Assembly: GCA_026936335.1 (NCBI GenBank)
Contig: JAPMXV010000044.1
Coordinates: 248,001 to 312,000, forward strand
DNA length: 64,000 nt
DNA from: Mantamonas sphyraenae STR306
Taxonomy: Eukaryota > Protista > CRuMs
Direction of reading: 5' to 3'
The notes under the pieces are model-generated. The model worked only from the letters and a program-made list of their open reading frames with translations. It did not search any database and was not told the DNA's origin. Both the position numbers and the translations under genes were made by a program. Each line of letters begins with the position of its first letter. Within the stretch, counting starts at the first letter, position 1. This document shows, piece by piece, positions 1-64,000 of this stretch.

Positions 1-2001
1 CTCTTCGTCCTCATTCTTGCCGCCAAAGCCAAAGAACGAGGCAAACCACCCTTCTTCTTGCGTTTGCCCTTACCTCCGTTGGCCGCCGATCCCCGGGCGT
101 CATCGCCCGAGGAGGAAGAGGACGCGCTGGTTTGCTCGTCGTCCTGGCCGTCGTCCATCTCCAGCTGCGACTCAATGACGTCGGCCAGCGCAGCACAGCG
201 CTTGCGCACAAGACCGGTCATGTTGATGACCTCGTGGCGCACTCTGTCATCGATATCTTCCTCCTTGGTCTCAAGCAAGTTGGCGAGTTTCTCCACATTG
301 CTCTCCAGCTGAGTCTGCTGGTCCTCAAACAGGTTCTTCTGCACCATGAGCGAGTCCCTGATCGCGGAGTTTTCCACGTCGCCCATGGAAAACATGTAAA
401 AGGCATACACGTAGCTGTGGGCCAGATAGCGACGGCACACAAAGACGGCATGCACCCCCTGCTCCAGCCACTTGAGATCCATCATCGTCTGGCCCGTGGT
501 TTCGTACAGATGCAGACGCTTGACCTCCACCTGGCTACGCAGCTTCTTTTCAAACTTGAGCGACTCCTGGTGGCCACGGAAACGTTCGAAATAGTGCATG
601 TAGCGCTTGAGGGCAGCGCCGGCGGTGTTGGCATTCTTTTCCGCTTCGTCCTTGTAACGACCACACTCGTGGCCCTCGATGGATCCCCAGGTGTGTGCAC
701 GGCCTGTTTGTGCGCCGCACAGCCAGCAGAAGTAGCTTCCACAGGTGCATGAGACGTGGTTGCAGCCGCCGTTCTTTTCGACCATGTTGTGGCAGTTGGG
801 ACACTCCTTGGTGTTGCTGGCCATCCAGTTGGCCGTCTCGCTGTCGTCTTTGCACTTGATGTCCCATTGCTTGAGCTGCTTGCAGGTGCTGGGCTGGTGG
901 CTGTTGCCCTGGCATTTGAAGCAGAAGCTCCAGCCGCAGACGCAGTCCACGTCCACGGCCGACTTCCACGTGATCTGCACCGCATTGCCGCAACTGGGTG
1001 CAGACGGACACCACTTGACCATGGGGTTGTCCTCGATGAACGAGTCCATCATCTTGTTCTGGTATTTGGTAAGGGTTGACTCGTCCACCACCTCGTTGAT
1101 GATCTCTTCGTCGACCAGCACGTCACACTTGGCCTGCATGCAGCGTACGTCTTTGGCGTGGCCTTCGTTGATGCGCATGGGCACGTGCATCGACCAGCAA
1201 TCTGTGCAGAAGCGATGCCCGCACGAGTTTGCCCGTGTGTCTTCCCATTCCACTTCGTCGTCCATGCAGCTGCAGGTGACAGGTACGGCAGGATGCAACA
1301 ACAACACGCGTGTGATCCCACGTGTGTGTGTGTGTGTGGAGTGTGCGCGGTGCCGTTGCGTCAGCATGGATGCGTTTGCGAGAGTGTGTGTGCGCGTTCC
1401 CAAAACCATTCTCGCGAGCCGTGCACAGAGGAACCGGGCCTGGTGCACCACAACGCTTACCTGTGACATTCAAACGGCGCTGACCGATCCTCCACAGATG
1501 GGTCGAGGGTCTCCGTGGGGATGACACCAGCTTTCTGCTCGTGCGTGACGGAGGGGTCGCCGGGAGTGCGTTAGGCAAGAATTCCCTCTTTGCAGTGCGT
1601 CTGGCATGCTCACACAGATGGACAGCAAGACAAGCACATACCTCCATGACTTGGTCGGCGCCACGCTCGAAAAAGTCGGACATCAGCTTCTCGCTATCCC
1701 ACTGGTAAAACATGAGGAGGAGGCGAGAGTCACCTGCCGTGGTGCCAAGAAAGTCGCGCACTTTGTCAATCTTTTCGTTCTGTTCCTTGATCACATCCTT
1801 GGGATTGAGGATAATAAAGTCCTTTTCTTCCTCCTGCACGTGCGGCGATTCGTCGTCGATGTCGATGGACTCGCTGGGCTGGCTGCCTTGTTCCAGCCCG
1901 TCCTCGTCGTCGGACGACTGGTACACGTAGTATTCATCTTCACCATCCTCATCGTAGTATTCGTCGTCGTCATAGTCCACATACTCGTCTCCGTCACTCA
2001 T
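1..2001 (-). CDS. ARIH1: Ariadne-family RBR E3 ubiquitin ligase, running off the left edge; exons ~2001-1642, 1534-1461, 1270-<1
   Basis: Acidic N-terminus MSDGDEYVDY and UBA-like LLLMFYQWDSEKL. Spliced RING1 CHSC...CGHRFCTDCW, then IBR and RING2 (TKECPNCHNMVEKNGGCNHVSC) and an Ariadne domain. GT-AG junctions keep the frame. Confidence 0.92.
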
Positions 2002-2078
2002 GATTTCTTTTTGGGAGGGGGGCGATTGGGTGCAGCTAGCTGGCGCGAAGGCGACACACCTTCTGTTTGTTCCTTCAT

Positions 2079-3654
2079 TCACCTCCTTGACACCCTTCGC
2101 ACAACACGCTGCCTTTTGCGCTCATGCACAGCCTCTCTGTCCATGCGTACAGAGCCACCCCGCCCTCCACGCGGGCCCGAGTCGCGCGACGAATGCCTTT
2201 GTCTGCTGTCGCTGCGGCTGCGTCCTCCCTGGATACCCCCACGCAACACAACGGGGCCACGTCGTCCACCGCCCTGCTCTCGTTCGCCATACCTGGGCGA
2301 ACGCGACCGAGACCGCGACCGCGAACGGCCACGAGAATAGGGCTGCGGCGGCGGAGGCGGCAGCGGCGATCGTGAACGTGACGGCGGCGACCGCGAACGC
2401 TTGCGGTAGGGACTGCCGGGCGGAGAGCGGGAACGGGAACGTACAGGGGAGCGGGAGCGGGCAGGCGGCGAAGGCGAACGAGACCGTCCGCGTCGCTGGG
2501 GACTCGGCGACCGACCACGTTGACGAAGTGGCGGCGGAGGAGGCGAAGGCGAACGACTACGACCGCGCATGCCTCCACCCATGCCTCCGTGGAAGTGTCG
2601 TGGCCCAGAAGGGAGTCCACGGCGTCCAAGAGGCCCATCGACACCACCGCCACCACCACCACCTCGACCTCCTCCTCCACGCCCGCCCCCTCCTCGATAC
2701 ATTCCACCACCACCTCCTCGTCCGCCACCGCGATATCCTCCTCCACCCATGTGGCCTCCACGCGGATGGTGATGCTGTTGTGGGTGATGATTGTAATGCA
2801 TGGGCCCTCGTCCGTAGCCCCGTTGTTGGTGTCCCTGCTGCTGCTGCTGCTGCTGTGGCGGTGGCGGGCCCTGCACTTGCTGCATGCCTGCGCCGCCGTG
2901 TCGCAGCTGCTCCACCACCGCTTTGCCACTCGGGTTCAATGGGTCCCACCAAACCTTGCCCACATACCACGCAGACATGGGACGGCCCGAAAATTCACTG
3001 TACACCAAGTGTGGGGTGGACCGTGTGTCAGCGCAGGTTCCTCACACACGCACACGCACGCCATTCAGTCACACACTCACCTTTTGATCAGTTCATCGTG
3101 TGCACGCTGTGCCTCTCCACCGCTGCTGAATGTGACCAGGCAGTAACCCTCGCTCTTGCCGTTGCCGGCCTCAGAAAAGATCTTCAGCGACGTCACACGG
3201 CCGTAGTGGCCAAAGAACTCGTCCAGCTCGTTTTCGGTCACCCACTGCCGCCGATGGATGGATGCGTTGTGCAGCGTGTGGGTGGGTGGGCAAACAAAAA
3301 CATGCGATGTGTTCACACAAGGGTCAGCAGAGAGCGTTTTTTGGGGGGGTAGGGTGGACAACGAGTCGCCACGACCCAACACTGGGCACTCACCCAGTCA
3401 AACTCGCCCACAACAAGCATGTTGGGACTCCACGACTGTGTTTGAGGTTGGACAACAGCTGGTCCACCATGCTGTGTGTGCACATGCTGGTTGGACAACG
3501 AGGACTGCACCGCTTGCTGGCCCTCCCTCTCCTGTGCCGCCGCCGGCGAGCTGGCGACAGCGGCACTGGACCCTGCAACGTCGCCATCCATCAGATCGTC
3601 ATCGCCTGTGTAATCCACCTGCTGGGTGGTGTCATCGAGAAGGTCGTCGGACAT
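2079..3654 (-). CDS. CPSF6: CFIm68/CPSF6-like RRM protein with Gly/Pro/RS-rich tail; exons 3654-3394, 3244-3081, 2997-2079
   Basis: Spliced RRM VGEFDW|WVTENEL...KIFSEAGNGKSEGYCLV matches the CPSF6/7 signature GNLTWWTTDEDL...FFENRANGQSKGFALV. Acidic N-terminus and RS domain. Confidence 0.8.
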
Positions 3655-3727
3655 CGGGCACAGGTTGGAAGCGCGGACGCAGCCGCACACGCCGCACACA
3701 CCATCCCAAAAACCAGCACTCAGGCCC

Positions 3728-4273
3728 ATGTCCAGCCCCATCGTCCAGCGCAGCAAGGCCACGCCAAGCCAGGACGACGTCAACGAGGACGAGCTGGACC
3801 TGGACACTTCCGTGAACATGTCGGGCGAGGAGATGACGCTTGAACCGAGCGAGGAGGCGGAAAGCGGCTCCGAGGACAGCACAGGCGATGCGGAGGAGGA
3901 CGATGACGCGGGAAAGGACAGCAAAGGCAACCAAGATGGGGAGAAGGACGACGGCAAAGCTGCAGGCGACAAGGAGGACACAGAGGACGACGACGGCGAG
4001 AATGCAGAGGAGGACGACGAAAATCCGAACACCACCGACACAAAGAAGACAAAGAAGAAGAAGAAGAAGAAGAAGAAGAAGAAGGGTGGCAAAACTGACG
4101 GCTCTGTGCACGGTTCGCATAAGGACAAGCCGACGCTGTGGAAGACGGTGACCAACAAGGACAACTTGACTGTGGCTCGCAATGTCGGCCTTTTCGTGGC
4201 CCTCACCTACTATGCCTCCCAGAGCGCGGGGTTTTTCGAGGCCATTGGCCTCGGCAATGGCTCTTCCATGTGA
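3728..4273 (+). CDS. Acidic/Lys-rich tail-anchored protein; C-terminus resembles Tom6
   Basis: Coding-like ORF with a D/E-rich region, a poly-K run and one C-terminal hydrophobic helix (TNKDNLTVARNVGLFVALTYYAS). Confidence 0.6.
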   Translation: MSSPIVQRSKATPSQDDVNEDELDLDTSVNMSGEEMTLEPSEEAESGSEDSTGDAEEDDDAGKDSKGNQDGEKDDGKAAGDKEDTEDDDGENAEEDDENPNTTDTKKTKKKKKKKKKKKGGKTDGSVHGSHKDKPTLWKTVTNKDNLTVARNVGLFVALTYYASQSAGFFEAIGLGNGSSM

Positions 4274-4439
4274 GGACGTCGTAGAATCGCACCGCACGGC
4301 ACCATGGAACGGGTGGTGACGGAATGACCACCACCAACCACCAACAACGCACACACACACACGCACACACACAAGAAATCTTCATCGTTTGTCCAATCAC
4401 CAATTGTGTGTCCATTTGTTCGGCGCATGGCGTCCCTCA

Positions 4440-5772
4440 TCAGTACAGAGAACCCTGCTGGGCGGTCAGCAGACGCTCCTTGGCCAGCTTCTTCTTGCTC
4501 ACCTTCTTGGAGCCGCTTGCCTCCTCGGTCGGTCCAGCCACGGCAACCTCGCCCTCCTCCAGGATCAGCTCAATGTGGCAGCGAGAGCGCTTGTACGCGC
4601 CAATGCGGCCGTGGGCGCGGTATGTACGACGGTGACCCTTGGGTGCACGCTGCACCTGGATGTGCGTCACGCGCAGCTTATCCACGTCCAGCGACTGCTC
4701 CACAGCGTTCGACTCTGCGTTCTCCAGCAGACCAATCATAAACTTGGTTGCCTTCTCCGGCCAGCGACCCTTCGTCGTGTTCCAAGCCTTCGCCTGAGCC
4801 TTGCGCGACACACCACCAGTGTACCTGCAACACCCCACCCGACCCGCATGCGACAAAACACACACACAGCCCCACTGTCAGCATCCACTCCTCCTCACTC
4901 CGTCAATCCCCTCTCTCCCGCTCCTCCATCCACACTTTCAAGCACACACTCCCCTCCTCATCCCTCCCTTCCACCCTCCTTGGGCAACCCGCCACAACTC
5001 ACTTGTTGAAAGGAACAATCTCCTGGTGAGCCAGCACGTTCTTCAGGAACGTCTTGGCACGCTTCAGCGGCATGCGGCGGATGGCTGTACACACATTCCA
5101 GTCACACACACGTCCCATCGTCGTCCACGTACGTCATCCAACCGTGTCAGCCGACTCTCCAACCTGTGCTCCCACTCCAAAAACACCTGGCCCCAACGCA
5201 TGCAAAAAACACCCGCCCCTCACACCGCCCCTCTCCTTCCTTCCCCTGCCCCTCCCTCTCTCCACCCATCCCGTCCCCCTCTCCCCACATCCCGTCACTC
5301 CTCCTCCATCCCAAACTCACCGTGGCCAACCTCTCGCGCCGTCTTGTAGCGAACTAAACCCAGTTGCCGCAGCAAATCGCACCCGCCGAGTCAGCCCTCT
5401 TTGTCCCGCCACACCCTTACCATACCCTTCCCACACCCACGACGACACATGTGCATCTGTGTGTGTCCTGCCGCTTGGCTCTACACACACACAGAGCAGC
5501 CCTGCTGTCCTCTGCAGTGCACAAGAGGCTGCGCAATGTGCGCGCGTCGCCCGTCGCTTCCACCAATCCGTTTGCGCCCCTTCTCATACCCTCGCAGTGG
5601 CTGTGTGAAACCACATACGTGCCAACAACGGTGACAAGGAAGGGTGTACGCAGGGTGTGCGTGGATGTGTGTGTGCGGTGTGTGTGTGTGTGTGCAACTT
5701 ACTGCTCAGGTAGCTGCCCTGCGCACGGCACGACTTGTTCGTGTTCGGCTTCACGCTGTACTTCTTGACCAT
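4440..5772 (-). CDS. RPL17: 60S ribosomal protein L17 (uL22); exons 5772-5703, 5353-5321, 5084-5003, 4824-4440; probable 5'UTR intron 5876-5773
   Basis: [53 protein letters not shown]. All junctions are GT-AG and in phase. Confidence 0.95.
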
Positions 5773-5991
5773 CTGCAGGAGGATCAACAGGCAAGTTACA
5801 ACAAGACACAGGTGGGTGTGAGCATGGTGACAGACGCAACGACAATGTGCAGACGACGTGGGATGCTGCGACATACCTTTCGAGTTTGGGTGGCTTCCCT
5901 TGCGCGCAGCGGCTGAGCCAGCACAAAACACACACACCCGTCGCTGTCCCCCCCCCCCTCCCCCTCAATCCCCCGTTTTCCCCATCCACCC

Positions 5992-7449
5992 ATGTCCCAA
6001 GCAGATGCTCTGGCAGGTGCAGAAACGGTGCGGCTCAAGGTGAAGCTGGACGGCGAGGACGTGAGGCGAATTCGCATCGCCGCAAACGCACTCCACAGCT
6101 GGGAGATGCTCCAGGCGGAACTGGTGGATGTGTTGGACCTGCGCGTGCTCTCCAACATGCACCTGGAGACTCCAGAGGGGGTCAAGGTGGACTCGGAGGC
6201 CTCCCTGGATACATACCGCAGCCAGTTGCAGGAGCGGGGTGAACGCGACCCGCTCCTGCGCTTCAGCCTCCACCTTGGCACCTCTGAAATCGACAAGAAG
6301 CTGCTAACATCGCCTTTGTCCGAAAGTTCGCAATCATCGACGGGCATGGTTGGCGACGAGGAGCAGGAAACGGCGGTAGCGGAAACCACAGGTGCTTCCG
6401 GCGCCGTGTCGGACCCGTTTCACACCGAACCACTGGATGACAATGAGGAGGAGAACGAAGAGAAGGCCAAACGGGTGATGGAGGACCTGCAGGCAGCCAT
6501 TCTGCGGGAACACGTGGAGCGACAGCGCTACGAGCGACTGATGCAAGCGCAGACAAACGCCGTCAAATTCGCACAGCAGGCCGAGGAGGATGCAAAGGAG
6601 GCACAGGCCGCACTGATGGAAGCACAGCTGCAGGACATGGTCGCTTCGGTGATGGTGGTGCGAGCAGACGAGGCGCAGGAGCGGCTTGCGTCGTTGCAAC
6701 GGAAAGCAGCCGAGGCGGAGGCCATGGCGTCAGAGGCAGCGGCACAAGCACACAAGGCACGCAAGAAGCTGCAAGCCATGCAGTTGGAGTCGGGCAAGTC
6801 GTTCTCGCAGGACACCGTGGAGCGAGTGACCAAGGTGATGATGGACAAACTGGAACAGATCAACCTGGAGCTGGAGACGGCCGGCTTGCAGGTCGAGGAG
6901 AGCGAATCGGTGGTGGTTCAGGACGTGCCGGAAGAGTGGATTGAACACTCGATGCGCTTCAGCAAGGCAAACCTGGAGCCTCAACCGGAACCGCAAGAAC
7001 ACCACGGGTACGACATGCGCTTCGTCACAGACGTGACTTTCCCCGATGGCCAGGAAGTGGACGCCTTTTCCGAGTTTGTCAAGATGTGGCGCGTGCGCAA
7101 CGTGGGCGACAAGGCTTGGGATGAGTCGGTGACGCTGCGACACTCTTCCGGAGCGCTGCTTGGCTCCAAGAGCGACGCACGCTACCCTGTGCCTGCTGCC
7201 GAACCAGGAGAGGAGGTCTTGCTGCAGGTGGACATGAAGGCACCCGCAAAGATGGACAACCACGTCTCTTTCTGGCACCTCTGCGATCCAAACGGCGAAC
7301 CCTTTGGCGACCAGCTCTACGTGCACATTGCCGTCCTCGGCTCCCACTATTCCCTTCAGGTGCCCGACGTCGACCCAGAGACAGGCGACGTCCCGGATCT
7401 CCAGACCAGCATGATCCTCCTCCGCAAAGACCTTGCCCAAATCCAGTGA
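5992..7449 (+). CDS. NBR1/ILRUN-like protein: PB1-like N-terminus, coiled coil, FW (NBR1-like Ig) domain
   Basis: VRLKVKLDGEDVRRI (PB1-like); FVTDVTFPDG..FVKMWRVRNVG..W..SFWHL..GEPFGDQLYV (FW domain). Confidence 0.8.
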   Translation: MSQADALAGAETVRLKVKLDGEDVRRIRIAANALHSWEMLQAELVDVLDLRVLSNMHLETPEGVKVDSEASLDTYRSQLQERGERDPLLRFSLHLGTSEIDKKLLTSPLSESSQSSTGMVGDEEQETAVAETTGASGAVSDPFHTEPLDDNEEENEEKAKRVMEDLQAAILREHVERQRYERLMQAQTNAVKFAQQAEEDAKEAQAALMEAQLQDMVASVMVVRADEAQERLASLQRKAAEAEAMASEAAAQAHKARKKLQAMQLESGKSFSQDTVERVTKVMMDKLEQINLELETAGLQVEESESVVVQDVPEEWIEHSMRFSKANLEPQPEPQEHHGYDMRFVTDVTFPDGQEVDAFSEFVKMWRVRNVGDKAWDESVTLRHSSGALLGSKSDARYPVPAAEPGEEVLLQVDMKAPAKMDNHVSFWHLCDPNGEPFGDQLYVHIAVLGSHYSLQVPDVDPETGDVPDLQTSMILLRKDLAQIQ

Positions 7450-8233
7450 AATCAAACCCCCACCGCACAAGACAACACACAGCATTGGACACACAAAACG
7501 AGATTTACAGATGAAAGTCCACCTTGATGCACGTGATCTCCGAGTTGTTCTGGTCGTTCAGAGTCACCGTGCCCGTGTAGTGTCCACTCGGCACGTCGCT
7601 CGGCAGAAACTCAGACACCTTCAGCGTCGTCGGTCCCTTGGGGAACGGGCACTTGATCTGCGGGTCCAGTGTGCATGCGTCGTACTGTTGTGTGTTCCCC
7701 CCGCATGCTCATGTGTCAGTTTCTACTCCACTCGCCTGACTCTTGCCCATTTCTCCCGGCTCGCACTCAAACGTACCGTGTTGTCCAGAATCTTGATTCC
7801 GCTGAAGTACAGCAGGATGTGTGCCTTGCCGTCAGTCACTTCCTCGTCTGTGTGGTGCATTGGAAGCGTGCACGTGCAACTGTGTCAGTGTCTACGTCGC
7901 CTCGAAAGCCGTTTTCTGCCCTCTCCTCTTTCCGCGTGAATCTTGCTCGCTCTTTCCACACTCCTTCCAGCCTCTATGCGTCCGTCTCTGTGCCCGGCCA
8001 CTCTCCACCCTCGTCTACACACTCGTGTCTGTACTCACCCAGGGTGCCATCAGCCGTGATGGTGATGCTGCTGTTCTTCGTGGGTGGGTCCGGCACGATC
8101 GTCACGTTCTTGATGGTGAAGTGGTCAGCACTCGTGCCACAGTACGACCAGATGTCCGCCTGGGCAAAGGCCACCAGCACCAGAAGGGTCATTGCAAAAG
8201 TGATTGTCTTCATCGTTTGGAGTTGGGTTTTTG
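7341..8233. repeat. Inverted segmental duplication, arm A (partner 18181-19084)
   Basis: Near-identical reverse complement of 18181-19084, including introns and the last ~100 bp of the NBR1-like CDS. Confidence 0.95.
7505..8213 (-). CDS. Secreted ML-domain (NPC2/PG-PI transfer/MD-2-like) lipid-binding protein, copy A, 3 exons
   Basis: Signal peptide, WSYCG, IVPDPP, DACT..KCPF.KG, PSDVPSGHY..EITCI; spliced ORF ends in TAA. Confidence 0.88.
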
Positions 8234-8373
8234 TTGGGTGAAGCAGATTGCACCACCCAACCCATGAATCCCATCAAGTGTACATATATAGGATTGCTGT
8301 TTGCATTGTCCGTGGCGGGCGCATCGCTTCATCGGCCATCGACACTTCGCATCGCTGTTTCTCCTTGGATTCC

Positions 8374-11300
8374 TCATTTGGATCCAACCCTCTTCATCCC
8401 TGCCACCTGTTTCCTGGCCTGCTTCCCTCGAAACTGCGCCTGGATCTTCGTCGCCGCTTTGCTCTCCTCCTTCTTCGCTTCCTCCTCCTCCTTCTCTTCC
8501 TCCTTCTCTTCCTCCTTCTCCTCCTTCTTCGCTTCCACCTTCTTCTCTTTCTCCTCCTTCTCTTCGTTCTTCTCCTCAACCACCTTCTTCTTCCCTTTCA
8601 TCCCCGCCGCTTTGCTCTCCTCCTCCTCCTCCACCTTCTTCTCCTCCTTCTTCGCTTCCTCCTCCTTCTTCGCTTCCTCCACCTTCTTCTCTTTCTCCTC
8701 CTTCTCTTCCTTCTTCTCCTGAACCGCTTTCTTCTTTCCTTTCATCCCTGCCACCTGTTTCCTGGCCTGCTTCCCTCGAAACTGCGCCTGGATCTTCGTC
8801 GCCGCTTTGCTCTCCTCCTCCTCCTCCTTCTTCTTCTCCTTCTTCTTCTCCTCTTCCTCCACCTTCTTCTCCTCCTTCTTCGCTTCCTCCTCCTTCTTCG
8901 CTTCCTCCTCCTTCTTCGCTTCCTCCTCCTTCTTCGCTTTCTCCTCCTTCTCTTCCTTCTTCGCCTCAACCACCTTCCTCTTTCCTTTCATCCCTGCCAC
9001 CTGTTTCCTGGCCTGCTTCCCTCGAAACTGCGCCTGGATCTTCGTCGCCGCTTTGCTCTCCTCCTCCTTCTTCTCCTCCTTTGCACCCTTCCCCTTTCCG
9101 GGCTTCCCTTCCTCACCGTCAACCTCCATCTCCGCCTCCTCACGAGCCTCGCTCTCCCCGTCACTCAACATCTCGGACGTATCCTGTTCGTCCACACTGT
9201 CGAACCGCTTCACACTGATCCTCTTTTTGAACTGCACTTGCGAGTTTCGGCGCGGTTCCGCCTTGTGCTTCACCCCGCCACCACTTGTGCCGTACTTCGC
9301 TGCACCATCCGCTTGTTTTTTCAGTGCCTCGTTCTCACTTCGCAGCTCGCGGATCACCTGCCGAAGATTTTCAGACTCCATGGTCAGATTGGCCACCTGT
9401 CGATCTTGCCTGGCCAACTCCAGCTCCCCTTCAAGCACCTCCACACGTGCACGCAGCTCCGCGTTGTCTTCTTCCAGCGCCTCCACAACATCGCCTGTGA
9501 TGGCCGTTTCCGCTTTGCCCTCTCTACGCAACTCCTCGATTTCGTCCTGCTGGCTCTCGTACGACATGGACAACGTGTTGAACGCCTTGGACAGCTTCCC
9601 GTGCGCCTCTTGCAGTCGTTCCATCCCTTCTGCTTTTTCCCGCAGCCGTTGATTCTCGGCCTCCAGCTCCTGCAGAATCTGTACCTGATCGTTGAGGAAC
9701 GCATTTGTCGACTCCAGCTCGGCCACGCTCCCTTCCAGCTCCTGCTGCGCCTTGCTTCCTTCTGTGTGCTCCTGAAGCAGTCGCTTGTACGCCTCGTATA
9801 GGTTGTCGTACCGCACAGACATCAGTTGCAATTCGCTTTCCATCTGACCGTGCTGCTCGCTCAGCGAGTGGTGCTGCATCGCAAGCACCTGATACTCTTT
9901 GCCCAGTTTCGTTTCCCTGTGCTCTCCCGACGCCACTACCTCTCGGTGTTCACCACTCTCCTTGTCCAGCGTCACAGGTAGCATCACATACCCTTCGTGG
10001 CTCTCCCGCACCGTGCATCCCATCGAGCCGGCGTGCTGTTGGCAGCACGAATACCCAGTGATCTTGCGCTGGCCACGCACACCGTTCTCCACCCACACTT
10101 CCACCTCGCCTGGATGGCACACGCACTCGCTCGACCTGCCCAGCGAGAAATACGCTCCGCAATGTGCACATTGCCGCAACGCCTGCTGACTCTCTTCCTC
10201 CAGCAGATGGTACTGGTAGTGGTAGTCGGTATCGCTCAGCACCAGCTCGATCGACTTGCTGTCCACCATCAGCAGCTCCTCACTCGTCATCAGCAGACCC
10301 GTTTCCGCGCGATACAACCTCCAAGAACTGCCCTCCTCGCCTTCATCCGACTCTCCTTCCCCACTCCCGTTGTCCCCGCTGCCAAACTGGTCCCCTTTTG
10401 TCTTGCTGCTGCGTCTCTTGGGCGACCCTTTGACCTTCCTGTGCTTCTGTGCACTTCCGTTGCCGCTGCTGCTGTTGCCTCCAAACGCCCCGTGGCTTCG
10501 GCTGGCGCTTAGGAAAGTTGCGCGAGCCTTGAGTGCTTCCCCCAATATGTGACTCAGTACATTCTCCGGAAAGTGGGAGCCCCACGTGTACACAAGGCGA
10601 CCCACGGGACGGCCCTTGAGCTTCTTGTTGACCGCGCCCGCGCGGCCATTCTCGCGTGTGTTCAGGTACACATGCATCGTCACTGCCTTGTGTTGCTTCT
10701 GAGGAAGTTCAGCAAGCACTTCCTCGGGCTCATAGTCTGCCGCACTGCGTTCGTTTCGGCGTGCAAACTGCACTGGGATGGCAATGTCCCCGACATGACC
10801 GAAGCGTTCGCTGCACGGCAACCAGGGCTCCTCTGCACGCTCGCAGCAGGTAAACATGCCCACGCCAGCATTGTTGCGCAACAGCTCGCCGCTGTGGAAC
10901 CTACACAGGGTGTAGTTGTCTTCGGTACAAAACTGGCTGCCACACTCTTCACACACGCGGATAGCAAGTTGTTGCTCAGCAGGGAGCAAATGTTTGGAGG
11001 GATGGAAGCCCCAGCGAGGGCGAGTGATCACCAGATCCTGATTGCTGGTGAGCTGTGCCGGGTCCGTTACTTCGGCCCCGCTCACAGCGTCCAGCAGCGC
11101 CCACGTATCCGTCGACACGCCGGCCACCATCTTTTCTGGCAGCTTCTTCAGTGCACGTCCCACAATCTCACGGATCGTTAGCTGCGATGCGTGCAGGGAG
11201 ATGGTCAGCTGGAAACGTGGCCGGTTCTTCGCCTTGCTTTTTGCGTTCATGCGAGGCACGCCAGCCTTGGGTGCGTTGTCAAAGAAGTTGAGCGAGAGCA

Positions 11301-12011
11301 TGGAGGAACCCGTACCGGGGCCCGATGACGATGACGATGACGATGCGGACGCTGTCGAGTCACGCACGCCGTCTGCGGAGCTTCCCAGAGCGGGCAGCAG
11401 TTTGTTTGTGTTCTGCATTCCTCAGGGTCAGCGCCGGATACGAAAGGCATCTTCTGCTTGCCTCTTCCACGCCCTGTCGACCGCAAACACTCTCCACTTA
11501 CGATACTTGCATACGATGAGTCGCCGTTCGGTGTGCTGGCCGGACGCTTGGCCAGTTTGAGCTTGCGCGGGCGTTTCCTGCGCCCATCCTTGGCCGTGTT
11601 GACGCGCAAGGAGCCAGGTGAGCCCGTGCCGTGCAGCTCTGCGTACGAACGGTTGTCGTCGGCAACCGAGTTGGCACTGGAGTAGCCCGAGCGAGTGCTG
11701 CGCCTGCTGTTGGGTGTGGAAAGACCGCTGCTCAGGGAGCCGGTGCCGCTGCCAAGACCAGGCGAACTTGCGACTGACGAAGGCGATGGGGAGCCCCACG
11801 CTTGTCCTTTGCCTGCCACACGGCGCATGGTGCGGCTGTCCAGCGCCTGGACGGGACGCAGGCCAGTCGACGGCGAGGCGGTGGAGCCGGAAAGCAACAG
11901 GGTCGTCGACGCAGCCAGCAGATCCAAGTCTTCGTCTGTGTCCGCGTCCGACAGCTCCCTACTAATGGGACGCATGCCTGACAGCGGGCTGGAGCGAAAC
12001 GACGATGTCAT
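8374..12011 (-). CDS. Large protein with two CHORD-like Cys/His Zn motifs, a coiled coil and three IQ motifs in an E/K-rich repeat tail; intron 11501-11413
   Basis: ORFs 11247-12068 and 8374-11418 are joined by an 89-nt GTAAGT...GCTGAC...TGCAG intron. Motifs CxxC..CRFHSG..CC..C..H and CxxC..CVCHPG..CC..GC..H; AATKIQAQFRGKQARK occurs three times. Confidence 0.8.
8390..9075 (-). repeat. Coding internal repeats: IQ-motif cassette x3 plus 18-bp KKEEEA tandem units
   Basis: Block catccctgccacctgtttcctggcctgcttccctcgaaactgcgcctggatcttcgtcgccgctttgctctcc recurs at ~8395, ~8743 and ~8989. Confidence 0.9.
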
Positions 12012-12068
12012 TTGCACGATTCTGTTTGGTGCGCCTGAGTTGCGCTTTCCTGCGCAACAAAACTTCAC

Positions 12069-15000
12069 ATGTCGGCCAGACTTGTGGCCCTGGAGGATTT
12101 GCTGCAGGAACGTGGCGATCGTTTGAGCTCGTCGACGTCACGAGCCCACGAACGCGCTTCACTGTCGCGGTCACGACGCAGGGAAAGCCACTCCGGGATG
12201 GGGAGCGGCAACCCGGAACCACCCAGTGAACTGGTGGTGGGCAATGCGTCGTTGCTGGCGGAGGAACAGCATCAGGGGATGGTGGATGACGAGTCGATGC
12301 AGCAGCTGAGTCTGCCTGGCATGGCTGGGATGCGCGATTCGCAAAAGCGAATGAGCAGCCGACGACGAGCTGCACAGGCACACGCTTCCAGCGACGTCGA
12401 CTCGGCAGACGGCACCATTGGTATCTTGGAACAGCTGTCTGCGGAGCATAGTCGCAGCGCACGCATTGTACAGGCGTCGGCCAGACGCAATCCGCAGCAG
12501 CTGGCACACATGGAAGCGAGTCTGCCTCGGTCGCCGCACGTCTTCCCGTCCACAGGACGCACTCTGAAGCATGTGCAGGAACGCAGCTCGATCAAGAACA
12601 TGGCCCCAGCACTGAAAAAGCGCCTTCGTGAGCGCAAAGTGGACCACGTGCACGTGGTGAGCCGTGAGGACACGGAGAAGCAGCGGCGGTTGCTGAGGTG
12701 GGTTTTAGCAACGGCCAGATGGGTGCCGACTCCGCACGAGAAGCGGCCGCCTCCACCCCCCACGCTGACACCTTGCCCATGTACACACTGCTACGCGTAA
12801 TCTTGGCACACAGTTCTACAAAGCAGGGGTCGACAGGTGTACATAGCATGCAGAGGCTGGAGCAGTTACGACGAGTGCCGCAAGTGGACACTCGCACGCC
12901 GCTGGTAGGGTCTGGCGGAGAGGGTGAGTCCACAAGCACAAGCGTGTCTGCACGCATGCGTCACTTGGACACAAGCGACATGTTTCGCGAAGAGTTCCAG
13001 CTGCCAAACTACGAGGGAGCCAAGACGGAGAACTGGGGCCGGGTACTGGCAGGCGTCAAATCGGCACACCATTGGGCAGCCGAGGCATTCCGCAAGGGGA
13101 GCAAGAGCAAACTGGACCATCGCATGAAGGCGTCGGATCTGGTGTTGTATTACGACAACGCAGTGGCAGATGCGATGCACAAACACGCGCTGGACCCGCC
13201 GAGGGAGCAGCACAAGGCATTGGCCGAAATCAACGGGGAGGTGTTTGTTCTGTTGCAGAAACAGGTGCAAGAACGGTGTGGCGAACACGGCGAACTGCTC
13301 AGCAAGCTGTGGGACAGCCATCGATCACTGAACGCAGCGCAGCTGGGCGATGTGGAGGAGCACTATCAACGCGAGTACCGCAAGCAAGTGGACGACATCG
13401 AAGAGCAAAGTGAGTGATTGCATGAGCACAGACTGCACAGGGATTGTGTTGGAGTGGGATGGCATGATGGGGGATGAGGGATGCTCATGCTCACACACAC
13501 ACAAACACCTCGGCAGTTCAACGCGATCACAAGGTGCTTGTGAATGACCTGCGCGTTGCACACGAACGCGAAGCGGCAGAGTGGGCTGCGTTGAATCAGC
13601 AGCTGAAGCAGGTGACGCAAGTGTTGAAGAAAGAGCTGCGCAAATCGGAACGACGGATGGTCAACGTGGAGAACCAGTTCCAGTTTTACAAGTTCATTGA
13701 GGAGGACCAAACACGGCTGAGGCGGGTTCTGGCCAACAAAGACGAGGAGATTGCCGAGTTGCACAGTGTGTTGAACCAGTTTGAGCAGCTGCTGGGCGAA
13801 CTTCGCAACAGCTTTGAGAGCGGCACCGTGCCAGACTTTTCCATGGGCAACTTTCTGTCGCGCTCCTCCTCCGGAGCTGACGCGGGCGGCGCCGGTGGGT
13901 CTGCACGTCGCAGTGTTGAGTATGACGTGGGTCCACGTGGCTCGGGAAAGGTCCCGGAGCAGAACAAGCCTGTGGTGAAGCCCGGGCTTGTGGCGCCGGT
14001 GGCATTTGGCATCCAGGACGACACGAGGCAAGAAGACGAGGAAGAAGAATCGTCACGCAAGCCCAAGTACGTCAACAACTTCCAGTTCCTTCGATGGAAG
14101 AAGGACATCGAAGTGGTGCGTCGTTCGGTGATCGAGAAGCTGGAACGCGAGGCACGGGATCAGGAGCAGGGTCCCGTGGAGCAGGTGCAGCCCATCACGC
14201 TGGAATTTCACATTGTGGAGCCGCCGCCCAAGGAGACGGCCGAGTTTGAGTGCCAGTTCCCGGAGGGGGCCACGCTTGATCCGCGCAAGAAGCGCAAGAA
14301 GAAGAAAAAGGAAAACTGGAAGGCGCTGTGGTCCACCATCCACGCGGACGGCGCAGATGCAGAGGCAAGCAAGACGGTGAAGCACATTTGCAAGCTCATC
14401 AACAGCGTGTACGCACAAAAGGTGATGGAAGACGAGAGTGCGGACGCACAGTTCACGGCGCGGGTGTCGATGGAAAAGTTCATCTACCAGATGTTCCACA
14501 ACAAGTACGGCCTGAAGGAGCTGGCGGAACGGAATGTGGTGGAACTCATGGGCAATTGCGCAAAGTATGCGGGTGCCCACAAGAAGATTCGGCTGTTTGC
14601 GACGTTGTGCAACATCAACAGTGAGGCCGAGTGTTCGGCAAGCGACCTGAACTTCTTCCTGCACGTGTTTCGTCACGTGCAGCGCGTGCAGGAGATCAAC
14701 GACGACGCCACACAGGCACTGGGCATTGAAAAGGCAAACAAGATTGCCCGCTTTGTGTTTGGCGAACACATGAGCAGCCCCGCGCTGTTCCGCTTTGTGG
14801 CCGGCCTGCAAGACTTTGTGTACATCAAGCCGCGCCCCGGTGGCACCAGCAAGAAGAGCAAGTGGAGCGCGGCGGGGATTGCGGCACGCCGGCAATCGAA
14901 CACGCTGGGTGTGCCCGGGATGGGCAACAGCATGCGTCGCAGCGCGTCGTCCGGGAGCGCAAGCAGCGGGAGCAGTTCAGAGGAGGAGGAGAATGAGGAT

Positions 15001-15741
15001 GCGGAAATCACGGCCACTGCACGTGCCGCAGCCGCGCTGATGAACGCCAAGATTGCGGTTGGTGTCGGCGGCGGCGGCGGCGACAAGCGTCTGTCGTTTG
15101 CAAGTACGGTGGGCTCTGTGACGTCCAACGTGCCCACGTTTGCGGAAGGGTTTGAGATGATCACTGTGGACGACTTTCTGGAGTACATGCTGGAAGAGTG
15201 GCAGCGAGGCAAGTACGACAAGTCGTTCCACGTCAAGCTTGCGTTGGCGGGCGACTCGCGTGGAGCTGGGTTCCTGACATGGGTGGATTTCGAGCACATG
15301 GTCAAGTTGGCGCTGCCAAACGCAAAGCAGGACGAGCTGATGCACACGTTTGGCATGCGTGCAGTGGCCAACGAGGAACTGGGGGCCACAGTGATGACCC
15401 GTGAGCATTGCGTGGAGGTGCTGGAGCAGTATGGCGTACCGGTGATGTTTATGACTGCAGACGACCTGAAAACGACCACGGTGGCCGAACTGGAGGACGA
15501 GTGGCGTCAGATGGAAGCCAAGGTGGAACATGAGATGGAGGTGTTGATGGAAGAGGGTCAACAGGAGGCGGCTTTGTTTCTGGAAATGCGACGCACTCGC
15601 TTCTGGGAGCTTGTGAGCGAAAGTGACATCCATGTGCAGGTTGTGTGGTTGGCGTTGAAGCTTGTTCAGTGCATGATGACCAACCTGGCCAAGCAGAGAA
15701 AGGTGCAAAAGGGAGCAGGAAAGGGACACCACAGGCGCTGA
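12069..15741 (+). CDS. Coiled-coil protein with an axonemal dynein light chain (p28)-like segment, a TSNAXIP1-like domain and an EF-hand-like C-terminus; probably flagellar; exons 12069-12697, ~12814-13409, 13517-15741
   Basis: EVFVLLQKQVQERCGEHGELLSKLW; LINSVYAQKV..FIYQMFHNKYGLKELAE..IRLFATLC; DSRGAGFLTWVDF. In-phase GT-AG introns. Confidence 0.65.
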
Positions 15742-15771
15742 GGAACCAAACAAAAACCTGCAGGAGAAGCC

Positions 15772-16509
15772 ATGGAGGCACGCAATAGGAAAGTGAGGCG
15801 GTTTGCCATGTTGGATGTGCTGGTCCAGCTGGGTTGGATGGGAGTGGGCATAGGGGTGCAGTCAAGCAGCGGCCTGTACGTCACTCTCCTTGTGGCTGCT
15901 GTGCTCAATGTTGCATGCGCCGTGTACATGTTGGTGCGCATGGGTGGCGGGGCGCCCAAGTTTGAGCAGGCAGCGACGGTGCGGTTCACAGGTCTGTTTG
16001 TAGGGCTGGCGCTGGACACGGCTGCGGTGGGACAGGGGTTATCCAACTTTGTCGAGTCGTTCGTGGAGATGAAGCTGTCCGACCGGGTGGGCATGTTCCT
16101 GTCGGCAATGCTGATCATTATGACGGCGTCCATGATGGTGAGCTGGCGTGCGTTGAACATGGCGCTGCTGGAAGGCGTACACAAACGCAGAGCCGCGGCA
16201 GTTGATGACGCAGCAACGGACGGCCAAGACGAGCAACCACAGCCGGGAGACGGCGTGTACAGTGTGGGAAGCGCAGATGACGACGAAGACGAGGCCGAGG
16301 GAGATGCACGTGATGCAGCAGATGCGCCGCAGCCTTCTTCGGCGTCGGTGGAGGTTCAGTCGTCTGGCGTGGCCTCCGACGTGTCTGCAGGAGGCAGTGC
16401 ACAGGGTGGAACCACACAGGTGGAAGGGGGAGAATCACAAGTGAGTGTCGCGAGTGTGGATGTGATTGTGGAAGGCCAGGATGAGGATGACGGGGGTGTG
16501 CGGGTGTGA
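15772..16509 (+). CDS. Hypothetical 4-TM membrane protein with acidic tail
   Basis: Four hydrophobic segments followed by a D/E/S-rich tail; coding-like codon usage. Confidence 0.65.
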   Translation: MEARNRKVRRFAMLDVLVQLGWMGVGIGVQSSSGLYVTLLVAAVLNVACAVYMLVRMGGGAPKFEQAATVRFTGLFVGLALDTAAVGQGLSNFVESFVEMKLSDRVGMFLSAMLIIMTASMMVSWRALNMALLEGVHKRRAAAVDDAATDGQDEQPQPGDGVYSVGSADDDEDEAEGDARDAADAPQPSSASVEVQSSGVASDVSAGGSAQGGTTQVEGGESQVSVASVDVIVEGQDEDDGGVRV

Positions 16510-16547
16510 TGGCAATGATCATGTTCCATTTTTCGCCGCATTGCTCA

Positions 16548-18122
16548 TCACCCACTGCCGTTGAGGATCTCAATGTACTTGTCCAGCCTATGGCACGAGA
16601 CAAAGAGGAAGAGGTTGGACGGCGAGAGGCTGCAGCACCACGAGGTGCAGGAGTGGCAGGTGACCAACTTTTCGCCCGCCACGTGCGTGTAGCCCATGGA
16701 CTGGGGTGGCACCTTGGACACCACATCCGTGCCTGTCTTGGTGGATCCAAGACGGAAGCCATCACCGCTGTTGTCATCGTCGCTGCTGCTGCTGCTGCTG
16801 CTCTTCTTGCTGCTGCGGCGGAAAAACCAAGCGTTCTCGTCGGCCACGTCCTCCTCGTCAGCCTGATCCTCCTCATCGTCCGAGTCGCTGTCGTCCGAGT
16901 CGCTGTCCTGGAGCAACGAGTGGAGCACCTCTTCTTCGGTGGCAGTAGGCACGGCCTGCAACGTGCGCAGCAACTTCAGATGTTCCTGCGGTTCCTTGAG
17001 CATGCGCTCCATCACGTGGCGCTCGTGCTGCTCGTCCTCCGTCTCATTGCTGTCCGTGTCAAACAGACAGCCGCGTGTCTTGTACTGTCCGACATAGCGC
17101 GTGGTCTTGGTGCCAAGTCGCGCGTTGTACTCGCTGGCAAACGTAGCATCGCCCTCACGAGGCGATCCAAAAGTGACGACCTTGCGCACATTGCCGTTGA
17201 GGAAGGTGCTGAGGTCCAGCGCAGCGTAGATGGCGAGCACGCCGCCCAGCGAGTGGCCGCCCATGTGGAAGCGGTAGCCCTGGCTGCGCAGACGCGTCAC
17301 AGTGCTCATGTACTTGCTCGTGCTGCGCACAGAGTTGTACGCAGTCAGGAAGCCGCGGTGGGCCTTGCCACGCACGCACTGAGTGCCGAAGCACGCCTTG
17401 ACGAGACCAACGGCAAAGTTGGTCTGCACCCAGTCCTTCAGAAACTCGCTCCACGAGGACTTTTCAGAGCCGCGGAACATAATGTAGGCATCCTTGGTGC
17501 CCTCCTTGGTCAGGATCATTCCCTCGGCGCCGGACGACGGGCGAAACGCGTGCTCCATCTTGAAGAACGTGTCGCGGCCCGACTGCTTGAAGCGAACACG
17601 CTCACCATCCTTCCAGGGGTTGGAACGATCGTAGGCAAGCTTGGAAAGGTACACATACGTCTTGTCGCCGCTGTACTCGCCGTAGTAGTGGCCGCGCGCG
17701 TCCTTGATTGCACCGTTGTGGACACCAGCGTTGTCAGAATCGGAAATCAGCTCGGCCTGGTCCGGGTCAATCACATGGGTGGCGCGGTACAGCATGCGGG
17801 CAGCTGTGTGTGTGTGTGTGGCCGGGTGAGCAAAGGAAAGGGGGGGTGGTTTTCCACCGAAACACGCAGAATGTGCTGAGCTGGAGGGTTTTTCTCAGGC
17901 GTCCAACGCACCACTGGGACTTCGTTGCACGAGCTGCATGACGTCACCGCCACGGTGAAGCGTGTCTTGAATGCGGTCAAGGGTCATCACGTCCTCGATA
18001 TCCTCGGCGTCGAGGCCGTGCTTTTGGAGCAGTTCCTGGCGCATCTCCAGCAGGGACGGGCGAGCGAGGCATCCTGCAGCCAGAACGACCAGCAATGCAA
18101 TGACTACAGTTGGTCGTGACAT
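16548..18122 (-). CDS. Secreted class-3 lipase; exon 1 18122-~17912 (signal peptide), exon 2 ~17803-16548
   Basis: Signal MSRPTVVIALLVVLAAGCLA; FRGS, HRGF, GHSLGG nucleophile, TFGSPR.G, DVVSKVPP, H..DKY. Confidence 0.9.
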
Positions 18123-18180
18123 GCTGGGTAGGGGTGGTTGTGGGTGTGGTTTGTGTGCATGCCAGGGCGACGGTGAGGCC

Positions 18181-19084
18181 ACAAAAACCCAACCCTCAAA
18201 ACGATGAAGACAATCACTTTTGCAATGACCCTTCTGGTGCTGGTGGCCTTTGCCCAGGCGGACATCTGGTCGTACTGTGGCACGAGTGCTGACCACTTCA
18301 CCATCAAGAACGTGACGATTGTGCCGGACCCGCCCACGAAGAACAGCCACATCAACATCACGGCTGATGGCACCCTGGGTGAGTGCAGAGACGAGTGTGA
18401 AGACGAAGGTGGAGAGTGGCCGGGCACAGAGACGGACGCATAGAGGCTGGAAGGAGTGTGGAAAGAGAGTGCAAGATTCACGCGAAAGAGGAGAGGGCAG
18501 AAAACGGCTTTCGGGCCAACGTAGACACTGACACAGTTGCACGTGCACGCTTCCAATGCACCACACAGACGAGGAAGTGACTGACGGCAAGGCAAACATC
18601 CTGCTGTACTTCAGCGGAATCAAGATTCTGGACAAAACGGTGGGTCAAGTTTGGGTGATGGGGATAAGATTCAACGTTTTGGGCGGGCGAGTGAAGTAGA
18701 AACTGACACATGAGCATGCGGGGGGAACACACAACAGTACGACGCATGCACACTGGACCCGCAGATCAAGTGCCCGTTCCCCAAGGGACCGACGACGCTG
18801 AAGGTGTCTGAGTTTCTGCCGAGCGACGTGCCGAGTGGACACTACACGGGCACGGTGACTCTGAACGACCAGAACAACTCGGAGATCACGTGCATCAAGC
18901 TGGATTTTCATCTGTAAACACCCGTTTTGTGTGTCCAATGCTGTGTGCTGTCTTGTGCGGTGGGGGGTTTGATTTTCACTGGATTTGGGCAAGGTCTTTG
19001 CGGAGGAGGATCATGCTGGTCTGGAGATCCGGGACGTCGCCTGTCTCTGGGTCGACGTCGGGCACCTGAAGGGAATGGTGGGAG
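18181..19084. repeat. Inverted segmental duplication, arm B; includes an orphan fragment of the NBR1-like 3' end (18976-19084, minus strand)
   Basis: SLQVPDVDPETGDVPDLQTSMILLRKDLAQIQ* is encoded identically here and at ~7351-7449. Confidence 0.95.
18204..18917 (+). CDS. Secreted ML-domain protein, copy B; exons 18204-18378, 18569-18639, 18738-18917
   Basis: Same structure as copy A, with intact splice sites and TAA. Confidence 0.88.
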
Positions 19085-19162
19085 GCACAGGACTCTGGCG
19101 TCCGAGCGCGGTCGTGCGCAATCTTTCCCGTTCGTCGTTTCGCCCTCGTCCTGTCAGTCACC

Positions 19163-22100
19163 ATGGGACGCACGCGAGTAACTTCGACACGTGTGTGTAC
19201 ATGCACCATGCTGGTGCTTTTGGGCACACTGGTCCTAATGGTGCAGCCAGGGCACTCGTTTGAGGATCATCCAGACATTCTGCCGTCTGATCACCCTGGC
19301 GTTGAAGATGTGGACATGAGCGGACATCACGGAGACGGGTGCCTGCACGACCACGTGGTGGAGAACATGCGCACCACGCACAAGCCCCAGTATGTGCGTG
19401 TGAAGCACGAGCACGAAGAAGAGGAACAAAAGGGCAGTGTCGGCGCCCGTCGGCTCCTCACTCATCTGCCGTACAACAACATCCGAGTGTACTACGACTA
19501 CTCGAGCATCGATGGAAGTGACTCGAAGCGATGCACATCGAACGGTAAGTGTTTCCTTATGGTGGTGTGCTGTGTGTGTGTGTGTTGGGCATGCGACGTG
19601 TGCGCATTCCCGAAATCCAGTGCGTTTTTACGTTTTGCTCACGCGCGTTCTTTTCGCCGCCACAGGCCAAGTAATCGATGGATACACGTGCACGACCGCC
19701 GACATCCTTGACACCACAAAACGCGACTACTTGAAGAACACGTTGCTCCCGGAGGCCAAGGCATGGATCGACGGGGCCTTCAAGGTCAACCGGGTGTCCG
19801 GAAACCTTGTGCTCACAGGCTCGTCCACCTGCTACCAAGCACCCATCCCGTCGTCGCTGCAAACCACTGGTGCTCCGAACGCAGATATCATCCTAATGGT
19901 GACCGCGCGCCCCATCTCGGGCTCTGCGGTGGCATGGGCCGCCGGCTGCAAGTACGATTCCACGTACGGCCGTCCGATTGCCGGCCACATCAACTTTGGC
20001 CCCAAGAACCTCAAGACGGACGCAGCATCGCGCGCAAGCCAGGTTGGCATTGCCATCCACGAGGTGTCGCATGTGCTGGGCTTCAGCAGCTACTTCTATG
20101 ACAAGTTCCGTGACGCGAGCCACAACGTGCGTCCGCTGTCGCAGGTGAAACAGGACTCGACGCTGTGGGATGCCAATCACGCCATTTCTAAAATCATCAC
20201 GTCGCGTGTGGTTACAGAAACCCGCGCTTATTTCGGATGCAGCAACGCGCCAGGCCTTCAGCTGGAGGACGCTGGCAGCTCGGGTTCGGCAGGGTCGCAC
20301 TGGGACAAACGTCTCATGTATGACGACTGGATGAACCCGAGTGCCGACAGCAACCCAAAGTACACTCGCATCACCTTTGCGTACTTTGAGGACACGGGCC
20401 ACTACCAGATGGACTACACCAAGGTGAGCGAATCGACGTGGGGCAAGGCCAAGGGCTGCGCGTTTCTGAACGACAAGTGTAGCGCATGGCCGTCGAGCTG
20501 GGGCTACTTTTGCTCCCAGACCGGTGTGCCGTACTGCACGGCGGATCGCATGGCGCGCGGGTATTGCGGCATTTCGACGTGGTCAGCCGACCTGCCCACC
20601 TGGAACCAGTACTTCCCGGGTGAGCCACGCAAGGGTGGATCGTCCCAGTATGCAGACTATTGTCCAATCGTGCGAGGGTACAGCAACGGCGACTGCGAGG
20701 TGCCGGCCAACCACATCTCGCAGAAAATCTACGGCCAAACATACGCCACGGGTAGCCGTTGCTTCATGTCGACGGTAATCCAAAGCAACTACCAGGCGCA
20801 GTCGACGTACAATGACCGCTGCTTCCTGCACAGCTGCAGCAACGGCGTTCTGAGCATCACGGTCGGGTCACAAACTCAGGCCTGCCCCACCAACGGTGGC
20901 AACCTGGGTGGCTGGACGGGATACACAGGCAATGTGCAGTGCCCGCCTGCTTCTGATCTCTGTCCCTCTGGCGTCACCTGTCCCGGCGGAGGAAACTGCA
21001 ACGGGCAGGGAACGTGCAACACACAGACCGGCGTGTGCACATGTCAGCAGGATTGGACCGGGTCTGGATGCACGACGGCGTCGACGATTGCCCTGTCCAG
21101 CCTGACACCCAGCTCTGGCACCACGGCGGGTGGTACGAGCGTCACTCTGGCTGGATCCAACTTTAAGAACGATCGCGGACAGATCCGTGTTCGCTTTGGC
21201 ACCAGCGCTGTGAACGGAGCATACGTGAGTGCCACGCGCATCACGGCGACGAGTCCCAGTGGGTCTGCTGGGAACGTGCAGGTGAGCGTGAGCATGAACG
21301 GAGGAACCGAGTATTCTTCATCGACCAGGACGTTCACATACCAGACACCCGCACCGACGTGCCCTGGTGGAGGTAATTGCAACAACCATGGCACGTGCAA
21401 CACGCAGACCGGCGTGTGCACATGCGAACAAGACTGGACCGGGTCTGGATGCACGACGGCGTCGACGATTGCCCTGTCCAGCCTGACACCCAGCTCTGGC
21501 ACTACGGCGGGTGGTACGAGCGTCACTCTGGCTGGATCCAACTTTAAGAACGATCGCGGACAGATCCGTGTGCGCTTTGGCACCAGCGCTGTGAACGGAG
21601 CATACGTGAGCGCCACGCGCATCACGGCGACGAGTCCCAGTGGGTCTGCTGGGAACGTGCAGGTGAGCGTGAGCATGAACGGAGGAACCGAGTATTCTTC
21701 ATCGACCAGGACGTTCACATACCAGACACCCGCACCGACATGCCCTGGTGGAGGTAATTGCAACAACCATGGCACGTGCAACACGCAGACCGGCGTGTGC
21801 ACATGCGAACAAGACTGGACCGGTTCTGGATGCACGACGGCGTCGACGATTGCTCTGTCCAGCCTGACACCCAGCTCTGGCACCACGGCGGGTGGTACGA
21901 GCGTCACTCTGGCTGGATCCAACTTTAAGAACGATCGCGGACAGATCCGTGTTCGCTTTGGCACCAGCGCTGTGAACGGAGCATACGTGAGTGCCACGCG
22001 CATCACGGCGACGAGTCCCAGTGGGTCTGCTGGGAACGTGCAGGTGAGCGTGAGCATGAACGGAGGAACCGAGTATTCTTCATCGACCAGGACGTTCACA

Positions 22101-25100
22101 TACCAGACACCCGCACCGACGTGCCCTGGTGGAGGTAATTGCAACAACCATGGCACGTGCAACACGCAGACCGGCGTGTGCACATGCGAACAAGACTGGA
22201 CCGGGTCTGGATGCACGACGGCGTCGACGATTGCCCTGTCCAGCCTGACACCCAGCTCTGGCACTACGGCGGGTGGTACGAGCGTCACTCTGGCTGGATC
22301 CAACTTTAAGAACGATCGCGGACAGATCCGTGTGCGCTTTGGCACCAGCGCTGTGAACGGAGCATACGTGAGCGCCACGCGCATCACGGCGACGAGTCCC
22401 AGTGGGTCTGCTGGGAACGTGCAGGTGAGCGTGAGCATGAACGGAGGAACCGAGTATTCTTCATCGACCAGGACGTTCACATACCAGACACCCGCACCGA
22501 CGTGCCCTGGTGGAGGAAACTGCAACGGAGAGGGAACCTGCAACACGCAGACCGGCGTGTGCACGTGTCAGCAGGATTGGACCGGAGCAGGATGCACGAC
22601 GGCGTCGACGATTGTCGTGTCTGGCTTGTCGCCAAACACGGGCACCACAGCAGGCGGCACGAGCGTCACTGTGTCTGGTTCCAACTTTAAGAACGACCGC
22701 GGCCAGATCCGTGTTCGATTCGGTCCCAACACGGTGGACGGAGCGTACGTGAGCGCCACGCGCATCACAGCCACGAGTCCCAGCCACAGTGCGGGCAGCG
22801 TGCAGGTGAGCGTGAGCATGAACGGAGGCACCGAGTTTTCCGCCTCGAGCCAGGCATTTACGTACCAAACGCCGACGCCGACGTGCCCTGGTGGAGGCAA
22901 TTGCAACAACCATGGCACGTGCAACACGCAGACAGGTGTGTGCACCTGCGAGCAGGATTGGGCCGGAGCAGGATGCACGACCGCATCCACCATCGCCGTG
23001 TCCAGCCTGACCCCCAACAGTGGCGTGTTGGCAGGTGGTACAACAGTGACCGTGACGGGATCCAACTTTAAGAACGACCGCGGCCAGATTCGTGTGCGCT
23101 TTGGCACCAACACTGTGAACGGAGCGTATGTGAGCGCCACGCGCATCACGGCCACCAGCCCGAGCCACACCACAGCGGGTGGTGTGCAGGTGAGCGTGAG
23201 CATGAACGGAGGGACAGAGTTTTCAACGTCGACAGCCACGTACACGTACATTGCCAACACGCCGCAGTGTCCCGGCGGAGGCAATTGCAACGGACAGGGT
23301 ACGTGCAACACGCAGACGGGTGTGTGCACCTGCTTCCAGGACTGGGACGGCCAGGACTGCACGACGGCATCGCCGGTGTCGATTGCATCGTTCTCACCGA
23401 CCGAGGGACGCATTGGTGGTGGCACTGCCCTCACGCTGAACGGAGCCAATTTCAAGAACGACCGCGGTCAGATTCGCGTTCGTCTGGGTGAGGCCGAGGT
23501 GGATGGAACGTTTGTGAGCGGCACACGCATCACGGCCACGACGCCAGCTGTGGCCTCTGCCGCCGATGTGTACCCCAAGGTGTCGCTGAACGGAGGCGCA
23601 GAGTATGCCAACGCCACGTCAGTGTTTGCATACCGTGTTTCTGTGTGTGGTGACACGATTGTGGATGCCCCGGAGGACTGTGATCATCCGGGTGCCGCGT
23701 GTTGCGACGCAACCACTTGCATGTTCCTCAACGCCACACGCGTGTGCCGCGCCAGCGTAGGAGAATGCGACGTGGCGGACAACTGCACGGGATCATCGCC
23801 GTACTGTCCTGCCGACGTGCTGCGCGGCTCCGATTGGATCTGCCGCTTTCCGACCTCGCTGTGTGATGCGCCGGAAAAGTGCGACGGGTGGACGAGCTCA
23901 TGCGCAGGCAACAAGATCCACGTGGAGGGCGCAGCGTGCAACGACAGCAACGTGTGCACAACAGGCGATGCTTGCAACGCTGGCGGCGTGTGTGTGGGGT
24001 GAGCTGACCGCATGCGGGTGCACCAGCGACGCACAGTGCACCACGGCGTCCAGCTGCCAAACGGCAACATGTGTCAACAACACCTGCGTGTACACGGACA
24101 AGGCGGACGGCACAGCGTGCAGCAATGGCGACACGTGTGCCTCCTCGGCGTCGTGTAGCGCAGGAGTCTGTGTCTCGCGTTGCAACAACGATTGCAACGG
24201 CCACGGAACCTGTTGCAACGACGTGTGCACGTGCGACCACGGCTGGCAGCAGGCAGTCAACTGCACGGTGGGACCGCCTGCGCTGGCCAGTGGTGACACA
24301 CACTCGGCTGCCATTTCCGCTCGCACCTATGAGTTTATCATGGTGCCCGTGGCCGCCCTGCAGGCTGTGGCAGGTGGCAGCAGTACGTCGCGTCGTCTGC
24401 TTCAGGCGGCAGCGGAGGCTGTCAACGTGAGCGTGACCCTCAATCTGCGCACTGTTGGCAACCCGGAGGACGTGGCCATGTTCATCAACCCGGGCCGTGC
24501 TGCCGGCGCCACCGATGCCGCGTGGTCGTCCAACGGCCAGTCGGACATCACTGTGCTCACGCCGTCCAACTTGGATCTGTACGTGTCGGTGTACGCATTC
24601 GTGGCCACCAACTTCTCCCTGGCCACCGAGGTCAAGGCGGTGCCTGCTGCCGCGGCCGCGCCCAAGAAGGCACCTGCGCCGTACGATTGGCTGCAGGACC
24701 CAATTGTGATTGGGGCCGGAGCAGGCGGCCTGTCCCTCTTGGTCATCCTGGCCGGCGTAGGCCTGTACTGGCGCCACAAGCGCAACGGCGGAGGCAGCAT
24801 CAGCGGCGCCTGGAAGGGTTCGTTCACCAACAAGTATGCCACCAACAAGAAGCCCAAGAAGGGCATCCAGAGGGACAACAGTGGGACGAGCAATCGGGCT
24901 GCGTCGTATGCGCTTGGAAACAACAACAACAGCAGCAACAGCAACAAGCCGAGCGGTGGAAACAGCTTGGAGATGCGCCCGTTGGTGACGGGTGGTGCAG
25001 CAGGTGGCGCAGCAGGTGGCGCAGGAGTTGGTGGGGGTTCTGTGCAGAGCGCACGGGTGCTGTACGACTTTGAGGCACGCAGTGGGGCAGAGATGAGCGT

Positions 25101-25436
25101 GCGTGCGGGCCAGATGGTGGATGTGGTGGAGACGGGGCCCGAGTGGACTCGTGTGAAGCCCAAGGGTGGTTGGCAACAGGGCAGCGTGCCGACAAACTAC
25201 CTGGAGATGGTGCGCCACACACCGGCACACTCTGCTGCACCACGCATCGGCATTGTGCCCACACCGCAGGTCAGGCAGCAGCAACCCAAGCCAACTCCTC
25301 AGCAGAGCAAGCCCACACCCCAGCCCAAGCCGAAGCCCAAGCAGCAGAAGCCCAAGCCGCAACCCAAGCAGAACAGCAACAGCAACAGCAGCAACAGCAA
25401 CGCGAATCCCTTTGGCGTCACGTTGCGTTCGACCAA

Positions 25437-25471
<35 letters not shown>

Positions 25472-25656
25472 GCAGCAGCTCGTCGGGCAATGTGCGCATC
25501 CGTGCCATGTATTCACACACTGGCCGCGACGCAAACGAGTTGTCCTTCAACGAGGGCGATGTCATGTCCGGTGTGCGTCTTGACAACGACTGGTTCGAAG
25601 CCACGCTTCGAGGCAAGAAAGGGTTGGTTCCTGCAACGTACGTGAAGCAAATGTAA
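19163..25656 (+). CDS. Leishmanolysin/GP63 (M8) metalloprotease with 7x(EGF-IPT/TIG), disintegrin-like domain, Cys-rich repeats, EGF, TM and 2x SH3; intron 19545-19665; frame break at ~23996-23999
   Basis: Signal, pro-region CLHD, HEVSHVLGF, LEDAGSSGSAGSHWDKR, ADYCP. Repeats CPGGGNCN..G.C..GVCTC..DWTG.GC followed by IPT. CGDTIVDAPEDCD..VCRASVGECDVADNCTG; TM; ARVLYDFEA..W..GSVPTNY and RAMYSH..ELSF..W..GLVPATYV. Confidence 0.9.
20979..23640 (+). repeat. Coding tandem array, 381-bp unit x7 (first four nearly identical)
   Basis: Unit starts at ~20979, 21360, 21741, 22122, 22503, 22884, 23268. Confidence 0.95.
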
Positions 25657-25664
25657 GAGATCTT

Positions 25665-26696
25665 TCATTCTGGCAGCAAACCGTCAATCCACCGCGCCAT
25701 CCACTCAAACGTAGCAATGGTGATAGCTGTGTTGGGGGCGATCCAGAACATACTGCGCACGAGGGAGCCTCGCATGAGACCTGCGAGTCCCTCTTCTCGT
25801 GCGATGCGCACCAGCGCCTGCGAAGGAGACGAGTATTGAAAATTGTGTCCATGTTCGCTTTGGACCTGGTATCGAGTCTTGGCAATGTCCAGGGGATTGG
25901 TGGCAGCGCCTGCAAGCGACCCGGCTGCGTACCCACATCCCAAGTTGCCCCAGAAGGGCAGATTCTGTGCATCTGCGTCCATCATGCGAGCCAACATCAG
26001 CTTTGCGTGCTCGTAGGTGGCAAAGTAGACGCCTGCAAAGGGTCCGTAGACAGCCACGCCCATCCAGAAGCCCTTGAACAGTGTGCCTATCCCCTCCTGT
26101 CGCACAATGGTCGTGGCTGTGTGCAACGAGCCACGGTACACCACATTGCCCGATGGATTCATGTCCTGCACTTGCAGGCGGCCCTTGATGACGTCCATGG
26201 GCACCCAAAGGCTGGCACCGGCCACCTCGGCCACGAAGCCAGCGATCATCTGTGCGGCAGCTGTGGATTCGCCGCCATTTGCATCAGCAAAGTGCTGCTT
26301 GAGTGAACGGTACACTCCAAAGTAGAGACCGTGCGCAGGACCAGTCAGCATGGCCACTGGGAGAATGCGGGGCGATTCGGAGTCAGCACGGATTTCGTCG
26401 CATTTTCACCGTGTCTCGCTACGTCCACAGGCGCAACGGGCGGGTGTGCAATCGGTACGCTCAAACCCACCTGCCCCAAAACCCCGGTACAAGCCGCGGA
26501 TGCCATTGTCACGCATCACCTTGGCCAAGAGGTTGCCGACACCGAGCGACTTTTCGCCGCCGCGTTGCATCATGATCTGCGCCCGCAATGTGTCCATGGG
26601 GTGAACCACAAGGTCTGCTGTGATTCCTGCGGCACACCCAGCCAAACCCTGCACCAGCACATATCGCTGTGTTTGTACTGGAGCCTGGTTCTCCAT
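25665..26696 (-). CDS. Mitochondrial carrier (SLC25; mitoferrin/SLC25A44-like), one intron
   Basis: Three carrier signatures PMDTLRAQ, PMDVIKGRLQ, PLDIAKTRYQ; GPAHGLYF. Confidence 0.9.
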
Positions 26697-26794
26697 TGCT
26701 GCGCGTGAGTGTGTGCGGGCTGTGTGTTGTGCTGGCATGGTGGGGGCAAACAGGGCCAATCAATCGAATTCAAGTGCACGCCAATCAAATGGCT

Positions 26795-26833
26795 TCATTC
26801 CTCCACGCGCTGGCGCTTGCTGTGCCTACCCGA

Positions 26834-26865
<32 letters not shown>

Positions 26866-27484
26866 TGTGGTCGTCGTCGTCGTGAGAGATGGGACGGGAG
26901 ACACGCTTGCCGCCGACAAGGACGACTGCCTGGCCAGTGAGATACATGTTTGTCAGGGCGTGGTACTCTTCTGCGTTCTGCTGGATGGCCTCGATCATCT
27001 TTGGGTCGGTGCGGATGACCTTGCCCGGAACGCCGACCACAAGGCTATGCTCGGGCACGACGCAGTTCTCCTTGACCAGCGCCCCTGCGCCAATGATGGA
27101 GCCGCGGCCGATGTTGGCTCGGTTGAGAATGGTTGCAGACATACCCACGAGCACGTCGTCTTCAATGGTGCAGCCGTGGACAACTGCACTGTGGCCAATC
27201 GTCACGTTGCGACCCACGCGTACGCCACAGTCGTGGTCCACGTGCACCACCGCACAGTCCTGCACGTTGCTACCCACGCCAATCTCAATCGGCGCCAGAT
27301 CGGCCCGCAGCACGGCCCCAGGCCACACCGACGCGCCCGCCTCCAGCCTCACTGCTCCCACAAGCACACTCCCAGGCGCCAGGTAGGCGCTCTCGTCCAC
27401 CTGAGGCTCCGCGCTCACAAATTCATTGCTCACGTGTTCCACGCCACTTTCTTTGGTGCTGTCGTTGCTACTGCTGCTGCTCAT
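26795..27484 (-). CDS. Gamma-carbonic-anhydrase-like hexapeptide protein (YrdA/PaaY/CaiE family), paralog 1
   Basis: SVWPGAVLRAD, SNVQD..VVH, TIGHSAVVHGC, GVPGK. Three Zn-ligand His present; intronless. Confidence 0.9.
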
Positions 27485-27647
27485 GACAAGAGGTTGACCA
27501 AAATTGTTTGTCGCTGCTGGCGCGCATTGGGGGGCGGGGGTTGGATGCCAAAGTGCATGCAGTGGGGATTGAAGCCGTTGTTGTGACCTGAAGGGATGTG
27601 GATGGGCAACGGGGGGGGGGGGTGGTTATGCCCTTGTGGATCAGGCG

Positions 27648-28208
27648 TCACAGTTTGGCCTGCAGCTTTTTGCCACCCAGGAGCACCTTTGCTTTGCCCT
27701 CACGAAACAGTTTGGCCAGCACAACGTACTCCATGGCGTTGAGACGCACAGGCATGGCCATGGACTCGTCTGTGCGCACCACCTTTGCCGGAACGCCCGC
27801 CACGAGGGAGTTTGGGGGCACTTCGGTTCCTTCCTTGACGACAGCCCCTGCAGCGACAATGGACCCGCTTCCAATGACGCTGTTGCTGAGGATGACTGAC
27901 CCCATGCCAATGAGCACGTCGTCACCCACCTCGCAGGCATGGACAATGGCACCGTGGCCCACAGTGACGTTCTCACCCAACGTCACAGGGTTGCCTGGAT
28001 CCACGTGGACGATGGCCCCATCCTGAATGTTGCTTCCCTTTCCCACATGGATGGAACACTGATCGGCACGCAGAACCGCCCCAGGCCACACCGAGGTGTC
28101 CTGCTCCAGGGTCACGTTTCCGATCACCACGCTTCCGGGCGCCAGAAACGCACTCTTGTGCACCTGCGGCTCCTTGCTCATGTGAAACTCATACTCTTCA
28201 TCCTGCAT
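27648..28208 (-). CDS. Gamma-carbonic-anhydrase-like protein, paralog 2 (C-terminal AKL)
   Basis: SVWPGAVLRAD, SNIQDGAIVH, TVGHGAIVHAC, GVPAK; intronless. Confidence 0.9.
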   Translation of the reverse strand: MQDEEYEFHMSKEPQVHKSAFLAPGSVVIGNVTLEQDTSVWPGAVLRADQCSIHVGKGSNIQDGAIVHVDPGNPVTLGENVTVGHGAIVHACEVGDDVLIGMGSVILSNSVIGSGSIVAAGAVVKEGTEVPPNSLVAGVPAKVVRTDESMAMPVRLNAMEYVVLAKLFREGKAKVLLGGKKLQAKL

Positions 28209-28310
28209 GACTCTGCCGCCACCGTGTCTCTCCAGTGCAAAATGGGGTGTGGTGGCGACGGCGCTCCAACCGAACCAACCTCCCCCACCCCCCCCCCCAC
28301 ACTCCACACC

Positions 28311-30312
28311 ATGTCTGGCACCGGTCGCAGACCTCGTCACCACCGACAAAACAGGACGGGCACAACGACCGGACGGAGCGCAGGGAGCAACACCACGGCC
28401 AGGATCCAGGCGGCCGCTTCTTCAGGAAGCGGCACCGTGGGAAGACGCACACAGCAGGCGTCGGTGGCCTCGCAGAACAGGAAGCAGAAGGAGTTGCAGT
28501 TGAAGCAGAGGAGCGAGAAGAAGGGTGGCGGGGCCGGCGGTAGCACGCGAAGCAAGCCCAGAAAGAGCGAGGTGGAGCTGGAGGAAATCAGCCCGGCCGC
28601 CTCGGCAGCTGGCAACGCCCAGGCTTTGAAAGACCTCGGCGTGTCTTCTTCCTCCCTGCGTGGCAACAGCAAGGACAAGGGCAGCGTCAAGCGAGGCACC
28701 AAACAGTCCAATCTGGCCGACGGGGGCGGCAAGAAGAAACTGCCCCCGCCACCCACCCCTCCGCACGCCAAGGGCAAGGCCGTCTCTGCAGAGGGCGCCA
28801 TGCCTGATTTTGCCTACCAGCCCCGTGAGGTGCGTGTGTGTGTGTGTGTGTGTGTGTGCGAGAAAGAGAGAGGGAGGATGTGTGTGTCCCTCTGTGTGTG
28901 TGTGTGTGTGAACCCCGTTTCTTCGGCCAGGTCCAGAGATTTCCACTGTCCCAAATCGCTGACCCGTCGTCCCGCGTACCCGCACAGCGCCAATCTGAAA
29001 GCAACGAGTCTGGTGGCGCAGGCAACTTCCTTGCCAAGCTGTTCCTCTACGATGAAGACATGGAGGAGGCTATGGTGTCGTCCTACGAGCTGCTGGTGCG
29101 TTAACTTGCCTTTCCACCGCGCGCGTTTCTTGTCCTCCGAAACGGACGAAGCGCGTCGCTTGGCACGGTCCGTGCTCCGCCCCATTGCATCCACCCATCA
29201 CTCACTCCACCATCACCGTCACCGCCACCCCTTGCCCACATCCCATGCAACGGTCACAGGACAACGACGTGTTCTTCACCTCGTACGACTCGGGCGTGCC
29301 TGTGATTGCAGGACGCAGCGACGACCCCGAGTTTATGGGCCAGTTTGGCGGCGCCAAGAAGAACCTGACCAAGGAGGAGAAGAAGGAGGCGCGGCGTACA
29401 CTCAAGAACCTGGCAGCGGCGGAAATGGCGGCCATTGCAGCCGCGGCAGCCGCGGGGCTGGACGAGGACGACGAGGTCAAGGAGGCGGCCAAGGCCAGGT
29501 TGCGAGTCAAGACCATTGGCAGCAAGCGACCCTGGTTCATCATCATTATCAGCATTATCGACATCCTCCTCTTCCTCCTGACGCTGTATCTGAACAACGG
29601 CATCGAACCCATGACGGTGAACCCGATGATCGGCCCGTCGGCCAAGGTCCTTGTGGACATGGGGGCCAAGTTCAATCCGTTGATCCGCGCCGGCGAGTTT
29701 TGGCGTTTTGCCACGCCGATGTTCCTCCACGTGGGAGTCATCCACATCTGTATGAACCTGATGTTCCAGTGGGCCGTGGGCAAGGAGTTGGAGTGCTTCT
29801 ATGGCCCCTGGCCCATCATCAAGATCTACCTCGTGTCCGGTGTGGGTGGCAACATCATGAGTTCCATCTTTTTGCCCCATCAAATCTCGGTGGGTGCCTC
29901 ATCCTCCCTTTACGGCTTCTACGGCGTCAAGATTGTCGATCTCGTGCAGAACTGGACGCGCATCAAGCATCCGCTGCGTGTCACGGCCGACCTGGCCTTT
30001 AACATCATCCTGTCGCTGATCATGGGCATGCTTCCTGCCATTGACAACTTTGCGCACGTGGGTGGCATGCTGACCGGCATGATTGCCGCCGTCGTCTGGC
30101 TGCCCAAGCTCGGCAAGAGCAAGGGGCTCAGTGCCAAGTTTAAGCGCATTACAGCTGTGGTGGCCTTTATTGGGCTCATTGCCCTCCTCGGCATCGGCCT
30201 TCTTATCTTTTACAGCTCCGAGAGCTTCGATTGTCCCGAGTGCGAGTACATCAACTGCATCAATCTTCCCGGCCTGCAATGGTGCAACTACAGCGACAAC
30301 CTGTTTGAGTGA
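28311..30312 (+). CDS. Rhomboid intramembrane serine protease; exons 28311-28829, 28988-~29096, 29260-30312
   Basis: NPMIGPS, WRFATPMFLHVG.IH..N, catalytic SVGASSSLYG and DNFAHVGG, C-terminal CPECEYINC. Confidence 0.92.
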
Positions 30313-30394
30313 AGACGAGTACTGTGTGGATGCGTGCGTGCGTGCGTGACAATGCATGTGTTGAATATCATCATCTTTTCTGCTTTCATTGCGC

Positions 30395-32011
30395 TCAAAT
30401 TGCTTCGTAGCCTCGTCGTTGCGCCACCCGGTCGAAATCCAGGATGGACACGCAACTGAGAAGCATGAGAGCGCCCGAGATGATGACAGGCACTTGAAAG
30501 CCGCCAACAAGTTCGGCAATGACGCCCATCAGTGGAGGCCCTGCCACTGTGCCCGGCACCTCAAACACGTAAAAGGTGCCGATGGTGGTGCCCAGCGTCT
30601 CGACGGGGAAGTTCTCTGCAATCATGGCGGGCACCGTGGCGTAGTAGGCGCCGGAAAACATGCCGTATGCAGTGGCAAACCCAGCCAGCATCCAAAAGCT
30701 GGACATGCCAAAGCCCCAGAGGCCGATGGTCGCAGCACCCATCACAAGAAGGGAAAGAATCATGGTGCGTGTGGATCCCAGGACCTTGTCGCTCAGGTAT
30801 CCCAGCACAATGCGGCCGAAAATGCTGGCCACTCCCATGATGCCGATGAGGAGGCTCGCGTCGCTCTCGGGAACGCCACCCTCCTGTGCAGAACTCTCCA
30901 AAAATACAAAGGGCACAAAATAGCCAATGGAGACAATGAGCTCCATAAAGGCCAGGCGCACAAAGAGAGGGTCACGAAAGATGCCCAGATCAAAGAGGGG
31001 TTCGCGAACGGGAGCGTCGCCGCGCAGCCTTCGCTGCTCCTTGAGCATGGCCGTGGTGCGGGAGGGTTGGTACACAGCTGTGGTTGCAAGAAGCATGGCG
31101 GTACTGATGGCAGCCAACATGAGCAGCGTGGTGCGCACGTCATCCTTGTAGGTGTTGAGGCAAAATTCGATGATGCGGGAGAACACCACCATGCCGAATC
31201 CAACCCCGGCCACAGACAGACCCATGGCAATGCCTCGGTGGCGCTTAAAGTATTGGTTGACCAGCGAGAGACCAGGGCAATAGGCCAGACTGAAGCCGCA
31301 GCCTGTGACGCCGCCGAGGAAAAACACGAGCTGCCAGTAGTTTTGGGCATAGGCCCCACCCACAATACCACCCCCGACGAGGACAGTGCCCAGGAACACG
31401 ACGAGACGCGATCCATATGCGTCTGCGAGACTGCGATTGGGGTCAGCGGGCGGGCAACACGTTTTCGGGTCCCGGGAAAGTTCCCAGGCGGGCGCACGGG
31501 GGACACTTGGGGCTCGCGTCCACAACGAGTTCCCCAATCGCGGAAAGGATGTGCATGTACGGCGCACGGCTATGACAAGCATGTGATTGCAGTGATGTGT
31601 GGGGACAACTCACCGGCCTGCGAGCGGGCACAAGGCGGCCTGGAGGGAGGCCTGAAGGGAGCCCACAAGAGCAAGATCGGCCAAAGACGCCTCAGGGAAT
31701 GCAGCCTGCAAGGGAAGAAGCAGGCTGCCAAAGCTGTTGACGATACCACCGCTGACCATGTGGGCAACCATGCATCCGAAGCAGACGAGCCAAGCTCGCA
31801 CGCTGACATCCACCTCGCCATCGAGGAGGGGATCGACGACAATCAAACCTCCCTTTTTGGCCATGGCCTGAGCACCTCCAGCTTGGCTGGAAGCAACCTC
31901 TGCATCGGTGCGAACGGGTGCAGGGACGCTTGTGGCCTGGGGCACAGACGAATGTGCTGGCACACGGACGTTTTGGACAAGTGATTGCCGCTGAGGGTCG
32001 ACGACACCCAT
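30395..32011 (-). CDS. MFS monocarboxylate transporter (SLC16/MCH-like); intron 31613-31431
   Basis: AWLVCFG..GIVNSFG; spliced GRLADAYGSR; QYFKRHRGIAMG; GRIVLGYLSD; about 12 TM. Confidence 0.9.
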
Positions 32012-32134
32012 GGAAACACAGTTCGGTTCTGGTTGGCGGGACCGGGGCCCGAGCAGCAGGTCTGGTCTTCCCTGAGGGAGCCCCTCTGCGCCTGCGCTCC
32101 CCAATCCAAACCTGCTTCCCTGCGACGAGCAACC

Positions 32135-33086
32135 ATGCGTCGCGATGTGATGATCCTGCTCTTGATTGTTGTCATTGGGTTGGTGTCTGTGGTGACGATG
32201 CACATGCAGGTGGGAACGACACAGGTGAGACGCAAGAGTGGCGAGGTGCTCTCCCTGCCCAATTGGTCCTCGTTGCCCTTTGTGCGCTCTGCAGACGAAA
32301 AAGACGGCGGTGGAGACACACACGAGGACGAATGGGACGATGTGAACTCAAAGGATGACGACCATGACGGGTCTGGACGTGACAACGACGGCGTGCTGCG
32401 TGCGTTTCGCCTGAAACACTTCAAGTCGGTGGCGTTTGTGACACACATGCAAAAGGACGACGAGGCCACCGGCGTTGTGAACCTCATTGGGGCCACTCAC
32501 CGTTTCCACCACTCGGCCACGGTACACGTGTACGTGGGCGACGCGGTGAGCGACGCGGCGCGGCAAGAGGTAGCCAACGCAGGCCACGCACAGCTGTTTG
32601 ACGTGGCCAAGCTGCGCTTTGGCTCCACAGCAAAGGAGGCAAACAACGCACCACTGAAGGGCGACCATGACGACGACGATGAGGACAACGAAGACGAGCG
32701 CGTGCACATGGTGCCTGCGTCCAAACTGCTGGCCGCCATGGAAAACGATGGCGCCCCACCTGCATGGTTGCTGATGTACCACGCCATGGATAAACACGCC
32801 ACCGCTGTGTTTGTGCCTCCTGACATGACTTTGCTCAAGCGTGTGCTGCCGCTGCTGCGTGCAGTGCGAAAACACGGCGCGCTGAAGTGGAGCCCCGAAA
32901 GCGCGAGCGACACGGGTACAGGCTGCACAGGCCACTTTATGGCCATGCACATTCGCTCCAAACACTTCCTGAAACTGTATCAATACGTACAATGCCTGGC
33001 AGATGGCAAAGAAGGAGCATGCAAGCGTACGTTGCAAGTTTTCCTCTGGCCTTGGCCTTCGCTCAAACCCCCTGACACACTTTCCC

Positions 33087-33119
<33 letters not shown>

Positions 33120-34313
33120 ACAGAAACCGAGGGGATGGCGTGTGAAATGGCCGGGGAGGATGTGATGGATGGGTACGTGACAGCCATTGCGGACATGGAC
33201 AAGGGGGATTGGGAGGAGCTGCGTGCAGTGAACGCAGAGTACAGCAGCCACCACGGGCGCAAGGGAGCGTCTGGGGGCAAGAAGGAAGGAAAGGAGGAGG
33301 GAGCGAAGGATGTCAACGGGGACGCAAAGGACAATGGGAAGGAGGGACAGCGCAAGGTGGCTGATTGGGTGCAGCGAGCACATGACGAGGACAAGACGGT
33401 GATTGCGCTGTTGGTGGCGTCGATCAGCAAGGGGTACACCAACGTGGACTCGCTGCCACTGTTCAAAGACTTGCTGCCAAGCATGACCAAGACGGTGACG
33501 GAAGAGGAGCGTGGGGCGTTCATGTACGTGATCTATCTCGGGTACGACAAGGGCGACGGTGTGTACGACAATGAGGACAACCTGCGTCGCCTGAGGGAAC
33601 TTGTGGAGGAGCGCAAGGCAGGGATGAACTGCGAGGTGCGCTACCTGCGCGTGGAGGGCATGGAGGGCAAGCCAGTGCATGTGTGGAACGCACTGGCCAA
33701 ACAGGCACACGAGGATGGCTGCGACTACTTTTTCCAGGCCAACGACGACCTGGAAATGATTACACCGGGTTGGACGGGTGCATTTGTGCACCAGCTTCAG
33801 CACAATCCCACCTTTCCCAACTTTGGCATCGTTGGACCCAAGGATGTGCACAATGACAAAACGATCACGCAGGCGTTTGTGCACGGCACACACATGGAGA
33901 TCCACGGGGCGTTGTATCCCGATGTGTTTCAGAACTGGTACTCGGACGATTACTTGACCTGGGTGGTAGGTTGGACGGAGAACGGGAACATCTTGCGCCT
34001 TGGTGCCTTGGTGGCTGACACACACACACACACACACACACAGTATCGCAAGGAAAACACATTCTGGATCCACGAGTACAAGGCACGCAATGTAAACAAA
34101 GGGGGATCAAGGTACACGCCCCACAACGGGGCACCGCTGATGAACGAGCAGCTGGAGTTGGGTTGCAAGCGCATCCAAGAGTTTCTGGGCAAACACCGCA
34201 TCGAGTTTGACTGCACGCCTCAGGTGCACTGGTGGGATCCAGAAGAGGAACGTAATGGCAAGGAGGCGCTGTCGGCAGAGGCGACACGCGCAGCCAAGCA
34301 GCCAAGCAGGTGA
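32135..34313 (+). CDS. Type II membrane glycosyltransferase-like protein (C-terminal GT-A fold), 2 introns
   Basis: N-terminal signal-anchor; IYLGYDKGD, WNALA..A...GCDYFFQANDD, VGP.D, FVH.TH, NWYSDD. Confidence 0.75.
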
Positions 34314-34327
34314 AAAATCAAACCCTT

Positions 34328-35595
34328 TTAAACATACACGGCACTTGCAAAACACTGCTCCCTGCGATCGTGCAAAAACTGGGCCAGGGCACGCACGTGC
34401 TTCTCGATAAGAAGGGTGCGGCTGCCGTCTGTGAGGAGAGGCAGCATGACGAGGAGGCGCAGGAGGTGTTCGGCACCGTAGATGTCGCACATCTGCTCCT
34501 CCCGATCAATAAATAGCCTCGCCTGGTCTCGTTCCATGGGATACAGCAGGTGCTTTGTCAAAAGCGAGTTGAACAACATCAGAAAGTCCTCGCCGACGTG
34601 CCGTACGTCCTCTGCCTCTGACTCTGCGACGGTGCTTGTCGTTTGGGTCTCTGTCCCTCCCTCGGAGACAGTCTCGTTGTGTTCGATGTCATTGCTGCTG
34701 CTACTGCTGCTGCTACTGCTGCTGCTGCTGCTGCTACTGCTATCGGTGGTTGTACTGGACTCGCTGCTCTGGCGCAATCTTGCTTTGCGCACACTGTGTT
34801 CCACGTACCCGTTGACAATGTCTCGCACACTTGGCAGGCGAGGGAGCACCAATTCGTTGCGTTGCTCCGTCACCTGACTCCAATTGTACTCCAGCGCCTT
34901 TTGTAGCTCCAAACTTAGTCCCAGGCGCTTTCTCTTCTCGCGATGCGACGTCTCCTGCACGTATCACGTCCGTGGGTCACATACGAAATTGTCCATAGGC
35001 TGTGTGAGCACATCAAGCATACAGTGAGGGCGTGTGTGAACGGTTGCACAGCCACTTACCTGGTCCACAGTCGGGTTTGTGATCAAGTCTCCAGGTCGCG
35101 TGCGCTTGCGGTGAGCACGCGGACTGCCCATGAGGCGAATGGCCTCTTGTGAATCTGCTACATCTTGCGCCGACGCAGGCGCAGTGATGGACCGCGTCTT
35201 CTTCTTGGTGACCTTTTTCTGCTCCGCCTTGGCCGCCGTTTGTTGGGCTTCGGTTGCCTTTTGCTGGTTTTCCTTCAGCGATTTCATCAGCCGGCCCTCT
35301 TCGTTGTCCTTCAGGATGCGATCCTCGTCAACCCATTCGTCCCATCTAGCATACAAACAGGGGCGAGCGTGTGTGAGCATGTGCAGGGTGTGTACATATG
35401 TGTGTGTGTGTGTCTGCTGCGTGCTTACTTGCTGTTCCAGCCGAGGTAATGGACCCGCAGCTGCACCGTGTCACTATTCTTGCGCTCCCGGATGGAGATG
35501 ACGCGAGCCTCGTAGAGCAGCGGCCCATGGTAGGCCAGCACACGCTCCTCCTTCTCAAAGGAGCTCTTTTCCCATCGAGGGTCGGAGCTGGACAT
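34328..35595 (-). CDS. EAF3: MRG15/EAF3 chromo-barrel + MRG domain protein, 3 exons
   Basis: ERVLAYHGPLLYEARV, VHYLGWNSK|WDEWV, LPRLPSV, LLYPMER.Q, YGAEHLLRLLV.LP. Confidence 0.93.
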
Positions 35596-35673
35596 GATGG
35601 GACTGTCGTCGGACTGCGTCCCGCAGCGCAGCAGAGCGCAGGTCGCCACAGCGAAAAGTCCACGAGTGTGTCC

Positions 35674-37563
35674 ATGAGCAGTGACCCAGCACACCATAGC
35701 GACAGCGACAGCGACAGCGGCGACGAAGTGTTTCTGTCTGCGGATGAGGGAGAAGAGGAGGAAGCGCAGGAGGAAACCAGCCCTGTGGCAGCAGCTTCCG
35801 AGACCACGTCAGCAGCCAAAGACGCGACGGAAAGCGACCCAGAAGCATCCAATGACGTGTCTTCAAGCGTGGATGAAGGCGAGGAGGATGCACAGGAGGA
35901 GACGGGCGAGGAGGAGGGTGTGAAGGACCAGCCGGAAGAGGCCGAAGGGCAGGCAGAGACGGTGGACGTGGAGAACGAAGGGCAGGACGAACAGGCGGAA
36001 ACGCAGAAGGAGGAGGAAATCGAGGCAGAGGCAACGGTAGAGGCCGTGGAGCAGGAGACAGTGTCTGTGGCGCCTGTATTGGGAGGGTGGGGCTCGTGGC
36101 TGCGGGACACGCTGGTGGCGCAGGATGACGACGACGAGGACGTCAAGGACGACGACGACGACCATGAGAAGGAGGAGAACAACAACAACAAGCAGAAGGA
36201 CACTACAGCAACAGGAAAGCAGGCAGGCGACAAAGGAGAGGAGGAAGGGCAAGAGGAAAGTGGGGTAGGAGGCTGGGGTTGGGGTTCCTTTGCTGCAAGC
36301 GTGGGTTTGGACACGCGAGCACTGTCGGAAGTGTCAAACCTTGCCACTTCTGTGGTGGATAGCACACGAAAGATGGGGGAGGAGGCATGGGATGCAGCGA
36401 GCTCGGGCAAGCTGGTGAGCCAAGCGGAACAGCTTGGGATGCAACTGACCACCAAGTCGTTGGATGCCTTGGAGAGCGTGGGCAAATCGGCCATGGGTGT
36501 GATTGCCACGGAGACGACAGACGAAACCACGGGCGTGGCCAGCTACAAACTCAAGCCTCTGCCCATCAACCTGGCCGCCATGCTCGAAGGCGACAGTCTG
36601 AGCAGCAGCCACAGCCACAGCCACAGCCAGGACGACGGCGAGGCACACGGTGATGGTGGCGGCGGTGCGGAGAATGGCACAGGTGGGGAAGGGGCGTCAT
36701 CGTCATCATCGTCCTCCCAAATTGGATTGACTGCAGTGGAGTTTCAGGGAGAGGTGCGCTTCGACGACTATTTTGCCTTTTTGAATGGCGAGGAGGATGT
36801 AAAGGCGCTGGAACAGCTGGGCACGCAGGCGTTGTTGCACACACGCAAGCTATCCCCCAAGGTAACGGTGGCAGACAGGGAGCAGCTGGACGGAGTGCTG
36901 GACGACATCCAGGGTCTTCTCGACGTGGAGGACCAGCTGGAGCAGGAGGAGCAGGAGTTTGAGAGCTGGCAAGAGGTGTGCGAGAGTGTGCACGGACAAC
37001 AGCTACTGCCGATGGTGCAGCAGGGCAAACAGATGGCCGAGGCGATGGCCAAGCAGTGTGTGGAGCATGCTGTGGACGCGGAACTGAGTGCGGCTGACAC
37101 CAGCAAGGTGCTGGAGGAGTTGTGCAAACAGTGCATCCGTGTCAATGTGCAGCTGTGCAAGAGTGTGCTGGACCAGCTGCTGCGTGGTGCACGTGCGGCC
37201 ATGCTCGCACGACCCATGCCCAACTCGCAGCTGGCTTCCGGCCTCAGTGCATCGGAGGTGCACGAAGAGGTGGCCAGTGCCGCTGATGATATTGGCAACA
37301 TGGGCTCCGTTCACATGGCTCGCTTTGTGCGCCATCTGGTGCTCTTTGCCTCCCAGGAGATGGCAGCCACACAGAACGCCTACGACGAGGCCATGCGCTC
37401 CGTGCTCAAGGTCCAGGAGAGCAGCAACGCAGGCGAGCATGTCAACGCCGTGGAGGTCATGAAGGAAGAGGCCGATGCCGCACGCTTTGCTCTCGGCGAC
37501 AACCTCACTCACATCACAAACGTGTGCAAGTTTGCCGCCTTGTTCGACTGCGTGGATGGCTGA
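35674..37563 (+). CDS. FAM114A (DUF719)-like protein
   Basis: Acidic N-terminus, GWGSW/GWGWGS, SLDALESVGKSAM, FDDYF..G...LEQL. Confidence 0.7.
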   Translation: MSSDPAHHSDSDSDSGDEVFLSADEGEEEEAQEETSPVAAASETTSAAKDATESDPEASNDVSSSVDEGEEDAQEETGEEEGVKDQPEEAEGQAETVDVENEGQDEQAETQKEEEIEAEATVEAVEQETVSVAPVLGGWGSWLRDTLVAQDDDDEDVKDDDDDHEKEENNNNKQKDTTATGKQAGDKGEEEGQEESGVGGWGWGSFAASVGLDTRALSEVSNLATSVVDSTRKMGEEAWDAASSGKLVSQAEQLGMQLTTKSLDALESVGKSAMGVIATETTDETTGVASYKLKPLPINLAAMLEGDSLSSSHSHSHSQDDGEAHGDGGGGAENGTGGEGASSSSSSSQIGLTAVEFQGEVRFDDYFAFLNGEEDVKALEQLGTQALLHTRKLSPKVTVADREQLDGVLDDIQGLLDVEDQLEQEEQEFESWQEVCESVHGQQLLPMVQQGKQMAEAMAKQCVEHAVDAELSAADTSKVLEELCKQCIRVNVQLCKSVLDQLLRGARAAMLARPMPNSQLASGLSASEVHEEVASAADDIGNMGSVHMARFVRHLVLFASQEMAATQNAYDEAMRSVLKVQESSNAGEHVNAVEVMKEEADAARFALGDNLTHITNVCKFAALFDCVDG

Positions 37564-37634
37564 TTGATTGAAAGGGAGAGAGGGAGAGAGGGAGAGGGAG
37601 TGCACATGCAATGCATTGTGGATGTCTTGTGCGC

Positions 37635-39323
37635 TCATGCCTTGCTACTGCTGCTGCTGCTGCTGCTGCTGCTGGGTGTGTTGAGGAGCGAAGAGGCAAC
37701 CTCGTCGGCTTCGGGAGGTCCACGCGAGCCAAATGGGTACTTGATGGGTTCGATGCGTTTGCTTTCCAGCTCGTGGAGCAGCGGCGTAAAGATTTCCCAG
37801 GCGCGTGCGAGCTCGTCGTCTCGCACAAAGTGCTGGTGCGACCCCTTGATGACGTCGTAGATGAGGCGCACGTAGGCATCGGGCCATTCCGTGTCCACCT
37901 TTTGGCGATAGGTCAAGTCGAGGTCGGACTCGAGCACCTCTTCGCCCAGACCGGGCTTCTTTACGGCCATCTTCATGTAGATGGCCTCGTTGGGCTGCAC
38001 ACGCATGACGAGTTCGTTGTGGCGTTGCTCGCCAAAGAAGCCGCCCGTGGTGTCCTTGAACTGCACGCGGATCTCCATCTTGCGCTCGTCCAGACCCTTG
38101 CCACATTTGATGACCCAGGGCACGCCCTGCCAGCGTTCGTTGTCCACGTACATGACGGCCTGGGCAAACGTGGGTGTCACCGAGTCGTCCGGCACCGTCT
38201 TGTCGTCACGGTAGCCGTGCTGGATGATGGTACGGTCGTCTTCCTCCTTGGTCCAGCCTTCGTACTGGCCCACAATCACGTCGTCTGCGTGCAGGACGCG
38301 GATGTGTTTGAGCACGTCCACCTTGGCGTCTCGAATGGCCTCTGCTTCGTTCTTTGCCGGTCGTTCCATGGCCACCAGCGTCATCACTTGCATCAGATGG
38401 TTCTGCATGACGTCTCGGATGATGCCAAAGCTGTCAAAGTAGCCTCCGCGGCCACCTGTACCGATGTCCTCCTTAAAGGTGATCTTGACCCCCAGGATGT
38501 GTTCTGCGTTCCACAGCGACTCGAAGATGGAGTTTGCAAACCGGAGCGTCATCAGGTTTTGTACCATCTCTTTGCCAAGGTAGTGGTCGATACGGAAGAT
38601 CTGCGACTCATCCAGGTAGGTGCTGACGGTGCGGTTGAGGGCGGCGGAACTGTCCGAATCGTGGCCAAAGGGCTTCTCGATGATGAAGCGGTTGAATCCA
38701 GAGTCGGACAGACTGTTCTGCGTGCATTCCTTGACGACGGAACCAAACACGGACGGGGGCAGGGCGAGGTAAAAGAGGCGATTGGCCACCGTGCTGCCCA
38801 GGTTGCTCTCAAAGCCGCAGAGGGCCGAGTGCAACTGGCGAAAGTCGGAGCCACGGTCGTAGCTGCCAGCAACGTAGGTGATGCGCTCGAGAAAGTGGGG
38901 CAGCTTCTCCTGGCGAGCATCGGTGGAAACGTCCAGGCGGCCGGAGATTTGTGTGCGGAACTGCTCGGTGGACTTTTTGCTGCGTGCGTACCCAATGATG
39001 CTTGTGTTGCTGGGCAACAGGTCGCTGACAAACAGGGAAAACAGGGCGGGAAAGGTCTTTTTCTTGGCCAGGTCGCCCGAGGCGCCAAAGACAATGATGA
39101 CAAGCGACTCGACCTCGTCCACGTGCGAGTCGGCCTCAATGGAGGAAAACACGTCGGTGAGAGACACACCAAGGCCGCGCAGGATTCCTTGCGGCGAGTC
39201 GGTGGAGGACGGGCTGGATGCACCGGAGCTTGGGGTGGAGGAGGCGCCAGCGGAGGCGCCGGAAACGGAAGTTTCGTCGACGACAGAAATCTGCGGTGTG
39301 GCTGAGTCTGTGGCTGAGGACAT
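37635..39323 (-). CDS. G6PD: Glucose-6-phosphate 1-dehydrogenase (intronless)
   Basis: GASGDLAKKK, EKPFG, RIDHYLGKE, GIIRDVMQNHL. Confidence 0.98.
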   Translation of the reverse strand: MSSATDSATPQISVVDETSVSGASAGASSTPSSGASSPSSTDSPQGILRGLGVSLTDVFSSIEADSHVDEVESLVIIVFGASGDLAKKKTFPALFSLFVSDLLPSNTSIIGYARSKKSTEQFRTQISGRLDVSTDARQEKLPHFLERITYVAGSYDRGSDFRQLHSALCGFESNLGSTVANRLFYLALPPSVFGSVVKECTQNSLSDSGFNRFIIEKPFGHDSDSSAALNRTVSTYLDESQIFRIDHYLGKEMVQNLMTLRFANSIFESLWNAEHILGVKITFKEDIGTGGRGGYFDSFGIIRDVMQNHLMQVMTLVAMERPAKNEAEAIRDAKVDVLKHIRVLHADDVIVGQYEGWTKEEDDRTIIQHGYRDDKTVPDDSVTPTFAQAVMYVDNERWQGVPWVIKCGKGLDERKMEIRVQFKDTTGGFFGEQRHNELVMRVQPNEAIYMKMAVKKPGLGEEVLESDLDLTYRQKVDTEWPDAYVRLIYDVIKGSHQHFVRDDELARAWEIFTPLLHELESKRIEPIKYPFGSRGPPEADEVASSLLNTPSSSSSSSSSSKA

Positions 39324-39523
39324 GGTGGCAAGAGTGAGGCAGACCCACGAGGTGATTGCCAAGAAGAAGAGGAGGAGGAGAGGACGGGCGGTGATGGTGA
39401 CCGCCGGGAGCAAGTGGGGAGAAAGAAAGGTTGGTTTACAGTGTAGTTGACGACTGGAGTCTTCATTGATGCTTGTGTGCTTGGAGATCGTCTCGTCTCG
39501 AGTACATCTTTGTGTCAATGGCT

Positions 39524-41748
39524 TCACACGTCGAGCGTCGTGTGCAAGGAACGAGTGGTGCGTTGTTCCTGTTCGAGAACGGCGGGATCGTCGGGAATGA
39601 AACTGGGAATGCCCTGCGATGAATGGCTTGTGCCATCGTTGTCGTTGTGCAAATGCGCAGTGGCTTCCGGATGCTGGAAGAGCCAGGGTTCGGAGTCCGG
39701 GTTGGGTTCGTAGAGGGCAAAGTGGACGAGGTTGTTCATGTCACCCTTGTCAAATTTGTTGGGCAAGCGGTGGCCCTGGGCGTCGTGGAGGTAGGGCAAC
39801 CTGTGCCAGAGGGAGTGTTCCACGCCTGTGTTGCCGTTGCGCAGGGTGGTGATCTGCGACAGGAGGAGGCCGATCATAAAGAGCAGGAACAGCGAAAGGT
39901 AGGCATGGACAAAGAGGTTGCGCGGGTGGTTGTTGGCCATGTACAGGAAAGATTGCCAGGCGTTCATGTGTGGTTCGGTGTGGGGCACGAGGAGGCGTGC
40001 GACACGGAGAAACTCCACAAGAGCGACGATGGCGCAGAGGGAGCCCGAGAGCAGAAAGAGGACAAAGAGACGATGGTTGCCTGCGCCTACACAGTTGTCA
40101 ATCCAGGGACAGTGGTGATCCATGACGGGAACGCAGACGCGACAGGTGGTGCAGTGCCAGCTGCGTTCGGGTTGCCACAGCTGGCAGTGTGCACAGTACC
40201 GTTCCAGCGAGTGGTGTGTGTCCAAGTGTTGCGCCGGAGTGCGTTGGTTGGGCACGCGGCGCAGGTGCACGGGCCCATCCATGGCCCGTGCATGCAGAAA
40301 GGCAGTGAGCAGGGTGCCGACCAGAATCACCAGGGTGGCAAACACGTGTGCGCTGCGCGTGTAGTTGGACATGACCATGATGGGTACCAACACATAGTTG
40401 ACTTCCACAAGACCCACAAAGAAGCGGTTCCCCTTTGCAGGCACACGTGCCAACTGGTGCCGAAAATTGGCCACCGTAAAGGCCGTCGCCACCACCATGG
40501 CCAATGCCCACAGGCCACTCCACATGGGCAGCAGCCACACAAAGAGGGAAAACCAAAGCAAGGGCAACAGACGCTGCGCATGCCTTTGGTTGGCCGGGCT
40601 AAGGTTGTCGTTCAACATCTTGTGCAGCACGCGGCTGCGGTACATGTACTGGGACACCTCTCTGTGTCGTTGCATGCCACACACAAACACAGGTGCATGT
40701 CCGTGGCTGTCCAGGGCGTACGGGTTGGCTCCTGCATCTGCCAGGACGTCGTACACCCCCGGTGACCCTGCGTGTCCTGCCCAATGCATCGCTGTGCGTC
40801 CATACGTGTCTGTACGCGACACATCTGCCCCGTGGCTCAGCAGCAGTGAGGCCATTTTGTGGTGGCCTCCCATAGCCGCATGCATCAGCGCCGTTTGGGC
40901 TTTGCTGTCCGTCGCATCCACCCTGCATCCAAGTGACAGCAGATACGTGGCCGTCTGCAGGTTGTTCTCCTGTGTGTGTTGTGTTTTGGTTATGGGGAAA
41001 GGGTCACGGTGAGTCCTGTTGTCGAGCGAGTGATGAAGTGCTGCTGTGGCTGTGTGTGTGTGTGTGTGCGTGTGCGTACCTTTGCGGCGAGATGGAGGGC
41101 GCCGGCACGCGTGTTGTCGACGGCGTCGACGCGCGCATGGTTGCTCGCGAGCCAGTGCACCATCTTTACATTGTCCGACTCGGCAGAGACGGCAGCCAGG
41201 AGCGGTGTCATGCCTGTGCTGGGGTTGGCTGCGTTGGGGTTGGCACCGGCACGCAGCAGGTGGCTCACAAGCACGTAGTTGCTCGTGCGTGCCGCGTGCT
41301 CCATCGCTGTGCTTCCGTACTGGTCACGCGAGTCCACAGGAAAGCCCGCACGCAACAACGCCTCGCAGTGTGTTGTTTCCTTGTGCTTGGCCAGCACAGG
41401 AAGCAAGTCTCCGGGCAGTGATTGTGCATCCACCGACTCGGGGTCCAGCACCCCTGCCAGCGCCGCCTCCTTCAGAAACTCCATGGCCCCAATCTCCGAT
41501 CCATGTGTGCCTGCACCATTGTCATCCTCTCCGTCGTGTTCGTGGTGCTGTTGGTGATGGTGCCTCTCCCACGGCATTGTCTGCTGCTGCTGCTGCTGCT
41601 GCTGCCGTGCACGCTGCGCTTTTCGCTTCTCTCGCAGCGCTTCAATCTGTTTGCGGATGGCAGACTCATTCTCCCGCTGCTGGTCCAATCGCACTTTGTG
41701 CACGCGTTCCGCCTCTGCAGCACTGTGCGCCGTCTCTGCTGGCAGCAT
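39524..41748 (-). CDS. Ankyrin-repeat DHHC palmitoyltransferase (AKR1/ZDHHC17-like); intron 41079-40970; start uncertain
   Basis: Ankyrin repeats (TGMTPLLAAV, GRTAMHWA), TM helices, C..C..DHHCPWIDNCVG. Confidence 0.9.
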
Positions 41749-41881
41749 TGCCTGAGAGAGACAAAGAGACAGAAGATTGTTTGGATCTGGTGGAGCAGAG
41801 CATTGCACATTTCCATCCATGCTTCCCCTCCCCCTCCTTTCCCCCGTTGTCCCTCCTTCCAAATCTGCTTCACCAACCAAC

Positions 41882-43776
41882 TCACTTGGCTTTGACGTGC
41901 ACGGTGATGACGTCGCCGTGCTGGACGGCGACGTGGTGGATGAAGATCGTGTTGTGTTGGTGGCTCCAAGAGGCGCTCTCGTTGGGCAGGATGGTCACGT
42001 CGTAGCCGTTCGGATAGTGGTACTGCTCGTTGACGTAGATTTCCGCGTCGCCCTCGGCTGCGCTGTCGATGGTGTACTCCAGGATGATTTCGCCCGTGTT
42101 CCATTGGTACACAAAGTTGTTGGGCGTACCCGGCAGACTCACCGGGTAGGAACGTGTCAGTGCACGCACCTTGGCCGTTTGCAGGTCGCCGTTGCTGCCG
42201 TAGAAGCCCTCGTAGTCGCCGGTACTGGCCGTGGTGATGTCGTGGAACGACTTGAATTGCCAGTAGATGTAGCTCTGGAAGTACCTCTGGGCCTCGTCCA
42301 TGACAAAGTCCATGCCCTCCACGCCTGCAGTGTCGTTCCAGTTGGCGCCAAACTCGGTGATGATGCCTCCGCCGCCCAGGCGCTTGACGTCCTGTGCCCG
42401 ATCTTGCAATCCAATGTCCTCCTGAAAGTCGCAGATGACCTGATTGCGCGGATCGTTCGCTTGGTTCGTGTCGCCGCAGTAGATGTGGTACGACAGCGCC
42501 TGGCGATCGTTGTAGGCTGCGCCGCCGGGTCCCTCCGTCATGCCCGTTTTGGCCAGGCTGTTCACTGCCGGTTCGTAAAAGATGATTTTGTCGTTGTCCA
42601 CCTGACGGATGGCCTTGCCACCTCTGCGTAAAAGGGTTGCAGCAGGTCCCGCTCCATCTCTGCGGGCAGCAGCAGACCGGGGTTCTTGATCACGTTTCCG
42701 GGCCACGGCTCGTTGATGATCTCGTAGCCGAGGACGTTGGGTCGGTTCTTAAACACACGTGCCACCGCCTGCCAGTACGCCTCAAACACCTTGGCGGCGC
42801 CGTTGCGGTTGTGGAACAGCGAGTTGAAACTCTCGCCCACGGCTTCACTGAAGTAGTACCGAGCGAAGCTCTTGACCAGCTCCAGGCACACCTTGATCTC
42901 CGGATAGCCCGTGTTGGGGTCCTTGGGGATGTCCTTGAACACTGCCGGGAACGGAAACGCCGCTGTGCCGTTCGGGAGCAACATGTGCGCCACAAAGTCT
43001 GGCACTCCCTCGCCACAGAAGAACGGCGACAGCAGATCCTGATGGCAATCCAGGATGACGTAGATGTTACGCTGTGCCATCTGGTCCACAAGCTCAGCCA
43101 TCGTCTGCAGGTATGTTTCGTTCACAGTGGCATTGTTCGGCATGACTCCCTGCCACTGGATGCCCAGACGCACCACGTTGAATCCCCACTCCTTGAGATC
43201 GTCCTGTGTGTGGATAGTGTGTGTGTGTGTGTGGGAGGGTAGTGCGTCAGCGCCATCGTCTGCAGGACGGGGGCAAACGTTTTTGGAGTGTGCGGCTGAG
43301 GTGAAAATGGTCTGAACCTCGTGTACGACCGCATGGCCACACAGCCACGCTCACCGAACAGACCACACTACGCAGGTGGTGCTTAGCTGAACCATGTGGC
43401 ACTAATGCAGGGACAGGGTCGTGTGGGGCTGCCATGGCCAGGTGGTACGAGCACCGGAAACGGGGGAGAAACATGCCCGCGTTGCGAGGATGGAAAAAGG
43501 CGGAAGGCGGCATTGGGGAGGAGGACACGTTGGACAACATACGAGATCCTTGCTGCACATGGACAGCTGCGGGTCGAAGCGGTCGGTGACTGGGTGGTAG
43601 GGAGGGATCTTGTAGACGCTGTTGACGCCGCGGAAGAAGCGCGTGCGTCCGGTCTCGTCGACAAAGTAGCTGGTGTCTGGATTGACCTTGATGGTGGACA
43701 CATTGGCAGCAGCAGAAACAGCCACTGTGGCTGTGGCCAGCACAAAGAGCAGTGCAAAGAGCGTGCTGATGCGCAT
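41882..43776 (-). CDS. Endoglycoceramidase (GH5), secreted; intron ~43541-43204; frame break at ~42615
   Basis: Signal peptide, FRGVN, WGFNVVRLG, ILDCHQD, GYEIINEP (acid/base), ITEFG (nucleophile), YWQFK. Confidence 0.9.
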
Positions 43777-43962
43777 GTGGCTGTTCTTGATTTGCATCAC
43801 ACCGCGCTCTTGCGCACGTGGATGTACACACGACACGACAGTGCTTTTTTGGTACAACCAAACGCAACAAGGATGGCCAATCGATACAATGGAACGTTGC
43901 AGTGCAGTGAAACCTGAATCCCATCTGCGGTTGTAGATGCAAAACAACCACAGGAAACCATC

Positions 43963-46212
43963 ATGAAGGTGTGTGGCTTGATCAGTGGTGGGAAGGATTC
44001 AATCTTCAACCTTGTGGAATGTGTGCGCATGGGCCATGAGCTGGTGTGTGTGGCAAATCTGTATCCTGGAGACGAGGTGGAGGGCGACGAGGTGGATTCG
44101 TACATGTTCCAAACAGTGGGCCACAACGTGATCGAAGCGGTGGCAACCTGCCTGGACGTGCCTCTGTACCGACAGGCAATCAAGGGGACGCAAAAGACGA
44201 CGTCGCTGGAATACCGCGCAGCCGAAGGGGACGAGGTGGAAGATCTTCAGATGCTGCTGGAAACCGTGCTTGCGGCACAGCCCGAGGTGGAGGCTGTGTC
44301 GTCGGGTGCACTGCTGTCGGACTACCAGAGGCTGCGTGTGGAGCATGTGTGCCACGGGTTGGGTCTGACGTCGCTGGCGTACATGTGGCAGCGCTCGCAG
44401 CGTGAACTGCTGCAGGCCATGCAAGAGGCACAGCTTGAGGCGGTGCTGGTCAAGGTGGCGTCCTTGGGACTGAGTGAAAAGCATCTGGGACGCAGTGTGA
44501 CGGGACTCTATGACTTTCTGTGCGACCTTAACCAGAAGTATGGCGTGAACGAGTGTGGAGAGGGTGGCGAGTACGAGTCGCTTGTGCTGGACTGTCCTCT
44601 CTTTGCACGCCAGCGCATCGTGTTGGACAAAAGCAAAGTGGTGGTGCATTCCGACGACGACGTCGTGCAGGTGGCCTACCTTCACGTGCAGGAGCTGCAC
44701 CTGGAGGAGAAGGACGAGCCGCCCCCACCCTCTCTGCTGGCTCCTGTCGAGGTGGACGTGGCCACCCTGGAGGACATTGACACCCAGAATGTGGACAAAC
44801 AGGGCCATGGCATGTTTTCCTGCATGATGACGGCCTCACGTGTGGGTCAGCACCTGTACGTACAGGGGGTCGCCGCAAACGCCGAGGATCTGGAGATGGT
44901 GGCTGATGCAGATGAACTGAGAGCCATCCAGGAGGCACAGGGGCTCACCCAGATGGCCACGGAGGTGAAGCGTATTTTTGCGGGGTTGAAGGGAATGTTG
45001 GCGGCCATGGAGGGTGGGTTCCGGATGGAACACGTGCGGTTTGTGGACATCCGTGTGGCGGACATGGGTCTGTTTGGGGAACTCAATGCGGCGTACCTGG
45101 AGGAGTTTGGCATCTACAAACCACCTGCACGAGCCTGTGTGCAGACGTTCCTCGGGGGCGACAAGGTGGTGGAGATGGACTTTGCACTTCAGCAGCCCGA
45201 GCAAGGCAGCAGCAGCAACAACAACAGCAGCGGAAGCGGCAGCAGCAGCAGCAGCGGTGGTGGTGGTGATCAGGATCACACGCTGGGAAGACAGAGTTTG
45301 CACGTGCAGTCGATTTCCAAGTGGGCACCCGCGTGCATTGGGCCGTACGCACAGGCAAACGTGGTGGACCATGTGTGCACGCTTGCAGGGCAGATTGGGT
45401 TGGTGCCCGAGACAATGACGATGGTGGCCGGTGGGGTGGAGGCTCAGGCGGCGCTGGTGTGGCAACACGTTGATCGCGTGTTGCGAGCGGTCAAATCGCA
45501 TCTGGGCAGGGCTGTGATGCACAAGGTGTTTGTGCGCCGTGTGGACGACGCTGTGGTCGTGCGCCAGGCGTGGCAGGCTTACTGCGAAGCCAACGAAGTG
45601 GAAATGGTGGTTACGCAACCGTTGATGCAGGTGGTGCAGGTGCAACACCTGCCCAGGAACGCGCTCGTCGAGGTGTGCACCATTGCGGTTGACAACACCA
45701 TCCCGGGTTCTCGTCTCCTCTGTGTGCCAGCAGAACCTGGGACAAACGAACCCAGCTTCACCGTTTCTGCCGTGGCGCTGCGCAGGGTAGCAACCAGCGA
45801 CGATGACGAGGACGACGAAGTCGATGGTGATGGCAACGCACCGGGGCCGTTGGACACGGTCTGGCTCTCTGTGGTCTCTACTGAGGGGTACTACGACACA
45901 GCCGACTCATTGGGGGGAGTCCTGTGGACTGCAACGGAGCAAGCCCTGGCAAAGATGGCAGAGCAGAGCCAGGACGATGCGATCGAGGCCGAGGAGGTTT
46001 CGATGGCCTCGTTGCATGGGTACAGCACGGCCACCACGATGCACCCCACCGTTCTGGGCTCCCTCTGCGAAGTTCTTCTGCCCGATCCACAGCGTCGTGT
46101 ACAATATTGGTGCGAAATGGTGGGTGCCGGGTCCTACATCGCTTGCGAAGCTGTGGACGGCGGCCAACTCGCTCTCCTTGCCGTGCTGCACCGGCCAGAC
46201 CCACGCGAATGA
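43963..46212 (+). CDS. DPH6: Diphthine--ammonia ligase with two RidA/YjgF domains
   Basis: MKVCGLISGGKDS, DSYMFQTVG, GEGGEYES, LHVQSISKWAPACIGPYAQA. Confidence 0.96.
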   Translation: MKVCGLISGGKDSIFNLVECVRMGHELVCVANLYPGDEVEGDEVDSYMFQTVGHNVIEAVATCLDVPLYRQAIKGTQKTTSLEYRAAEGDEVEDLQMLLETVLAAQPEVEAVSSGALLSDYQRLRVEHVCHGLGLTSLAYMWQRSQRELLQAMQEAQLEAVLVKVASLGLSEKHLGRSVTGLYDFLCDLNQKYGVNECGEGGEYESLVLDCPLFARQRIVLDKSKVVVHSDDDVVQVAYLHVQELHLEEKDEPPPPSLLAPVEVDVATLEDIDTQNVDKQGHGMFSCMMTASRVGQHLYVQGVAANAEDLEMVADADELRAIQEAQGLTQMATEVKRIFAGLKGMLAAMEGGFRMEHVRFVDIRVADMGLFGELNAAYLEEFGIYKPPARACVQTFLGGDKVVEMDFALQQPEQGSSSNNNSSGSGSSSSSGGGGDQDHTLGRQSLHVQSISKWAPACIGPYAQANVVDHVCTLAGQIGLVPETMTMVAGGVEAQAALVWQHVDRVLRAVKSHLGRAVMHKVFVRRVDDAVVVRQAWQAYCEANEVEMVVTQPLMQVVQVQHLPRNALVEVCTIAVDNTIPGSRLLCVPAEPGTNEPSFTVSAVALRRVATSDDDEDDEVDGDGNAPGPLDTVWLSVVSTEGYYDTADSLGGVLWTATEQALAKMAEQSQDDAIEAEEVSMASLHGYSTATTMHPTVLGSLCEVLLPDPQRRVQYWCEMVGAGSYIACEAVDGGQLALLAVLHRPDPRE

Positions 46213-46280
46213 AACAACAACAACCGAAAAGGGAATTGTGTGGAAAGCTGTGTGTGGGATTGATTCACTCATTGCCGCGC

Positions 46281-47581
<1,301 letters not shown>

Positions 47582-47838
47582 GTTGACTTGATGTGGTGTG
47601 TGTGCGTGTGTGTGTGTGCGTGTGTGTTGTACTGGTGCTTGCTGTTGCAGGTGCCGTTGTCGCGGTGATGTGCGTGGGTGCTTTTTTTGGTTTGTCTGTG
47701 CAGCGCGCGCGCGCACTCGCCTCCAACGCCCATCCCGCTCGCGCTTTCGCACTCTCAGACTCGCGAGGTGCACACAAAACAAATCCATAGAGGCATTCGT
47801 GGGAGGCACACATCGACACAAGCCACACAGACACACCC

Positions 47839-48981
47839 ATGACAAGCACGAGAACGGCGGGGGTTTCCACAGCTCTGGGGCTGGCATTGGTGCTGCTGCT
47901 GTGCTCACAGGTGGTCCACACGGTGGCAAACACAGAGAAAGAGGCTTTGAAAGAACAGACAGCGACAGGGGAAGCCCAGGGCAAGAATGAGACGGAAGAA
48001 GCACAGGTCGTGGAGCATTGTTCGCGGCAGCAGTCGCGTCTTGTGCGATACAGACTGAATGAGGTGAGTGGCAGGCATCCAACGAGAGCTGCACACGACA
48101 TGGTGGATGTTCAAGGGGCATTCGAGAAAGGATGTGCGTGGGGGCGACGCGTGAAGAGGGGGTGGTGGATTCCGGCGGCCGGCTGACGCAGGGATGGGCC
48201 ACCCATGCAGTTCTTTTATCCGACAGTGGAACGTGAGGGATACACACTGCCGAGTCGGTGTCCGTTGAGGAAGGAGCTGGACTTTGTGCGGGAGCACGAG
48301 GAGAGCAAGAGTTCGTCGTACCAGTACAAGTGGAAGTGCAAGCGGTGTGGCAAGGCCTTCAAGGGGGAGAAGTACCTGGACAAGCACTTGGCGAACAAGC
48401 ACCCGTTCACGGTGGAAGAGATCACAGGCAAGGTGTGTCTGGCGGACTTTGCCGACGTGACGTTGCACGTGCCACTCACAGGAGCACACCTGAACCAGCA
48501 TCCGGACGACAGAGAGTATGAGAACTGGCTGCAGGAGCAGGCACGCGTCAATCGCGCCTGTTCGCCGGCCAAGATGGAAGAGAGGCGATTCCGATGCCAG
48601 GCGGTGCTGTACCGCTGTTTCCCGGCGGATGACGGCCCACTGGCAAACCAGCTGCACGAACTGTTTTACAAACAGTTCTGTAGCAAGCTGGTATGTGCAT
48701 CGGGCGGCTCTGCAGGCGGCGGAATGGGTGCAGGAGGCACCGGAGGCGGCGGCGTGGGAACACAACGCAATGCCATCCCCAGCACACGGGAAGGGGTCTT
48801 TCAGAGGTTGCACCTGGCCATGGTGGTGATTGTCGTGCTTGTTCTGGTGGCTTTCTACCTGGGCTACTACTTTTACTACCGCGAGGTGAATCTGGCCAGC
48901 GAGCTGCAGCGTCTGCGGGAGTCGCGGCACTCGCTTCGAAACAGTCTGTTTGGCAGAAAGAAAAAGGTAAAAGCATATTGA
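47839..48981 (+). CDS. Signal-peptide, luminal C2H2 zinc-finger, single-TM protein; intron 48064-48210
   Basis: [46 protein letters not shown]-terminal TM plus basic tail. Confidence 0.8.
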
Positions 48982-49066
48982 ATGGACTGTTCCTCCTCCC
49001 CCGTTCAACTCTCTCTCTGTGTGTGTGTCTGTCTGTGCGAAGCCGCGGACACCGAAAACAACGACG

Positions 49067-50509
49067 ATGGAGGTGTCCGAGGAAGTGGCCGAGTTTCTTG
49101 TGTCGCAGTTTGCCGAGTGTGGGGGCGACGCAAGCAAGTTTGAGGATGTGCTGGACGCAGGGTTGGTGGAGGACATGGTGTGGCAGATGGTGGGTGTGTT
49201 GCAGCAGCTGCCGAACGTGGTGGAGGTGAAGGTGGAGTGCACGGCCGAGCTTGCACAGACACAACAGGCGGGGATGGGCACACTGGACGGACTGGACGAC
49301 AAACACGTGCATGTCAACGTGGTGGGCGACCTGCACGGCCAGTTCTACGACCTGTTGCATCTGTTTGAAATCAACGGACGACCGAGCGAGTCGAACCCGT
49401 ACGTGTTCCTGGGTGACTACGTGGACCGAGGCTCGTGGGCGCTGGAGGTGCTGTGTACGCTGATGTGTTACAAGCTGATGTATCCGAATCACGTGCACAT
49501 GCTGCGTGGCAACCACGAGACGGAGTATTGCTCACGCAACTTTGGCTTTTGGGGCGAGTTGGAGCGCAAACTCGGCGACAACGCGGCCTCCGTCTACCAC
49601 GCCTTTCTGTTTATGTTCCAGGCACTGCCTGTGGCGGCGTTGGTGCACCCATTTAGCTGTGCACACGCCGAGTCTGGCAAGGAGGAGGTGGAGAAAGGGG
49701 AGGAGGAGGAGGAGGAGGAGGAGGAGGAGAACACCACGTCGTCCTCCAGTTCCTCCACCAGCACAGAGATGGTGGTGGAGACGACGACGACAACGACAAC
49801 GACACAAGAGCGTGTGCTTTGTGTGCACGGCGGCCTGTTTCGGTCGTCGACGAGGAACAGTGAGCCAGGTTCGCTGGAGGAGTTGCTTGCGGCGAACCGG
49901 GCGATTGAGCCGAAGAACGGCAACATCGTGGACGATGTGCTGTGGAGTGACCCGTGTGGAATGGACGAGGTGAAACGGACGGGTAGCACGTTCCGTGCGA
50001 ATCGCATGCGCGGCACGGGGATCGAGTTTGGACCCGAATTTACACAGGCCTTTCTGGAGCTCAACGGCTGTGTGATGGTGGTGCGTGCGCATGAGGGGCC
50101 CGACGCACGCATCAAGCGCGACAACGCAGGCGTGCACATGCAACCGATGATGGATGGGTACTCAGTGGACCACGACACCCAGAAGGGCAAGCTGATGACC
50201 GTGTTTTCGGCCCCCAATTACCCGCAGGGGGAGCTGGCACACGGCAACGCAGGCTGCACTATGCGTTTGCACGTGGGCCAGGCCGTGCCCTTGCAAACAG
50301 AGACGGATGAGCGGACAACCAAGGTGCAGGGAGGCAGCAGTGAGGGCAAAACAACCTTGACAATGTTTGGACGAACGAAACAGGGCAAGCAATCATCGCT
50401 GCGTGACCAGGATGAAGTCAAGGCGACGTGTTTGGCGCCCGTGCGTGTGAGTGAGCACACAGTGGTGAACATGGTGCAGTATCTGGCGGTGGAGCACCCG
50501 GCGGTGTAA
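49067..50509 (+). CDS. PPP Ser/Thr phosphatase, PP7-like
   Basis: GDLHGQ, GDYVDRG, RGNHE, HGG, LWSDP, RAHEGPDAR, GYSVDH..GKLMTVFSAPNYPQ. Confidence 0.9.
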   Translation: MEVSEEVAEFLVSQFAECGGDASKFEDVLDAGLVEDMVWQMVGVLQQLPNVVEVKVECTAELAQTQQAGMGTLDGLDDKHVHVNVVGDLHGQFYDLLHLFEINGRPSESNPYVFLGDYVDRGSWALEVLCTLMCYKLMYPNHVHMLRGNHETEYCSRNFGFWGELERKLGDNAASVYHAFLFMFQALPVAALVHPFSCAHAESGKEEVEKGEEEEEEEEEENTTSSSSSSTSTEMVVETTTTTTTTQERVLCVHGGLFRSSTRNSEPGSLEELLAANRAIEPKNGNIVDDVLWSDPCGMDEVKRTGSTFRANRMRGTGIEFGPEFTQAFLELNGCVMVVRAHEGPDARIKRDNAGVHMQPMMDGYSVDHDTQKGKLMTVFSAPNYPQGELAHGNAGCTMRLHVGQAVPLQTETDERTTKVQGGSSEGKTTLTMFGRTKQGKQSSLRDQDEVKATCLAPVRVSEHTVVNMVQYLAVEHPAV

Positions 50510-50533
50510 TAGAATCGTCTTTGCAGAGACCCA

Positions 50534-52408
50534 ATGTCGGCTAGGCCCATGCGAGGGAGACGCACGGGGGCGTCGAATGCGAGGAAACGAGGAGGGGACA
50601 ATGGGCAGCCAGCGTCATCGTCATCGTCGTCTTCCTCCTCGTCGTCGTCATCGAGGAAGGGAGGGACGGCGACGAACAGCGGCAGCGGCAAAGCACGTGG
50701 GACGGGCGTGGGGCCCAAGGCGACAAGCAATGGGCCAGAGAGGAAGCGAGTGGGTCGCACGGGTGCAAAGGTAGGCACAGGGAGGAGAGGAAGCAAGAAG
50801 GAGGCGGAGAAGAAGACAGGGGGCGGAAAGAAGGTGGAGCCGCAGCAACGGACGGTGGCAGAGACGGCAGAGGCCATGGCGGCGTCGTGGAGCGCGGTGT
50901 CGTCCATGGCCTACGCCGGAGAGGTGGATGAGGTGGATGAGATTGAGGAGGAGGAGGATGTGGACGACGTGCTGGGTGTGGGACGCAGCAGCAGGCCAGC
51001 AGCGGCAACGGCGGTGACGGCCAACGAAGTGGACGAAGTGGAGGACGAGGACGACGAGGAAGAGGAGGCTGTGGCAGAAGATAGAGCACGCAAACGCAGT
51101 CAGGCAGCAGGAGGGCCATCGACATCGACATCCACATCGACATCGACGTCGTCGTCGTCTGGGGGCAGCACAACAACCACACGGATCGTGGACAAACGGG
51201 CAGCTCGCAAGAAAAAGGGCAGCGTGCGTGCTGTGCAAGAGGCCAATACGCAAAAGCTGGCTGAAGCAATGGCCAAGGAGAATATGCGCATGGCTGGAGT
51301 GAGTCCAAGTGGGCGCATTGTGTCTGTGGGAAGCAGCGGGGCTGGAAAACGACGAGGGTCGGGATCCACCAGCACCAACACAGCGTCAAAGGGCAGCAAG
51401 AAGACAGCGCCAGGGACAGGGACAGGGACAGGGACGAAAGGACGCAATGAGGTGTCGTTGGGACGGGATGGGGACAACGAAGCCAAGATGGAGAGTGTGG
51501 AGCATGGGGAGAGTGGATTTGTGTTGCAACGGGTTCGTAGCGACGCGAGTGTGGGCTCTGTGCTGCGTGCGTTGCAGGACAGTCTGCTGCTGAGTGTGCC
51601 CGTGTGGGACCCAGAAGCCCAGGAGTATACGGGCATGCTGGACTCGCTGGACATCATGGCCTTTGTGTGGCGGCATCGAAAGAATCCGGAAGCCAGCCTG
51701 CGGGTGCGGCTGGACGACGCGTTTGACGTGAGTGCGGCGTCGCCATGGCTACCGGTGAAGAAACGCACCTCGCTGCTGGAGATCCTCAAGTTGTTGAACG
51801 AGTATGGCATGCACCGCGTACCTGTGGTCAGCGACGACGGCGGGGACGGGACGTCGCCATCGGTGGTGAACGTGATCACCGATGCGGGTCTCTTGCGCGA
51901 GACCTACGAGTATGTGCGTGAGTCGTCGAGTGAGAGCCAGGACGTGGGTCTGACGGAAACGGTGGGGGAGGTGTGGGACAAGAAGCACCGTGCGTTGGTG
52001 ACAGTGACGCCGGAAATGGCACTGGGGGAGGTGTTGCAACTCATGGCCGAGGAGAGGGTGTGGGACGTGGCTGTGGTGGACGACACACGCAAGCTGGTGG
52101 GTGTGGTGGGCACACGTCAGTTGCGCTTCCTGCAGGGACGGACCGTGGAACGGCAAACAGCCCTGTTTACGCTGGATGTGGCCTCGTTCTTGGCCAGCTA
52201 CGACACAGGCAAAAGCAAACAAGGGCGACGCACATTTTCGAGCGACGACAAACTGCTGGATTTGATGCAGAGCATGAGTGAGGACAGACACAGGTGCTGC
52301 TACGTCGTCGGAGCAGAAGACAAAGCTCTGCGCTACGGCGTCGGCGTCATGGATGTCCTTCAACACATCGCCGGTGCCGGCGATGAAGTGGATGAGGACG
52401 AGGCATGA
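50534..52408 (+). CDS. Four-CBS-domain protein (AMPK-gamma/SNF4/Sds23-like) with long low-complexity N-terminus
   Basis: LSVPVWD..YTGMLDSLDI, MHRVPVV..VNVIT, VAVVDD..LVGVV. Confidence 0.8.
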   Translation: MSARPMRGRRTGASNARKRGGDNGQPASSSSSSSSSSSSSRKGGTATNSGSGKARGTGVGPKATSNGPERKRVGRTGAKVGTGRRGSKKEAEKKTGGGKKVEPQQRTVAETAEAMAASWSAVSSMAYAGEVDEVDEIEEEEDVDDVLGVGRSSRPAAATAVTANEVDEVEDEDDEEEEAVAEDRARKRSQAAGGPSTSTSTSTSTSSSSGGSTTTTRIVDKRAARKKKGSVRAVQEANTQKLAEAMAKENMRMAGVSPSGRIVSVGSSGAGKRRGSGSTSTNTASKGSKKTAPGTGTGTGTKGRNEVSLGRDGDNEAKMESVEHGESGFVLQRVRSDASVGSVLRALQDSLLLSVPVWDPEAQEYTGMLDSLDIMAFVWRHRKNPEASLRVRLDDAFDVSAASPWLPVKKRTSLLEILKLLNEYGMHRVPVVSDDGGDGTSPSVVNVITDAGLLRETYEYVRESSSESQDVGLTETVGEVWDKKHRALVTVTPEMALGEVLQLMAEERVWDVAVVDDTRKLVGVVGTRQLRFLQGRTVERQTALFTLDVASFLASYDTGKSKQGRRTFSSDDKLLDLMQSMSEDRHRCCYVVGAEDKALRYGVGVMDVLQHIAGAGDEVDEDEA

Positions 52409-52502
52409 GGCATGAGGCGTGAAGAAGCGAGAGTGCTGTGTGTGTCGAGGACGACGAGGCATGAAGAGTGCTGTATGTACTGGGGTTAAACTACATTCTG
52501 CT

Positions 52503-53396
52503 TTACATGAAATCGTCCTCGTAGTCCTCAAAGTCGGTATACTCCTGATGCTTGTTGCTGTTCATGTTGTCCAGGGTCATCAGCGACTCGTACGAACGCA
52601 CCTGCTTCTCCTTCTTCTTGGCTTCCATCTCCTCCTCCTCCTTCTTGCGTGCCTCTTCGCGCTGGGCACGTTCACGCCTGCGTTCGGCGGCGTCGCGCTC
52701 CTGACGCAGCTCGGCCAGGTTGGGAAATTCCTCGCGTTTGGTCTTGCCCAAACGTCGCACAATGTCCTTGTCCTTGGTCACGCGGCGTCGCAGCACCAGC
52801 TTACGCTTGTGGAACCCCACTTGGCCCACATCCATGTCGCTGCTCTTGCGCAGGTTGCTCCACATGGTGTACACCACGTCGACCGTGTTCTTCTTGCTCC
52901 CCTCGATGCTGTTGGCCTTGACCAGTTGGCACAGGTCTTCCAACACCTCTTCCGGGATGTCATCAATGGTGTCTCCTGGCGGCAGGCGAAGGTACACGTG
53001 AGCCGAGCTGAGCTTGTCCACGTGGAACCACACATCTTCTGGCCAGCCGTACGCAATCAGCTCCTCGTTTTCGTGCTTGTCTGCGCCCATGTAGCACAAG
53101 TAGTCGGGAACTGTGCGGTGTCCCATGGCCATGCCGTGTGTGTGCATGTGTATGCGTGCGTGTGTGTCCGCGTGGTGTGTACCAAACGAGGGTGAGCAAA
53201 AAGGCAGGTGGGTGGACGGAAATGGGGCCGAGGTGGACGGATGTGGACGGGGGACCGACACTAACCGCAAGTTTCGAAGTACAAGACCTGGACAGACACA
53301 CAAAAGCGCCCACCCGCCCCACCAGGAGAAGGAGAAATGTGTCAGCGGAACCATATGGAAGGGGCAATGGAGGAGGTGGACGATGAGGAGTACCAT
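52503..53396 (-). CDS. CCDC25: CCDC25/Jlp2 (NFACT-R domain); probable ATG-only first exon and 22-nt second exon
   Basis: [48 protein letters not shown] end; spliced N-terminus M|VLYFETC|VPDY. Confidence 0.9.
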
Positions 53397-54405
53397 GGTG
53401 ATGTTTTCGCTGGTTACCCGCGTGCTGGTGCAAACCAATTTCATCGATCAGCGCCGGTCATGTCTCTTCGACTGCCTGGCCAGGACAACCTGCAAGCGTC
53501 ACGCATGCGTTCGGGCTCGGCCATGGCGTCGAAATCCGGGGTCAAGGCGAAGAAGCTGGACCAGAAGTTTGACGCCAAGAAGCTGGGCTTCACGGTGGCC
53601 CGCAAGGAGCTTGCGGCCTACGAATTCCTGTGTCACCAGGCCGAGGTGCGCGACTGGATGTTGGCTGTGTTTGAGGCACATCCGGTGGACAACGACAAGG
53701 TGCACATCGACGTGGAGGCGGCCAAGAGCAACCTGCAGCAGTTCCTGCGCGACGGCGTTGCCCTGTGTGCTCTGGTCAACTGCATCCAACCGGGTGTGGT
53801 CAAACGCATCCACACAGGCACTTCGGTGCCCATCAAGCTCGTGGAGAACATCAACTTTTTCCTGGCCGCTTGTGTCGAGCTGGGCGTGCGAAAGGCAGAG
53901 ACGTTTGGCAGTGTCGATTTGCTCGAAAACAAGAACTTCCCTCGCATTGTCTACTGTCTCCATGCCCTGGCCGCAGCCGCCGCCGCCTCGGGATTTACCC
54001 CCACACTGGGTACGTGTGTGTGTGTGTGTGTTCGTGTGTGTGTGTGTGTGTGTGATTCAAGGAAGCAGGGTGCCCCCAACTGCTGGCAAACCCCTTCTCC
54101 CCTCTCAGAAACCCCGTGGCTGACGCACCGGTGTGACACACCACACAGAAACCAAACTGGGCCAGTTGGACTTTTCGTCAGAGGAGATGCAAGAGGCGGC
54201 GGACGAGCTGGCCAAGGTGGAGCACAGCGTGTCACGAGCGCGCAAGAAGAAGAAAAAGGTCAAGACGGCGACTCTGAAACGACGTGCCAACAAGGAGGAG
54301 ATGCGCAAATGGCAGCAGCAGTTCGAAGAGGAGGAACGGCTCAAGGCCGAAGCCGCGGCAGCAGAAGCGGAAGCGGCAGCCAAAGCCGCAGCCGAGGAAG
54401 AGGAG

Positions 54406-54437
<32 letters not shown>

Positions 54438-57329
54438 CGCAGCAGAAGCAGAAGCAGCCGCAGCCGAGGCAGGAGCATCGTCGAGCAACAGTAGCGACAG
54501 CAGCTCAGGAGGAGGAGGACGCAAGCGTGGACACACGATGGCCCTGAGTGTGGATTCGGAGTACAAACGCAAGCTGTTTGAGCAGATGATGATGCGGCGA
54601 ACGGCAGGGCAAGGCCAGCAGCAGCAGTCGAGCAGCAGTGCGGGTGGCGATGGAGAGGATGGAGACGAGGGAGACGAGGGAGAGTTGGCATTGGTGCCGG
54701 TGTTGTTTACATGGACAGGCGACAACAACAGGAAGGTGGAGCTTGGATTCTCCTTCAGCGACTGGGAGGAGACAGTGCCACTGTTCCGTCGTGGTGTCCA
54801 GGGCCAATTCTCGACACTGGTGTACCTGGAGCCTGGTCTGTATGAGTATCGCTTCCGTGTGGACGGTAGCGAGGAGTGGTCGATTGCTCCCGATCAACCC
54901 ACTGGCAACGATGAGGAGGGCAACTTTGTCAATGTGGCCGACGTCACACGTGACAGTGTGTCTCTAAGCACCCTCAACTCTGTGTGTAAGTGATGGACGT
55001 GTATGTGTGTGTGAGGAAAGAGGGGTGAAACACTCACAACGACGCGTTTTCCCACACAGTGGCTGGCGACGTGTTCCAATGGGGACGCAAGAATCACCAG
55101 GAAGCATGGTTGGAACCGATGCGCATGGACATGTTGGGACGAAAGGAGATTGTGTATGCTTCGTCTGGGGCGGCGCACACAATTGCATTGGATCGCAAGG
55201 GCAACGCGTACACGTGGGGCAGTGGCAACTTTGGCCAACTTGGCCATGGTGATCGTGAGGACCAGTTGATTCCGCGTCGGTTGGAACGGTTTGCCAACGA
55301 AACGGTGGTGGAGGTGGAGGCCGGGTTCATGCACACGGCGGTGCTGCTGGACAACGGCGACCTGTACGTGTTTGGCCAAAACGAGTTTGCCCAGATTGGC
55401 GTGGATTCGGACGCCGTGTTTGTGAGCGAGCCCGTGTTGGTGGAGGCGTTGCGTGGTGAGGTGGTGCGTGTGACGTGCGGCTTTGCAGGCACGGCTGCGT
55501 TGACGCGGGATGGCAACGTGTACACGTGGGGCAGCAACGACAGCGGGGAACTGGGCCACAGCAACACGGAGCGGCAACCGGTGCCCAAGCGAGTGGTGGG
55601 TCTGCGCTACAAGAAGCTGGTGCACCTGGACATGGGCTACTTCCACATGGCGGCGGTGACGGACAAGGGGGAGCTGTACACGTGGGGACTGGGCGACCAG
55701 GGCCAGCTGGGACTGTCACACACACGCAACGCACCGGTGCCTGCTCGGGTGGGCGAGTTTACACAGTTCAAGGGCAAACAGGTGGCGTCGGTTGCGTGCG
55801 GGGCGTTTCACACGCTGTGTGTGCTGACCACGGGCGAGGTGTACGCGTGGGGCAACGCAGGACAGGGACGACTTGGGGTGGGACGTGTGGATGAGTCAGC
55901 GGTGACCGTGCCCACGCGCGTGGAGGGCCTGGAGGCAGGGGAAGGGATGCGAGTGCTGGCTGGGCATCACCATTCGTTGGCACTGGATGGCCAGGGACAG
56001 GTGTGGGCATGGGGCGCAGGACAACATGGCCAGTTGGGCATGGGAGTGATGGGCAACGTGTGGGAACCCATGCGTGTGGAGTCGTTGCAGGACACGCGCG
56101 TGTCCAACATCTGCGTGGGTGAAGAACACAGTGGGGCCATCGACGACGAGGGCAACGTGTGGACGTTTGGGCATGGGCAACACGCCCAGCTGGGCCACCG
56201 ATCCAGTGGGGCCAAGGTGTGGCCAGCGCTGGTGGCCGATTTCCAGGCGGTTCGCGTGACCCAAGTGGCCTGCGGATGGAATCACATGGCCATCCTCAGT
56301 GAAAGTGGTGACGTGTACACGGTGGGTGACAACAGCTACGGACAGTTGGGCCACGGCAACACCGAGTCGTTGGAGGCGCCGCGTGTTGTGGAAAGGCTGG
56401 TGGGACTGAACATCGGGTACATTGCCTGCGGGGCAGACCACACCGTGGTCGTCACCACCAACGGCATGGTGTATGCCTTTGGACGCGAGGGAGCCTGGCT
56501 GAGCAACGGGTTGGCGGTGGACAATGGCGAGGGGGAGGAGGATGAGGAGGAGGGTGGCAAGCGCGAGGGAGGCAACCAGCTCACGCCGCGGCTGGTCACC
56601 TCGGGCGTGTTGGAGGACATTTGTGTGACACAGGTTGCGTGTGGGTCGTTCCACACGTGTGCACTGACGGATGAGGGCCAACTGTGGGTGGCAGGTTCGA
56701 ACGAGTATGGGAGCGTGGGCACCGGGGGCGGCGTGGAACAGGAGATTGACGTGCTGCAACACATCGACGGCTTCCCTGCGCTGTGTCAGGTTGCGTGTGG
56801 CTTCACCTCGACGACGGTGTTGACCAACGACGGGGAGGTGTGGACGTGGGGCTACCAGAGCAGCGGGAGCAGCAGCGAGGAGGATGGCAAGAGCACGCCG
56901 CAGCTGCTGGGTGGACCCCTGCAGGGATTGCGAGTGACGCAAATCAGCAGCGGTGCATTCCACTCGTGTGCAGTCACGGACGAGGGCAAGCTGTATGCGT
57001 GGGGCAAAAACACCAACTGGGTGTTGGGCCACTCGCACGGCGACGACGACCTGAACGAGTTTTTCGACACCCCGCAGCAGGTGTTGGGCGAGCTGGAGGG
57101 GCGACGGGTGGTCTTTGTCACGTGTGGCCATTGGCACACCATGTGCATCTGCGACGACGGCGCCGTGTTTGCCTGGGGCGTGGACGACTACGGCCAGCTC
57201 GGTCTCGGCGGCACCAACAAAGTGCGCCAGCCCAAAGAACTCGAGTTTTTCCGAGGCAAACAGGTCTACCAGCTAGCATGTGGCGAGCAGTACACTGTGG
57301 CTGTGGTGCAAGAGGGAGAGACGTTGTGA
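53355..57329 (+). CDS. CH domain + coiled coil + AMPK-beta-like CBM48 + ~14 RCC1 repeats; introns 54010-54148 and 54986-55059; start uncertain (53355 or ~53505)
   Basis: [24 protein letters not shown] (CH); VLFTW..V...[22 protein letters not shown] (CBM48); repeated VACG.FHT..G.VY.WG...GQLG. The RCC1 ORF begins at an acceptor (cacag), not an ATG. Confidence 0.8.
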
Positions 57330-57433
57330 AAGACATTTCACGAGTGGAGAGCCAAGAAAACTCGCTTCAACATTGCCCACCTACGGCCGATCACGTAGCT
57401 CGTGATTTTGGTAAATTTTGGTAACAAAGTGGC

Positions 57434-58496
57434 ATGCTGGGGAATACTGAGTATGGGCAAGGAGGCGTGTTGAGTGCTGACGAGGCGCAGGAGAGGATCA
57501 ACCAGGCCGACACGGCGATGCGCACTCTGTCGGCCTTGGAGACAATCTGGGTGTTTATTAGCACCTTTACAGCCTATTGGATCAACCTGTTGAGTGAGTG
57601 GAAAGGTTGAGGGTGGAAAGGGGTTCGGAGGGAGGGAAAGGGGAAACGACGGGAATGGAAAGCGCGAATCGGAAGGAGTGCTGACCCACGCACGCGCACA
57701 CGCACAACCACAGCGGCGGTTGTGGCAGCGTGTGCGACAGTATCGTACACGTGTGGCTGCTGTGCGCCGGAAGGATCCCCCGTGTATGACCGCAAGCGGG
57801 GTCTGAGGACGGTGAGTGGGTGGGTGGGGCTTTGGAAAGGTGGTGGATGGAAATCGTGCTGTGTACGCAGCGCTGACACAGACAGAGAAATGGATGTGCG
57901 TTGTGTCCATGCGTGTCCACGTGTGTGTGCGTGTGTGCACACAGTCGGCCATCATCGAGACTGTGGTGTGTGGTGTGGACGTGTTGATTATTGCGTCGGC
58001 CATTGCCTTTCAGCTGCTGGACGGTGAGGGTTTGGACGATGATGACACGATGGCCTTGGTGGCCACCGCCGTGGTGGTGTGTCTGCGTGCCCTGGGTCTG
58101 TTCTTTGTGTGGCGTGCGCAGTCATCGTTCGATGTGTTGGCCACCAGCCCTGTGGTGACGGGCTTTGGCGGCAGCGGCTACGACCGCCAGCGTGCGTCGT
58201 CCCACCAGGCCATGATGATGAACCCAACCAACAATCCGTACCTCAGCCAAGGGTTGTCTGTGATGCAACAGCAACAGCAGCAACAGCAGCAACAGCAGCA
58301 GGTGTATCTGGCGCAGGCCGCAAACGAGGACGACGCCCCGGGGCTCTATGCTGCTGCCGCACAGCCTCACATGGGCACCTTTGTGGTGCCAGAGGGAGAT
58401 TCAACGGATGGTGTTCTGGCCACAGGACAGCCCTTGTACTTGACTGGTGTGCCGAGGGCAACCAATATGGACGAGAGCAGCCGATCGAATGAATGA
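57434..58496 (+). CDS. CGCC 4-TM protein, paralog A (3 exons), Q-rich tail
   Basis: Spliced MLGNTEY..MRTLSALETIW..|..YTCGCC..|SAIIETVV..CLRALG. Confidence 0.7.
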
Positions 58497-58621
58497 ATGA
58501 ATGAGATCATCAAGGAGGAGGGGTGGTTGGGTGTTGGGTGTGACATTCAGCATGGAATGGGACGGGTGGGTGTGTGCACTGCCCGAGGCAAAGGAATTTC
58601 ATTCATTGCCAGAGGCAGAGG

Positions 58622-59810
58622 ATGGCAGAGGCAGAGGAGCGGTTGATGGCCATCATCGCGATGTACCTGCGTTCCATGCTGATCGCAGAGATCTTTTGGC
58701 TGGTGGCCACGTTCTTCCTGTCCATTGCATACACCATCACGTCTGCCATCTCGTTGGTGGCGTTGAGCATGTTTGTGTGCGGCTGCTGCTCGACGCCGAG
58801 TTCGGATCCGCGGCGGCAAGTTGCCACCCTGGCAAGCACAGGTGTGATCCTGCTGGCAGCCTCGGGCTTTGATCTCATCTTTGCCATCATCTTCTTTGCC
58901 GTTGGCCTGTGGTTCCCCGGCCTCATGGGCACCCTGATCATTATTGTACGCGTGTTTGGGGTCAGCGCCGTCAACCAGCAGCGTCGCGCCCTGCTTCGCA
59001 TTGAACCCACCCACACAGTCGTCGCCGTGCAGGGAAGCTCAGGAAACCACTCGCAAGCACACATTGGCAATCCATATATGGGGTAAGTGGGGTGTCCCGC
59101 GTCGTGGCTTTCCCCTGTCATTCTCCAGGAGCGGACAAAAACGGTGAACGGCGGACGATGCTCGGGTCGAAACGGCCTGAATGGATTGGCAAAACCCGGT
59201 TGAAACACGGGGCAGACACATCGCTGCATGAAGAATGGCATGGACACATGCCCACACATATACAGATAGACACAAGGGTCATCCACTGACACCAATCACT
59301 GCCTGTGCAATCTGTGCTGGTGTTGGAAACGGTGGGAATGTGCCTCAACTCGCACTCGCGACACACACACACACACATTCTGACTCGCTCATACACAGGG
59401 CACAGCCTGTATCACAGCCTGTGCAGCCACAATCGACACGTGGGAGCGGACACATGCAACACAGCTGGGAGAGCGGGAACAGCCAGAGTGGGAGTGGGTA
59501 CAGCCCTTCGATGGGGTACCAGAACCAGACGGCCAACACACAGGACTTTGTGTTCAGCACAGGTCAGGGAGGCCCACCGTCGTACGACGCAGGAGCCGTG
59601 TATGGGCAACCCGTGTACCAGGGCACAGTGATTGGCCAGCTGGTGCGTGATTCCCCGACGCCGGTCATCACAGGTAGCGTCGGTGTCATTGACATTGGCA
59701 GTTCAGGACGCAACCACAACGACGATGAGGAGTTTGGGGACGATCAGAGCAACAACAACAACAACAATCGCAACAACAACAACAACAACAACAACAACTC
59801 GTACTTTTGA
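58622..59810 (+). CDS. CGCC 4-TM protein, paralog B (intron ~59083-59398), PPSY tail
   Basis: LRSMLIAEIFW..FVCGCC..IIVRVFG; low-complexity S/G/Q/N tail. Confidence 0.72.
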
Positions 59811-59859
59811 AGAATGAAAATCCCCATCGACTTTTGCTGTTTTTTCCGTCCCATCACGA

Positions 59860-61039
59860 TCAGAAACCAGAAGGAGCACCGCCATTGTTGTTGTTGTTCT
59901 GCGGAGGCATGGCGTAGGCGGGCACAGCGTCGCCTGTGTAGGTGGGCTGGGGTCCCTGTGCGTACCCAGGGGCACCCGAAGAGAACATGTCAAAGGATTG
60001 ACCCTGAGGTTGCTGCTCCTGCATACCCATGTCCTGTGCGTTGTCCTTCGGGGCGTTCTGCGGCGGCGGCGGTGCGCCACCCTGCACGGGAGACCCCTGC
60101 ACGACAGGCTGACCGTAGCTGACGGGTCCACCGTACACGGGACCATTGATGTTGTTGTTGCCTCCACCATTGCCCATGGCCGAGTACGGCGTGCCCTGCT
60201 GCGGCTGGCCTTGGAAGGCATTCGAGGCAGGGTAGGCGCTGTGGACCATCGTGCTGCCACCTGCACCACCTGCAGGCGTGGCATACGTGGCTGGCGTAGC
60301 GTACGTGACCGTGTTGTCGCCTCCATTGAACACCAGGTACGTCAGGCACTTGTCGTTCTTGATCACCAGCGCAAGCGGGATGACACGGAACACAACCAGG
60401 ACCAGGTTGACGATCCCCCCCACAGCCGTGAAGCCATACTGTTGATAGACCACAATCTGTTCGATGGCCGCCCAGATGTTGGCCACCAGCGCCTGCACAA
60501 TGCCCACTGCCCCAACACGCAGATACTTTCGAGCTACAGCATCACCCTGTTGTGCGTTGTAGCAGCAGCCACACGCAAGCGTGGACGTCATGATGCACCC
60601 AATGATGTTGACTGCATTGAAGAGAGTGTGGGTGTGTATGAGGGAGTGTGTGCGCGGGTGTGCCACGTGTGTCAGCGAACGAAACGGGCCGGGAAACGCA
60701 CGTCAGCCCATGGGAGTACAACCGCCTTACAGAGGAATGTGAAGCCATAGCCAAGGCCAAGGAGGTTGACAGCAATCATGATCGACTCAATGGCCTGTGT
60801 GAAGCCACGTGCGGTTGTGTTTCATGCGTACCACAGCACCCATGTGTGCACGCAGATGCGGTGCGTGTGAGTTGTTTCGCCGAAGGTTAATTTTTTCACG
60901 TCGAATCTGGGATCTTGGGGTTGTGCTCGGTCCCCTCCGCTTCCTACTGGCCACTTACACAGGCAACCTTCATTGATGTGATCGATTGCTTCTTGCCCGC
61001 AACAGCTTCCTCGTACGTCAACGGTGTGGAGGTGTCCAT
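59860..61039 (-). CDS. CGCC 4-TM protein, paralog C; exons 61039-60959, 60794-60731, 60611-59860
   Basis: SMKVAC|AIESIM..|FNIIG..LACGCC..VFRVIPLALVIKN; P/G/Q/Y tail. Confidence 0.75.
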
Positions 61040-61258
61040 GATGGCAGAGTTTGTGTGTGTCGACCTGTGCGAAGCGGTCCCGTCGCCATCCTCCCTTCCA
61101 CCACCCACAGCTGAAGACATTCCTGTTTTTGCAAGCCATCCAGTGTGTTGGTACACCACATTTTGTTTGTTCTCAGCGACTGGAACTCTCATTGCGCCTT
61201 CGAGCCGCCGGAGACCATGTTGACCACCTCCAAGCTCCCACCTCGCCCCAAATCCCTC

Positions 61259-62137
61259 CTACGTCTGACCACCAGTCTGTCCAACATCAGGTTGAGCTGC
61301 CTCGCTTTGCAGCACATCCTGCATCTGGCCATGGCCGTTAACGACGACGACACGCCGGGATGAATCCGGCGACACACGCGCAGCGACACTAGCTGGTGCC
61401 ACATGCACGTGTGTCCTCGACGAATGATGGCGTACGGGTCTGCTGGCATACTCCCCCATGCCAACATCAAACACAACCAGGCCCAGGCCGGAGTCTTTCG
61501 TCGCTCCTCCGACGGTCGTCCCGTTCCGGATGATCAGCACAGCTGGAATCATTCGCAATGGGATTGGAAGCATCACCAAGAAAATCACCTCCACGGACGA
61601 CCATCCGCTTGTTGCCCCTCCCATTCCGCCGGCCAGCAACAGCGAACCAACCACACACGAGGCAGAAATCGCAGATATCAGCCCGGCAAGGCCTAGCCTC
61701 AGCAACAGGACCACAGAACCAGAATAGGGCCGCCCACTGGCCCTGCATGTCAATGCAATCGGCAGCATCATGCTTGCAGAAGCCACGTTGCCTGTGATTT
61801 GATTTGGGAGGAGACGACAACGAGTTGCATCAGCAAATAACAAAAGATCCCACAAAGAACTCTCCGGCCGGCCTAGGCCATGTGAGCCAAATCCACAACA
61901 CTTACACCAGAACAACGGCAGCTGTGATTTCTGCATCATCCCCAAAATAAACACTTGCGCCAGTTCGCCCAACTGCAAGACAATGGGGCGCTGGGTCAGC
62001 GTCTGGAAGCGCCCGGAAATACGTAAAACTCTCCGGATCCCGCCGTTCAAACAAATCCCGCTCCAGCAACTCACCCAAGCGACACGCATGGCAGAAACAC
62101 TCTGCTCCATTTTGACATTCAAGCATGGGCCCATCAT
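61259..62137 (-). CDS. Divergent 4-TM paralog D; exons 62137-62075, 61972-61906, 61791-61259
   Basis: SAMRVAW|LGELAQ..|CNVAS..LRMIPAVLIIRN, with the same intron positions and phases as paralog C. Confidence 0.6.
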   Translation of the reverse strand: MMGPCLNVKMEQSVSAMRVAWVSCWSGICLNGGIRRVLRISGRFQTLTQRPIVLQLGELAQVFILGMMQKSQLPLFWCKCCGFGSHGLGRPESSLWDLLLFADATRCRLLPNQITGNVASASMMLPIALTCRASGRPYSGSVVLLLRLGLAGLISAISASCVVGSLLLAGGMGGATSGWSSVEVIFLVMLPIPLRMIPAVLIIRNGTTVGGATKDSGLGLVVFDVGMGEYASRPVRHHSSRTHVHVAPASVAARVSPDSSRRVVVVNGHGQMQDVLQSEAAQPDVGQTGGQT

Positions 62138-62203
62138 TGTTTTTCAGAACCCGTTTGCATTCTCCTTGCCACGACCCGCGCATTGGCACCTCCCAACACT
62201 TCA

Positions 62204-64000
62204 TCACTTCTTCCTCCCAGAAGCCTGCATGCGCACACTGCGCGTGGTCAAAGGCGCTTGTGGCTGTGGTGACACCCCACGCCTGTCTTCCTTCTTCTCC
62301 CTCTGTTCCCGCTGTTGCTGCTGGTGCATGGCAAGGCCGCGTTCAATCTCCCCTCCGCTCAAGGCAGGCAGGGAAAACACAGAAGGCGGCTGGCCGTAGC
62401 GCACACTCATCTCGCTGTTGCTTGGGTTCCAATAGTTGCGTGCCTTTGCGTGGAAGCGCACTGCGTTTGGCATGCGGCGAGGAAGAAACACAGCTGGCAG
62501 CATCACCTCTGTCTCTTCCATGCTCACGTGGTTTACGTGACGTACGCCTCCACTGCTTCGTTCCACATGATCCTCGTCCAACTTGACCAACGCCTGTGTG
62601 CGCGTCTGCGCCTCCTTGCGCAGCCGCTCCCGCTTTTGCTCCCACATCCGCGACAGCTCCTTCTTCGACTGCAGCCGCTGCAACGACTCGCCCTCCTCGC
62701 CCTCATCCAGCACAAACGAAGTCAACGCGTCCTTGCGCAGGGTGCCCGTCTTGTTGAACAGCCCCTTGAGCTGTGTGGGCACATCGCCGCCGCTTTCCAG
62801 ACGCTCCATTGCCGTGCGCAACAGTTTTTCCGTGTTCCGCAGCTTCTGATCGTACTTGATCTTCAGCAGCTCCATCTGCTTGCCGTGCACCACACTCATC
62901 TCCAACACCTCCTTCCACGAATAAAACTCTCGCGACGGAATCGTCACAAACTTGGTCTCCGAGAACGGTTTCAGAATCACTGGCGTCATGTGAGGGTAAA
63001 ACTCCGTGTTGAACACCGCCAATCGTCCGTAAAAGTGCGGTTCCGCCGCCACTCCCGACCCTGCCGTTGCCGTGCTCGCCCTGCTTGCCGCTCGGCTTGC
63101 CGCACGTCGTCGTCTTTCCCGTGCGCGTGACCGTGTGTTGCGACCCGCCCCACCACGTCTCTCGTCATCGTAGTCATCGTCATCCAGCATCTCTTCCTCC
63201 AGATTTTCCTCTTCCTCCTCCTCCTCCCCGTCCCCGTGGTACATCTCATCTTCCTCTGCACGCTCTCGTTCACGCCTCCTTCGCCTCCTACGCCTCCTTC
63301 GTCTGCGCCTGGCCTCCTCCTCCTCTTCATCATCATCATCATCATCATTCTCGCGCCCCTGCTCACCTTTGCCCTCTGCTCCCTTTCGCCGCTTCCTGTG
63401 GTGTCGTCCATGGTGATGCCTGCGGTGATGCTTGTGCCTGCGGCGTCGTCCCTCCTCCTCTTCCTCGTCCTCCTGTTCGTCTCCCGCCTCACCGTGCTGC
63501 TCCTCTGCCCCTTGGACGTACTCACGCACGTGTTCCGCCTGCAACTCGGGCATCTGCCCTCGCAACACCGGTTCCGGCGATCGGCCAGAGTCGCGTCGCC
63601 ACACACCACCTCCCACTCCCCCACGCGCATGCTGCTCACGCTCCTCCGCACTGCCCACACTCGATGCATGCCGCAGGCCGTCGAAAAATTCGGGTGTCTC
63701 ACGTCGGATGCCACTTCCAGGCAGCGACTCCACCGATCCACCCGATCCTTGCAGCTGGAGCCGCGATTGGAATCCCACCGTGCTCGATTGGACCACACTC
63801 ACGTTGGACGGTGTCACCGCACGTGCAGGCATGCCACTTGCACCCAGCTGACCACCGCCACCGCCGCCGCTGCTGCCCATGCCACGTCTCTCCACCTTGT
63901 ACTTCAACACCTGGATGTCCAACTGCGCTTGCTTCAGCTGCTTGGCCAGTTCATGCGACTGCACTTCCATCGCTTCACTCTCCTCCCGGCTGCTCTCCGC
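62204..64000 (-). CDS. 3' part of a coiled-coil/low-complexity protein of unknown function (starts beyond the window)
   Basis: Long ORF apparently open to the right edge; coiled coils, R/H/E-rich tracts, C-terminal LPAVFLP..YGQPPSVF. Confidence 0.7.
   Translation of the reverse strand, partial: AESSREESEAMEVQSHELAKQLKQAQLDIQVLKYKVERRGMGSSGGGGGGQLGASGMPARAVTPSNVSVVQSSTVGFQSRLQLQGSGGSVESLPGSGIRRETPEFFDGLRHASSVGSAEEREQHARGGVGGGVWRRDSGRSPEPVLRGQMPELQAEHVREYVQGAEEQHGEAGDEQEDEEEEEGRRRRHKHHRRHHHGRHHRKRRKGAEGKGEQGRENDDDDDDEEEEEARRRRRRRRRRRRRERERAEEDEMYHGDGEEEEEEENLEEEMLDDDDYDDERRGGAGRNTRSRARERRRRAASRAASRASTATAGSGVAAEPHFYGRLAVFNTEFYPHMTPVILKPFSETKFVTIPSREFYSWKEVLEMSVVHGKQMELLKIKYDQKLRNTEKLLRTAMERLESGGDVPTQLKGLFNKTGTLRKDALTSFVLDEGEEGESLQRLQSKKELSRMWEQKRERLRKEAQTRTQALVKLDEDHVERSSGGVRHVNHVSMEETEVMLPAVFLPRRMPNAVRFHAKARNYWNPSNSEMSVRYGQPPSVFSLPALSGGEIERGLAMHQQQQREQREKKEDRRGVSPQPQAPLTTRSVRMQASGRKK

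Follow-up and report, generated by a model that had tools for sequence, protein, structure and literature searches.

The cytoplasmic tails of ADAMs carry proline-rich ligands for SH3 domains, and the leishmanolysin of Leishmania, GP63, is GPI-anchored and lacks further domains. SH3 domains built into membrane proteins are known from yeast, where those of Fus1 (type I) and Sho1 (four transmembrane helices) recruit proline-rich cytosolic partners to a site on the membrane. For furin/kexin-type convertases, the cytoplasmic tail directs cycling between the trans-Golgi network, endosomes and the cell surface, and the known tails of this kind bear short linear sorting motifs, not folded SH3 domains. 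Newly sequenced protist lineages often reveal unusual domain combinations, and we describe one here from the CRuMs member Mantamonas sphyraenae, whose group branches beside Amorphea. The locus lies in a 64-kb stretch of DNA (the window, referring to the whole stretch analysed) of a mostly intron-poor genome with a GC content of 59%, and encodes a lineage-specific, membrane-anchored leishmanolysin of new design. Taken as a whole, the explanation that we favour, with reasonable but far from full confidence, is that of one gene for a type I membrane zinc protease of ~2,120 residues, including our proposals for its reading frame, its processing by site-1 protease, its tail and its exosite.

All of the domains listed for this locus in an earlier note made from the sequence (signal, propeptide, M8 domain, seven EGF+TIG units, disintegrin-like domain, Cys-rich repeats, EGF domain, transmembrane helix and two SH3 domains) were found, as were both RRLL motifs, in searches run on the exons and frames separately rather than on a joined full-length model (Table 1). 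Hydropathy analysis identified only one signal-like segment, at the N terminus in exon 1, and only one transmembrane helix, in exon 3.

Table 1. Features of the leishmanolysin gene, with positions in the window and the evidence for each.
Feature	Position	Strand	Evidence
Exon 1: start ATG, signal-like hydrophobic segment, propeptide, first RRLL, mature-domain start IRVYYDY	19163..19544	+	Translation, hydropathy
Signal-like hydrophobic segment	Residues about 8-30, exon 1	+	Hydropathy
Cys-switch-like GDGCLHDH in propeptide	Cys codon 19340-19342	+	Translation; paralog alignment
First RRLL	19448-19459	+	Paralogs have R[RK]LL or KRLL at the same place
Intron 1, GTAAGT...CCACAG, 121 nt, phase 1, 53% GC	19545..19665	+	Sequence; paralog junction
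Leishmanolysin (M8) catalytic domain	19683..20966	+	Pfam 2.6e-87; 1LML 1.2e-51; alignment A1
HEVSH	20058-20072	+	
Third His ligand (SHW)	20298-20300	+	
Stalk, seven tandem EGF+IPT/TIG units of 381-384 bp	20979..23660 (end approximate)	+	TRF period 381; Pfam; unit identities
Short disintegrin-like domain with ADAM-type ECD loop (CRASVGECDVADNC)	23640..23903	+	Pfam; genome search; 3K7N
Cys-rich A-B-A repeat module, crossing the frame break	23904..24180	+	HMM from P0041 repeats
Frame break, GGGG then TGA	23996..24002	+	Sequence; ORF list; coding-potential scan
Membrane-proximal EGF domain	24181..24264	+	Pfam EGF_Teneurin 0.0048, below cut-off; BLASTP to EGF units of P0110 and P0005
Juxtamembrane beta-rich domain	24265..24696	+	Weak: alignments running on from EGF
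Second RRLL, within juxtamembrane domain	24391-24402	+	
Single transmembrane helix, then RHKR	24697..24768 (exon-3 residues 224-246)	+	Hydropathy
SH3 domain 1 (cytoplasmic)	25054..25194	+	Pfam SH3_1/SH3_9; PDB Grb2, Eps8, p47phox, SNX9
Low-complexity linker, P/Q/K-rich and N/S-rich	25195..25503	+	Translation; short tandem repeats
SH3 domain 2 and stop codon	25504..25656	+	Pfam SH3_9 best stretch; PDB Grb2, myosin I, p40phox

The catalytic domain belongs to the leishmanolysin family, matching Peptidase_M8 (PF01457) at 294 bits against a cut-off of 21 over model positions 97-524 of 529 and aligning end to end with the solved leishmanolysin 1LML. The motifs HEVSH, GSAGSH and DDWMNP pair with HEMAH, GSAGSH and DELMAP (the Met turn) of 1LML, and H131, E132, H135 and H211 are invariant in alignment A1. 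Since the HExxH motif, the third His and the Met-turn residue all align with 1LML, the M8 domain is intact, as had been claimed. The propeptide appears to be of the Cys-switch type, with GDGCLHDH here, HRCIHD or HHCLHD in the paralogs and the consensus HxCIHD...RR...IRI in alignment A1. Downstream of the protease, the sevenfold EGF+IPT stalk was borne out by seven TIG (7.8e-97) and seven EGF_2 (3.9e-28) matches in Pfam. The distal units 1-4 are near-identical (units 2-4 share 98.4-99.7% of their DNA sequence and 100% of their protein sequence), and units 5-7 are progressively more diverged.

Following the stalk, the Disintegrin model (PF00200) matched model positions 30-75 only, at 2.5e-6 and 28.6 bits, below the cut-off of 35.1 in hmmscan; when run against the six-frame translation of the genome it scored 36.4 bits, above the cut-off, and this was its sole match in the genome. 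This part can thus be classed as a disintegrin domain of short form. Solved structures matching it are almost all P-III snake-venom metalloproteinases (SVMPs), the others being three glycogen synthases at E about 0.9, and the best match is the short 'K-like' 3K7N (4.6e-7, aligned over CGD...CCDATTC...CR..GECD..NCTGSS.YCPAD). The P-III structures and the unique genomic match above cut-off together support the disintegrin-like assignment of the earlier note. The ADAM Cys-rich domain (PF08516) is absent from the Pfam matches of the protein; the Cys-rich A-B-A repeat found instead is of a kind also present in P0041 and P0010. NCBIfam had no match for either the disintegrin-like or the Cys-rich part; the sole hit above its cut-off (CoaZ_rpt_PGGG, 32.2 bits) falls in the last TIG unit. 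Searches of the organism's own genome turned up paralogs of neither the disintegrin-like/Cys-rich part nor the exon-3 ectodomain, and Reprolysin (PF01421) had no match in a genome search run without a positive control. Toward the membrane, the sequence from the EGF domain onward aligned with P0110, which has a PPC domain (PF04151), and with P0005, a distant M8 protein with the same EGF plus beta-domain unit downstream of its M8 domain. The juxtamembrane domain is possibly PPC-like on the strength of these weak alignments; it had no Pfam match of its own, and a single-sequence AF2 model of the EGF and juxtamembrane parts (mean pLDDT 41.6) was unusable.

Five of the six other M8 genes tested in this genome encode an M8 domain and TIG units with a transmembrane or GPI-like end, and the paralog L012 lacks a transmembrane helix. 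To judge from these sequences, a single polypeptide would be the norm for the family, which we take as support for a single gene here. The proposal of an ADAM-like receptor protease stands in part: the order of modules is ADAM-like with M8 in place of M12B, but M8+TIG+TM is itself the norm for the M8 family of this organism. The view that the architecture had not been described was upheld, as large protein-database searches yielded neither an M8+SH3 nor an M8+disintegrin protein. M8 relatives found in the databases have the M8 domain alone or with EGF, PA, TIG or PPC, and none has a disintegrin-like domain or SH3. Nor did these searches give an ortholog of the C-terminal tail; one of them, an exhaustive phmmer run in which the C-terminal half was compared with 1.84 billion representatives, matched only multi-SH3 adaptors of a generic kind and a few proteins with Cys repeats or EGF. 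The ESM Atlas contained no look-alike (best score 0.79).

The RRLL motif occurs twice in the protein against 0.005 occurrences expected from composition, and a motif of the R-[RK]-L-L type (RRLL, RKLL, KRLL and RRLL) lies ahead of the mature domain in four M8 paralogs, about 10 residues before it. Recognition motifs of site-1 protease (S1P) include RRLL and RRIL, with the consensus R-(R/K/H)-L-(A/L/S/T/F) (PMC2685025). The KRLL of one paralog departs from this strict, arenavirus-derived consensus. The genome encodes an S1P ortholog, which matched human S1P at 2.9e-116 versus 1e-27 for subtilisins, and the motif at the boundary between propeptide and mature domain would qualify as an S1P substrate in an organism that has the enzyme. 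We propose that the zymogen would be activated in the secretory pathway by S1P cutting after R-R-L-L, and that cleavage by S1P at the second, membrane-proximal RRLL could release the ectodomain.

As a correction to the earlier note, the reading frame has two interruptions, only one of which is convincing as an intron. Positions 19545-19665 are a bona fide intron whose spliced junction (...CTSN-G-QVI...) matches ...CNSV-G-QVL... of the uninterrupted paralog L012, whereas we found no convincing intron at the TGA at 24000-24002. A naive scan of the window for GT..AG pairs and open frames was too noisy at this GC content to yield an intron-length distribution. Taken as assembled, the upstream frame stops at this TGA and its product would be a secreted protease; the +1 frame is open from 23863 to 25656. 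A coding-potential scan flagged a direct +1 junction at the break, the only one between coding-like frames at a homopolymer in the window. Searches of protein databases and of the genome itself gave no ortholog or paralog spanning the break. A search for RNA sequencing runs covering 23380-25800 listed none. We followed the Cys-rich repeat through it with an HMM built from P0041, a single distant repeat protein of bacterial type that gave scores of only 14-16 bits. The frame-2 piece aligned to its last residue, at unit position 25, and the frame-3 match began at residue 8 (model position 33; envelope from residue 2), so that by extrapolation frame 3 would take over at about repeat position 26-27. 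The register is thus continuous if 23999-24026 is coding, and removal of this segment would delete about nine positions, one conserved Cys among them. The nine codons concerned have 89% GC3, compared with 72-76% in the exons.

Of the readings of the break, a one-base frame discrepancy at GGGG-TGA is the most likely, ahead of a 28-nt intron. The stop at 24000 would then reflect either an assembly error at the G-run or one allele, and the 28 nt that follow it would be coding. In keeping with this reading, the assembly was obtained with PacBio RS II and polished with Racon and Pilon (PMC10492846). Reading 23999-24026 as a spliceosomal intron (GTGAGC...CTGAC...CACCAG) would join ...GVCVG to DAQCTT... 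in frame and has in its favor the right phase, borders of the GT-AG type and a branch-like CTGAC, but we consider it very improbable: its length of 28 nt is well below the 121 nt of the verified intron 1, only 3 nt separate the donor from the branch-like motif, its GC content is 68% with the codon-like GC3 noted above (total GC is 53% in intron 1), its removal costs the repeat positions and the Cys, and GTGAGC occurs many times by chance within the gene. Longer introns (e.g., 23999-24122, 124 nt) were rejected because part of what they excise fits the Cys-repeat HMM in frame. The stop could instead be real, arising from a recent frameshift mutation or representing one of two alleles, in which case the gene would encode a secreted M8/stalk/disintegrin protease ending in ...GVCVG, and the TM-SH3 part would be a dead remnant of very recent origin or else a separate small type I protein whose start is ATG 23965, with MLATLAACVWG... 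as a marginal signal peptide. This seems to us unlikely, even though the assembled sequence reads TGA after Pilon polishing, the diploid organism could carry a heterozygous allele, a secreted form exists in paralog L012 and an in-frame ATG, accompanied by a short hydrophobic segment, is present 35 nt before the stop. In the downstream frame, 552 codons are intact, show coding-type usage and include two SH3 domains (1e-18 to 1e-19), and the Cys-rich repeat that the break interrupts stays in register in the other frame. Moreover, it would be unusual for a promoter and start to lie within the coding sequence of a different gene, and the candidate signal peptide lacks a charged n-region and offers no more than about nine hydrophobic residues.

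Programmed +1 ribosomal frameshifting at GGG-UGA would yield two products: termination would give the secreted protease and slippage the membrane-anchored, SH3-tailed form from one mRNA. The homopolymeric codon directly before the stop and the exact maintenance of the repeat register in the +1 product fit this mechanism, but its being the only such junction at a homopolymer in the window speaks against it, a one-base insertion in ...GTGGGTGAG... gives the same picture trivially and, to our knowledge, programmed +1 frameshifting has low prior odds outside ciliates such as Euplotes. We regard it as highly doubtful, and give even less credence to the idea that 23997-24002 is a programmed site reflecting wider stop-adjacent frameshifting in a lineage far from ciliates.

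With the frame restored by one base, the cytoplasmic tail carries two SH3 stretches in all (SH3_1, 2.6e-18; SH3_9, 1.4e-19; 65.8 and 70.1 bits, above the Pfam cut-offs), which are canonical SH3 domains by their matches to the solved structures of Grb2, Eps8, myosin I and p40/p47phox (1e-7 to 2e-10). The same TM/Gly-rich/SH3 tail is found in this genome on two proteins encoded by uninterrupted ORFs, one of 766 aa comprising an S8 kexin domain, a P-domain, TM and SH3, and another of 771 aa with a metzincin-like domain followed by PKD, EGF, TIG, TM and SH3. The tails of these two proteins and of the M8 protease align, with SH3 domain 1 among the aligned parts. Inspection of 30 of the 73 SH3 matches in the genome placed the other carriers of this cassette at two ectoproteases at least. 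Because the kexin-like convertase and the metzincin-like protease share it, the SH3 tail is not unique to the M8 protein, and the cassette looks like a common anchoring or sorting module for ectoproteases more than a special receptor feature. Three proteases with one cassette suggest a lineage-specific positioning of extracellular proteolysis via SH3-proline interactions. We propose that the tail would tie ectoproteases to proline-rich partners, whether cortical, endocytic or phagosomal, thereby determining the surface site or compartment where they act, and that the disintegrin-like and Cys-rich part, by analogy with ADAMs, would provide an adhesive or substrate-targeting exosite. Alternatively, the protein could be chiefly an adhesion or signalling receptor, with proteolysis secondary, whose disintegrin-like loop binds an integrin-like or prey partner and whose SH3 domains would trigger actin-driven engulfment. 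The ADAM-type ECD loop, the long stalk and the resemblance of the two SH3 domains to the Grb2, Eps8, myosin-I and p47/p40phox types are all compatible with such a receptor, which we nevertheless think rather unlikely, given that the catalytic site is fully intact and that the tail also occurs on a kexin-like convertase and another metalloprotease with no adhesive modules beyond EGF/TIG/PKD, a distribution that points to a role in sorting proteases. Coupling to actin or the endocytic machinery and a part in prey capture are conjectural roles.

If the gene is intact, the ADAM plan, that is, a zymogen metalloprotease with a disintegrin-like exosite, Cys-rich and EGF modules, a transmembrane helix and a signalling tail, arose independently in CRuMs on a different metzincin scaffold. 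The cassette shared by an M8 protease, a kexin-type S8 protease and another metzincin is perhaps the more useful wider point. SH3-proline positioning is testable in this organism, a culturable bacterivore with a near-complete genome, and the S1P ortholog and the conserved R-[RK]-L-L boundary jointly provide a concrete route for activation and shedding that can be tested.

The protein resembles ADAMs and P-III SVMPs (M12B) in having a propeptide with a Cys switch, a zinc metalloprotease, a disintegrin-like xCD loop, a Cys-rich part, EGF, a transmembrane helix and a cytoplasmic tail, and its disintegrin-like domain is homologous to theirs by sequence, with 3K7N as best match. It differs from ADAMs in that its catalytic domain is M8, not M12B, in the lack of an ADAM_CR match and in the seven EGF+TIG units between protease and disintegrin-like domain, and its tail contains two SH3 domains of its own with a P/Q/K-rich stretch, where ADAM tails have SH3 ligands. 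Full-length homology to 1LML and the Cys-switch propeptide make the gene a member of the leishmanolysin/GP63/invadolysin family. With the M8+TIG+TM proteins of the same genome it shares signal, propeptide, an R[RK]LL-type motif, M8 domain, TIG stalk and transmembrane helix; in those paralogs, however, the one to six TIG units are not interleaved with EGF and the tail is short (about 20-45 residues), and they lack the disintegrin-like domain, Cys-rich module and SH3. Like furin/kexin-type convertases, it is a type I membrane protease, a class in which the tail decides location, and the kexin-like enzyme of this genome bears the SH3 cassette. Finally, as in yeast Fus1 and Sho1, an integral membrane protein has SH3 built directly into it, but those proteins lack a protease ectodomain, whereas the cassette described here is carried by three proteases of different catalytic classes.

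Translation of window positions 19163-25656 on the forward strand gave three open frames that can together be read as a single long protein, and the domains listed for it in the earlier note were borne out by Pfam, by hydropathy and by the repeats that TRF detected. The Pfam matches comprised Peptidase_M8 (2.6e-87), seven IPT/TIG domains (7.8e-97), seven EGF_2 domains (3.9e-28), two SH3 domains (SH3_9, 1.4e-19; SH3_1, 2.6e-18) and a Disintegrin match (2.5e-6) whose 28.6 bits lie under the 35.1-bit cut-off. Hydropathy indicated a single N-terminal signal-like segment and a single TM helix, located in the last frame and followed by RHKR. The stalk repeats with a period of 381 bp; among its units 2-4 the protein sequence does not vary and DNA identity is 98.4-99.7%, and divergence rises progressively through units 5-7, on the membrane-near side. 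The M8 part aligned over its full length with the Leishmania structure 1LML (1.2e-51), and the alignment pairs HExxH, the third ligand (in GSAGSH) and the Met-turn residue. Apart from three glycogen synthases (E of about 0.9), the disintegrin-like part matched in the PDB only P-III snake-venom metalloproteinases, the top match being the shortened 'K-like' 3K7N (4.6e-7), with an alignment that spans from CGD via CCDATTC to the CR..GECD..NCTGSS.YCPAD loop. In a six-frame search of the genome, the Pfam Disintegrin model matched the focal locus only (36.4 bits). A metagenomic protein of 1018 aa, P0010, carries about 19 tandem copies of the disintegrin loop unit alone (CR..AGVCDVAENCTGSS..CP.D), which shows that this sub-module multiplies by itself outside ADAMs.

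The genome assembly comprises 78 contigs and 25,061,354 bases, and the window has a GC content of about 59%. For M. sphyraenae STR306, the published FALCON assembly, which used PacBio RS II reads with Racon and Pilon polishing, is described as 78 primary contigs of 25.06 Mb with 59.19% GC, from a diploid organism whose genes are mostly mono-exonic (PMC10492846). Two interruptions separate the three open frames. The first is a genuine intron: the spliced junction (...CTSN-G-QVIDGYTC...) matches the unbroken closest paralog of the M8 domain (L012, 42% identity; ...CNSV-G-QVL...YTC...). At the second, the upstream frame terminates in ...GTG GGG TGA, with the stop at 24000-24002, and the +1 frame is open from 23863 and runs on to 25656. 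A single polypeptide across this break is the natural reading of the locus, because a signal peptide and no anchor is found before the break, because the downstream part has a TM helix and cytoplasmic tail and no convincing start or signal, and because M8 genes of the same genome mostly combine M8 and TIG with a TM or GPI-like end. Specifically, of six further M8 genes tested, five encode M8, one to six TIG domains and then a short-tailed TM helix or a GPI-like hydrophobic end, and one encodes two bacterial-type SH3_3 domains and no TM helix. The reading also draws on P0005, a distantly related M8 protein of a public assembly (31% identical), which bears the membrane-adjacent EGF plus beta-domain unit of the focal protein downstream of its own M8 domain.

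Although excision of a 28-nt GTGAGC...CACCAG segment would restore the frame, such an intron is unlikely: it would be one quarter of the length of intron 1, its branch-like CTGAC lies just 3 nt from the donor, and its GC content is 68%, versus 53% in intron 1. Moreover, the segment translates as ELTACGCTS, midway through a Cys-rich repeat, and its nine codons have a GC3 of 89%, versus 72-76% in the exons. Register was examined with an HMM made from the A-B-A Cys repeats of a database protein, P0041. The piece before the break aligned through its final residue, at unit position 25, and the piece after it matched from residue 8 (model position 33; envelope from residue 2), placing its take-over, by extrapolation, at about position 26-27. 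Continuity of register thus requires that the 28 nt be coding and that there be one base too many. In a coding-potential scan, this was the only direct +1 junction between two coding-like frames at a homopolymer in the whole window. We read the break at GGGG as a probable one-base frame discrepancy, due either to misassembly or to one of the diploid's alleles, and the intactness of the gene hinges on that base.

The stop codon of the convergent mitochondrial carrier gene lies 9 nt from that of the protease gene, a spacing at which their 3' UTRs must overlap. We found no sign of co-regulation of the protease with its two upstream neighbours, the class-3 lipase gene and the ORF next to it. Elsewhere in the window, at 48979 (+), coding-like frames meet at ...TAT TGA ATG GAC..., where a stop is followed immediately by a +1-frame ATG; this junction may be the boundary between two adjoining genes and not a frameshift.

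Location of features in the window and at other loci (L) and contigs (C) of the genome assembly, G000
Feature	Location	Strand	Remarks
Intron 1 of protease gene	window 19545-19665	+	121 nt, GTAAGT...CCACAG, phase 1
Starts of seven stalk units	window 20979, 21360, 21741, 22122, 22503, 22884, 23268	+	
Class-3 lipase, upstream neighbour	window 16551-17795	-	Lipase_3 6.8e-16
Upstream neighbour ORF	window 17898-18635	-	without Pfam match
Mitochondrial carrier, convergent neighbour	window 25665-26357	-	Mito_carr 3.7e-45
M8 paralog	L012:1318-3996 = G000 contig C3 ~300308-302986	+	two bacterial-type SH3_3 after catalytic domain, without TM
Kexin-like convertase	L037:1117-3414 = G000 contig C45 ~304314-306611	+	766 aa
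Metzincin-like protease	L077:1222-3534 = G000 contig C3 ~171221-173533	+	771 aa
FG-GAP/TIG/ephrin-receptor-like repeat protein	L033:3703-9615, G000 contig C51	-	1971-aa ORF
Site-1 protease (MBTPS1) ortholog	L038:1501-2283 = G000 contig C19, 14320-15102	-	catalytic-domain match to human enzyme

A genome search with the focal tail retrieved two more type I proteases, each encoded by one uninterrupted ORF. The kexin-like convertase has Peptidase_S8 (3.9e-44), a P-domain (2.1e-28), a TM helix, a Gly-rich region, a PxxP stretch and, at its cytoplasmic C-terminus, an SH3 domain; the metzincin-like protease has HELGHNWGFRH with weak Reprolysin_2/4/5 matches, PKD, EGF and TIG domains, a TM helix, a Gly-rich region and SH3. 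Their SH3 domains are 58% identical, and a PxxP stretch that includes PPVPQR lies directly N-terminal of SH3 in both, with PPVPQR itself directly before the domain in the metzincin-like protein. The tails of all three proteins align from the TM helix through SH3. As judged from sequence, the SH3 tail is a cassette common to the M8, kexin-like and metzincin-like proteases, which argues for a system that positions or sorts ectoproteases through SH3 rather than for an actin-coupled receptor; known convertase tails carry linear sorting motifs, not SH3. Both focal SH3 domains are of ordinary eukaryotic type, nearest to those of Grb2, Eps8, myosin I, p40/p47phox and SNX9. The repeat protein of contig C51 has several membrane spans predicted by eye, and its C-terminus matches SH3 weakly; in its ORF, HTHTHT/SLTHSLTH resembles in-frame read-through of a CA-rich intron. 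The remaining SH3 proteins among those inspected, a part of the genome's SH3 set, were cytosolic adaptors and a myosin-I-like tail.

RRLL occurs twice in the focal protein, once where the propeptide ends and once in the juxtamembrane domain (0.005 expected from composition), and RKLL, KRLL and RRLL occupy the matching place in three M8 paralogs, about 10 residues before the first mature-domain strand. Site-1 protease (S1P) recognises RRLL and RRIL, with the consensus R-(R/K/H)-L-(A/L/S/T/F) (PMC2685025). The genome clearly encodes an S1P ortholog, whose catalytic domain matched human S1P at 2.9e-116 and subtilisins at 1e-27. We infer that S1P would cut off the Cys-switch propeptide of the focal protease; cleavage by S1P at the second RRLL may in addition release the ectodomain, leaving a TM-SH3 stub.

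The focal protein was searched exon by exon, each open frame serving as a separate query, and was itself absent from the searched databases. With the M8 region as query, word-indexed searching of proteins of 794-2527 aa found nine relatives, at most 39% identical, with the architectures M8 alone, M8 plus EGF or M8 plus PA. A profile built from 16 M8 proteins retrieved M8 alone or with EGF, PA, TIG, PPC or PF10342, and none of the M8 proteins that it matched carried SH3 or Disintegrin. The disintegrin-like query retrieved mostly unnamed metagenomic multi-repeat proteins carrying PF00200, none with M8; their dockerin and cohesin partners and one Deltaproteobacteria label suggest that they are bacterial. 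Exhaustive phmmer against 1.84 billion representatives yielded no ortholog of the C-terminal half, the matches being chiefly multi-SH3 adaptors, with a few Cys-repeat or EGF proteins besides. The combination is absent from databases within the limits of the word-indexed, profile, disintegrin-like and phmmer searches; among the papers searched, none joined Mantamonas and leishmanolysin.

The protein might, as hypothesised, be an actin-coupled receptor that serves in prey capture. Its description as ADAM-like is apt with respect to layout, and only its disintegrin-like module is homologous to ADAMs; the protein belongs to family M8 and is not an ADAM.
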